A stretch of DNA of 63,022 bases, the filler included, from Asterionella formosa (Eukaryota), in NCBI GenBank assembly GCA_002256025.1. It is 24 parts of 24 records of this genome, joined end to end, with 100 filler letters (N's around TTAATTAATTAA, not from the genome) between each part and the next. Parts side by side here need not be neighbours in the genome. Positions count along the whole stretch, not along the records: positions 45,096 to 46,635 come from NKIB01002007.1; 23 more parts are not named here. The stretch is one strand, 5' to 3'. Under the pieces are notes generated by a model, which saw only the letters and a program-made list of their open reading frames with translations, was not told the DNA's origin and ran no database searches. This document shows positions 1 through 63,022 of the stretch, piece by piece. Both the position numbers and the translations under genes were made by a program. How positions within the stretch are numbered: position 1 is the stretch's first letter; each line of letters starts with the position of its first letter.

Positions 1-973
1 ATGCAGGAGAATTGTTGAATGCATTTTCAAACCAAGTCACGGAAGTTACTTCGTCATATATGCATGCGTTCTCCACAAGTTGTAAGTTTCACTTGTGGGT
101 GACATACAAAATGTTGCATGATATCGGAATCACGTAGCAATCCTGCCATGAGCTGTATTGGTTCGAAATAATGGAGTGTGCGTGGGATGATCATGTTTGA
201 ATTGTTATAAATCTATATTTGTTTGGTCAACAGTTGACAACCAGCTAATGTTGTTGGAAATGAAATATCCATGCGTTTTTTCAAAGCTGGTAGGATGGAG
301 CTTGATACCTGCCTTCCATCAAAATGTTTCATTACTTTTGCCTTGAACAGCAATTTCATTAGATGATCAAAGGAAACTGGTGGAAGGTAGTTCTCGTTAA
401 GCAAAAACATGAGTTCTAATTCGATTGGATGCATGTTTAGAGAATGTTTACTTGCAAACTGAAATTGAGGAGGAAGGGGCATTTCCATTGCATTTTCAGG
501 GAGAAAGCCGGTGTGATCTTGGAAATCTGAATATTCCATGGTCTCTGAATTAATCCTTGGAGAGTTTTTAGTCTCAATTCTTTGTCTAGTCTAAATTCTT
601 TGTCTTGTTGTGACTGAATATTGTTATAAACTGAATCGTTGCTGTCGTTATGAAATGGATGATTAGGGTCACTTGATTCAAGGAAAGGACACATAATCTC
701 TTCTTGTTGTCTACTCTCCATAAATGCTGCAGCAGTTACACTGCCATCATTAACTACTTTCCTTGAATGATTCCATGCACTACCACAATATATAGTTTCA
801 TTATGTATTCCAGGAACTCGATGTTCTTGCATGCAATGTCGACAATGACCATATGCATAGAATACACGGTTGCTACAATTTCGATTATGAGACTCAGATA
901 TGGATTTGTTCTTCCGAAATTTGTAGTTACACAGATAACACCATTGCAATGTCCGCAAAGAGCGACATTGCAA
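1..973 (-). pseudogene. Plavaka-like transposase relic (frameshifts and stops), truncated by the window start
   Basis: Reading past the TAG ending ORF 213-539 gives ...HYFEPIQLMAGLLRDSDIMQHFVCHP...GER, then after a frameshift YDEVTSVTWFENAF. This resembles the ER-x-Y-x-E-xx-(T/S)-xx-W block of Plavaka transposases. ORF 437-973 has Cys/His clusters (CYLC..H..C; CRHC..H). Confidence 0.5.
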
Positions 974-1544
974 ATTTCAAATGATGACCAAGTCAGGATA
1001 TGAAAAGGATAGAATGAAAATGAATTGATATATAATAATAAATTTAGCATCACTCCGATCATGCTGTGCTGGACAATACAGAGTCGTGAAATTATCCCTA
1101 CACCATAGTAGTAAAAATGGAGGTATACCGCTACATGCAGTACAGGCGCCACTACTAGTAGTATAGATCAACATCAATGTTTTCCTAACATCTATGATAT
1201 GGTTTGTGCATTGTAGAAGTCTCACACTAACTATATTTATTATGTAACTACTAAGCATGCATTGGATTCTATTAGATCCATTCAAAATCAACATTGTCAT
1301 CAATGTCCCGTTGATTAATGCGGTCATTGTAATCAATATTCTTCTCAAGAACATTTGGTTGAAGTGGTTCAACATATTGATGTATATCCTCTTCACTTAC
1401 GCTGGGAAATGAGAAGTATGAGTGTGGGTAGATGATATTTGTGGTGGAAGTAGCAATTTTACTAGGATTCCTTCCATATTCAGATCGATTCTTTTGTGAA
1501 AGTCCAGTGTAGATTTCTGTACAATAAACGAGTAAATCATCAGT

Positions 1545-1644
1545 NNNNNNNNNNNNNNNNNNNNNNNNNNNNNNNNNNNNNNNNNNNNTTAATTAATTAA
1601 NNNNNNNNNNNNNNNNNNNNNNNNNNNNNNNNNNNNNNNNNNNN
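1545..1644. other. Artificial contig spacer (first of 23)
   Basis: N-run + TTAATTAATTAA (stops in all six frames) + N-run. The same spacer starts near 3188, 4831, 30226, 31868, 33510, 35152, 36794, 38435, 40076, 41716, 43356, 44996, 46636, 48276, 49916, 51556, 53195, 54834, 56473, 58112, 59751 and 61385. Confidence 0.99.
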
Positions 1645-1646
1645 TA

Positions 1647-2312
1647 TTTCCTTTTGTTGAATTAAAACCAATTAGTATTTGTGTTGGCACTAAAAATCGA
1701 AGCAGACTTTTTATAAGGAATTTTGTTCGAACATTAAATACGTGCGATAATGCTCAATTGATTGAACTTTCTGTTTATGATTGCAATTCAACAGATGTTC
1801 CTAATTTGGAGAAACTAATTCGAAATGAATTTAGTGGTAAAATAGTTTTCAAATCAGAAGACACTCCCTTTTCTAGAGCTATCTCATTTAATAAGGCTGT
1901 TTTACAATCAACAAATAATTTAATTTTTATTTGTGATTCAGATTTTAGTATTCCAAAGAATATAGTTTCAATAGTAAACAGATATACTTTATACAATAGT
2001 GTCTGGTTTCCAATAGTATTTTATTTATATAAGAATAAACCTGAAAAATTTTCCAAAAAAAATGGAGAATGGATGCAATGGGGAGGAAAAGGTTTATTAG
2101 CCTGCCATAAATCGGATTTTCTGAAAATTGGCATGATTGATGAGACCTTTATTGAATGGGGTGGTGAAGATGAGGAGCTTTGGCTAAGATTTTATCAAAA
2201 CAATTATACTATTATCCGAAGTAGAAATAAAAACTTACTTCACCATTGGCACTCTAGTGAAAATCCTAAATATAAAAAACTTGAAGAATTGGTAGATTCC
2301 GGTCTGCTATAA
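1647..2312 (+). CDS. Bacterial GT-A fold glycosyltransferase (GT2 N-terminus with GT7C-like C-terminus), 5'-partial
   Basis: The frame is open from the contig edge (FPFVELKPISICVGTKNR...). Motifs: VYDCNSTD, FSRAISFN, DxD (CDSD) and WGGEDEE. No introns; AT-rich. Confidence 0.85.
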   Translation, partial: FPFVELKPISICVGTKNRSRLFIRNFVRTLNTCDNAQLIELSVYDCNSTDVPNLEKLIRNEFSGKIVFKSEDTPFSRAISFNKAVLQSTNNLIFICDSDFSIPKNIVSIVNRYTLYNSVWFPIVFYLYKNKPEKFSKKNGEWMQWGGKGLLACHKSDFLKIGMIDETFIEWGGEDEELWLRFYQNNYTIIRSRNKNLLHHWHSSENPKYKKLEELVDSGLL

Positions 2313-2326
2313 TACATTTGTAGAAT

Positions 2327-3103
2327 ATGAGTAAACCCTTAGTTTCAATAATTACACCTTCATTTCAGCAAGCACCCTGGTTAGAATCGTGCATACAATC
2401 GGTTCTGAATCAAACTTACAAAAATGTTGAGTATATCATTATTGATGGAGGGTCAACTGATGGCTCAAAAGAAATAATAGAAAAATATTCAAAACAACTT
2501 ACCTATTGGCAATCAAAGAAAGATAGTGGTCAAGCCAATGCCATTAATATTGGATATAAACAGGCAAACGGAGAAATAGTTGCTTACCTAAATGCTGATG
2601 ATCTCTTAGAACCATGGGCAGTTGAAACCATTGTTCGAGTATTTGAGGTTAACAAAGAATTTGCCATCATGTATGCAAAATGCAATACAATTGATGAAAC
2701 AGGCAAAGAAGTTAAAGAAGCAGAAGGTTTCCAATTAAGATTTGAAGCATTATTGGCCGATGGAATGCTTCCTGGTATGTATCAACCTGCATGTTTTTTC
2801 AATAAAACCTATCTTGATCCTGAATTCATTGTTGATGAAAAGCTTGATTATGCTTTTGATTATGAATTAATATTGAATTTGGCCTCACAGAAAAACTTAC
2901 TATTTATAAATAAAGCAATTGCTTCATACAGAGTACATAACAATAGTAAAAGTAATTTAAACAAAATTGAGGCATATAAAGAAAAACTAGGTATTCAAGA
3001 GAAATTTGGCAAATCTGACTTCTTTAAATGGAAATGGAAAAGATTTAAACTTGCCATTGCTCAAAAAACAGGAAAAATATCTAACGGGAAGGCAGCACTC
3101 TAG
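2327..3103 (+). CDS. Bacterial family 2 glycosyltransferase (WcaE/WfgS-like)
   Basis: VSIITPSFQQ, EYIIIDGGSTDGS, GQANAINIG, YLNADD, QPACFF and AFDYEL. Starts 14 nt after the upstream GT, in an operon-like arrangement. Confidence 0.93.
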   Translation: MSKPLVSIITPSFQQAPWLESCIQSVLNQTYKNVEYIIIDGGSTDGSKEIIEKYSKQLTYWQSKKDSGQANAINIGYKQANGEIVAYLNADDLLEPWAVETIVRVFEVNKEFAIMYAKCNTIDETGKEVKEAEGFQLRFEALLADGMLPGMYQPACFFNKTYLDPEFIVDEKLDYAFDYELILNLASQKNLLFINKAIASYRVHNNSKSNLNKIEAYKEKLGIQEKFGKSDFFKWKWKRFKLAIAQKTGKISNGKAAL

Positions 3104-3185
3104 TTGCTTTCATGAATCTCTTTTTATAATATTCAGTATCCAGATTATCTATTCTAACCCCGGAACTCGTGCTTGAGTGAATAAA
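3081..3185 (-). CDS. C-terminal end of an NlpC/P60 (C40) peptidoglycan peptidase, partial; not in the ORF track
   Basis: The reverse frame reads FIHSSTSSGVRIDNLDTEYYKKRFMKATRVLPSR*, the typical NlpC/P60 tail (FIHxSxSxGVxIxxLxxxYYxxRF). It converges on and overlaps the GT2 3' end by 23 nt. Confidence 0.8.
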   Translation of the reverse strand, partial: FIHSSTSSGVRIDNLDTEYYKKRFMKATRVLPSR

Positions 3186-3287
3186 TTNNNNNNNNNNNNN
3201 NNNNNNNNNNNNNNNNNNNNNNNNNNNNNNNTTAATTAATTAANNNNNNNNNNNNNNNNNNNNNNNNNNNNNNNNNNNNNNNNNNNN

Positions 3288-4830
3288 AAGCTATTTTCCA
3301 GCAGCAATGGACCACCAGACCCTTATGGAAGAGGCCTAGAGTAATCTAGATCCTGACTGGCTCTCTGTGTAGGGAACGAACCTATAACCCGGTTAGTTCC
3401 CGAGGGGATTGCCTTGTATCCCCTCCATGGGTGGGGGCTACTATGGAGGAACCCGGTGAAGGATATCCAAGTGTAACCCGGATAAGTGGTTACTTGGAAG
3501 GGGAAGCACATGAGGACCATTACTGGACAACCTGGAGAGCTAACTCCAATGTTACCCATACACGCATGGACAACATTCAAGGGAGGGTGCATTGTTCATG
3601 ACACGACAATCAACCCCTCGGGTGAGGGGGGTCCAAATCCACGGACCCTATCGTATTTTCCATCATGTAGTAGCATCGTTCGTTCGTTCGTTCGTCCGTT
3701 CGTTCGTAAATTTTACAAAGAGGATTGCAATAACAAAACATAAAGGAATAAAGACCCAAAGTTCACCTGTGTTTATAAAGCTGACTAACACGTTATCTCG
3801 AACACACAGGTGAGTACTAGCCCAATATGGTTCTATCTTTTCGCAACCATGCAGACCACGCCAGTGTAGCCGTGGAAGGTAATGCCGAAAGCATATCTCC
3901 CGAGCTCAATCAGATGGTCCTCGATCTTCTCCTAGTTGATCTTAGACATGCAGATGACCCCGATGATGACGGGCATACTGATGCTGTTGCAATGAGGAAA
4001 ATCCTCACCACCATGAAAGTGACTGGGATGGACAACCTGCGCAACGTCCTTAACGTTCACCAAATCCAAAGCCCAGCATTTATCAATTCAGTCCAACCTG
4101 CTCTCGAATGGCTTACTGTCCTAGCTAAGTGGCAGCTCTTGGACATCGAGGAGACCCCGGAGGACTTTGATGAGATGAAGCATGAGGTGGCAGCTCGCTA
4201 TACCCATGTAGCTCACAACTGGCCTACCCCAACGGCCCTCACGCACTGGGGGCCCGGGAACAAACCTGTCCAACGTATCTTCACTACACCTGTCCAGCAG
4301 CTCAGACAATTTTCCGGCGACCATGGAGATTGGCTGGAATGGAGCCAGCAGAGTATCGGGCATTTTGCAACCTCGAACCTCATCAAGGTAATCAAATCCC
4401 GGAACTATGCCCTCAAGAACCCCGACGAAAACGGCCTTGTCTGGGGCATGCTGGTTGCCTCCATCTCGACTACAGCGGTTGCTAGATTGGCACTCACTAC
4501 CAAGGAGGAGCATGATGGACACGAAGCTTGGCACAAACTCCGTGGCTATTACGAAGGGGAAGAACTGGTCATTCACTGGATTAAAAAGTACAATAAGGTG
4601 CTGGACAATCTCCGCCTTACTGAAGGAGGATCTCTACGCGAGTTTCATAATTCGTTCACCGATTGTATGTGTAAACTTACACAGTACATGAAAATTGTTA
4701 CGGAAAAGAAACTCAAAGCAGACGAAATCCCTGACAGTTACAATTGGTGGAAGTTGTACACTGCCAAGTTGACTGACCCCAAGTATAACACGAAGGACGT
4801 CAAGGAGAGTCTCGAGAGGTACAAGGAGGA
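3288..4830 (+). mobile_element. 5' part of a Ty1/copia-like LTR retrotransposon: probable LTR, then gag ORF 3827 to the contig end
   Basis: Uninterrupted ORF with gag-like motifs QFSGDHGDWLEW and DGHEAWHKLRGYYEG. The upstream non-coding region has a (TTCG)n tract, AATAAA and ends ...ACACA near 3808. Confidence 0.6.
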
Positions 4831-5734
4831 NNNNNNNNNNNNNNNNNNNNNNNNNNNNNNNNNNNNNNNNNNNNTTAATTAATTAANNNNNNNNNNNNNN
4901 NNNNNNNNNNNNNNNNNNNNNNNNNNNNNNAGGGTTTGGAACATTGGGGATGAACTGGTAATGGCAGGTAGGGTTAGGGTTAAGAGGCGCCACCATTAGT
5001 TCACCATGAGGATGGGGAAAAAGTGTTGCATTCTTGTGTTGCTGCCAAGCAGCAAATTCGCCACTGAATGCAGCTGCATCAGTGTCATTATCATCATGAG
5101 GCAATGGAGATCTCATGACAGAGGGCATTCAGGGAAGGGATCAGTACCTTGTGTGTGTTGAAAGGGAGAAAGCATGCAATGGATGGTGGCAGCAGCACCT
5201 ACATTAACAAGGAACTGAGATTCTAAAGTAGTCAGTATTTAACTAGCAGCTGTAGAGGGGCCAGTACTTATGAGAATGAAGCACTTAGTACTACAGAAAT
5301 CTTGGTAGCATATACGGAGTAACCAGTATTTGGTACCAACAACTCCACCTTACTACAAATACCAAAATAGAGATACCTGTAGTACCAGTAAAAATCTGCC
5401 ATGACCCATTGAGTTGGGTTTTTTTGTTTGACTCCTCCGAATATACGTAAATTCTACCAAATTGCGGACCCATTTGTTCAATAGTGTCAGAGCAGTATCG
5501 ATCAATCAAGCTGTAGTGTTAAAATTCTCATTGAACGATTTCATCAGAAGATACAATGATTACAAAACAGCTAAAAAGTGAATTCAATGGGTCACAAACG
5601 TATATACTTTTTTCAAGATAAGTGTATACAAAAAATATATATACATTTTCGAGAATGGATTAGGTCATGTGATAAAAGCAATTCCCGCTCTAGCTATCAT
5701 CTTGCCATTCGGGTACTTCTTAGTAATTTTTAGG

Positions 5735-6448
5735 CACTAAGTAATTTCTTAAGTAATTTTTATTTAGGGGCAATATGAGGCACATCAAATTTTTTGGCAT
5801 TAAAATTGCCGATTTTAGCATGAAGTAACGGTAATGCACATAGAAATGGTACAACAAGCATAAAACACACAAGAATGATTATAACATGCAACATCAATGA
5901 AAATTGAACATGATGTTTGGAGCAACAAAAGTATGAAATGAGATGTAATAAGTAGCATCAAATGAGAAATAGAAAATATTGTTTTGGGTTAGAAATGAAG
6001 TAAAAAATAGGAGTTTCAATGGAGACATAGCTATGCATTGTGACTCATTGTAGTACTTAGACAGGCAACATTGACTTTCCATCACCACACAATCAAAGAC
6101 CGAAAGAAGAAGAAAAAAAGCTGAACCCAATTTAGACCTGCATCGTTATGTAGCCTAGATGATCTGGTTGCTGCAACCATGCACATCGCTGTAGTAGCCT
6201 GACACCAGTAGTAGCAGTCTTTCTGCCACAGTCATTCCTCCCACCTAACAAGCAACCCTGATCATTCCATTCTGAGCGAGCGTGATCGCCAGCACGCTGC
6301 TCCAGCACTATTGACTCTCTCTAGCTGAGTATGGTTACGTAGCTTGTGATACGAGCTCATAGTAGAAAGTTAGCAAAGCGCGTTAGCCCAAGAAAAGCAT
6401 TGCTTGGCGGGAATATTGACATCATGGTCAACGACTATACAGATCAAC
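5735..6448. repeat. Dispersed repeat; inverted diverged copy at ~51656-52310 and a short piece at ~34305-34365
   Basis: Colinear similarity, for example 5767 GGGGCAATATGAGGCACATCAAATTTTTTGGCATTAAAATTGCC versus the reverse complement of 52216-52259. Similarity continues to AATATTGACATCATGGTCAA at both loci. Confidence 0.85.
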
Positions 6449-7443
6449 AAATAAGATCAACAATAATGCATCTTCAAAGAGTAGGATCAATACATCGGCC
6501 CTTGTGTACTAGATAGTTACAATCGAATGACAACGACAGTGCGGAACGACAAACAATAATGGAAGCGATCAAAACGAACCATGGAAGCAATCAAATCGGA
6601 AATTCGACAACTTTAATCTACAATGACATTCAAATTTTCACTGTTGTACTCACCAATCCGCTCTAACAAGCGTAACACGCAGCAGACGACGGGCTCATAA
6701 GAAAGTAGAAAAATGCTGCTGTTGCAAGCCCAAATTGAGCAACGGGAGACAGGGTAGAGTGTTTTGTTATAATTGCTTGTGAGGACGAAATCGGGCATTC
6801 GTAAAATCAATGAATATGGGAAGCAAATAATTTAACACACCATTATCGCAAAGATAATACGCATTGAAATGTTGAAGTTTAGCTTAAACCATGCGTGGTT
6901 GTTTTGAGTACCACGTTCGTATGTAGGCTAAATGACTAGAATATTAGTTAAGCATCACATATCTGAACAGAGCAAAAACTTTCCGCAGCATCAGATGTAT
7001 CAAAATCATCATTTGTCCGACGAAATATGGATGATGTGACTACATGAATCCCTCGAGAAGACAAGCAAGCCAACTAACAACCGCATCCTTTTGACAACGA
7101 ATTGCTACTGGTGTCATCAATGAACTCATTTTGCTTCAGACTGGGTATGATGGACGGTGATCGGCATGGTGAATGGTGAATTGCCGGATTCCACTTTTCA
7201 GTCGACGAAGAAAAACGATGTGAATACTAGATATAATTTAATCAAATCTGTATAGTATATAAAATGGTTTCCTTAAGTAGACCCCTTGCTGGCCGATTTC
7301 GGCAATCCCAGGGCTGGAAATCCGAGGGTCAATTGGCGTCTGTTGTCTTGCCAAAATGCTAACATAGGAAATACCCAAAATATATTTTATGGATTGGCAA
7401 TATCGGACCTTTGGCAAGATTTTATGCGAAGATAGGAAATATC

Positions 7444-7721
7444 CAAAATATATTTTATATGATGGGCCAATGCAAGCTAAAAATGACATTTACGCTCAAT
7501 GAGTGGGCAGTAAGTAAGCTAATGCCATGACGATAGCTAGTTTGTGAATTGCCTCAACAATACCCTTCTCGGCGGCTACTTGCCTTCTCGTATACATGTG
7601 TACTTGGCTGGGATGGCACTCGTAGGGTGACCTGGGGCGCCACTCGTATGGTCAACCTACTCACGCCACCCAGCCTCGAACACATGTAAACTCGCAGGCA
7701 AGAGACCACCTCGGGTGTGTA
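7444..7721. repeat. Repeat terminus containing a ~160-nt imperfect hairpin (7561-7721); direct copy at ~14110-14328 lacks most of the left arm
   Basis: Both loci share CAAAATATATTTTATATGATGGG...GCAAGCTAAAAATGA...GTGAATTGCCTCAAC...CGCCACCCAGCCTCGAACACATGTA. Arms 7561-7632 and 7650-7721 are complementary. Confidence 0.8.
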
Positions 7722-8199
7722 ATGCCTTCAGCACTTGTCATGCGTGTTATTAAGCACCTTGTGAAAACCTGGTATGTACTCCTTACTGGCAGTATACCCG
7801 AAACCATTCATGACGTATATGCATGATGATGCCATGCGCCTAAATAATTTTGCCATCACCACAGAAGTCAATACCAAGAAAAGATATAAATTGTCGTAAA
7901 TTTAAGTCAATATCGAAAATGTTGTATTGATCATCATATATCACATGACGTGGAGATTTCTAAACTTACCCTAATCCGTGTTCTTCATGGCTTTTTGGTC
8001 GATTGACCATTTCAGGCAATCTATCAAGATGAACAACTTGCTCCAAATCTCAAGCTAATAACATAGCTGAGTAGCCTATATGCTCGGGAAGGAGCCAGAA
8101 CACTCAGAATTTACATTTACGTAAGTTCTGATAGCGAAACGTGTTATTCTGCGTTCAATGGCTGGGTCAGAGCAGTACAAAAATTCTCAATTGGTCATG

Positions 8200-11100
8200 G
8201 CAGTTTTTTACTGGTACCTGGTAATACACACATCAGATACAGTAAATAACTCCTGATACATCTTCTATACCTGCATACCTGATGGTAATACATACCAGAT
8301 ACAGTAGCTACCTGATACAACTTGGTGTAGTACACCAGTCTGCTATACTATCTGCTTGTACAACCTAGTAACAAAGCTGGTGTTTGCCTCTGTCAACCAC
8401 CACTACAAAGGCAACAGCAAGCAGAATCAACCTAGCACAGCAAATCCTCCTACTCATTACATACACAATGGCTTTGTGATACAAGGTTTTACTAACTGAC
8501 CACTTCAGTGCATACTTCTACAAAACTGCTCATTGCAGCCATGCTGATTTACTAGTTACTGGTATAACTACTGGTGAACTATAAGGATATTCTACACTGA
8601 ATATTGCAATTGCAATCTTACTACATTTCCACCCAGTCACATTCTCAAGATTGCGATTCTACTCCTATTGCTCCTTACAAAATAGATTTCTGGTCAAGAA
8701 TGTTATTTAAAATCTATTTTGCTCAGTTCAACAACATCATCCCTCCTGCCTTCTATGCTGGATAAAAACTTTCTCGCCCTGTACATCTTCCTGGGCAAAC
8801 CCATTGTGATCTCCTACCACCATGCATACTGGTAGTTGATTTACCTAATTCAACTACAATGTTATTCATACCAGTTCCACCTACCAATTGGAAAAGTCTT
8901 TCCTTAAATATCTCTCCAGATACTGATCATTTTGACCAGGCATGTTCTTCTAGTATGACATGTCATTCTTCCATCGAAGAATTATTCAGGACTGTTTTCT
9001 GTTGTCTTCACAACCTACCCATTCTCCTCTTAGTCATTTTAGACATTATCATCATTTAAAAACTATTCAGGAACATTTCACGTCTCCTCCACAACCTACC
9101 CATTCTCCTCTTGTTCATGTTAGACATCATCCCCATCAACCATTGCATGATAGTCAAGGTACCGGCAAGTTGCGGTAATTTTGCTGACACTAAACATTTA
9201 GCTATCTTTATACTAGATTTAAATCTTAGTTCAAGCAAAATGATCGCAACTTGCAGGTACCGGTTTCATATTGTGTCCATACGTAGGACTACCAGTTCAT
9301 TGTACTAATATTTATACCGGAATATTAATCGCCGCTAGAACGCGTTTTCGTCAGCATTTGATCAATTTTTAAGATATAGCCAAAGTGGATGCACCATTGA
9401 ATCTGCGGTGCCAAGCTTGATATCTTTCACTAGATAATTGTTTCTATCTACTGTACAAATGGATGAGAAAACTTGAGCGACAGTAATCTTGGCGAGGGTG
9501 CAACATCTCAAAATGCAAGAATTTAGCTTAATGTATTTTTTGTACTTACTTTTGTGTATGCACTTCATGTCATGGTTCATATTTCTGTACAATCTGAATT
9601 AGGTCATTTTGTAGTTTAATAAAGACACACATGTATAAACATTCAAAAATGCACTGCTTGTTTTTTACGCAAATAGAAAATTCGCATCGTACAAATAGTC
9701 ACAAATTCCCCTGGTGACTGACGGTTTGTGCATTTTTAGACACTTTTATACAAAAATTGTATTCTTTAACCATGCGACAATAGATTGCTTGTATTTCAAT
9801 AAATTATATGATAACAGGAAAGAACTTTTGGTGAAGGCAAAGGATGCCGAGAGTACACAAATCCCACCTTTGACTGGCAGCATGCGTTGCCTTGGTTCTC
9901 AGTCATCAGTTGTGCAAAATACTGTTACTACAACTGATGAAGATGCCATGTATGCTCTGAATGCAGCTGTTGCTGAGAATTGTATTCAGAATATAAGCAA
10001 AACTCAAGTCTAATACCAAGAACCACCATTCTACTTCTCTAACTGTGCATTTCTCACTGCATGATGCATCTCCTTGCCCACCTCGCTCAGTCATTGATCG
10101 ATGTTTCAAATCCTATCACTAATATGCAAGGAATCCATGACCTGAATTCTTTGTAGAGGAAGTGATCTCAAATCCCATCAGCACTCAAAGATCTTCAATT
10201 CTGCTCCTGATACTTATACTTACCCTTAGATTCTGGGCGTTCATTTCAGCTTCCCTGCTCATCTACAATTTTATGAATACATTGCAACAGAGCCTGCACA
10301 GGAATCTTCAATGATTGCATGTCTCAATAGAATCATGCCAAATATCAAGTGTGATATTTCTTCATGGCATGATGGCGATATCCTTGCTTCTTTTGTTCCA
10401 AGATCAAGTCTGCAAAACTCACACTTTTGGTACTCTTCTCCTCCAAAATCATGTTTGCAGACCACCTGATATTGCTTTCTTTTACCTTATATGTTCATCA
10501 ACAATGTTTTGACTTCATTGCTGATCAATCTTTGATTACAAATCATAATAGACTTATGCAATATCTCAAATGCGATATTTCCCATTTGACAGATAAGGAT
10601 ACCACTCTTCTGCTCCAAAATCATGTGCAAAACCTCGATTCGCACCTCATTTCTCCCACTCTCTGATTGTGCAGATTGCACTGCTCCATTCGAGGCTAAT
10701 TTTCTGCTTCAAGATTATGTTTACAAAACCAAAATTTGCGTCTCTTTTCTCCCACTTTCCGATTGTGCAGATCACACTGCTTCATTCCCAGATGCAAAAC
10801 TTTCCTTTGACAATGCTGGTCACTGGTACTCCTTCATCTGGATTCCACAAGAATTGCATTTACACCTATCTCTGCATAAATTTTGGATCTTGCAATTGCA
10901 ATTCACATCCCTCATCAATACCCTTGGTGTATTTCTCTCACGATTCGTATGATGTAACTCTTTTGATATCATTTATGATGATTTGGTAATCATGTTGATG
11001 CACATCATGCACATCAGCCACTTCTTTCTGGCCTATTTCCTTTACATTTCGGAGAGCTTGTTCCATTTTCATTTAGGATGATGTTAAAACCTGATGATCA

Positions 11101-14100
11101 ATCTTCACACTTGGAAAATTTTCGAGCTTTGGATGTTATTCTTTGGCTTCAAAAGGATGGTCTTTGCAAGAAACTTAGATCACTTCTGAGGTACCTTCCA
11201 ACATCTCGCACTTCTTGTTTCTTTACTCAAGGTATTCAGGTTGATGATCCAAAGAATGCTCTCTCATATTGTCCAGCCCTGAAATTTAGGTCTATTGTCA
11301 CCAGCTCAATGCACATCAATCATCTATATCTTCATTTTGAAGTCATGCACATAATGAAATTTACTCGAACTGGCGAATGTAGTCATCCAGTCCAATACAA
11401 TACGTGGATTTATCATTGCCCTTCTATCCAAGTGGTTATGGAGTCTACAGCAGCATTTTGTTTAAAAGCAACTATTTTCCAGTCTATCCAACTCTTTTGC
11501 CCTTCGGTGCAATATTTGATTTGTAACGTTCAGATGAATCTCCCAGTTGGGGTGCGTTTCATCTAGCTATAGATGTTTTTGTCTGGTTGATGCTTCTTGT
11601 CGTGCAATCATTCCTGATAATTTCTTGAGAATGCCAATTCAATCTAACTCTCCCATCTATGTTCGGAACAAGTCTACATGACAAGACTCACTGATATGCA
11701 AATCATAATTCCAGTTTGGACACACTGCCACTCCTAGCTATGCACATCTTCAACAGTATTGCAAGATACACCGCCGCACCTCTTACATTGGTGATCCAGG
11801 TCAATCTCAACATGTACATTATGCCATTGATGCAGAAATCTATTATTCCTGTGGTCATGATGATTTCAAATAAGGTTATGTCTGATATAGCTATAAATTC
11901 ATACAAACCCAGTTTTGGCACATTGGTGCCCTCCGATGATTTATCTGGTACCATGGCGATCAAATCGACTTGGATTAGGACGTCCTCTTATTTTATGAAT
12001 TCAATAGGATTAGAATGTCTTCTTATTTTATGAATTCAATAGTACAGAAAATCGATGAATGCAACCTGAGGAGAACTTGTATGAATTTCAGCTACCAATT
12101 CAAGAACGCAGTTGACTACACTTTGATACATATTGCTATGATTGTGAGCACTGCAGAAATTGTTAGCCACCTTTCTCATCATCACCCGCATGATGTCTTC
12201 GAATTTCCCCAATATCTCCAGTATCTTCAGACAATCATGTTTGGCAGCAAGCTCTCTTGAGAAATTCGCTTTATTTCCACCCCATATCCCCTTCTGCACA
12301 ATCTTTGATTTATAATGTGCATTAGGATCCCTTAATATGGTTTTTCACCTATTCCTATGAAGTTTCTTGTCTAGTCAATGACATTATGGTTGATGGTTGT
12401 GGTGAAATCACTTCTGATGACTGCATTGGAGCGGTTACAGAATTTAATCTGCCTCTCCCATTTTACGATTTTGCAGATGATTTTTCTGCTTCCATGGCGG
12501 TCCATTCGACTTGGATTAGGTTACCTTCTTATTTTATGAATTTAATAGTACAGAAAATGGAAGACTGTAAACTGAGGCTCTGCATGATGTGGAACTACCA
12601 AATCAATGAAGTTGCCTACACCAAAACAATGATGCTAACAATCATCATAGTAAGGTTAATCAATGTCATTATGGATATTGATACCTACTTACAATATTAC
12701 ATCTCGCACCATAACAAGCCGCATGTCGTCCCCATTTTCCATTCTCTATAACAATCATCAGACAATTATGTTTGGTATCCAGCTCATATGGGTCATCTTC
12801 TTTGGTTTATAATGATCCAAATTGTTTGTTGTGCACATTCTCCACTGGAAGATTGCTGGCATTTTACAATGCAACTTTTTGAAAGATCTCCTCCTGATTT
12901 TGGAAATGTTTAGGCATGTCATTGGCGAGTTTATGATTTACAGAGTTATTATCTACGTTTTCCTGTATGAATCTCATTGGAAGGTTCATACTATGGCAAT
13001 TGTACCTCACATGGAAGATTTCTCAGCTCTTTGGATTGGATATCCTACTTTGATTGATGTTGAGCGATGTTCACATCCATTGTTTAATGCTTTCTATTTA
13101 AAAGATTGAATAGGATGCATCTATTCGTACTTTTTCTGGACATTTACTCTGGTTTCTGCTTACTACATTTCTCATGAGCAAGTACATGCTGATTCATCCT
13201 CCTGAGGACTGCATTGGAACTGTTACGGAATTCTTTGCCTTAATGCACCACCCAACAGTGAAATCCAATGAATTCTGCCTTTTGCAACTGCTTGCACTTG
13301 GGATCCCATCTACTATTCAGGAAATCAATTCTGTTCCATTTTCTTCTCCAACAATATTGGCTATGCACATCACAACTTGCCACCTTCAATTTGATTTCAT
13401 GTCACCATATTCTACTGTGCCTCAACATACACTCACACTGAAATATGCTCTTAGTGGCTTTACGGTCCTATTGAATGAATTGAACAATGAAAGTCATGCC
13501 CTGATGAATCTCGGGAATCAACAGATCCGTGTGTCCTATTTTACTTCTGTTTACGACAGGACCAGCACTCAAGGCCTACATGCAAATACCCAACTTAGTC
13601 AAATCTCATTTTTCAAGATTGACTCCACTGTTTTTCTCTTGATGCCAAGATTCTTTCATTACTTTCTTGCCTGTTGGTGCTTCCTTTGCATCATTGCATG
13701 AATATGATGGAAACTTAATTCCTTCATTTTTCCGGTTTTGATCACCTACTCTTGCTACTTCCCTTGGCCTCACCAGTCAGAAACACCATCAGAAAATTCC
13801 TGTTACTTTTCTTCCAGATATCTCATTATTTCATGAGATGGGGTGGATTTTATGAATCGCTGTCCTATCATGATGTAGATTCATATGCCTGTCTGTTTGT
13901 CTGTGAACGCCTGTCTGGTGTTCTCGCTCTACTCTCTATCTCTACAAAAACTACTTTAAAACTACTCTAATCACTCTTTTAACAAAACCCCCTCCAAATT
14001 GTTCCTGTTGAGCTTGTCAGGTTCATTAATTGACTCACAATTCTCTCCTCGTCCTCCTCCTTTGTCCTCGTCATTATTCGCCATCATTCCCTCTTTCACA

Positions 14101-14103
14101 ACA
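8200..14103 (+). mobile_element. Heavily decayed, probably LTR-type element with internal duplications; putative PPT (~13835-13847) and LTR-like 3' segment
   Basis: Short ORF fragments lie mostly on +. The region is CpG-poor with internal duplications (~9005/9085, ~10600/10700, ~11950/12490). Purine tract GAGATGGGGTGGA precedes a pyrimidine-rich segment ending CAACA. No catalytic motif recognised. Confidence 0.3.
9165..9254. mobile_element. 90-bp MITE with ~21-bp TIRs (GCAAGTTGCGGTAATTTTGCT)
   Basis: Left end GCAAGTTGCGGTAATTTTGCT; right end AGCAAAATGATCGCAACTTGC (2 mismatches). Second copy at 37641-37740; the same TIR occurs at 39508. Confidence 0.75.
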
Positions 14104-14109
14104 TATATA

Positions 14110-14328
14110 CAAAATATATTTTATATGATGGGAAATAGCAAGCTAAAAATGATATTTATGCTCTATTTGTGGGCAGTAGGTAAGCGAATGGTGCGACAAT
14201 AGCTAGCTGTGAATTGCCTCAACCATACCCTTCTTGGTGGCCAGGCGCCACTCGTACCGTCAAACTACTCGCGCCACCCAGCCTCGAACACATGTACCGG
14301 TATACCGGGACTCGCAGGGATGAGACCG
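14110..14328. repeat. Second, internally deleted copy of the 7444-7721 repeat
   Basis: Direct similarity to 7444-7710. Carries an extra CCGGTA-containing insert after CACATGTA. Confidence 0.8.
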
Positions 14329-14530
14329 CGTGTATTTGCTACCTTGAACAAACCTTGTTGGCGTTCTTTTCTTATGTAGGCGGTCATATACAGCGGGTAC
14401 AATATATCATACACTCGAAGTAATAAATATTTCGTACCAGGTGGTACCAGGTACCAGGTATACTCATAAATAAAAAGTTAACTAATGATAAATAAATATA
14501 CTGTTCCTTATAAAAGGCATACTGAACGCT

Positions 14531-16251
14531 ATGATGATGTTGCGTTCAATTGTTCCCCGTCGCCTGCCTTTGACGTTGGCTTGTCGATACACGTCTTCTG
14601 CTGGTATTGAGGTAGCAGAATGGTTACAGGAAAGCTCAGAACATGATGGTGTTGCGCAGATACCGGCGTACATGAATTGGATCGACGGCAACTTCGTCGC
14701 CTCATCTACTCACGAATGGATGAATGTCACGAATCCGGCCACAAACACAGTGGTTGGTCGGCTGCCAGAATCAACGCCACAAGAGCTGGAGTCGGCAATA
14801 GAGACTTCTGCAAAGGCATTTGCATACTGGAAGCAAGTTCCAGTGCAGCAACGACAACGTGTCAACCTCAAGTATCAACAGTTGATTCGTGATCGCACAG
14901 ACGACATTGCAAGGTTGATTACGTTAGAAAATGGCAAAACCATGGCCGACGCGCGTGGGGATGTCTTTCGGGGGCTGGAGGTTGTTGAGTCTGCTTGCAA
15001 CGTGGCCGATAAGATGATGGGAGAAACATTGGGCGGGTTGTCAACTTCAATTGATTGCACCACCTTCAGGCAGCCTCTTGGAGTGTGTGCAGGCATTGCC
15101 CCTTTTAACTTCCCAGCCATGATTCCTTTATGGATGTTTCCACTTGCTGTAGCTGCTGGAAATACATTTGTTCTTAAGCCAAGCGAAAGAACACCAGGAG
15201 CTTCCATGTTGCTGGCGCAGCTAGCACAAGAAGCTGGACTTCCAAATGGTGTACTAAATGTTATCCATGGATCTAGGTCCATTGTGAATGGAATTTGTGA
15301 CCATCCAACCATCAAAGCAATATCATTTGTCGGCTCCAGCCAAGCGGGTGAATTTATATTTGATAGAGGGACGAAGAATGGGAAGAGAGTCCAAGCCAAC
15401 CTCGGGGCCAAAAATCATGCGGTGATCTTGCCTGATGCTGATCGAGCCACAACCATCAAGGCTCTTGTTGGTGCTGCTTTTGGCGCTGCGGGACAAAGAT
15501 GTATGGCTCTTAGCGTTGTCATATTGGTGGGAAGAGCTCAAGAGTGGATTCCAGATTTGGTTGCTGAAGCGTCCAAGCTCAAGGTTGGAAATGGATTCGA
15601 CGTGAGCTCAGACCTGGGGCCGTTGATTACTGTTGAGAGCAAAGAGCGCGTGAAAAGTATTATTGGTTTGGCTGTGGAGCAAGGGGCTAAACTTGAATTG
15701 GACGGAAGAAATATTGTCGTTAAAGATTTTGAAAATGGTAACTTCGTTGGTCCCAGCATCCTTTCTCAGCTAAAGTTAGGCAATATTGCATACGAAACTG
15801 AAATATTTGGCCCGGTTCTCCTCTGCATGGAAGCCGAAACATTGGAAGAAGCCATGGATATTATTAACGGAAACCCTTACGGAAATGGTACAGCGTTGTT
15901 TACAAAGTCCGGAGCTGCTGCAAGGAAATTCCAAATGGACATTGATGGTGAGCATTCGTTACTTGTCATTCTCGCTGATGCCCGAGAATTTTGTATTTTA
16001 TTAACTTTGTTTGTCCTTTTGTCTCACTGGTTCATATAGTCGGGCAAGTAGGAATCAATACCCCTATTCCTGTGCCGCTACCGATGTTTTCGTTCACTGG
16101 CAGCAGAGGCTCAATCCGTGGAGACATCAATTTTTACGGAAAGTCTGGAGTGAGTTTCTACACTCAAATAAAGACAGTGACTTCCAACTGGCCAATTGGT
16201 AGCCAGACTGAATTAGGAGGTGTCAACATGCCTATGATGGGCAAGAAATGA
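14531..16251 (+). CDS. ALDH6A1: Methylmalonate-semialdehyde dehydrogenase (acylating), mitochondrial; exons 14531-15947 and 16040-16251
   Basis: Motifs [62 protein letters not shown] and EIFGPV. A 92-nt GT..AG intron (15948-16039) restores [24 protein letters not shown]. Arg-rich N-terminal presequence. Confidence 0.96.
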
Positions 16252-16349
16252 GAACAATGAATTCTAGGACCTACGGAATATTTATGTGACGTGGAAATTA
16301 ATTTTCGGGGACATCGTAGTCATTAGTTGCAAACACGACACTAGTCTTG

Positions 16350-19300
16350 TTAAGCAGACACTAGCCCCTTTTGTAGCTCGTCAATTATCTCGTTAGGCTT
16401 CATGTCGATGTCGGCAACTTCCAGAAGCTCATAAATATTCTTTGTCTTTTGACAATCCTCCACTTTCTTCACAACTTGTATAACACTTTGCTCAACTAAC
16501 TCATCGCTCATATTTACCACAAAAACAGATGACAATTTATCAAGGATGGCATACAATGTAATCATAGGCCTCAATGGCATTGCAAAATCGTCAATCATCG
16601 GCCCACTGGAGGTTCCGCTGTTGTTTTGTCGAGTGGAGGGTTCGGCCTCCATAATAGTGTTGCAAGTCTCCCACTCTGAAAACGCAGTGGCTTTGGTAAG
16701 ACGAGTACTTCCACGTTTGGGCGAGAGGCATCCACTTTCATCGGCCCCAACTGCGTGTCGGCGTCCAGCACAGGCAAGGAGACCACACAGAAATAGCTTC
16801 TTATTCACAATCCATCGGCGGTCCGCATGAGGCAACTTTTCTTTATTATTTTGATTTGAATCATCAGATCCATTGTTGTCGAATAAAATGCAGCACAACC
16901 CAGCCATTGGTGCCGAATCGGCAATACCGCGCATGAGGGATGCAGCCGTCGCAGACCCTACACCTTGATAATCTTTGGCCATAATAATTCTGCTTGCGGC
17001 GAGAAATCCACCACTAAGTGCCCGGGCGTGACTGGCAATATCAGGAGCATCATGCTCAGCGTCGTTCGCGAACATGTCAGCCATGAAGAGTTGATAAAAC
17101 ATAAGGGCCATATTAGACGACAATGATCCTCCTCCACAGTCCCCATTTAGGGGCTCCCCGAACGCTACTCGTAAAAGAAGTAATCGAACATCGTGGAGAA
17201 CAGTCCAAAGCATTGATTTCGGCCTTACACCAAGTAGGTTAGAAACAGTCGTTTGGTAGTCAGTCAAAGCCATATCGACAGCAACCAGAGGTACTTTTGA
17301 GCTTTCTGATGAAACCAAAGGTAGAATGATGTTACACGAAACTCGCGAGTTTCGAAGACTAGCACCTTCCCATTCGCTTTTCGGAGCCTTTGGGTGAGTT
17401 CGATCAGCATTCTTAGCCTTTGCGTGGCAGCTGCAGTGGATTGCGTTTCCGGCCGATACAGTTGTCGTGAACTGCGTAGGTCGGCGATTTGGAAGCGTTG
17501 CTGACAGAGACGACGACGAAACATTCGAAGACTTTCTCAGTGCATCAGCAGCAATCCTAGCAGGACGAAACCAGTCACGATCAATTTTGGAATTAACCAA
17601 CGAAGGAGGCAAGACTGACGGGAGCGAAACCAGTAACATGACGCCTTCAATGCTTCCCGCACTACCACATTTATGGGGCTGAATAGTTACTTTCTTCACG
17701 TAAGCATAGAGCCCAAGAAGCTCTGATGGTTGAAGCACCCTGCCCTCCTGGCAAACGGCACAGGTCAAGCCCTCCTCGTCTTCTAGTGCCTCCATTTCTG
17801 CTATCCAAGCAGGTAGTTTTGTTTCAGATTTCTTGCTCTTCTTCATCGAAGATCGAGTGTTTCCTGTTCCTTCGTTACCCGTCGCCGGTGAGGACGAACC
17901 AAAGAAATCGAAGACAGGTGCCAGTAACGACGAAGCGCTTATAGGGGCTGTTGCAACAACATTCTTGTTGGACCCTGTTTCCAGGTTCCCGGCCAAGGGC
18001 CCGTGGGCACTCAAGCTCACCAATGCCTTGCTACGTCGCTCTTCCGCAATTTCCTTCTTGCGATCTCTGGTTCTCCGGCGTATTGCATTCACCTCCTTAG
18101 TTACCACGTCATTGCCTTCCCTTAACTCATCTATTATTGTCTCTGCCAGAAGACCCATACCAAACGTGGATATTTGAGATTTTTTGTTGTCGGAGGTGCT
18201 CTCGATCCAATGACAAGCCTCGAGAAACGATCGCTCTTCATTCTCTTCTCCAAAAGTCACTCCAGCAATAAGCGATTGTGTCCCTTCGTGGCCTTTAGCT
18301 AGCCCGCGAAGCATATCGAAAGCAATTTTCACGCCCTTTCGTTGAAAGTATTTCCGCCATTCTGCCTCGAGTTGCTCTTTCTTCACTTCTTCCTTCTTTG
18401 TTACGGCATGCTTCGGCCACAGAGCTGCTGTCCACGGAGGAGGACCGGATGGAAACCCCTGCAAAACGAAGAAAACAATACCCTGTACAAACTCACATTT
18501 CAGTAGCTCAGATCGAAGTGTGTGACAGACATCGCTTGGAGGAAGGTTGATCGCAGCTTGAACGAAGGTGTCCATAATCACGAATCCACGGCTTGTGGTG
18601 TGCTCGCTTTCGCCGCAATCGGCAAGTTTCTCAACGGCAACATGGGCGACAAAATGCTCAGCAAGTTCCCTTGACAAAGACACTTGGCCATATGTAAGGA
18701 ATGGCAGCAACTTTGCAATGACTTTGCGTAGCGGCGGGCCCAAGTAAATTGTCCTTAAAGATGAAAGCAATAAAGGAAGAGTCGAAGTCCCTTGGTCATT
18801 TTCCATGTCGTCTTCTGCCGTCTCATCGTCAGTGGAAATGTCGGACGCCAAAGTTTCAATCAACTCTTCTATGAGATCTGCAGTGGGGTTGTTCACAACC
18901 GTAGCGTTCTGGTCAGTTGACGAATCCATGTCACTGGGTTCATCGATGAGGTTCAAAACATCGAGTAGCAGTCGCAAGAGAATGGTTGGTGCTCGTGCTT
19001 CCACGAGTTTCTTCCGATTGCTCTGCAGCTGGGAGCAATGTCGGAGCAACTTCAAACCAGAACAAGGTGAGCTTTTCATGAATTCAGCAAGCGATGGATT
19101 GCACTCCATTCGTTTTCCCTTCTTGTTTGTTTTCAATTTTACGTCATCCCGCCGTATACGACGAAGTATATCGCGAACGTGAGTCCGGATAGAGCGAAGA
19201 AGAACACATATGCCTCTACTGTCAGTTACAATGCGGGTCAAGCCAAACTCCTGATCCATGAGTCGTTCACGCTCCTCTTGAGAAGATGAATCAGCGGGGG

Positions 19301-21581
19301 CTTCCGGATCACTGAGCTGCTCAACGTGATCTTCTGTAGCTTCCCCATCAACCCCAACAAGTCGATATGTCACAACCATAGGCGGCAACGCTGAACCTGG
19401 TGTATCCGCAGTTATCGTGTTTCGTCCGTTGCTCCTTTCACCTAAACTGGAACTGAAAACCATAGAAAGGCCCGATCCCGTTGAAAAGAAAGACGGCGCT
19501 GGCTGCCCGGAAAGGAGGGACGACGGGAGAACTGAAGAAGAGTTTTCCATCAGATGATTTCTCCACAGGACCTGATGGACAACTCGAAGCTTGAGATCAA
19601 TGTTGAGAATCTTGTTGCCTACTAGAAGCTCCAGCATTTCCGAACTTTCGGCCATTTGCAAATCATTTGCAATGTAACGACGTAAATCCCGGACGGTTGG
19701 ATCATTGTTTCCAACTGATGCAGAATTCGCACCTGCTAACAAAGCTGCCATAGGGATGGGATTACGACTTAGTGATCTACGGAAAAATTCTTCTTGACTG
19801 GGTGCACGCCGCATAAATAATTTAATAGATAGAGGCTTTTTTGGTGGCTTGACAATATCACAAACAGTATGCAATAGGGACTGTTCCGATGCGATGCTTA
19901 GCAAGCGACTTCCGGCGACTGATAGTTTCGGGGTTTCGAGTTGCGGCCTCTGCAAGAAAGCAGAATGCTGGGCAAATAGAGTCTGCATAGCGGCCCGAAT
20001 GAAGAAACGTTTCTTGTCTTCATCTGTACCTGCAGAGAATGGAGTCAATGATTCACCGTGCACATTTCGCTCTCGGTTTTCAGAGGTGAGCAAATCATGA
20101 TCATTCATATCCTCCATCATTTGATCTCCAAACTCGCGGACTACGTCTACAACATCGGCTTCTTCGTCGTCGTCATTGACAATATCCATTGGGTTGTAGA
20201 CAGGTTCGTCGTCGGACTCGATTTCATCGTCGTCCTCTTCATTTCTTTCGTCCCCATAATCGCTGTTATCATCGGATTCTTGATCATCTTCGTCGTCTTC
20301 CACGTGGTGCTCTTTTTCTTGATCTCGTTCGTCAGCATTTTGCTCTTCGTCTTCGCGTTCATCGTCGTCGTCAATGGCATCCATCAGTAAATCATCCAAA
20401 ACGTTTCTGTCTTGTCGTCGGCCCCTAGAACTCGACACTGCTCTTGCCATTGCTGCAGCCGCGGAACTATGCCTTCCTGTGGAGTCTCCTTCAAGCAAGA
20501 GAGATGCAATCCGCTGACCATGTTCAGAGTCACTGGATTGGATTGAGTTTGATCGAGCTCCATCCTTGTCGTTCGATTTAGCATTTCCTTCGCGAATCAT
20601 GACGGTAGAGTCTGGGTCAATCAGTTGCACCAATTGCGAAACGCACGTATCCATTCCCCTCATTGGAGCAGGGAGGGGATAGTAATCATTCAACGCAGAG
20701 TGGGCTACGATGAGGCAGGCTAAAGGACACAAGGGATATTCTCCAATATGAATGGACGGAAGGGTCGAAGTCCAGAGGACGTTGTTCAATCGTCGAAGCA
20801 CATCTAGTCTCTTCGAAGAAGTTTCTTCAAAATTTCCACGAGAGGAAGTAGATGCAGCGCGTCGCCTTCGCTTGCTAGTTGGTGATTCTTCCGTTGCCTT
20901 ACGTACCACGTTGTCCGTTTGGGTAGCAATAAAATTGAGGAGTACCAAACGGTAACATAAATCCACCAAAAGAATCAACCTTTTCTGCATTGCCTCCAAT
21001 GATTCATCTGACTGGAAGACGAGGGAGCTACACTTTCCTCGTGCTTGCGAAGGATGAAGAATTGAAATCAAGTTTACAATGGATCTGGTCAGCCACCGGA
21101 GACCTCCTGAAGCCACAAATGATTCCTCTTCCCCAGCCAGAAAATGCTTAATCAGACCAAATATTTGAATATCTCCGGGGCAAGTAGTGTGGCGATCAGC
21201 AAATGAAACTAACGCTTCTCGCATTATGGTCGTCGGTCCTTGGAGAAGGAAACAGGAAGCAACCTGTCGCACTCGCAAGTTTGGCGACAGCAGAGACTGA
21301 AAGATCCAGTGCTCCCAAGATGCCGAGTTGCTCGAAATTATAAATTGATTTGGTTGATCTCGTTTCTTCTTCTTTCTTGGTTTTTTCTTTTTGTATTCTA
21401 ACTTGCGTTTCTTATGCTTCTGGTGGTACGATGTAGAAGCTTCTAACCGGAAACATGAAGATGTCCACCTAGCAATCTTCCTCGCGGCTTCGAACCGAGC
21501 TAATGCCTCTTTCACCGTTTCTTCCAGAGCTTCTGGACGACCATAAAGCCCTTCCAGGAGCGGGAGAGATGCAGAGTGCAT
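16350..21581 (-). CDS. UBR4/BIG/Purity-of-essence C-terminal-like E3 ubiquitin ligase (~1743 aa, single exon)
   Basis: UBR4 C-terminal motifs: QEEFF, ELLVGNKI, PPMVVTYRLVGVDGEATED, EDEEGLTCAVCQEG, LLGLYAYVK, AIHCSCH and EWEGASLRNSRVSCN (hemiRING zinc ligands). First ATG at 21581; the track's 21623 start is TTG. Confidence 0.88.
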   Translation of the reverse strand: MHSASLPLLEGLYGRPEALEETVKEALARFEAARKIARWTSSCFRLEASTSYHQKHKKRKLEYKKKKPRKKKKRDQPNQFIISSNSASWEHWIFQSLLSPNLRVRQVASCFLLQGPTTIMREALVSFADRHTTCPGDIQIFGLIKHFLAGEEESFVASGGLRWLTRSIVNLISILHPSQARGKCSSLVFQSDESLEAMQKRLILLVDLCYRLVLLNFIATQTDNVVRKATEESPTSKRRRRAASTSSRGNFEETSSKRLDVLRRLNNVLWTSTLPSIHIGEYPLCPLACLIVAHSALNDYYPLPAPMRGMDTCVSQLVQLIDPDSTVMIREGNAKSNDKDGARSNSIQSSDSEHGQRIASLLLEGDSTGRHSSAAAAMARAVSSSRGRRQDRNVLDDLLMDAIDDDDEREDEEQNADERDQEKEHHVEDDEDDQESDDNSDYGDERNEEDDDEIESDDEPVYNPMDIVNDDDEEADVVDVVREFGDQMMEDMNDHDLLTSENRERNVHGESLTPFSAGTDEDKKRFFIRAAMQTLFAQHSAFLQRPQLETPKLSVAGSRLLSIASEQSLLHTVCDIVKPPKKPLSIKLFMRRAPSQEEFFRRSLSRNPIPMAALLAGANSASVGNNDPTVRDLRRYIANDLQMAESSEMLELLVGNKILNIDLKLRVVHQVLWRNHLMENSSSVLPSSLLSGQPAPSFFSTGSGLSMVFSSSLGERSNGRNTITADTPGSALPPMVVTYRLVGVDGEATEDHVEQLSDPEAPADSSSQEERERLMDQEFGLTRIVTDSRGICVLLRSIRTHVRDILRRIRRDDVKLKTNKKGKRMECNPSLAEFMKSSPCSGLKLLRHCSQLQSNRKKLVEARAPTILLRLLLDVLNLIDEPSDMDSSTDQNATVVNNPTADLIEELIETLASDISTDDETAEDDMENDQGTSTLPLLLSSLRTIYLGPPLRKVIAKLLPFLTYGQVSLSRELAEHFVAHVAVEKLADCGESEHTTSRGFVIMDTFVQAAINLPPSDVCHTLRSELLKCEFVQGIVFFVLQGFPSGPPPWTAALWPKHAVTKKEEVKKEQLEAEWRKYFQRKGVKIAFDMLRGLAKGHEGTQSLIAGVTFGEENEERSFLEACHWIESTSDNKKSQISTFGMGLLAETIIDELREGNDVVTKEVNAIRRRTRDRKKEIAEERRSKALVSLSAHGPLAGNLETGSNKNVVATAPISASSLLAPVFDFFGSSSPATGNEGTGNTRSSMKKSKKSETKLPAWIAEMEALEDEEGLTCAVCQEGRVLQPSELLGLYAYVKKVTIQPHKCGSAGSIEGVMLLVSLPSVLPPSLVNSKIDRDWFRPARIAADALRKSSNVSSSSLSATLPNRRPTQFTTTVSAGNAIHCSCHAKAKNADRTHPKAPKSEWEGASLRNSRVSCNIILPLVSSESSKVPLVAVDMALTDYQTTVSNLLGVRPKSMLWTVLHDVRLLLLRVAFGEPLNGDCGGGSLSSNMALMFYQLFMADMFANDAEHDAPDIASHARALSGGFLAASRIIMAKDYQGVGSATAASLMRGIADSAPMAGLCCILFDNNGSDDSNQNNKEKLPHADRRWIVNKKLFLCGLLACAGRRHAVGADESGCLSPKRGSTRLTKATAFSEWETCNTIMEAEPSTRQNNSGTSSGPMIDDFAMPLRPMITLYAILDKLSSVFVVNMSDELVEQSVIQVVKKVEDCQKTKNIYELLEVADIDMKPNEIIDELQKGLVSA

Positions 21582-22218
21582 TGGTGAAAGGGTTGTAAAC
21601 AATGGACTGTTGATAAGGTTCAATAATCAGCGGGCCACTAATTTATTCGAGCACTATGCTTCACCCTGCAAAGAACCCGGAAAACAATAATAAGACAGGC
21701 ATCACACATCGAAAAAACCAGTTTCGTTCCGACCCTTTGCTTATGTACCGTATGGTGTACAATTGGGGGTTTTGGATTGGGGTTTTTCCCCACAATCTCA
21801 ATACTCCATATTCCAAAAATCTCCTCGTTTACGTGCATTTCATCCTATGGACATAGAAGTGCCAATGTTTGGCTTTGGTACCAGTACCTGGTACAGATAT
21901 GTCAAGAATATAGCATCAATGGCTATAATGAGTCACAAGGACTGTGGACTCGACTAAAGTCAAATGAGTCAAATGGTGCGTTCCCATGTCAAGAAGCTTG
22001 CTAACAAGATTGATGTCTTAGATCAATCAGAAGAAGGTTTACATCAACGAAAAGGGAACACGAAGAACAGGTTCTCGAAGTGTGATGAATGGGATTGAAA
22101 CTTATTTTTAGTTTAAGCTTATAATTAAGAAACAGCGAGAATTGACAGAGTAAGGTCAATAGCGAAAACTAGCACAAAGGCTAGCAGCAGAAAGAAGATA
22201 ACAATACTACTAGTGGTA

Positions 22219-25120
22219 CCACTTAAAAACTGTAAGCCACCGTTATTATACTCTATCTTTCAACTAAAAATATTCATGTAATTCAACAATCAAAACTTGA
22301 TGCAAGTACAAAGCTTATGCTAGACAATGCTTGCTGCTATACTATTAAGGAATCAGTTTTGATTCAGTGTATCAAGCCATGCATGAAGAAATAATTTTTC
22401 CAAAGTCACTAAGATTATTGCATAGCGGTGGCTTACAGTGCATATTTTTCTATGTGTACATTTATATATTTTCCTCCCAAACTGTGTTTATTTTTACTCT
22501 GTTTATTCTACAAAAATTATTTTCTTATTACTTTATGTTTTACACTTTTGCAGGGCAGCATCATCGTTGAAGAATTCTTCTGATGCATTACATTAATCTC
22601 GAGCTTCTTTGCATCCAATTACTTGATTGCGGAGTCTCATACTTCATCACGGAATGGTGGATCAGCAGTAGCAGTTGTAGAAGGAGAGGGAATAGCAACA
22701 GGAGGAGGTGCAGTAACAACAACCACAGCCATAGGAGGTGTATGGAGAGGGAATGGTGGCTGCTGGTCACCACGGTGATTGGTGTTGTCGAATCTTGTAA
22801 TCATAGCTTGCCTTATTTGTGGAACCGGCAAATCACCTGATTGTTTGTACCAATGCACCATTAATTTCAATTCTGGCACAGACATCTGTTCTTTTGTTTT
22901 GTTCTGTTCCTTCAATGTAAGTACTTTTCCGCAAAGTGTATTGAATTCTTGTTGCCTTTTTGTTTCTTTTGTACTAATGACGATGTCTGAAATTCGCTTC
23001 CATTCCAGTATAGCAGCAAGAATATTTGGCCCAAGGGCAAAGGTTGCTTTGTGCAGAGGCCAGTAGTCCTGCTGATATCCTCTTCTTGTGTCCCTCAATG
23101 TGTGAATCCACTGTCTCCTTTCTCTTTCTAGCATGGGCCTCCTGGTCGATTCCATTTCGCTCATCCTCGCGTTTGCAAAACTCGTTAATTCTTCTAAAAA
23201 TTGTTCCAGCAAAGCTAGTTTGGAGGTTTAACTCATCAGGAGGGAGAGTGGCAGTCTCTGTGGGCGAATTGATGTTCTGTTGTGGTTGGGTCAGTTGAAT
23301 CTCAGGGTGAAGCAAGACATAATAGTTCAGGGGATACCATCCTTGTTCATAAATTGCTTTCTTGTTTGTTGCAATATTAGCAAAGGAATTTTCCCATGCC
23401 GTATTCACCAGTCCAACAAGGTCAACCTTGTTAATTGTAAGCTCTTTCCTGTGATCTGCTTTTAAGGTGAGCAATTTGCGTTTTGCTTTTGTGATGTTCA
23501 TTTTGAAACAACCGTTTTGCTCACTACTGTCTCCAACCTGCCAGTAGCTTGTACCATAAGAAACATCAATACAGACTGTCCAATTGTTGTGTACTGGGTT
23601 GTTTATGTATTCAAGGAACAAAATGTCAAATCGAGACCCATGTCCATCAAGTATTAGGAATGGTGGGGGCCCATTGTTTTGAGGAAAGATGCCAGAGTCA
23701 TCCGTGTGCTTTATCATGCCAACCAGAAGCTCTGAAGCGATTTAGCCGTTTTCCGACACACAACAGTATGTAGGCAACTGTTTCCCTTCCACATCACAGA
23801 CTGGTCCTTGTGGATATCGTTTTCCCTTTCCGCTGTTGCCATGTATGTTTTCATCCTCTCCTTCCCAAGCAGCAAACGGATCTAGGCCAAGCACCCATTC
23901 GTCTTCCAGGGCTTTTGCGGCAAAAATAATTGTGCACATTATTGGTTGACCATTGGCTGCAGTGAATCCTAGGACAGTAAAGTGTGCATCTTTGGTTGGA
24001 CCCAGATTTGAGGACGGCCACCTGCAGTGCAAAGAAACTTTTCGCCACCAACATTGCCATCTTTTGTTTGGGATGTATTGGAACAAACTTCGTCCACAAA
24101 GAGGAGACGGTCAGGACTGATTAGCTCATATTCACTTGCTAACCCAAACGCTTCCTGCTCCTCAACTACTAACCCTTCTTTTGAGTACCATTGTTTGCTT
24201 GGGTTTCGTCTTGCAACTCCTCCAGCCACCATTTCTTTATAGACTTCTTTAGACATTGATAAGAAGGACTGGTACATACACCAATCTGCATGTTTGCTCT
24301 CAAATGTCAATGTAGACACCATGGTTGCAGTTGATGGTTGAAAGAGGGATGAACCAGAAGTGGTATTAATAGTAGTACTAGACTTAACTTCTAGTTTAGC
24401 ACTTCGTTTTAGTTCATTCTTCACTTGGTTAACAGATATCCAAGGGAAAATGCATTCTTGCTTAGCTGATACTGTCCTAGAAATAGCACCATAAGGCATT
24501 TTTCCACCATTGTTAGCCTTCTTAGCTTCTAGCTCCCTAATCACATTGTTAAGACACCTCTGAACACTGACCAACTCTTCAGGAGACAATTTCTTTCGAG
24601 GCAAGGCATCGCTTTGTCGAGGCCCTTTCGAGGTCATGATGTTGGTATTGTGACAGGTGATGGGTGATTGTTGTGTTTGCATTTAATTTTTGTACTCATA
24701 ATTCGGGCGCACCAGGAATTCCTATTTGACGTTTTCCATTAGTGAATTTATCTCTTTATTTTGGCGCACGAGCGAAAGCGCAATGACGTTGTAGCCATAT
24801 TAAATAAATTTTAGAGGATACTAAATTAGTTTTCTAGTGGAGGAATATTGTTATACCTGTATACGAATGTAAAAGGTGATGCTTGTTGCTCAATCGAGTA
24901 AACGTGAAAATATCCAATTTTCGCAATTTCACGTCGACAGCAACCTTTGGGAGATAATACCTAATTAACGATGTACACAATGCAACAATACAAGTACGGA
25001 ATTATTTACTCGCTATATAAATCTGAACAACTCGTTCGTGACAATAAATAGCGTATCTTGTTAACTTAGTTCAAACCGTGCGTTTACTCCGTTTAGCGGT
25101 GGCTTACAGTTTTTAAGTGG
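22219..25120 (-). mobile_element. pogo/Fot1-like (Tc1/mariner superfamily) DNA transposon, 2902 bp, both ends present
   Basis: Perfect 24-bp TIRs CCACTTAAAAACTGTAAGCCACCG (22219-22242 and 25097-25120), flanked by TA on both sides (22217-18, 25121-22). Extra partial TIR at 22426-22439. Confidence 0.93.
22637..24682 (-). pseudogene. Frameshifted DDE_1-type transposase of the pogo-like element
   Basis: Four consecutive fragments in different frames: LLFVDEVCSNTSQTKDG; HFTVLGFTAANGQPIMC; FLILDGHGSRF...YGTSYWQVGDSSEQNG; and C-terminal LMVHWYKQSGD. Confidence 0.88.
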
Positions 25121-25248
25121 TACATCAGGTAAGACCTACGTAAGAGGAAACCCGTCAGACAGGAAGGAGTAAAAGACCTTTTAACACAGATACCCGGTAT
25201 GAAGATACACAACAGGCATGTGATTGTTCTACATACCGGTACCAGTAC

Positions 25249-25869
25249 CAGGGAATACATGTTGAGACAATGAATCAAACAAATGAAATTTCCCATCATC
25301 CATTAAACAGACCATGATAAAATGATGTTTAATTTTAATTTTGTACACAACTGCTTGACCACAATGGAATTATTGGATGGAATATTTCCACTAAAGTTTG
25401 AAAATGAAAAATTCCTATTTCACACATATACTGCTGGTATTTAGACTAACATACTGGTAGATGAGGTAATCATTCAATAATAATTTTTTTGCAGAAATAT
25501 TGACAACAAAAATTGAAATCGCTGCTGGATGTGGTTTGCTCATTTTTCATGATACAGCCAAAGGGGAGGCAGGCACTATTGAATCCGCAGTGGCTCACTT
25601 GATAACTTATGCTAGATGATTATTTCTATCTACTATACAAATGAATGAGAATATTTGAGAAAATGAAATCTTGGAAATGGTGCTTGTAACAGCTCAAAAT
25701 GCAAGAAAAAATAACATATTTTTGTACTGAGATTCATGAACACTAATTATCATTGGTTCATTTTGCAGTTAAATACAGACATAGTACTTAGTAGACATTC
25801 AACAATACACTGCTTGCCCTTTTGGTAACTAGAAATTTCGCATCGTATGAATAGACACTAATTCCCCTG
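25249..25869. mobile_element. Probable non-autonomous hAT-like element (CAGGG termini); related right end at ~9625-9712
   Basis: Starts CAGGGAAT and ends AATTCCCCTG. The last ~80 bp resemble 9630-9712 (ACATTCAA..CACTGCTTG..TAGAAA.TTCGCATCGTA..AATAG..AATTCCCCTG). The 8-bp flanks ACCAGTAC and ACTAATAT match at only 5 of 8 positions. Confidence 0.4.
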
Positions 25870-26459
25870 ACTAATATGATTATAACAGACAATGGTGGTA
25901 CTGGAATGATAAACTATAATGCTACCGGGTACTGTGGTACACTGGTATGCATGATATTGAAAGCCCACATATCCAACAAGTAAGTACCACAAATATGTTA
26001 TTTTGAGGAGTCATCATTGAGGTACTGCACTATAATGTTGGCAGACCAAGGATTTGTGATGACGTGGCATAATTATGAGCCACTTTATGCAAATACATGT
26101 GCATTCCAGTAAATTTGGTCAATCTTTGCTGAAGCTGAGAATTGTGTGATGAACATATGCTCAAATTAAACTCCAAGGAAATCATTGCTTCATGCAACAT
26201 TGAATTTCCATTTCAGCCAAATCAGGGAATGGCCATGTATTTCATTGGATTTGGCTGGATGTGAGCAAGAAGGGGGGTTCTCATCTCATTTCATGATGCT
26301 GTTTTGTAACTTCATTGAACCACCTGATTAGTTGTTTTGCTGGGAACAAGTCAATGCCATCTCCATGCAGAAAGTATCATGTACTAGAGAGAAATCTAGG
26401 AAAACCATTGAAGATATAAAAATATATCAATTGCATAGATTGCTACATTAATTGTCCAT

Positions 26460-28292
26460 TTATTTATTCCTTTTTACTTGCATATAGTTCTTGTCATTGT
26501 ATCCCATCAATAATGTTCTATCCAATTCATTTCCTTCCATCTCATGTGTAGTATTGCTGCTGCTACTGTCATTGGAACTTGCTGCAGAAAAGAAATTAAG
26601 TGAAGCAGTATCCAGCAGGAGCCCCATGTTAAACTGTTCATTATCATCGACAACATCATTCAATCGACGCATTAAGGACAAGCTCAACACCAAACATGAC
26701 ATTCCCATGATAAATGCAACAATAAGCTCAGCAAAGACTAAAACAATAACCCATGATGCTCGAATGGGTGGAGGTGGAGTGTAAGAAAAGGCGTTATCGG
26801 GAATGACAAGATTGTATGCAATTGCTGCAGTGGCTGTCCACGTTGAGGAACAAACATCCCGATACTTGAATGGGTGACTACTATGAGCGTCAAATGAAGC
26901 AACAAGTGCAATGTTACAAGCACTGTCTTGTTCGTCGTTCTTTCCGCTGCTTGTTTGACAAAGTAGATTGAGTGTCGAGTTGGAGACATAGTGACCAAGA
27001 CCATCAATTCCATTCCGTTTGAGCCCTCGAGAAACTATATAGTTTAACAATGGTGAAATATATGCATCTGCCTTGCATCCACCAAATGACCAGAGAGGAT
27101 AATCTCCACAATCAAACGCGAAGTCCCCATTATGTTGCATGAGGTGAAATGTCACATCCTCTACCCAACTTCTATTTTCCATTTTGGTCCACAATCCCAG
27201 AAAGTTGGTTGCATCGGGTTGAACTATCCATTCTGATGCAAATTTGGATAGGAATGACCTTGTTGGCGTATGCCAGAGGCTATCAAGGACATTTTTGCTG
27301 GTCTTCTCCCACTCGACTAATTGAAGCAACTGGAATTTGGAGGGCGCCGTAATGGAATCGACAAGAATGTCCGCCATAATCTTTAAATCTCGATTCGACT
27401 GCAACAAGGCTGCAGCATTACCAACATCAAGCATTGAAAATGGACAGGATTGGAGCATGTGAGTTTCACAAGCCGTTTCGTTCTCGATGCTACCATTAGA
27501 TTGACAATCACGAGTTGCATTCGATTGGCACTCAAGTAGGTAAATCATTGCTAGATAAGTATCGTTGTCAAAATTCCATGCATTTTTTACTTGTGACGGT
27601 ATGTTAAAGGCGAGCGTCCAGTTGGTAGAATGCATTTGGTCGTTGATTGGTTTAAGAGAGTTGCCGACGATCCAATCATCGGCCAAGGTAGTCTCCCATG
27701 GATGTATCACGTTGTAGCAAGCATCACCAGGACAGTTCCGTAGTACCACGGTATGTAAATACTCATGATAATTCCATAAGTGCCAAAAGGCACGTTCCAA
27801 TCCATCCAGATCATCGTCTGTTTGATTCGTCAAATAAAAAGTCTCCAGCACCAGCGATGCATGAATTGGAACCGACGAAATCCGTTTGGATGAAGAGATC
27901 AATTCGCTCTTACCGTAGGGGTCAAACAATCGCCTACTGGGAATGGTGGTGTTTGGCAAGTAGTAATCGACGCTGTCGGTCCCAAAGTATCGATATTGCG
28001 GTATCAGTCCATGTGACATCCCAAGAAACAAAGCATCCAGTGCTCCCCACGCAGCTGCGGAGTCCCCCATCTTGGCATAAGACCGAGCTGCTAGTAATCC
28101 GGAAGTGGATTCCGAAACCGTGTGTGCTGTGGAGCAAGGAGTCGGATATTGAAGCGTCACATTCGTGAAAGAGTCGCAACGTGGATTGCTGTGATGTGCT
28201 GTTCGGCGAGGGCACGCGGGAACGGTCACGAGCGCTCGATTGAACTCTAGCAATTGCCTTGAATGTTCTAACAATGAGGTGAATTTGGACAT
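26460..28292 (-). CDS. GH63-like (mannosylglycerate hydrolase-type, (alpha/alpha)6) protein with one C-terminal transmembrane helix; catalytic motifs appear degenerate
   Basis: 610-aa ORF with ordered GH63-like blocks: ALDALF..GLIP, PIHA, YHEYL, VIHPWET, PFSMLDV.NAAALLQSNRDL, SLW and WTATAA. Hydrophobic stretch WVIVLVFAELIVAFIMGMSCLVLSL; many N-x-S/T sites. Confidence 0.6.
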   Translation of the reverse strand: MSKFTSLLEHSRQLLEFNRALVTVPACPRRTAHHSNPRCDSFTNVTLQYPTPCSTAHTVSESTSGLLAARSYAKMGDSAAAWGALDALFLGMSHGLIPQYRYFGTDSVDYYLPNTTIPSRRLFDPYGKSELISSSKRISSVPIHASLVLETFYLTNQTDDDLDGLERAFWHLWNYHEYLHTVVLRNCPGDACYNVIHPWETTLADDWIVGNSLKPINDQMHSTNWTLAFNIPSQVKNAWNFDNDTYLAMIYLLECQSNATRDCQSNGSIENETACETHMLQSCPFSMLDVGNAAALLQSNRDLKIMADILVDSITAPSKFQLLQLVEWEKTSKNVLDSLWHTPTRSFLSKFASEWIVQPDATNFLGLWTKMENRSWVEDVTFHLMQHNGDFAFDCGDYPLWSFGGCKADAYISPLLNYIVSRGLKRNGIDGLGHYVSNSTLNLLCQTSSGKNDEQDSACNIALVASFDAHSSHPFKYRDVCSSTWTATAAIAYNLVIPDNAFSYTPPPPIRASWVIVLVFAELIVAFIMGMSCLVLSLSLMRRLNDVVDDNEQFNMGLLLDTASLNFFSAASSNDSSSSNTTHEMEGNELDRTLLMGYNDKNYMQVKRNK

Positions 28293-29656
28293 GACGACGA
28301 CGGCTGATTAGAATCATGTATAAATATTATCGAGAGGCTGTGCGTGATAGGAGACAAAAGTAACAAGGTGTTTTCCATGAGAAGCGATCAATAAGTACCA
28401 GTGTAACAACGATACTTAAAGTCGAATTCATGGGAATTCACATGCATTGTCTTCAATCCTCACGCTTTGGACACGAGCGACAAAAGTATAGAGATGTAGA
28501 GAACGACTTCAATTCATCACACAATTCAGCGAAATAAAAAGCTAGATTCCTCCAGTGGCAATATTACTACCGGTATGTATCACTTTCAGGAAATGAATAC
28601 TGTATTACTTCCAGAAAATTCCTACCGGTGTAAATTTCAGGAAGTATTAATATGACTTCCAGGAAATGCATTTGGAAATTTCAGGAAATGCTTTCAGTTT
28701 TCCTTACGTCTCCAAAATCGTCAAAACTTACTTATTTTAGGCTATGGTTTAAGTCATTGGGATCATTTTGAAATACTGGTACTAGTTACTAACTATTACC
28801 ATATATAGTCTATACATCAAATTCAAACCTGTACCATCATAGTAGTACTCAGTAGTACTTACTACTATAGATCTAGGGCTCCGGGGGCTGCAGCTGACAA
28901 AAAGACAGGTCCTGTTGTACCATACGGACAAATAAAACCAGTACTAATTGTGTCCATTGTTTCATTTATTTGGGCACAAGTGCGATTATTGGATAGCTCT
29001 AATGTACTATAAGATTTGATTGATAATTTTAAGATACAGTCTGTATTGTATCTTCACTGATAAGATCATCTTGGGAATTCATGGGAATTCACATGCTATT
29101 CAATCCTTAAGCTTGTACATGTGGGATGAAAGTATAGAGCAGTTTGGTAATTTTGTACTAGACTAGTAGCTAGAAACTGCCTAATAAGAGTAGACAAAAG
29201 CAATATCTGAGTATGGGAGAAAACCAAGCTTCAGCTTAGTAATCACCAGTATCAAATGCAGGCTAAGGTCGGGGTCATGATGGTTGAAAATTTTGTAATT
29301 GTCATGTGATATCATCTAGTGGTAGTAGTAATTCACCTCGACTATTGGAAAAAGAAGTTTCTCTATGTACTAGTTTTGATTCCAATATTAAAGCTATTAT
29401 GACTAGTCTAGTAGGAGAAGAATTGAATTCAAGACAAAGGAGAAGGGAAAGAAGCAATTACTAGCTAGTACTAGTAAATTCATAATGATAAAGGGGGGAC
29501 TGATGTTTCATCAGAACCAGCTACTGCTTCACTGTCCCAATTTCTGACGAGAAACGACATGCTAGTACAGGACTCATCATTTAATTCATTGTTCCCCCTG
29601 CAATCATCCACTACTCTCAGCAGAAACAACGGCATCCAGCAACCAAAAACAACACA

Positions 29657-30225
29657 ATGGGACTCCCCACCCCTGAAGCCAAGAAAATCTTCAACCCTCT
29701 ATCAAAGGAGTCCACCCTGAATGCAATCACAAAAGAAAAGAAATCTTTATGCAAGCAAATAACTCCAGCTCTGGATACCTCCTATTGACTCATAATCTCA
29801 ACCCACTTAACCAAGGAGACAACATCACCCATCATCACAGGTGGAACATCCATGAAAATTGCCAGTAATACATTGCTCACTCACTCCAAATTGCATAAGA
29901 TGACATGAATATCTGGAGATGGGGACATTGTTGCACTGTTCTCACACTTGCCACACATGCATACATTGTCTCCAAGTGGTACCACATTTTACGAAAACAC
30001 CGCAAGCTCCAACTGAGAATAAACTCAAAAGATCTATCACCCTCCCTCAACGCGAGCCCTGAAATCTGCATGAGTATTCAACAATATGCCAAAGAAAACC
30101 TGGTCGAAATATATACATGAAAAGGTCTTACCGGCCGGCACTTGTCCATTCGAAATTCAATGAACCTGTTTAAAGGGTACAAGGAGGAGCAGAGTGTTAG
30201 CTATTGTTGCCCTGCTGTGACTTGG
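29657..30225 (+). pseudogene. Possible decayed N-terminal part of a DNA-transposon transposase
   Basis: Broken reading frames (..SKWYHILRKHRKL..EICMSIQQYAKENL..) recall stramenopile transposase N-termini. No catalytic residues before the contig end. Confidence 0.25.
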
Positions 30226-30325
30226 NNNNNNNNNNNNNNNNNNNNNNNNNNNNNNNNNNNNNNNNNNNNTTAATTAATTAANNNNNNNNNNNNNNNNNNN
30301 NNNNNNNNNNNNNNNNNNNNNNNNN

Positions 30326-31100
30326 GACGAAATAAAGCTCGCCTTTGAAGAAGTATCTACACTGAATGACTGCGAAAAAGTTTTGAAGGTGACTGGTGGG
30401 GTACCCTGGCAGGTGAAGAAATTGATTTCCTTTACCCTTTCTATCGATGATTATGAAGAGGCTGAATTGTGCACAATTCTGAGATCTTCTTGACAATTTG
30501 AAAGAAACGAAATCGTAAACGAAATTTGATCGTATCACCTTATCTGCGGTTTATTGTGTTTTGTTAACCATAGTAGATGAAAAAGAATATGACAGGAAGT
30601 ATTCAATTCCTGGTAAGATGGAACATGCTGATCACTATGAGCCTTTGTTTCCTATGGTGATAGTAGCCTATCGACGTTACTTTTGGAAGGCTATCATGGC
30701 TTTTGCCCATGAACACGAGCAATTACTTTTGTGTGTCTGTGCCAACCCTAGTCTGAAAAATGATGCTCGTGATCGGATATTCTAACTCATTGTGATTAAT
30801 CGCTGTTCACTCAATGCAAATGTTACTTTGGAGGGATTTCTTTCTTTGAAAAAATGCAATCTCATTGAAACCTTTCCCTCCGAGGGGACCTTTCCCTTCA
30901 AATGAGTTGCCAAAAGTCATGGATAAGGATGGAATGTATGTACCCCAAAAATGCAATTTTGCTGCAATTGATCTGATCTGGAAGTCTGGAAAAAAGGTGT
31001 GTGGTGTCCTGGTACATACTTCCAATCACCACAATTTGTTGGAAAAGTTCAATGTGTGCAACGGCTGGAACAAAGCATTGCTGATTCTGTTCAAAGCAAT
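30326..31100 (+). pseudogene. Crinkler/RHS-type (NTPase + REase-like) relic
   Basis: VTGGVPWQV; then DRIF*LIVINRC (degenerate GxxFExxV); then MYVPQKCNFAAIDLIW..GVLVH (PxxxNFxAID motif). Interrupted by stops and frameshifts. Confidence 0.5.
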
Positions 31101-31967
31101 GTTCCTCAAACACAGGGGCCAATCACAGTTGTTGCACTATGCAAAAGCAGCATACCCTGTCTCACTAGTTTACAATGGCCATAACTCGAATAAATCTGTA
31201 TTCAAATATTCCTTGTTACTCCCTTCCATACCTTTTGAGGTCAGCCACTTATTAGGTAAATGCATCTTGTAGGCCAATTCCATGTGCTTACAGCAGTAAG
31301 TTTGTACTTCCTCATCACTTTGTCCTGATCCACTTTTTGGTTAGTTCCACACAGATTCTGTCCAACTGGTATTCCTCAATTGATGGATTATGAGTAGCTA
31401 GCACAGGACCTTTTCACAGGCCCTTTTCACAGGCATGTGTCATGCTGGTTTCCCACCTTCTTGATTAGAATACTATTGCAGAGTAGACAGGCAGCATTCA
31501 ATTCTGTTTCTGGAAGGTAACAAAATGGATACATGTATCATTTCTCTGTCTACATGAGAAATTCTCCATCATTCATACCACGATTTTTGCCACGACTAAT
31601 CACAGCGATATTATATCTGGCCAGCTACAAGGATGATGTTTAACATTTCCTTTTGTTCTGCTAGTTGCTCCATTTTCGACAGTTGTTTTATACAAAGTAC
31701 ATCTCTTTTTTAAGAATTTTATTTTATTTTATCACCCCTAAAAAAATAAACCTCAAGATATTATTATTCTGATGCCAACTATTTTTAGCTTCTACTCTGT
31801 CTACTGCATACGCCACTTTACATGGTGCTGATGACAACGACTCTCGCTGCCATGTCTTTTTTCACGCNNNNNNNNNNNNNNNNNNNNNNNNNNNNNNNNN
31901 NNNNNNNNNNNTTAATTAATTAANNNNNNNNNNNNNNNNNNNNNNNNNNNNNNNNNNNNNNNNNNNN

Positions 31968-33509
31968 AAAACACATACCAGATTCTATTGCAATTAATCC
32001 TATTGCAAGTTCACCCCACTCTTCACCACCAGTGCCAGCAGTTCGACGATCTGAAAGAACAAATAAGGGTCAGTATAATTGTACAAAATATATTGACAAA
32101 GTATATTTGACCATGCTGGATCAAACCAGCCAAGCATGATAATTTCTACAAGAAACAGCTGGCATATTCGACAGAATTATTTACCTGTTTTGACACAGGT
32201 GTTCACAACATTACTGACCCTCGAGTGTATGCAGCCAAAACACGACGCAAAGATGACCCTGATTCTCCAACGTTTCATCAGGCTATTCATGGCAAAAATT
32301 CAGAAAAGTACATAAAAGCCATGCAAATAGAGATTGCAACACTCATTCTCCAACGTACCTGGGAATCTGTGCCAAGAACTGCAAACCTCCACGTATTAAA
32401 AGGTACATGGGTATTCAAACTGAAACGGCTCCCGGACGGCACACCTTATCGCTTCAAAGCACGCTTTTGTGCACAAGGAGATCTCCAAAAGGAGGGCATC
32501 GACTTCTTCGAGACCTATGCACCTGTTGTCCTTTGGTCTACCATCCGCTTGCTATTGTTAACTGTTCTCACTGAGGGCTGGTCAACCCGTCAAGTCGACT
32601 ACACCAATGCATTTGCTCAAGCCGATCTCAAAGAAGAAGTATATCTGGAATACCCTCGCATGTTTGGACCCAAGTCCAGCACCAATAAAGTGTTGAGACT
32701 GATAAAAAGTCTGTATGGACTTCGTTGAGCTCCTTGCACCTTCCTCTTTGAGAAACTTCGGGAGGGACTTTTGGAACATGGGTACACTCAATCTCAAATT
32801 GATCCATGCCTGTTCATGAAACAAGGAATTATTTGTATCTGCTATGTCGATGACACCATATTTGCTGGAGCGGACTCACTTGTTCTTGAAGCTGAAATCC
32901 AAAGCCTCGGCGTCCATGAAAAGGAACAGCGTCACACTTTTGCACTTAAAAATGAAGGGGAAGTTGGTGCATTTCTTGGAATTCAAATTTTTAAAACCGG
33001 ACTGCAGGAATATAATCTCACTCAAACCGGACTATTTTACAAAGTCCTTGCAGCAACTGGCATGTCTAAATGTAATAAAGTGGATACACCATCGACTACT
33101 ACTCCATCAGGAATCGATTTCGATGGAGATCCGTTGCTTCACTGAAACCTGGCAATACAATTCAATCATTGGCTGGCTGATGTACCTGTCTGCGAATACC
33201 CGCCCAGATATTGCTTATGTCGTTCATCAAGCCGCTAGATTTTCCCATGCCCCACATCATTCTCACGCCATTGCCGTTTGCCGCATTCTTCGCTATTTGC
33301 AGAAAACAAAAACCATGGGGCTTCTGTTGAAACCAACAAACTCACAAAGAGTGGATTGTTATGTCGATGCCGATTTTGCAGGTCTTTTTGCTGTTGAAGA
33401 TAATCAAGATCCCATTTCAGTCAAGTCCCGTACTGGCTATGTTGTGCTGTACAAAGGCAGCCCTCTCCTCTGGGTATCCAAGATGCAGACTCAAATTGCC
33501 TTGAGTACC
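31968..33509 (+). mobile_element. Ty1/copia pol fragment (RT and start of RNase H), pseudogenised
   Basis: WVFKLKR..FKARFCAQG, FETYAPVV, QVDYTNAF, KSLYGL, YVDD, TRPDIAY, YVDADFAG and KSRTGY. In-frame TGA at 32726-32728 and a frameshift near 33130. Confidence 0.95.
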
Positions 33510-34906
33510 NNNNNNNNNNNNNNNNNNNNNNNNNNNNNNNNNNNNNNNNNNNNTTAATTAATTAANNNNNNNNNNNNNNNNNNNNNNNNNNNNNNNNNNN
33601 NNNNNNNNNAGATTGCAAAGTCACCAGGTCGCAAACAATGTGGGCAACGTATCTCGCCAGCACCAACAACATATCACTCCATTGCTCCCTATCAACCTAA
33701 TCAAAACTGTCCTCCTCAATTTTCCAATTCACAAACATCCACATCAGCCAGTAAATTTTCGACGCATCTTGCTCCTCCTCCTGCCGGATACTGCCAGAAT
33801 TCTGCACCGCCAGCACCAAGAAAGCTCCGCTATCAAGATGTTGCTCCTCCAACACCTCCGTAACCACAAGTACAAATCAATTCATAAACCAGCATTGCCT
33901 CTTAATCCATTCAGGCATCGGTTTCTGCTCCGCCAGGCCCGATCTTAAAATTTTTGAAATTTCGTTGCAACGACAAAAAAGTGTGAGTTGACAATTGTTA
34001 ATGAATATGCGTTGACAAAATTTCACACGATTTTTCCGCTGACCCATTTTCATTTTCATTTTTACTCTACTCCCTGCTTGTCATTTTCACGTCTTACCTT
34101 TCGATTTCCGTTTCATACTTTGGTTGCTTAACAACATCGTGTCGAAATTTCGATGCTTGTTACAATCATTCTTGTGTGACTATTTTTCATGCATATACCG
34201 GTACCGGTATATTCAATGGTCCATGCATTTTTGATGTGTCTAAGCTTTTTCCCATGAAAATTCTACTCCTGACGTTACTCGATGGTCTCTGCTGCTCAAA
34301 CCTAAAATTGACTGCCGAAAAATCCAATGTGCCCCATATTGCCCCTTAATAAAAAATTACTTAATGAAACCAAAAATTGCTTAGACAGCCACAGTTCTCA
34401 TCGAAAAGCAAGACGATAGCTACGGCGGGGATTGCCGGTTTAAGGCACTCAAACAATCCTGTAGGCAAGGCACTCGGAAGGTATGTATATAGGGGCGAAG
34501 TTGATTTGTGTTTATAAAGAAAAATGCAATACCGGTGGGCTACAATTACCTGCTACCTTTTGTGTGCGACAGCAAACGAAACATGAACTAGTCTTTGGAG
34601 ATGTTCTATGTAGGTTCTACTGGAAATAATTATGAAGTGCCTTACGAATCTACATTTTGTCAAATATATCGCGAGAAAGATCGGCAAAATGGGATGCATT
34701 CCACTGTGATTAGCAAGGCTGGTAATCAGGTTCTCCAGGTTCATGATGACCTTACGTCACTCGTGACAACAAAAACGAAAATGTTCCCCTTTGTGAATGA
34801 ATTACACAAATGACTGCTGATGATAAAAGAAAGGCTCAAACGCTTATGCAATATCCAACATGTCCTATCTTCCCATTCGATTACAAAATAAAGCAAAACA
34901 CCAAGA

Positions 34907-35151
34907 ATGTCAATGTGTAACCCAGCTCGTTCGTTGCTACCTTCTTGGAGCCTAAGCGCTTCTCTCTCATCCACAAACACCTTGTTATCATGTTATGTTA
35001 GTTCTGCTTCAAGCAAGAGCCCAATCAACGCGCGATCATCGTCCACATTGCTCAGAGTAGCAAGCGCAGAAACCACATCAATTTCCGATATGCAGCGGGG
35101 AATCGGAGGAAGAATCGAAGATGCCTTTGAGGCTGCCAAGGAACGCGGGGA
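34907..35151 (+). CDS. Probable 5' end of tryptophan synthase (alpha domain) with a Ser-rich presequence, partial
   Basis: A Ser/Thr-rich transit-like leader is followed by GGRIEDAFEAAKERG, resembling the TrpA start (RIxxxFxxxKxxG-xxAF). Cut by the contig end before diagnostic residues. Confidence 0.5.
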
Positions 35152-35251
35152 NNNNNNNNNNNNNNNNNNNNNNNNNNNNNNNNNNNNNNNNNNNNTTAAT
35201 TAATTAANNNNNNNNNNNNNNNNNNNNNNNNNNNNNNNNNNNNNNNNNNNN

Positions 35252-36793
35252 TCATACCGGTCAACTTCTCGTATTCGCGTAGAAGTTGCATACGAAATTT
35301 CTGCATTTGCACCTCCCAGTATTCACCATACTTGTCCTCTTTCCAAGCATATTCCACTCCTAGGTGTTTCTGTAGAATACCCTGCTCGGTAATATTGAAA
35401 TCTTCCTTGATAACATTTTTCATATACCGGTACTCCACTGCACTTGGAGTCCCACATACAATACCGTCATCCACGTAATTAACAAGTAGACCATCAATTT
35501 GTCCATCCTTGTTCCGGTGCATAAATAACATAGGGTCGATCTTGCTCTTCGTCATACCTGGTTTATTGGTGACACATTTCGCAAACGTCCTGGACCAGCA
35601 TCGTGGAGCTTGTACTATCCCGTACATAGCCTTCACAAGCTTGCAAACATGTGTATCGGAATCGACTCCGATCAAACCTTGAGGGGGCTCAATATAAATG
35701 TCCTCATCGACGTCAGCATTTAGAAATGCTGCTTCCACATCAATAGCCTCCGCTCGCCAACCGTTGTACATCGTCACTGCGAGTACCGTTTTGATTGTCG
35801 CATCGCTTGCAACTGGAGCAAATGTCTCAGTAAAATCGACACCTGGGATTTGCTCATATCCCTTCACGACCAATCTTGCCTTGTAAATGGTCTTCCCGGT
35901 TAACACATCTTCTTTAATTCGAAACACCCATCTCGTTTTTAGTGTTCGCTTCTTAACAGTATCACGTTTGATAACTTTCCACACTCCTCTCGACTGGAAG
36001 TTTTCATATTCTTTGTTGATCGCCTTGATCCACTCTTTCTTGTCTGGTCTTGCCATTGCTTCATCGTAGCTTGTTGGTAATCCTGGATCAGAAGCCAGAC
36101 TTGCGTTGTACACAAAATTCACCTGTGTATTCTTCGTAATTTCCTTCATCTTATCCTCCTCGATAACACCAGGCATCTCAGTATCTCCTGAAAATTTCAC
36201 AATTTTCGTACTCGTAGGATTGAACGATGAGTCCAATCTTCGCATTTCACGTGCCAACTTCGCTTGCTTAGACTGAGCACTTTCCGCACGTTTAGCCTTC
36301 ACAATTGGGGTATTGGTACCTGTAACCTCGTATTTCGTAGTACCATCTATCTTAGTTGACTGTTCAGTTTTCCTCCCCAATTCTTGCTTGTCATCATCTT
36401 CATTATCGGACACTTCTCGAGGTTCGAACTCGTCGTAAAAATCGTCATGTAACTCTTCATTATCTTCTCGTACTGATATCTCCGTATCCTGTTGGTTGGT
36501 GACTGGTTTGAACATTTTCTCTAGTCCATCCGTTGGTACGTTTGTTCCATGCCACTCACTCCACTTTACGTCACGTGTATTGACCACAGTATTTGTCTCG
36601 TGATTATACATGCGATACGTATCTTGAGAGTGGTCATCTGAGTATCCCAAAAAGACACACTTGATGGAACGTGCATCTAATTTCTTGACACCTTCTCTTA
36701 TAGTAACCCAACCAACACGTCCAAATTGCCTGTAGAGCTTGTAGGGCCTCCTTGTATTCGTTTCTCCATAGAACACATCATCAGGACTCTTCT
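35252..36793 (-). mobile_element. Ty1/copia pol fragment (integrase C-terminus to RT), open across the contig
   Basis: KKLDARSIKCVFLGYS, TRDVKW, RWVFRIK, YKARLVVKGYEQIPGVDFTETFAPV, IDVEAAFLNA, KAMYG and YVDD. The integrase-before-RT order indicates copia. Confidence 0.96.
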
Positions 36794-36894
36794 NNNNNNN
36801 NNNNNNNNNNNNNNNNNNNNNNNNNNNNNNNNNNNNNTTAATTAATTAANNNNNNNNNNNNNNNNNNNNNNNNNNNNNNNNNNNNNNNNNNNNA

Positions 36895-37122
36895 ACCAGT
36901 CTTGCAATGCGAATTGTGATTAATGGACTTATTCAAGTTGCATCCATCTTCACCAAGGCAAAGATATTACAGAGGATCAAATTTGTCAGCACAGCACAAG
37001 CCGTTGAGGCTGTTCCCATCAAATCGGCACCCAAATACTTGGATGGCAGTGGAGGGGGTATTGAAAATTTGGGTGAATGGACCAAGAAACGATTTGATGA
37101 ATTTCCAATTCCAAACTTGTAG
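36895..37122 (+). CDS. C-terminal end of a probable CRAL-TRIO/Sec14 lipid-binding protein, partial
   Basis: ...ASIFTKAKILQRIKFV...VPIKSAPKYLDGSGG...WTKKR resembles the CRAL-TRIO C-terminal pattern (KxxxRIxF...LPxxLGG). Confidence 0.45.
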   Translation, partial: TSLAMRIVINGLIQVASIFTKAKILQRIKFVSTAQAVEAVPIKSAPKYLDGSGGGIENLGEWTKKRFDEFPIPNL

Positions 37123-37640
37123 TATTGAATATTTGGAGGATGCATGGTGGTGAGTTGAAGAACAGGGGGAAATGAACCATGTTCGAAAAATGGCTTGGAG
37201 GCACTTTCAAAGTATATTGGGCCAACAGGATAATCAAGTACTAGGAGAACATTAGAGGCCTTTTAGGGGAAACATGATACCCGGTAGTAGAGTAGGCTTG
37301 CTCATTCCAAAAGAGTAGGTAATTGTAGACAGACAGTACTTGTCAATGCTCATTGTTGGGTTGTTTCAAATGAGAAACACCATGACTTCACAACCACAAC
37401 AATCAAGCTAAAACTCTACTATGAAATTTACTTTTATCTAACTCTAACTCAGATTGAGATTAACCCTGGTATCAGAATTATCCATCATCCATCTTGGTTT
37501 TTGGCATGATACTTAGAATAATCATTTTTTCAGTCATCGACTGCTCATGACTTGATGGAGCGATTCAAACAATATACCAGGTATAGCTATCTAAAAAAGG
37601 AAAATTTGTGGTATTTACTAGAGTGGTGAATTGACCAAAA

Positions 37641-37740
37641 GCAAGTTGCAGTAATTACCGGTACAGTACACTGAAACTAAAAGTTTAGCTATCTTTATCC
37701 GATATTAAATTGTTTTTTAAGCAAAATGACCGCAACTTGC
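37641..37740. mobile_element. Second copy of the GCAAGTTGC MITE, left TIR disrupted by a TACCGGTACAGTAC tract
   Basis: Same termini and internal TTTAGCTATCTTTAT core as 9165-9254. Confidence 0.7.
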
Positions 37741-37889
37741 AGTTATGAATGTATGTAGCTACTGCAGACACTGACATACAGCAAGATATTCTGCAATACA
37801 GAAACTTCTTAACTATAATAGGACAACACATCAGGATACAATGAAGTACGTCATTTTTCACATTCGACTGCCTCCTTGCTTCAAATGAG

Positions 37890-38205
37890 GGTACCGGTAC
37901 CTGGTACCAGGGCTACCCGTACCCTGGTACCCCCAGGTAGGTGTCTACCAGGACCAGGGGACTGGTAGTCTACTGTAGTATCAGAAGATTCTATATATGA
38001 AAATAAACGATGAATATGTTTCGTTTTCTTATGGTACATGTGGCCCCATGGTACCATCAACAAGCGAGCATGGCGAGCCAAGCAAACAGTCAAGACTTCA
38101 ATTTCTTGACACCATTTTATTCCTGTTTGGCACCTTTCGGGATACAGTACCTGGTACCAGGTACCAAGGAAGACTACCTGGTACCAGGTACCTACTACCA
38201 TGTAC
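37890..38205. repeat. GGTACC-based degenerate palindromic array
   Basis: Runs of GGTACCGGTACCTGGTACCAGG at 37890-37975 and 38145-38205. Confidence 0.85.
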
Positions 38206-38533
38206 CTCATCCACCTGATGGTTATTTACGACTTCTTGCGCATTGGTGGATGCAATCATTGAAAGACTACCGGTGCGTTTTTGCATCATTGCTAGCTATT
38301 TCAATAAACTAACTACGTCTACTTCCGGTCGACAAATAACTAATATCTGTCGTACCAAAAGAGTTTGATCAATTCATTAAGCAAACCGATCATGACTATT
38401 GCATCCACTTTGTTGGAATTGCTCATGGGCGTATNNNNNNNNNNNNNNNNNNNNNNNNNNNNNNNNNNNNNNNNNNNNTTAATTAATTAANNNNNNNNNN
38501 NNNNNNNNNNNNNNNNNNNNNNNNNNNNNNNNN

Positions 38534-39371
38534 NTTGCCGTGCACCCTGACATGAAGAGCCACACCGGTGGCGTGATGTCTTTTGGAACTGGAGGCATCA
38601 TATGCAAGTCGACCAAGCAGAAATTGAACACAAAGAGTTCGACGGAGGCTGAATTTGTGGGCGCCAGCGATTATCTCCCGAACACGCTGTGGGTAAAAAT
38701 GTTTCTTGAAGCACAGGGATACAAGATTCAAGAAAGTTTCTTCGAACAAGACAACGAGAGCGCAATTAAACTCGAGAAGAACGGACGAATTTCGGCAGGG
38801 CCAAAGTCTCGGCATATCAACATCCGCTATTTCTGGATTAAGGATCGATCGGTAGATGAAGGAATCACCATTCGCCATTGTCCAACGTTGGAAATGTTGG
38901 GGGATTTTTTTACGAAACCACTGCAAGGAAACCTGTTCAGAACATTCCGAAATGTGCTTCTAGGAGCTGCGCACGTCGATACCCTGACTGCCAGTTCCCT
39001 GGCAACAGCCGAGGAGCGTGTTGAAAAAATTCGAGCTGACTGCCACAGGACAGGCGTGAAGGGTATAGTAGACACGAGAGAGTACAGTACTACAGTTAAA
39101 ACCGTACAGCCGCTACCAAGAGTTACCTGGGCTGACGTGGTAAAAGGCACAACGCAAGGAAAAGCAATCAGAGGTCAAGAAAAAATGCTAAAATGCAGTG
39201 TGAGTAATAAGAGTGTTTCGAGACCATTATCTCGAAACAATCCAGTTAGTAAAGTGAAAGTTTAAGTTTTGACAACTTCCTCGTTGCTATCAATTTCATC
39301 AACTGTATTCGATTAACACAGTACTAGGTTCAAGGCCTACGATACGGTCGAATACGGTAGTTGTTACAACA
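38534..39371 (+). mobile_element. 3' end of a Ty1/copia (diatom CoDi-like) element: RNase H, PPT and 3' LTR (39019-39371)
   Basis: HPDMKSHTGG, KQKLNTKSSTEAE, QDNESAI, SRHINIRYFWIKD and DFFTKPLQG. Purine tract GAGGAGCG abuts a segment bounded TGTTG...CAACA. The pol ORF runs into the LTR and stops at 39265. Confidence 0.9.
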
Positions 39372-39954
39372 GGCATGATGAATGGCGACCAAGTACTTCA
39401 AGCGTTGCATTCACTACTCTCCCATGGAAGTGCTGATGACTAGCTTGCTCGCCATCTACTCCCCAACTTCGAAGGGAGCTCACTCAAGATTGACTGTTGT
39501 TGACTGAGCAAGTTGCGGTAATTTTGCTTCTACGTCCACTCATTCCCAAAATCGACAAATATTTTCCGTTTCAGCAGCTTTAAATAATCAAAAGTATGAA
39601 ACTTGTAACAGCTCGTGCCTGCAGGGAATAAAAACGACTGGACAAAATTTGATAAATTCAGATAATTAGGGACAAAACAGGTTCTGACAAATTGTAATTT
39701 TGGCTAAGTATTTAGGGACTACCGGTATGTTAGTTTAAGGTTCCTGCATTTGAACCCCTAGCTCGAGGTAGGGTTAAAAAAATAATATCAAGTCAGAGTA
39801 GTCAAACATAGACTTCTTACGAGTAAAACGTAAATGTATATCGCTAAACGGAGCTTTCACCAATACACACCCTTTCCACATGCTTATTAAATACAGTCAT
39901 TTATCAAAGTAGGGGTATAGGTCAACGCTATATATCGTCAGGATATATGATCTG

Positions 39955-40075
39955 GCGAGAAACTGCAGAAAGGAACTTCGGTTTTTTAACTATGCTGAAA
40001 ATAGTGGATTTTACCGGGCTAACTCGTTTATTTGGCCTAGTAAAAAAACCGAAGTTCCTTTCTGCAGTTTCTCGC
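39955..40075. repeat. Inverted repeat (33 bp perfect, 38 bp with 1 mismatch); MITE-like or a contig-end artefact
   Basis: GCGAGAAACTGCAGAAAGGAACTTCGGTTTTTT ... AAAAAACCGAAGTTCCTTTCTGCAGTTTCTCGC. Confidence 0.85.
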
Positions 40076-40551
40076 NNNNNNNNNNNNNNNNNNNNNNNNN
40101 NNNNNNNNNNNNNNNNNNNTTAATTAATTAANNNNNNNNNNNNNNNNNNNNNNNNNNNNNNNNNNNNNNNNNNNNAGGTGTGTGTGGCAAACAACAAGGT
40201 ACCAGTAAAGAAGTGCTGTGACCCACTGAGTTCTCCTATTCGTTTGATTAGTTCGACTACACCTTTTCCATGCCTTGCGAGAATCAAACTTCCAGGTCTT
40301 GTTAACCAAAGGAGTCAGCAGATTGTGGATCTGTTGGTATTCTCATTGAAGGTCGAGGTACTGAGATACGAACCCTTTTATGTGGACAAAATTTGCCGGT
40401 AATGGGTCACAGCAGTACTTAAATTTTTATCTATAATTGTATATAATTTTATATACCATTATGATCACGGATTACCCCGTTTGGTTTTCGCAAAATTATT
40501 TTTAAGAATTTTCGCATCCAGTATTTATATCACTATCACACGCAAATGCAT

Positions 40552-41715
40552 TCAGCCACATGAAATGCTTGCGCCTATCAACACCACTGCAATATCGCCC
40601 TCATCCCTACTAAGCTCCTGCCCTCCCACAAGCACAACATCAACAGGCCGAATTGGATATGGAGAATCCTTTTCTCCACGGCAACAAGTCTCCAAATATC
40701 TTGCCAACAAGTTCTGTCTGGTTATTGGAAGCGGCGCATCGCCGTTGCGCTTGTACCATGTCACCACTTTTTCAGTTCAGCTACGTTGTAGCTTCCAGCT
40801 TCCTTTCCAGTCTCTCTGATGGCCTGTACCTTCTGTGACAATTCAAAAAACCGTTGATTCAATTTCTGCTTCTTGTTTTGTTCCTGGATTTCATGCCGGT
40901 GTTTGATTTCCAGCATATGCTCAAAAAGCGGTGGTCCTAGACAAGTGTTTCCAACAGCAAAGTGCAGTCCTGTGGTCATTCATTTGTTTGTGTCGATTGC
41001 TGCTTGTGCTGTTTGCTTTCTTTTCCTTGCATGTTCTGCTGCATCATTACCATTTCGCACATCTTCTCTGTTTATGTATTCAACAATTTGATTTGTAAGA
41101 GTTCCTGAAAGTCCTTCTTGCAGGTTGAGCTGGTCAGGTGCAATAGAGGTTCTGTTGCTGTGTGAGATTCAATTCAATGTGACAACACCAAATTTCGTCA
41201 GCTGTATTTCAGGATTCAACAAAAAATTATAGTTCAAAGGTCCCCAGCCTCGCTCTGCTACCGCTTTTTTGTTTGTGCATAATCTCGCAAATCTTTTTCC
41301 CCAAGAAGTGAATTTGCAAGTTGCAGTCGCTCCCTCTCGGCATGTGATGGGCGGACGCATTTTACCCAACTGATCACCAATGAGCTCCACAATGTAAGGT
41401 TCCACTTCAAGCATAGGTGAGATGCAAGCTGTGTTCGTTCCTTGATTGTTTTTTCTTTTTGCACGTGTTCTAACTGTTTCGAAATTAATATTGACAGCAG
41501 GAGGAATACCAAGCGCCTCCTTTTCTCTCAATATTATACAGGCAAGTGTATTTCTCTTCACTCGTGATTCTCCTCCTCCTTTTTCTTCTTCCTCTTCTCT
41601 CACCATATATTCTGCTGCCGAATTGGAAATACATTCTTTCACTTTTTCTTTGGATGACCACCATAGGGCAGGGTTGCAGTGACAGAAATGGTGCTGCTGC
41701 TGCTTTCAGTTGATG
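40552..41715 (-). pseudogene. Second pogo-like transposase relic, related to 22637-24682, with the DDE core deleted
   Basis: NKKAVAERGWGPLNYNFLLNPEIQLT matches NKKAIYEQGWYPLNYYVLLHPEIQLT, and WYKRNGDAPLP matches WYKQSGDLPVP. The HTH/CENP-B-like part (PMLEVEPYIVEL..LQLANSL) joins directly to the post-DDE segment. Confidence 0.8.
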
Positions 41716-42238
41716 NNNNNNNNNNNNNNNNNNNNNNNNNNNNNNNNNNNNNNNNNNNNTTAATTAATTAANNNNNNNNNNNNNNNNNNNNNNNNNNNNN
41801 NNNNNNNNNNNNNNNATGCATGAACAAGCCAATCATGCAGTTTTCTCAAAATATTGCTAACAAGCATATTTATTACATACGGTACTCATTATGTTGTTGA
41901 TGTACGAAAATGTCGTGTTAACGTTGGATCGTTACCAGAATATTGTTGAAGTAAAATCGTTAATGGTATTTGATGTTGCATGCTTGATATTGCATAGAGA
42001 GTTTCTCCGATGCACTTAAAACTAGCGAGGTAGACATGCCTGGAATGTCCGGTAAAAGACTGTTTGTAATCTGGAAAAGATAAAGACTATTGATCTCAAT
42101 TACCGCACCTACCAGATCCTCACAAAAGGCCTGCAATATACTACATTGAAAACATATACGGTATTCTAATTGGTCTGATAAGTGTGAATGAACACAACGA
42201 GAAGCATGATCGAGTTTCTCTGATTTTGCAACTTTACC

Positions 42239-43355
42239 TGTAGGATCAGGTTCTCCCCACGCATCCTATTATACAACCGTTAGACTGTAGTCAAGTACTG
42301 TAGGCCTGATGAAGTGAGAAAGAACAAAATATAAACAAAGCAACAAAGCAGAAGAAAGTTCAATTGAGAAAGGTGATAGCAATGCAGTAAACGATAAAAA
42401 TACCACTTATGAAACCCGTAGTTAAATACCAACTTATACCTCTCTGCCCATCGTGGATACTCCACCTACTACTAACTTTCTGTCTCTTAACAGCCCTGCC
42501 AAGACTGTTGTTTCTCCTCTATTACTATTTTATTGTCCCACAACAGTCCTGTCCATCATGGTTACTCCGCCCCCTATTAACAAGTTCCGGTCCCACAACA
42601 GTCATGTCCATCGTGGTAACTCCACTATTAATAATTTCCTGTCTCTCCAACTTGACTGTTGTCAACTGGCGACAACTCCTAGCTTGTTCTACTTTTATCA
42701 TTTAACATTTAGCTCACTTTATTCCGAAACATAGAGTCTACAAGCCTTCATTTAAGTTACTATTCTTCAATTATCTACAGTTTCCATAACACTTTCAAGT
42801 GGTTATTGAGCCCAAACCTTCCAACATCATATTTCTTTTATTCTTCTCTTTTATTTTAATTTTATCGGTAGTCTTCTTTGACTAGCCCTTCCTTTCTTTC
42901 TAATTGCTTCCTTCTCTCATTTACTTTACTTCCATTGGTGGTCTTCTTCGACTGGCCCTTTCATTCTTTCTGAATACTTCCTTCTTTCATTTACATTACT
43001 TCCATCGGTAGTCTTCTTCGACTAGCCCTTTCTTTCTTTCCTTCTGAATACTTCCTTTTTTCTTCTGTTACAATGGCTACCAAGTTTGGACATGTTGATC
43101 GCCTAGGTTCTGGTTACTCTGGTGGAACCCTTAACAATGACTTTTCTGTCGCCCGCCGCCCTCAGTGGTCGCCTTATCAAGCTCGGCTTGGTGATGCTAC
43201 GGAACGACGCAGTCTGTTTGAATACTGCAATAAAGAACCTAAACGGCTCTACCGGGGACCCAATGCTAATGATCCCCTCAAGGACTACACTCTCAGTGGA
43301 CTCTGTCAAGCTCTTCTCCTTGCTGCTCAAAACTGTGGAGTTGACACTTTCTTCC
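42239..43355 (+). mobile_element. 5' end of a probable copia element: LTR-like segment, PBS-like motif (42801-42813), repeat-containing leader and gag start at 43073
   Basis: GGTTATTGAGCCC resembles the copia GGTTATGGGCCC primer-binding site. The ORF from 43073 is open to the contig end. The LTR start is uncertain. Confidence 0.5.
42865..43055 (+). repeat. 70-bp tandem repeat, ~2.7 copies, in the retroelement leader
   Basis: The unit TCGGTAGTCTTCTT(T/C)GACTAGCCCTT... recurs at 42865, 42935 and 43005. Confidence 0.85.
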
Positions 43356-44328
43356 NNNNNNNNNNNNNNNNNNNNNNNNNNNNNNNNNNNNNNNNNNNNT
43401 TAATTAATTAANNNNNNNNNNNNNNNNNNNNNNNNNNNNNNNNNNNNNNNNNNNNTCTACTGAATTATTGAACGACTATGCGAATCTTTATGTGCCAGTT
43501 GTTCAATAATTCATTATAAATACAGCAGCAGCTGGCAGCATGACAAACAGCACGCCAAGGCACACTAACAACTCATGATTTACGGAGCCCTGTTATCATA
43601 TGAAATTAACACAGAATCAGAAAGCAACAATACTCAATCCTGGATTTCATCCGAATGCTCCTGAATTGAAAGGGTTTGCTGCAATGTCAATTGAATCCTC
43701 GACTCAAATAAAAGAACTCTGCAATACAGTTGAATGGTCTGCAATACAGTTGAATGGTGATTGTGTTCTTGTTGTTTACCTAAATGCTAGTATGGCTTGT
43801 CAGCTCACGCATTGTTGTTGACAACAGGCAGGGACAATGAGGTCCGGAATGAACTGTGTGTTGCTTTCTGCTGTTGCTAGTTCTATCATATACATTACTG
43901 ACACACTGTTATTATGAAAATCTCTGCAGGTCTATGAAGAAGTCATTTCAAGTACAAGAAGGAAATCAGTGTGTGAGGATGCATTCATGTTGCAACTTCG
44001 TAGAATGATGCCTGTTCAAGAGTGAAGAATTTCCCCCTTCTGAATGAATGGCTTCTCCTCGTCTTGCAATGTCCTTACAGATGTCTCATAATGCCTGCCT
44101 TCTCAAGACTGAAGATTCCATTCTGATAGAACAGCTTTGTTTGATTGCATATCGAGATTTGTTTCCCATGTAATGTGAAATACCGGTTGTTGAATTAGTA
44201 ATCAAAATTATTTGACAGTACTTTTAAATTACGTAAAAAAATTTAATACATTACGTGAACTATATTATAGAATTACGTGAACAAAAATTTAAGGCAATGT
44301 GAACTGAATTACAGAATAAATTGAAGTT

Positions 44329-44392
44329 TTTCAAATAATTATGTGAAGTATTTCAAATAATTATGTGAAGTATTTCAAATAATTATGTGAAG
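44329..44392 (+). repeat. 22-bp minisatellite, ~3 copies, within an AT-rich tract with recurring TTACGTG/TTATGTG motifs
   Basis: TTCAAATAATTATGTGAAGTAT repeated head-to-tail. Confidence 0.9.
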
Positions 44393-45094
44393 GAGATCAC
44401 GTAATATAGTGATGATCAGGAATGCATGCATGATACTCTGATCAAATAATGAACGTGATGTATTCAGATAATAAATAGATATATTCAAGTAAGCATTTTG
44501 ATGTATTCAACTAATTCATGTGATCCATTCAAAATCAACTAGGCTTATTTACGTGATGGTCACTTCACGTTATACGCTTCTTAGATGCATGACAAAAGCT
44601 TTTCGACGTAATAATCATGATGCTGGAATAATAGATGTTTAAATGCTGTTTCTAAAAAGCATCTAGTTTTGTTTTATTAAAATGAATTGAAAAGGGAGAA
44701 CATGCAGCCATAAGAGATCTGGCTGAGGAATCTTGTAGGTAATTAAGAACATAATGAAATTTATGGCTACATCATCCTGGGCAAATGTTTCGACTAAACC
44801 ATTCAAAAATACTTTAAATTAATCATTTTGGATTGATAAATAGTATGCTGAAGAATTTGTATCAGTTCCAGAGGAAATTGAAAACGAAGTGGAGGAGATG
44901 AATAAGCTTGTAGAAGAGATTTTCATTATATACAAGATAGTAACATGATATTGTGCTGAATCCGCTTTATTCACAATTTTGGTTCCCAAAAATGTNNNNN
45001 NNNNNNNNNNNNNNNNNNNNNNNNNNNNNNNNNNNNNNNTTAATTAATTAANNNNNNNNNNNNNNNNNNNNNNNNNNNNNNNNNNNNNNNNNNN

Positions 45095-46635
45095 NTCGAT
45101 TTCGCAGAGGAGTGATTGCCACGCGACATTGCCAAGGCCAGGTCAGCAAGTCGTTGCTCTTCCGTGAGTGGCAACAACGGGAATTCGACACCCTTCGTAA
45201 GTAGCATAGCGAAGCGTGACCAGAGCGGGTGGTAGGACAGTAGGGGTTGTAGTAGGTGTAGGTCTCTGAATTCCGATCCGATACTGAGTGGGGACCGTGC
45301 TTGACTGGTAATTGCCCATTGGATGTCGAGGTCAAATTGTGCTAGGATTTCCCAGTTGTGAACGGCTGCCTCATGACTCCATGCAAAACGGAAAGCCGGT
45401 GCATGCATGGTAGGTGAGCGTGTTTCCATGATGCGCTGAATGCATAGTATGCGTGTGATGTCTGTATGTGTTTCCCCATGACTGGCCTGGTCTGCTGGAT
45501 TTGATGCGGGTGGTGGTTCACAGGGTTCCTCATACCGAGGGGTGTCACCGGCTAAGTTCTCTGTCAGAGCCATAGGGGTGTCCGTGCTAATATTTTCGAC
45601 GTCTCGATGTCCGTGGATGCAATAGTGCGTGTCGATGTACGATGGTGACTTACCCATTAAATGTTGAATTTGTTCGTGCTGTGGGATTGAGTTATGTAGT
45701 GGTGGTGGATATGGCGGGGGTTTTGTGAAGGTTAATGAAGGTAAGGGCGGTAGATTTGGTTGCGTGATGCGAGGCGTGGAAGCAATTTGGTTTTCTATGC
45801 GCGCAAAAAATTTTGAGCTTGATGTGGGAAGTAATGATTGAGACATATTGGCAACAATACGAATCTTTGTTGCATCGACAATGGTTAGTGCTGGAATGGA
45901 GAGTGCTGTGCGAGCTACGAGTGATGACGAGGAACCGCAGTAGGCTGTTAATTGCTTCGAAATAGAATCATTTACAGTTACTCGGGCCTGCCCTAGTCAG
46001 TGTTGCGGATTCGAGTTGCGGATTGCTGGGGATAAGTCGCGAATTGCCTCGTTGAAAAATTTCGCAAAGGCTTTCTTGTTTTCCCCTGTTAACTGAACGT
46101 GTGCATCTTTCCGTTCGCAGTTGTCGATGCAGATCCCCGAAATCTGCCAGCGACAGCAGTTTGTGGCTCCGTTGACCTTTGGTGCTCGACGGAGGACCGA
46201 AGCTGGGAATGCGTCCCTGTAAAATACCCCTGGTGGTAGACGGAAAAGGATGTCTGCTTGAGAGTTTGTCACAGCCCGTCCGCGGGTGAAAGTATTGCTA
46301 GAGTTGAGTTGGTCCTGCTGGTATCCTTGCCTCGTGTTGTTGTTATGAGTGTATCTGCGTGTGTGGTCCTCAAAGTGGTCGTCTCTGGATCGTTTCTGCT
46401 GGAGAAAGAGTGCAGCAACCCGAGGGTGTAGTGGGGCAATCATCGGGTTTCCCACCGCAATCTGTCGCTGTTGCTGTGCGAAGTCAAGTAGTTGAAAGTC
46501 CATGTCGTTTACCGTTTTTGCGTAGCGTGAGTTTCGCCAAAAGGCTTGGATCATGTTGTCCATAATGGTGAGTTGGTGAGCAAAAAATCGGATGTCGAGG
46601 TCGGAGCAGTGTCTGTAGGTTGCCCGGTTGGCTTC
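45095..46635 (-). mobile_element. DIRS/Ngaro-type (tyrosine recombinase class) retrotransposon fragment: gag C-terminus (to 45997) and pol N-terminus in the same frame
   Basis: gag ends with a CCCH finger (CCRWQISGICIDNCERKDAH). pol has GSEFR..LQPLLSYHPLW..LLTKGVEFPL..RLADL..RGNHSSAK, the pre-RT block I associate with stramenopile DIRS-like elements. The RT core and YR gene lie beyond the contig. Confidence 0.7.
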
Positions 46636-46734
46636 NNNNNNNNNNNNNNNNNNNNNNNNNNNNNNNNNNNNNNNNNNNNTTAATTAATTAANNNNNNNNN
46701 NNNNNNNNNNNNNNNNNNNNNNNNNNNNNNNNNN

Positions 46735-46869
46735 NGTTGGATCAGCAGTAGACAACTCAACAATATCTTCGACGTCCTCATCAGCTACAACGCATTGCTT
46801 CTCTTCCGAATCAATGCGAATAGAGGCAGCATCAGAAGTTTCAGCCGTACCCACTACTTTGCTGCTCAT
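46735..46869 (-). CDS. Possible 5' end of an unidentified host gene, partial
   Basis: ATG-initiated acidic ORF (MSSKVVGTAETSDAASIRIDSEEK...) open to the contig end, with coding-like composition. Confidence 0.3.
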
Positions 46870-48375
46870 TGCGCCAATTAATCGAGATATAGTCGATGTC
46901 GGAAGATTGGTATAGAGATGAGCGGACTACTGATTCTTGTATGACTCACGAAGCTGAAAGGTAATGTATACAGAGTACCGTAGTATATATATAACAAAAA
47001 ATAGTTGGCGCAATATTTAATAGTGTTGTGCTTGCGTATTTACAGTTATTTTATCAGTGGCAACGGACGTGATACACAGTGATCAACGGCTTGATCAGTG
47101 ATACAGCATTGGTCAGGGGTCCAAAAACTGTATCAGTGATACACCCATGATACACCGGTGATCAGACCAAAAAAACCGTTGGTGATACACAAAAAAAGAC
47201 CAAACCGCCATTTTTGTATCATATTTCGGCGATGATACACCAATGACAACAAATAACAGAATGATAAGAACGGCCCTTAAGTAAAATCAGTCAAATTCAG
47301 TCACGGCAGTGTACATTGGGGGGTCCAGGACAATGAAGTATACGGTATGCACAGACCGGTTTGAATATCTATCATGTCTTCTAAGCTATAGATTGCTACA
47401 GCAGCTATGTACACATACCCATGTACGACTGTCCTACTCATGCAACACGCATTCAAATTAAGCGGTTGTTGATGTTTGCAGCCAGGGAGTTGACGGAAAC
47501 TCCGAAGTACGAAAAGTCACGTACAAAAACGGTGTTTTATCTAAAATCGACCTCGCATCACGTTTTCCCAAAAAACCGTAAAAGAACGCGAAGTTCGCAA
47601 AAGACTGCAGATGAACGTCGTATATCCGGGTTTCCTCGTTCTTTTTCGAGCTTTGCGTTCTTTTGCGATCGTTTCGTTCGATCTCCGTCATTGTGTTAAA
47701 TATTTGTCATTAAAATCCACTGGTCAAATGGATTATGACTGCTTTTTCGAAACCAAGAACGATGCATTGAGCATGGTGTGACAACGAGTGTCAATAATAA
47801 TATGTACCAGTAATGTGTATTACCGGTATATTTTATTCCTTGAACATAATTCCGTGCTATATAGGTGTTAAATTCCTTACACCAGTAATGTTTGATATCA
47901 TCACTAATTGCAATAATTCAATTGTTATAATTGTTTCGAAGGTGAAATTGGGTATGATCTGAGTGATCTTGTCAGTTTGTTCTCTTTATGTATTGTCTGA
48001 TGCAAGTGCCGGCAGAAGGATCCACCGAACTTTCCAGATGTCATAGTCAGAATTAATGCATCTACAAAATGTTGATTAGGGATTCAACCAGTCAAAATTA
48101 GATTGATCTCTTTTGGAACATAACAGTTCAGCAATAGGATTGTCATGCTTGGGGACGACACAAATGAGATTTAGAGTTAGGAGCTAAATAAAAAATTGAA
48201 TCCCGGTGATTGCATTTTTCATCATTCTCCCTATTTTTTCGTCCTTTCGGTTGACTGAGCTATTGCGAGAAGTTGNNNNNNNNNNNNNNNNNNNNNNNNN
48301 NNNNNNNNNNNNNNNNNNNTTAATTAATTAANNNNNNNNNNNNNNNNNNNNNNNNNNNNNNNNNNNNNNNNNNNN

Positions 48376-49550
48376 CTGATGATACCAATAAATAATAGGA
48401 TTCGATAGTGATGTAGGAATAACAATACGTCAAGTATCTCCTGGATTCTTCACAAAATACATTAAATGTATATGATGAAAATTGATAGAGGGAAATTTTA
48501 ACAGATGTGTTTGGTTTGTTGATTGAGAATGAGATGAGTTGTTTGATTGAGAATCAATTGTATATCCAGCAATTGTCTATCATGTATGGAGTAATATTCC
48601 AGAGGATATTGAATATTGTCTGCCAAAATTGGATGATTGAGGGAACAGGTAAACAAAGAATCATCATCTACTTCAATTGAGAAAGTAGATATGGATGTTG
48701 ATGCCGAAAATTTCGGTCCAATATCATCCCCCACCAAAGACTCAAGCCTCGGGAGGCGAGAGATAGAATCTTTAATATTTCACATTATCAGTACCCTTCA
48801 TATTGTGAAAAGTGAGAAGATATTCTTCAATATAAATCCTCCACCGGAGAACACGCTGAGTTTCTGTGTAGGGTAATAAAGAAAAAATATCATGTTCAGT
48901 GTGAACATGTAGAACCGCATTCAATGACATAGAGCGAAATTCTTTGAAAGTTTCTTAATTGACAATCAGAAACCTTAGTAAAAAATATGGAAAGGAAAAT
49001 TACGATCAGGATAACTCATGAGTGTATCTGCAACTAACAATACTTTCATTGATGCACAAGTTTGTTGATGTATGCGTAGGTAACCATACAAATGGTCAAG
49101 TTCCATTTCAATCCTGTTTTAAGATTTGAAGACCAAAATTTGAAGTCGGTTGGAGTTTATCGATATCCCAATGAGTCAGTTTCTTTAAGAGACCATTTCA
49201 TATAGAATGGTGCTGGAGGACTTCAGCCATAACAGCATATTTCCGTATCTGTATAGTTAGGAGCTTGAATGTTCCATGTGTAAACATAATCCTTGATAGG
49301 TGTATCAAAATATAGCAAACCATTGTGCAAATGTTCTGTACGTATCATTATAGGAATGCATGACATGCAGAAAAACACTGATATATCCACCATACAGACA
49401 GGACATGGTATTTGTAAATTATTCGTCATAAAATAATCAGCTGGACAAATGAGCAAACTGGCAGAAGGTACTACAACCAGGTACTTCTGTTGCAAGATAC
49501 AAGCTGACGGATTAAATTTTGAGAGCATCATGCTGAGTACTGGCAAAGGA
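48376..49550 (-). mobile_element. Decayed Ty3/gypsy pol (RT remnant, RNase H, integrase zinc-binding start); largely missed by the ORF track
   Basis: Manual translation gives ETFKEFRSM..LHVHTEH, TQRVLRWRIYIEEY..FHNMKGTDNV, DSISRLPR, YPLEY and RIVIPTSL..IIYWYHQ. The RNase H-before-integrase order indicates gypsy. Confidence 0.85.
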
Positions 49551-50605
49551 AGAAAAAAAAGGTGGGATCATACCTGCTATGCATGGTATATATTAATTAT
49601 AAATGTACGATTTACAACGAAATGTCCTGAAGTGCAATTCATTCATAAGTTAAAGATCAGGACCCACTGCGATCAAATAATATTCATCTTATGTCATGCA
49701 TATACAACGCAGCCACCAATGCTTGGGTTGCTTATGACATGGGAATGAAATGCAATTAAGCTTTGCATTTTAAAATATCCCGTGTTAAAATAGCGGTGAT
49801 ATCCAACCTGTAATTATCCTGTAAATAACAAAAGTTATTCAGGTAATGATTGACGTAAGACATATTCAATGTGCTGTCGCTCATAAATATATATACATAT
49901 GTATATTATTAAAATNNNNNNNNNNNNNNNNNNNNNNNNNNNNNNNNNNNNNNNNNNNNTTAATTAATTAANNNNNNNNNNNNNNNNNNNNNNNNNNNNN
50001 NNNNNNNNNNNNNNNCTTCTATTAATTTCCATCACGATCCAAGTCGTAGAGTCTACACAAGTTAATACCGTTGTAGGATTAGGTACAAATGGGTACACAC
50101 ACTTGGAATTACTATTGATGCCATCACAAAACTCGGGCGCACCGGTGCACCAAAAACAGAAATTGTATTGATCATAGAAACTGTTTGAACCTACAACTAA
50201 ATATCTTTTAATATTGCTAATTACGTTTTAGACTACGGAGAAAACGGTGGTGAAGGTGGTTTGCTCGCAGTGTTGGATTATCAAAAAAGGTCCGATGTCT
50301 TGTACTCCCCTCTAAGTAAAATCAGTTGTGGCTGTGTACATGGAGGGGTACGAGACACCAGTTTGGGTAGGGGGGCCCAGGACAACGAAGAGATTTAACA
50401 TTCTTACATGACCATCACTCTGGTAAGTACAACACAGTGCACTTCTACATATTGATGTCACAGTACTAACAAATTCATTCTCATACCAGTTTCCATCTAT
50501 AGGATTAGTCATACTTAGAAGGGCTGGATGCTCTATAGGGATGACGCCTAGAGGCGTCGTCCCTTTGCCCTAACAATAACAGTTGATTAAAAGAAATGGT
50601 GAGAT

Positions 50606-51555
50606 CTAAGCAGAACAAGTCTTGCCAATTACACAAGAGCTGCTGCAGTTGCAAATCAGTGGTGGGCAAAAATAAATGCCCTGTATTGTACCAATATTAC
50701 ATGCTTCTGTTGGAACTGTCCCTGCAAAATTATTACTGTCAAGAGAAAATATGGCTGTCAAGAAAGTGAAATTTTAGAACAAATGGTCAAGAAATATAAG
50801 TTTCAGATAAGCAAAACTTACTCAATGAAGACATTAGACCAATTTCTGTGGGAATTGCACCAGTAAACATATTGGAATGAATCAGAAAATTACCGAGAAT
50901 TGTCAAATTACCAATTTCTTTGGGAAGTACACCAATCAATTGATTATCAAATAGATACAATTCTGTTAGACTTGTCAAGAGTCCAATCTCTGTAGGAAGT
51001 GTACCAATGAAAGAATTGTTAAACAACGATAGAAGTGTGAGACTTGTCAAGAGTCCAATCTCTGTAGGAAGTGTGCCATTGAAAGTATTGCTGGGCAAAT
51101 CTAGAGAAGTAAGACTTGTCAAGTGTCCAATCTCTGCGGGAAGTGTGCCAGTGAAGGTATTGTCATACAAATATAGAGAAGTGAGTCTTGTCAAGTTTCC
51201 AATCTCTGTCGGAAGTGTGCCATAGAAAGTATTGTTATACAAATATAGTTCAGTGAGACTTGTCAAGAGTCCAATCTCTGTGGGAAGTGTGCCATCGAAA
51301 GAATTGTCAAACAAAGACAGATAAGTGAGTCTTGTCAAGTTTCCAATCTCTGTTGGAAGTGTGCCATTGAAAGTATTGTTTTAAAAATCTAGATAAGTTA
51401 GACTTGTCAAGTGTCCAATCTCTGCGGGAAGTGTGCCAGTGAAAGAATTGTCATACAAATATAGAGAAGTGAGTCTTGTCAAGTTTCCAATCTCTGGCGG
51501 AAGTGTGCCATCGAAAGTATTGTTATACAAATATAGGTCAGTGAGACTTGTCAAG
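50606..51555 (-). pseudogene. Plant-type 24-aa LRR protein (72-bp tandem units), 5'-partial, with an in-frame TAA at 51381-51383; intron 50755-50821
   Basis: About 10 repeats of LTxLxLxxNxFxGTLPTEIGxLTSL. A GT..AG intron leads to TIFSLDSNNFAGTVPTEAC and a Cys-rich cap. Further exons are possible at 50015-50510. Confidence 0.85.
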
Positions 51556-51655
51556 NNNNNNNNNNNNNNNNNNNNNNNNNNNNNNNNNNNNNNNNNNNNT
51601 TAATTAATTAANNNNNNNNNNNNNNNNNNNNNNNNNNNNNNNNNNNNNNNNNNNN

Positions 51656-52310
51656 TTGATTTGTATAGTCATTGACCATGATGTCAATATTGCCGTCAAG
51701 CAATGTTTTTCTTGTACCAACGCACTTTGCTACCTTTCAACTATAAGGGAGTATTACAAGCTACATATCAATATTCAGCTAGTGGGAGTCGATAGTGCTG
51801 GAGCAGCCATGCGATCACGCTTGCTCAGAATGGAACGGAACGATCAGGGTTGTTTGGAGGTAGGAAGGACAACTGTGCTGGGCGGAAGCACTCCTGCTAC
51901 TTGTTTCAGGCTACTACAGCTATGTGCATGGTTGCGGCAACCAGATCATCTACACTATATAACAATGTAAATCTCCATAAGGTTCAGCTTTTTTCTTCTT
52001 CTCTGTATTATTTCGGTCTTCGATTGTGTGATGGAAAGTCAATGATGCCTGTGTCTCCACTGAAACAACTATTTTTTTTGCTTCATTTCTATCCCAAAAC
52101 AATATTTTCTTTTCTCATTTGATGCTACTTATTACAATGCATTTCATAGTACTTTGGTTGCTCCAAACTTCATGTTCAATTTTCATTGATGTTGCATGCT
52201 CGTCTTGCTAAAATAGGCAATTTTAATGCCGAAAAATTCGATGTGCCCCATATTGCCCCTAATTAAAAATTAATACAAAGAAATAATTTAGAGCCTAAAA
52301 ATTACTTAAA
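51656..52310. repeat. Inverted copy of the dispersed repeat at 5735-6448
   Basis: Colinear reverse-complement similarity over ~650 bp. Confidence 0.85.
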
Positions 52311-52344
52311 AGGTGGGGAATTTTAGGTTAAATTAATTGCCCCT

Positions 52345-52504
52345 GAGGGTCATTTTAGGTTATTCCGCACCTAAAATTCAGGAAATGATTGAGAATATTT
52401 TCTCGTCCTACAGACAAATGTTGGTACAAGGCTACAGACGAAGTTAAACTTCCTTTTCAGTTCTTGGAATTTTAGGTGCGGGAAAACCTAATAATGACTC
52501 CCTG
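52345..52504. mobile_element. ~160-bp MITE-like element with long imperfect TIRs
   Basis: GTCATTTTAGGTTATTCCGCACCTAAAATTC ... GAATTTTAGGTGCGGGAAAACCTAATAATGAC, ending CCCTG. Confidence 0.6.
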
Positions 52505-53293
52505 CATTCAATACTTTTGTACAGTGTAAAACGGATGACGGATTCTGATGGTTCATACCATACTTAGCTTGAGGTCGGTACGTGATGCATTGGATGTACC
52601 GGTACCAGGCAACAGGTACCTGATAGGCACCTGACATCGAGCATTGATGTACCGGTAGATAAATAGAGAATTATACTTGACGGTACTTATGACTTACTAT
52701 GATATTATGGATTATCAATACCGGTACGAGGTACCAGGTACCTGGTACCTGATGGATGCGCATACATACATGTCAGTACGTACCGGTGTGTTGTAGAATC
52801 TTGTAGGCATGAACTTTTCTTTGTCCTTGTCATTAAATATTGCGAAACCATATGATCGGTCTACATTTTGCCACGGCTCACCTTTGTCATTGCTAGCTAC
52901 GGATGTGCTCATTTGTATGAAGCGATGATCGATCATCGCAGCAATCAACCGAAGTCCATGCTGTCTCGTCAATCTCTGAAATACTAGCTAGTAGTATGCA
53001 GTAAAATTGCGGGTGAACTTTGGGTTGTGGTATCTTGTGACAGTTGCATGTTGGTAATGCGACCACCATTCTAACAGCTCGTTGCATGTGTGGATGTGAT
53101 TTTAAAATAGAATGTTGATGACTAGATATCATGACAGCCATGAAAATGTTCGTTTGATTATGTAGTCGTCTGATTTATTCTGTTTACCATCCATNNNNNN
53201 NNNNNNNNNNNNNNNNNNNNNNNNNNNNNNNNNNNNNNTTAATTAATTAANNNNNNNNNNNNNNNNNNNNNNNNNNNNNNNNNNNNNNNNNNN

Positions 53294-54410
53294 NTATCTG
53301 CAATCCACACATTTGGATCCATCAATATTGCTTGATCAGTAGGAAATGTCATTCCACACAATAGAAATTCAACTCTTGATCCATTATCAACTGCCGATGC
53401 TGCAGTTTCTGCACTTCTGGATTTAAAACCCTCTGGCCTTTTATGTTAATTTTCTTCCTTCTCCCAACAATTTGCTTCTTTGTGCCCAACTTTTCCACAG
53501 TTGTTACATTTTCCATTGAACTTATCACCATTTCCTTTAGGTCTTGTTCCTTTTTCATCTTTATGCTCTTTATCTGGACACTTATTGGCTTTATGTCCCT
53601 TTTTCTTGCAATTATAGCAAACACCTCCAAATGCACTCAATGATATTTCAGCAGCATCATTGCCATCATTAGTCTTTGGGGTTTTCCCTTGCCTCCAAAA
53701 TTGATTCATCGCAGTCTCTAAATCATTTAAAGTTAGCTTATCACCGCGAAGTCTCTGTTCCAATGTAAGTACTGCATGATATTCTTCTGGTGCTGCATCA
53801 AGTATGACAGCAATCAAATCACCTTCATCTAGCTATCTTGACCCCTGGAGCATTGTATTGATTCTCAATACTACTCACTTGCTCAAACAATGTAGCAGGG
53901 TCTTGGTTTTTCTTCATGGCCACTTTATTGAGCTTGCTTCTGCCTGAGCTCAACTCTTGTAATTGTGTCTTGAGGTCGATACTTCTTGTTCAGAGCTTCC
54001 ATTACTAAATAAGCAAGCCCACCTGGCCACTCTGGAGTCATCGCCTTGTACACCAATCCCATTGTTCCTTCAGATGTGAAAGCCATTGACAAATTAGCCA
54101 TAGCTACACCATTTCTCCTGATGGCCAGCCAATGCTTTCAACCTGCCATCATCAGTTGTTTCATCAATCAACTCATCTTCTCTTGCTGGCATCATAGCCT
54201 GTGGAGCTAATGCCTCAGCAAATCTGCTAACAGTGGCAAATGCTCTAAATCGAGTATTCCACATTTGAAATTTCTTGTGGCTGGTCTCCATCAAACATTG
54301 GAAGTCTCACACTCATCTTGTCACTATCGCTCCTTGGATCCATCCATTGTGACTTAGTACAAACTTTTGTTTTCTTTCTTTCACCGACAATCAGCCTCTG
54401 GGTCCTAACC
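53294..54410 (-). mobile_element. Ty1/copia gag (two CCHC knuckles) and protease start, pseudogenised; PBS-like motif at 54398-54410
   Basis: CYNCKKKGHKANKC and CNNCGKVGHKEANC, then VWIAD at the contig edge. N-terminus RLPMFDG..FQMWNTRFRAFA. Contains stops and frameshifts; GGTTAGGACCCAG lies upstream. Confidence 0.88.
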
Positions 54411-55018
54411 TTTATACTTCGAAGTATGTTGAAGGGCTCCAAAGACTAGTACCTTAGTATTCAAGTCAGCAAGGTTTCTCAGATTGTGAACTAATTGTAA
54501 TTATATCTAAACCTTCAATCCTGCCAACTGGTCCTGCCAAACTTAATCCTGTCAAATTCAATCTTACCAAATACAATTCAAGACTTCTACTCCAACTAAT
54601 TTTGATCCCACTGTCAGTCCCATGAAACATTTCACGACTTGACTCATCAGACTCTCAACGTCACCCGGAGTCTTTATAGCCTCCAACATACTACCCGTAG
54701 TAAGGTAATGTTCATAAGGTAGATGAACATTTTCTTCTCTTGCAGCAGCATATCTTCTGTTCAGCTCCTCAGTATGGCAAGCTCGTTCCCTTATATTGTA
54801 AGCAGAGAAATTGCCGGATGTCTCAGCATAGCANNNNNNNNNNNNNNNNNNNNNNNNNNNNNNNNNNNNNNNNNNNNTTAATTAATTAANNNNNNNNNNN
54901 NNNNNNNNNNNNNNNNNNNNNNNNNNNNNNNNNGTAAACAATCAGTGACAAAGGACGTACAATAACTTTGAGGAGCTCTTGCGGATTAGATATTAGTAAC
55001 AATTTTCCGTTGTATAGC

Positions 55019-55857
55019 TTAGTTCCACCATCCCTTTCCACCGGTACGGAAATCGTCCTCAGACCAGGTAGAGAAAATGATCTTGTCCTCAGCGTCAACA
55101 TCGCAGTGGGCAAGAGCAAGGGGGAGGGGGGCAGGTCCACGGACAACATGTCCGTCAGGGGCGTATTGAGATCCGTGGCAAGGGCACTGGAACTTGTTGG
55201 CAGCAGAAGACCATGGGACAACGCAACCCAAATGAGTGCAGACTGTTCGTGGAGGGGCGTGTGGAGCACATGGTGAGGTCGTGCTAGGTGTGCGCAACAG
55301 CAGCGCAATGCCAATATCTGCCGAGGTCTAGAACTTACCGGCGTTAAGACCATAGGATTCAAGGGTTTTGTCTTCCTTGACAATAAGGTAGCTATGGAGA
55401 AAGGGGCGTAGTGGGAGCAGAATGTCAGCACTATGAATCATAAAATAAAAGCCAGCCTCAAAAGCAGGCCTCTGCTCTGAGCTCCAATAAAAACTCACGT
55501 GGCATCTCCCTTGAGGCCTTGGGCAAGCGAGTGGTCGCCGGCAGGATGAGACTCGAGGTAAGCCTTGGAGAAAAGGTCATTCCCAAGAGCATCCTTCGCA
55601 GTGACTCCTCCACCTCCACCTCCCGCTCCCGGAGGGTAGAAGAAGGCAACGAAAGGAACAGCAAGTCCTCCGATAGTAACAGCGGCGGAACCAACAAGGA
55701 TGAGGTTCATCGTAAATCGGCGTTCCTCGTCGATGTAAAATTCCTCAGCGGCAGCCATCTTGGCAATGGTCACGCCCCGTGTTCCCATAGGGGCAGGGGC
55801 GAAAGCGGCGGTCGAACCGGCGACGAAAAGTCCAACAACAACAGACAGGAGCTTCAT
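55019..55857 (-). CDS. petC: Cytochrome b6f Rieske Fe-S subunit, nucleus-encoded; exons 55857-55499, 55391-55339 and 55242-55019
   Basis: The spliced product reads [36 protein letters not shown]...[10 protein letters not shown]...[11 protein letters not shown]...DFRTG..GWWN. GT..AG introns of 107 and 96 nt. A signal peptide followed by AAF-AP is the bipartite plastid-targeting motif of stramenopiles. Confidence 0.97.
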
Positions 55858-55994
55858 GGTGATTAGAAGTTGAATATGCATACGTCGGGTGTTCGGCTTT
55901 CGCTGGGTGGAATGCACGGATTTTCTCTGCTCTCCTTAACAACCACGCACGCACGTTGCAAATCATTTTGGGGTTCAGGATTCTTCGAGTACGA

Positions 55995-56472
55995 TGGTAC
56001 TCCCTATGTACATACCGGTAGTACCAGTATGTATGTATGGATCCTACACGGTGCGTACGTCATCTTCAATCATCAAGCATACGTAAGATAGCTACATATC
56101 ATTGTCCTGGTACCGGTACCAGGTACCTGGTACCCTAGTACAATCAGGTACCTGGTACCTTTTACCAGGTACCAGGTACCATGCAGCATGATGCACAATC
56201 ATACATTCCATCTTGGTACCAGAGGTACCAAAGGTACCCTGGTACCAGATACCAGTACCGGTACGCGTGGTGGAGTGCCTGGCACTCTTCAACAAGCATA
56301 TGATATCGGGTACCAGTAGACTACACTGGTCCCTGGAAGGTATTTATTCTACATACCTTCTGCTCATATACCGGTATGCCAACTACCGGTAAACATGCAG
56401 GCTGGCTGGTGGTTAAGACTACCGGTATCAGTACTGTCACCTGGTACCAGGTGGAGTACCGGGTACCAGGTA
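55995..56472. repeat. Densest GGTACC/TACCGGTA array, directly upstream of petC
   Basis: For example CCTGGTACCGGTACCAGGTACCTGGTACCC at 56106-56135. Similar tracts at 14435, 21878, 52595-52790, 56798, 60480-60630, 61755 and 62050-62275. Confidence 0.88.
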
Positions 56473-57872
56473 NNNNNNNNNNNNNNNNNNNNNNNNNNNN
56501 NNNNNNNNNNNNNNNNTTAATTAATTAANNNNNNNNNNNNNNNNNNNNNNNNNNNNNNNNNNNNNNNNNNNNACAATCTTCCAATGTCACCATTCTTCAG
56601 GAGGACAAACTCTCCACAATGTATATTCATGGAAATTAAATTAAAAATATAGACTTTTGTGTTAATAATAAAAGCATCTACTGCTCCTTGATTCGCAACG
56701 GTACTATTAGTTGAATTGCTTCCATTACCAAGAACAACCATGGCTTTCTGTTTGTTGCAACAAACCGGCTTGGGTGGTGCAAGTCATCGTCATGCTACTG
56801 GTACCCTGGTACCTGGTACCATACCACCAACATCCTAGGTTTGGTCATCAAAATTAGGGGGGTCATTGAAAACGCCTGATTTTAATTTTTGACTATAGAA
56901 GAAAGTGAAGAAATATATTCAAATATTCCTTAAATAACCATTGGCCTACATGACATTCCCGTAGAAGACATACTGGGGGATAATTTCCATCCATCACTAG
57001 GACTGGTACCAGGAACACCAGTTACGAGGGTAGAGTGTCACAGATGACATGTGTACAGCCAAATTGGCTTCTTGTCTTTTTGCTTGGTGACGCTGTTTCC
57101 TGATAATCGCCCAAACACACATGATACTTACGAAATTCGCAACTAAGTCTATAAACACAGATGCCATCAGGACAAATGATACAGCATATGTAAAATGCAA
57201 TGAGAAAACAACTACCAGAAAAAATGCCGGTCGTCCGGTTTATTCCCCTCAGACGATCAAACTTCACTCCAAGCAAGTTCAACATCGAAGTTCTACATAT
57301 ACACTGTGTTAAATTATTAATTTGTAATGAACGTGAAGTTCAGACTTTGTCCGTAGAACCGGCCTACCATCCGAACATTTCTACGACAACCGGAATATAG
57401 TGTTCATGAAATGTCTGATGATACTTCCAATTTTCCTTGTTCCGAGTGGGCTTGCGCTACACCACTAGTCGGAGTACCAGTTTCATTTCTGCTGTGCTCG
57501 CTTGAATTATATACAGAATTGTGCGTGATACTACCGGTAGTGTGTTTCAGGAGTTTGCACACACAAGAACCATTACAATGATGTAAATCATTTAACACCG
57601 CTTCCAACGTGACATTATACTTGTTATATACATATACATGTCACGTCGATTAGACAATTCATTACCACATCGCTTGGCTGCAAACATTTTCAGGAATGTT
57701 TGGGAGAATCGCAAAACTTTTTCATTTCCTCGCAAATATATATTATCGGGTAAGAAACTCGGAACGACAGCAACAAGCAAAACATTTGACAGCACCTACA
57801 TACAAATCAGCATCCCAAAGTTCTCTATCACTGAAAGGGACGGAGCATAGAAAAAGATTTTGTCTAAGCAAG

Positions 57873-58111
57873 ATGGATATTTTAAACATAACCAATGAAC
57901 GTCCTTCTGATGTCTGCACCTCTGTTCCAATTGAAGACGTAAGGCTGTCTCTTTTCAAAATGATTTGTGGTGATAGCGAGTATTTAGGAAAATGCAATCA
58001 GTTTGGACAACGAGACGTAAGGCTGTCTCGTTTCAAAATGATTTGTGGTGATGGCGAGTACGCAGGAGAATGGAATCAGTTTGGACAACGAGAAGGGCGC
58101 GGGATCATGAA
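57873..58111 (+). CDS. 5' end of a MORN-repeat protein with a 78-bp in-frame tandem duplication, partial
   Basis: GEYAGEWNQFGQREGRGIM is a MORN unit. 57936-58013 and 58014-58091 are near-identical. Confidence 0.6.
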
Positions 58112-58211
58112 NNNNNNNNNNNNNNNNNNNNNNNNNNNNNNNNNNNNNNNNNNNNTTAATTAATTAANNNNNNNNNNNNNNNNNNNNNNNNNNNNNNNNN
58201 NNNNNNNNNNN

Positions 58212-59750
58212 CATATAAGTCCATCCCAATTCTTTCAAATCGAACTGTTTTGTCTGGCAAATGAACAATGAATGCATCTTCTTTCTCAGAGTCATAGGTA
58301 ATTCTGTACCTATCTGCCATTTCGGCATAACTGAAGATATTTGTGATAGCCTTTTCATTAAACCATACTTCTCCCCATTCTGGAAGATCAGCCTTCATAT
58401 TAGTTACCATGGATCCACCATTTGTGGCCAGGTGCATGCTTCCGTTGGTTGACATTCGAATGTTATTAACCATTTTTGGATTGCAAAAGACTGTGACACT
58501 TGATTGATTATCCAATAGTATCCAGTCACGCATCTCAGATGCTTGGTAAAATTGTAGTTTCATATGAGCTCCCGTCCATCCAAATTGATTGGCATTTGCT
58601 TGTTGTGAAGCTTGTGATGACGGCGGGTTGTTGGAATTAACAGAGGTAACTGTACTCGTGTCGGATGTATTAGCCTGTGCCTGTGCATGGCTTTGGGCCT
58701 TGTTGATAGCCCATTCCTCTTTGGGTTTATTCTTGTCTCGGCACGAAGGGGATTTGTGACCTGCTTTTCCACAGCAGTAACATTTTCCTTCTAACTGTGC
58801 AAACGATAAGTTCACGTCTTCGTCTTCCCTGCCTGCATCCTTCTGTTTCCTCTCTTTATCATTATCTCCTGGTTTCTTGTAGTTGGATATATTTGTTACA
58901 TCAAACCGATGGTTGCTGAGAACATTATTTGATTCGGTGATGGTCTTCGGGTATTGATTGTTGCCGAGTGATTGTTGAGTGTTCAGCCCGGTCATAGTTG
59001 AACCGTATTTAGCTTTATCGGCATTATCGAGATATAAATATGCCATAAATTGACTGAAAGCTTGTTCGCGAAATTTATCTCGTTGTTTGATGTCATTCTC
59101 ATTGTATCCATCCATGGCTTCAACGAACTTGGTGAGGATAATGGGTCCTCCCATGTGTGACTTGAGCACATCTCGTGCCACACGAAATCTCTTGGTGTAG
59201 TCTTGTAGACTTTCTCCTTCTTTCTGCTTTGTAAATAAAAGCGTTTTCATCGCATCTAAAATGATCGACATAGAATATCGATTCTCTTGAAAATTTAATG
59301 CGTGTTCTTTAATTGCCATAAGCAATGTTATTGGGTTATTTTTGATCCTATTGTAATCGGATCTCGCTTCAATCTTGTTCTTCATGGCTTTGTTGCATCT
59401 TTCCCAGAGCAACGCATATGCCTTGGTATTATTATTTTCGTAGGCCTGTACCCTTTTACTGTAGGTGTCATAGTCAGCCTTGAACTCAATCTCATATTGT
59501 CGATTCTCTGCAGCGCGATCTTCTTCTGTTGTTGCAATGCTCACTTGCATTCTTGGCTTCCATGCCAATGTGCTCATTGGTTCTAATAACTCGAGCGCGG
59601 TTCCTATGTCGTTGCCATAGTCGAACACTTTCTTGATATGATTGATGAGGTACTCAGTAGTAGTCTCATAATCAGATGCCTGCTTCGATGATCCGAGGTA
59701 GTAGTTATAGTCATTGACTGACTTCTTGATTGATTGAGAAGCAATATTGC
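58212..59750 (-). mobile_element. Ty1/copia (CoDi-like) gag-protease region, uninterrupted
   Basis: QKEGESLQDYTKRF, zinc knuckle CYCCGKAGHKSPSC, protease-like WILLDNQSSVTVFCN and VWFNEKAITNIFS. Confidence 0.9.
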
Positions 59751-61047
59751 NNNNNNNNNNNNNNNNNNNNNNNNNNNNNNNNNNNNNNNNNNNNTTAATT
59801 AATTAANNNNNNNNNNNNNNNNNNNNNNNNNNNNNNNNNNNNNNNNNNNNTCGCGTTCGCGTTCGCGTTGACGTGAATCTCAGTTACCACCGGTCACCCA
59901 TTGCGCCGTGCATCGCTTACTTTCATTTCTCGTCATGCTCACACTGGAGAATACCGGCTCAGCAGCCCACTCGCCACTCGCCGTATTCGTCCTCCAAAAG
60001 TCAAAGGTCCCTCCCGAATCTCGCCGGTTCCCACTGAGTCGATGAAGAAAGCAAGAAGCACCCGTGTGTCAACCGTAACAACAAAGTATGCCTAGCGGGA
60101 GACCGCCATCGAGGTTGGACCTTAGGGAGCCAGCCTTTTTTTCGTAGTTGTGGTGGGGATCGCTCATCACGAGGGATTGTACGAACAAGCGCGCAATAAG
60201 ACAAGCGTTAGATGCGATATTTAAAAAAGCATCAAGATTTCGCATGTGGATGGTTTGTTTGTACTTTACATTTTATAGGTTTTTTATTTATTTTATGAAC
60301 AAAAGCGCAAAAGTGTACCGGAAATAATATTCTCATTATTATTACCGGTATTATTAGACTACTGATCACGATGATTTGTGAAGAAGCATTTGAACAGATC
60401 GCCCACCATGACGGCACTGTTTTTCTTGCATCGGCACTAAAATACAAATGTCATAGAGCAAGAATGACGACGCAAAGGAAGGTACCAGTACTGGTAGCAG
60501 GTACCTGGTACCAGTACCGCTATGTATATCGCTGCACACAAATTCAATTACCGGTACCTGGTACCAGGTACCGCGGGTAGGCTGATACCATGTGCCTGGT
60601 ATCAGGTACCGGTACCAGGTACCTGGTATAGAATATGATGGTCTATGTGCCAGTAAATAAATACGTGGTACCGTATACTGTCAATATGTAAACGGTAGAA
60701 AGATGTATGTATATGACGTATACATATCGACAAGCAGTCCAAAAATATCATCAGTCATCGCCAATCTGGAGAAGAGACCTAAAGTTCAATGCCATACCGG
60801 TTAGTACAGTATAGATATAGCAGAAATAAAATAGGTGAGCCTATTAGACTGAAGTATTTCGAGCTATTTATCGTACATTGTCCATATATATCAACTTGAA
60901 TCGTGGCCGTTTCGATTTGATGTGGTTGCCTCTTGCTTGCCTTGACTCTATTCAATTTTTGCTTTGCCACGGTTTTGCTCATAGAATACGACGAACAGTG
61001 TTTTATGCCAAACAAATAATGTAAGTTTTCGTCAATTGAATTGCTCG

Positions 61048-61278
61048 TCTCATCTCATCTCATCTCACTCTCTCTCGTCTCTTCTCGTTCGTTCCTTCCT
61101 GCCTGCTTTCGACTCGCTCTACTTCCCTCATCATGGGAAGGAGACGAGAAACTGCAGTTCCAGTTACAGTTCCAATTCCAATTCCAATTCCAATTCCAAT
61201 TTGCTTGCTCACACCAGCCACTTCTTCCATTATCGTCGTTCCATGTCTTTGCGTTTCCGTTTCCGTTTCCGTTTCCGT
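61048..61278 (+). repeat. Microsatellite cluster: (TCTCA)n, (TTCCAA)n and (TTTCCG)n
   Basis: Directly visible at ~61048-61067, ~61170-61199 and ~61254-61278. Confidence 0.9.
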
Positions 61279-62789
61279 GCTCAACAGAAACGAATAAAAT
61301 GAATCTACTTTTACTTTTACTTTTCGCCTTGACCTTTCTAGGAAAGTCAATGTTGTCTTCGCCACGGTATGCCTACTCGAACTCNNNNNNNNNNNNNNNN
61401 NNNNNNNNNNNNNNNNNNNNNNNNNNNNTTAATTAATTAANNNNNNNNNNNNNNNNNNNNNNNNNNNNNNNNNNNNNNNNNNNNCCAATCCTGTTGGAAG
61501 CAGTCGCAATCAAATCCAAACTCAAGCGCAGCAGTTGAATGGTGGCTGCCGCTAAAGCTCCCAACACGGGAGGATCAGGAGCGGACATGCTGCTCTATAG
61601 AAGGGCGGGGCGGGGCTGGGCGTGTCTTTGATGTTGAGATTGCAATGGGTCAGCTACCGTTTTGTGTATTGTCGGACTCTACTTTAATATGATTCCATGG
61701 TCATCAATCAAGCAAGAATCTGGATTCTTTCGTGATAAAAGATCCTACCTGATGGTAGGTACCAGGTACCATTCATCAGGTATAGCTACCAAGAAGTCCG
61801 GAGATATTTTTACGTACTCTGGAGTAGTATATACCAATAAAAAAGGTAGAAAAACATCCTCATGTACATAAAAGCAACAACAAAAATCTATGAACATCTC
61901 TTGTGTTCTTCATTGATCGATGGAATATCTATAGAAGCACATAGAGGAAGACTTATTTAGAGCCCATGAATACATAGCAACAGCTTCCTGTGGCGTTATT
62001 ACGCACAAGTTCAAATACATATACAATACACATGTAGGTGCCAGGCACTACTACCTGGTACCGGTATGAATAATACAAAGTACCTGGGACCAGGTACCAG
62101 GGTACTAGCTACAGAGCATATGAAATAAGGTCGAAGGGCTACTATATTTTGAGAACGACAGGTACCAGTACCAGTACCTGGTGAGGTACTAGGTACGAGG
62201 TCCCTACCGACATTGCTATTAGTATACCGTTTTTTCAATTGTCGAACAGTGAAGTACGGTACCGGTACCTGTATTCCAATATGGAAGCTGTGTACTGCTA
62301 GCAAAGCAGTATTTTTATTCGCACAAAAATGGGATTTTTTTGACCCTCCAAGCATGCTGCAGGCAATCATGGCAGCTACTTTGGTGGTTTGGTTCTATCA
62401 TGGTTATCTACTTTTATCATCCATCTCTAGTATGATAGTCCTGCCCATTGCTTTACCAGCCACAATCTCATTCCAGTAATGCCTAGTATTCAGTTTTAGA
62501 AATAGGATTGCTTCAAGCACAGCTGGTGATGTGCATTGCTTGACTTCCTCAAACAAGTAAGAATGTTTGGCAATGGACAAAAGCCTTTCATACCAACTTA
62601 CAGAATTAACAATGAGGATTTCAAGAAAGGTTTAATTCTCATTGATGGATTGAACAGCATACTTGCAATATTTAATCCTCTTCTGCATCAAATCTTAATA
62701 GTTTTGTCACTACTCTGAAGGAACAGCCCCACATGAATTTTCAAGACATGATCATTCTTCAGAGTTATCATCACTCATACGCCTTCCTA

Positions 62790-63022
62790 AATTTAGCATC
62801 ATTAGTATTGCTCTCTTCAGCATTCAGCTCGTCCTCATCTTTCATTATCTTGTTCATTACCACCAACTCAAACAGTTTGTCATGCACAATTTGTGCATTA
62901 ATGGCTAGGTAATTTTTAAACTTGGGAAAGTTTTCAAGCACAAGATCAAAAAATTTACAGACTTGCAGGGATGTGATTTCTTCTCTCTGGAGTGCTACTG
63001 TCGTGACTTGACTGAACTTTAT
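62790..63022 (-). pseudogene. hAT-like (RNase H fold) transposase relic of the type common in stramenopiles
   Basis: The reverse frame reads KFSQVTTVALQREEITSLQVCKFFDLVLENFPKFKNYLAINAQIVHDKLFE, matching the pattern F..VT..LQ....L..V..LFD......P....YL...A.IVH...FE. Confidence 0.55.

Follow-up and report, generated by a model that had tools for sequence, protein, structure and literature searches.

Readthrough of a stop codon between gag and pol is already known from murine leukemia virus, in which the Gag:Gag-Pol ratio is set by an in-frame UAG followed, after an 8-nt spacer, by a pseudoknot, in an element that also encodes a protease and an integrase (PMC3159437, PMC2194720). An in-frame gag-UGA-pol junction with a predicted 3' structure is likewise known from Tca2 of Candida albicans, a Ty1/copia LTR element; that junction alone gave no readthrough in a S. 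cerevisiae reporter and had promoter activity (PMC2194720). In the replicase of the RNA viruses Sindbis and Aura readthrough has been measured at the nsP3-nsP4 junction, where a type II signal combines UGA-CUA with a 12-nt spacer and a stem of 11 bp that has a 1-nt bulge on its 3' side and closes a 154-nt loop (PMC3159437, PMC13517186). Among tyrosine-recombinase (YR) retrotransposons, the Ngaro element of the stramenopile Cafeteria burkhardae encodes a Gag-like ORF1, RT/RNase H and then a YR, in an A1-[ORFs]-B1A2B2 layout of ~6-7 kb in which no methyltransferase is seen (PMC8547959). The words "readthrough" and "frameshift" do not occur in the accessible text of PMC8547959, and the corresponding portions of this and related papers (PMC3783388, PMC6681497, PMC4157794, PMC5633606, PMC7192593, PMC8226300, PMC12440569) give ORF layouts or use such words in unrelated senses. 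For elements of the DIRS order, readthrough is not reported in the literature searched, most subscription papers and Repbase lying outside it, and the search returned no readthrough study in diatoms.

The gag-pol junction in Asterionella formosa

The window analysed here is a stretch of 63,022 nucleotides, filler included, in which small contigs of the Asterionella formosa assembly (the own genome, in what follows) are joined by N spacers; the junction lies within one contig of 1,540 bp (45096-46635). A reading of the sequence alone had proposed that a single TGA splits gag from pol, and this holds: on the minus strand, CAA CAC TGA (45999-45997) is continued by CTA GGG CAG, 50 sense codons follow in the same frame up to an ATG at 45846, and the frame is open to the contig end (Table 1). 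A conserved GSEFR...RGNH block (45279-45112) precedes RT/RNase H, which lie past the end of the contig. No relevant match was obtained with Pfam on the ORFs of the window, nor any match with Rfam on 45800-46100. On other small contigs of the window we noticed an ORF fragment at 38483-39265 (plus strand), which by sight we take to be part of a copia-type RT/RNase H, and another at 50787-51380 (minus strand), presumably, again by sight, from a leucine-rich-repeat protein.

This junction has UGA-CUAG, an 11-nt spacer and a stem of 8+4 bp, and it resembles the Sindbis and Aura signals in UGA-CUA, in a spacer of similar length and in a 1-nt bulge on the 3' side of the stem; unlike them it joins Gag to Pol in a retroelement, its loop is of ~25 nt and its readthrough is predicted from sequence. 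With murine leukemia virus it would share the setting of the Gag:Gag-Pol ratio, but the stop is UGA, the structure is a simple stem, and neither a protease nor a DDE integrase was seen in the element. It resembles Tca2 in its in-frame UGA and predicted structure, although it belongs to a different kind of element. With the Cafeteria Ngaro it has in common the order of Gag-like ORF, RT/RNase H and YR, the split direct repeats, a size of ~6-7 kb and the lack of a visible methyltransferase, and it differs from it in having ORF1 and ORF2 in one frame, separated by a conserved stop of leaky type with a stem. We consider programmed readthrough the best reading of the junction, with a probability of about 0.8; what supports it is the conservation of TGA-CTAG and of the frame, the covarying 3' stem, and the equivalent readthrough, -1 and fused junctions of sister lineages.

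Table 1. Features of the element in the window (positions along the whole stretch)
Feature	Position	Strand	Remarks
gag, 3' 212 codons	46000..46635	minus	5' remainder lost at contig end
Putative CCCH-type zinc-finger motif of Gag	46099..46158	minus	stops 33 codons ahead of gag stop
gag stop TGA, candidate readthrough codon	45997..45999	minus	TGA 24/25, TAA 1/25, sense 0/25 own-genome contigs (some may be duplicates)
CTAG(GG) context and 11-nt stop-to-stem spacer	45986..45996	minus	alignment of 11 sequences
Conserved stem, 5' arm	45974..45985	minus	lower helix 45985-45978 (8 bp), upper 45977-45974 (4 bp)
Conserved stem, 3' arm, G45938 bulged	45935..45948	minus	family alignment
First in-frame ATG past stop (codon 51), not conserved	45844..45846	minus	family comparison
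Splice-donor-like G|GTAAGT, phase 1, codon 115 past stop	45648..45654	minus	conservation; predicted intron start 45653
pol 5' part in gag frame: low-complexity linker, then GSEFR...RGNH block	45096..45996	minus	ORF and homologues

Conservation of the stop codon, its context and the frame

In the own genome, 24 matches were obtained at the DNA level and 27 at the protein level, and by our grouping of the alignment the copies fall into five subfamilies, all sharing TGA-CTAG. The junction could be compared in 25 own-genome contigs, some of which may be duplicate assemblies of one locus: 23 read TGA-CTAG, one TAA-CTAG and one TGA-TTAG, and a sense codon, which would have pointed to a private mutation, was looked for and found in none. 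When 11 representatives of six subfamilies (the metagenomic L067 included) are aligned, the TGA and the TAGGG at +5 to +9 are invariant in all of them while the flanks diverge, and the C at +4 is present in 10. As in type II signals, UGA-CUA is followed by an ORF in the same frame. In all nine sequences compared, the 3' arm lies 56, 59 or 65 nt from the stop, and since only these values occur the frame has been kept through indels.

Between subfamilies A and B, synonymous divergence over codons 1-23 past the stop amounts to 0.35, against 0.68-0.84 in the pol core and in gag. As protein, codons 1-50 are weakly constrained (pN/pS ~0.75; gag, A versus B, 0.19). The stretch of B that matches codons 51-110 of A is 56% identical to it with a pN/pS of 0.41, and lies mostly upstream of the first ATG of B. 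The ATG at 45846 is not a conserved start of pol: it is absent from subfamily B, where codon 111 is the first ATG in frame.

Decay is seen in many own-genome copies. Intact copies have a gag of ~700 aa; in a near-intact copy of subfamily B and in a metagenomic copy, a gag frame of 719 aa is followed by TGA, a pol frame of 1,009 aa and a third ORF that overlaps. The Gag finger, which we assign to the CCCH type from its motif (no Pfam hit), is found 22-51 codons upstream of the gag stop in 24 of 24 in-frame loci.

The stem downstream of the stop

A helix between 45984-45973 and 45939-45928 had been proposed from the window copy. Its pairing was reproduced (11 of 12 positions, with 2 G-U), but the register proved to be wrong: over 11 family members it is 69.4% paired with no compensatory change, a value reached by 500 of 500 shuffles. 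The conserved register uses the same region for its 5' arm with another 3' partner. RNAalifold predicts an 8-bp helix, 45985-45978 / 45943-45935, with one bulged G and a consensus energy of -4.9 kcal/mol, 95.5% paired in 11 sequences. The upper 4-bp helix is 77% paired, and the two together 89.4%, against 16-52% when the partner is slid. The window copy has an A-C mismatch atop the lower helix, where most others have a pair.

Two compensatory pairs were found in the conserved register, C-G to G-C in L067 (one sequence) and A-U to G-C in B and L067 (three sequences), so that the expectation of covarying pairs held for this helix and not for the one first proposed. For a type II signal a stem some 7-12 nt past the stop, backed by covariation, would be expected; the predicted helix begins 11 nt past it. 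Support from covariation is modest, coming from two pairs among related sequences. In the window copy the RNA past the stop is not unusually stable, its 120-nt value (z +0.17) being equalled or bettered by 109 of 200 shuffles; over 100 nt the values are z 0.01 in A and z +1.19 in B. Several in-frame lineages gave no local stem signal.

Classification of the element

By structure, and following the definitions in the accessible parts of PMC4157794 and PMC8547959, the element is a Ngaro-type YR retrotransposon; the assignment is structural, the 35-row pol tree holding this clade alone with no reference Ngaro. Its layout would be A1 - gag - pol (RT/RNase H) - YR - B1 A2 B2. Direct repeats B1-A2-B2 of ~260 nt, spaced 590-620 nt, stand at the 3' end of two own-genome copies (L147, L153), other copies start at A, and L045 and L152 show A...B only; no single copy displayed all four repeats A1...B1-A2-B2 together. 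The YR ORF follows pol and overlaps it in L043 and L059, and the match of this third ORF to PF00589 is weak (E 0.001; 19.4 bits, under the 27.1 cut-off).

The presence of RT and RNase H in pol is indicated by structure modelling (pLDDT 81.5), the best Foldseek matches being the RTs of MMLV, XMRV, foamy virus and Ty3 (E 1e-9 to 2e-8), and by neighbouring Atlas clusters that carry RVT_1 and RT_RNaseH (0.96-0.97). Pfam gave no relevant match on L043 or on any of 45 pol homologues, the RT being too divergent for it (0/45), and a PDB sequence-profile search with pol gave no match. In the model no domain is folded past RNase H (residues 793-899 mostly below pLDDT 50) and the listed fold matches are all RTs; on these grounds no methyltransferase is called, the absence of Pfam matches being uninformative here. 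Inverted repeats were not found in L058, L059, L147 or L153. Of the DIRS/Ngaro-type label given earlier, the Ngaro half therefore stands with the split direct repeats, while a DIRS1-like element is rejected for want of inverted terminal repeats and of a visible methyltransferase. A PAT-like element would have the split direct repeats, but was likewise rejected since no methyltransferase was seen.

Of 120 homologues just four carry an organism name, and all four belong to the diatom Fragilaria crotonensis (40-44% identity). Relatives also lie in contigs of prokaryotic genome bins (L138, L139, L140-L143), which are probably mis-binned eukaryotic contigs. Subfamily B assembles in two metagenomes (L058, L059) as a circle of 6,520 bp that is opened at a different point in each, which would reflect a circular intermediate or else collapsed direct repeats. 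The starts and ends of integrated copies (L045, L152, L052, L055, L147, L149, L153) coincide within a few bases on the circle (~1081-1088), a pattern consistent with insertion by the recombinase through a fixed site of the element into varied targets.

Junctions across the wider clade

To the best 80 of 331 matches of a metagenome scan we added 6 genome-bin loci and 14 own loci. Of these 100 loci, 57 could be classified: 24 have a single in-frame stop, 9 an overlap in -1, 2 are fused and 22 apparently separate, with no +1 overlap among the 57; the remaining 43 had no visible zinc finger (35) or no pol anchor (8). Eight of the 57, with a short or broken pol, stayed outside clustering and tree; among these eight, the tallies still include L067 and L095, and the heptamer count includes L131. 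L116 was given no class.

Outside the -1 clade, 26 non-fused lineages (33-100% pol identity) have TGA in 24 cases and TGA-C in 19, and in 24 of them the frame is open for at least 100 codons past the gag stop. Their contexts are CARYYA in 7, UGA-CUA or UGA-CGG in 9, UAG-GG in 1 and other sequences in 9, and the first three kinds correspond to the three readthrough types of Beier and Grimm as presented in the available part of PMC13517186. TGA is found in 16 of 17 in-frame lineages, whereas it makes up 3 of 10 gag stops of the -1 clade and, at the end of pol, 11 of 25 stops; for TGA-C the figures are 12 of 17 (the +4 C being absent in 5), 0 of 10 and 1 of 25, and Fisher tests on such counts overstate independence because the lineages are related. 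The first in-frame ATG ranges from codon 24 to codon 328 over the 17 lineages, with the frame open throughout. A summed probability of the open frame before the first ATG (log10 -22) was set aside as circular, the class being defined by openness, and the unconditioned tally of the 26 lineages was used in its place.

In the pol tree of 35 rows a single clade (support 97/98) holds the -1 type, and all the other major branches contain in-frame stops, those with a short intron counted; no order of events is claimed, since the tree is midpoint-rooted. An in-phase G_GAU_UUU heptamer, a candidate site of -1 ribosomal frameshifting in YR retrotransposons, was found in all 11 loci of the -1 clade tested (L082, L086, L088, L089, L093, L094, L109, L115, L117, L124, L131). 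The start of a G-rich stem was also noticed downstream of it. Gag finger and Pol lie within one ORF in 14 of 120 pol homologues, and the fused L068 groups with the window family, L070, L138 and L139 (100/96).

Two sister clades have stems of their own, each starting 7 nt past the stop, inside the 7-12 nt spacing given for viral signals in the accessible text of PMC3159437. The first, a compact 10-bp stem, shows 99% pairing and 5 compensatory pairs over 10 sequences (L073, L076, L078, L084, L091, L097, L112, L125, L071, L122), and in some members its loop may pair downstream as a possible pseudoknot; the second shows 98% pairing and 4 compensatory pairs over 5 sequences. In one member of the first, L084, the stop is TAG and the stem is the one shared by its TGA sisters. 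Scans of viral contigs returned 8 and 40 pattern matches, none of which was confirmed.

Taken together, the in-frame contexts, the stems, the -1 site and the fusions suggest that the junction behaves as a site of Gag-Pol rationing served by interchangeable means. With less confidence than for the window element, yet rather inclined to accept it, we extend this to the whole protist Ngaro-type group, which may obtain three proteins from one transcript through a recoding site that lineages have swapped among all three classical readthrough contexts, -1 frameshifting and plain fusion, followed by a splice choice between RT/RNase H and recombinase.

Splicing and RNA data

The phase-1 donor-like site of the pol linker is present in 32 of 35 loci, and wherever both donor and YR are visible (22 of 22 loci) an in-phase YAG stands 179-187 codons upstream of the RSCEY motif of the YR. 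The predicted donor-to-YR intron measures 2,216 nt in subfamily B; the window contains the donor (45654/45653), with the predicted acceptor outside it. The conserved donor thus probably also feeds the recombinase. In RNA-library contigs, in which rare isoforms are hidden, no spliced reads supporting this joint were seen. Of 15 in-frame lineages with a donor, 4 have their first in-frame ATG downstream of it, and there a spliced YR would need readthrough; the window family has ATGs at codons 51, 111 and 48, and in it the need would not be strict.

Among the "separate" lineages tested, 10 of 15 combine a strong donor with an acceptor that restores the frame, a short intron being predicted downstream of the recoding site. 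As a second predicted intron, these GT-AG introns would interrupt the pol frame 100-130 codons past that site (L095, L098, L100, L101, L103, L082, L088, L115, L124, L131), so that RT would require both recoding and splicing. L071 and L122 also have a second donor.

One RNA-library contig of 626 nt (run X1) spans 45649-46274 ungapped, with stop, context and stem unchanged; it may derive from DNA, and such contigs reveal neither strand nor rare isoforms. Of the four runs only this one covers the stop; the small shares in runs X2-X4 speak neither for nor against the reading. Its loose ends, at 45649 and 46274, branch into unrelated sequence, and the one at 45649 does not fit the splice donor and has no match in 143 loci.

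Proposed mechanism and alternative explanations

According to our reading, one genomic RNA would be translated from the gag start. Most ribosomes would stop at the UGA and release Gag, while a minority would decode it with a near-cognate tRNA, aided by CUAG and by the stem 11 nt downstream. The residue usual at a read-through UGA is Trp, Cys or Arg. Continuing in frame, these ribosomes would produce Gag-linker-RT/RNase H from unspliced RNA; RNA spliced from the donor to an acceptor close to where pol ends would probably yield Gag-linker-YR. A single leaky stop would then limit the supply of both enzymes with respect to Gag.

Unlikely, though the most credible of the alternatives, is a separate synthesis of Pol (and YR) from a downstream ATG, by an internal promoter or by termination-reinitiation, with context and stem serving initiation, packaging or reverse transcription. 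The weak constraint on codons 1-50 would suit it, as would the minor promoter activity of the Tca2 junction (PMC2194720, accessible part). In-frame ATGs precede the donor at codons 51 and 114 in A, 111 in B and 48 in L067, and in A and B a Met of its own is present in the YR ORF; internal initiation could thus serve the window family. Against this stand the wandering of the first ATG between codons 24 and 328 in a frame that is open throughout, and the first two ATGs past the stop in subfamily A, which are out of frame; the enrichment of TGA-C, the shared frame, the fixed 7-nt spacers and the -1 and fused sisters would also be left unexplained. Quite improbable is a non-canonical bypass, in which Gag-Pol would be made with distant sequences or element-encoded factors, local context and stem being insufficient. 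It has been argued for Tca2 (PMC2194720, as far as accessible), and the weak folding energy of the focal stem and the 9 of 26 lineages lacking a textbook context agree with it, whereas textbook contexts in the other 17 and covarying local stems in three clades do not.

Removal of the stop by an intron, with the TAG|G just past it as 3' splice site, would account for the invariance of TAG|G in the window family, and elsewhere in the clade introns of spliceosomal type appear to be used. However, splicing across the stop was looked for and gag has no conserved donor (codon -171, phase 0, in A; codon -177, phase 2, in B; none in L067), a YAG within 9 nt past the stop occurs in only 8 of 17 in-frame lineages, and the RNA-library contig crosses the stop with no joint listed; we give this explanation very little credit. 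Just as little can be given to a UGA read as sense, through a changed genetic code, selenocysteine insertion or RNA editing, despite the strong preference for TGA at the junction. An intact B element has 24 TGG and no internal TGA in 1,707 codons, which excludes a changed code; moreover, pol itself ends in TGA in 11 of 25 lineages, the TAG of L084 comes with the stem of its TGA sisters, and the RNA contig has no other letter at the stop. The decay of many own-genome copies and the existence of fused relatives could, finally, suggest a nonsense mutation inherited by dead copies, but this is refuted, the stop being shared by five subfamilies and by intact elements of other samples (719-aa gag, 1,009-aa pol).

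Conclusions

For the expression of YR retrotransposons the literature searched has so far offered ORF layouts only, and programmed readthrough, as read here, would provide a specific mechanism, with a compact candidate signal from a probable diatom. It also bears on annotation, where arbitrary internal ATGs are taken as the start of pol and a copy that is intact may seem broken. If the broader reading is true for the whole protist Ngaro-type group, it would give an expression mechanism to an order for which our searches found none, together with a natural library of interchangeable recoding signals.
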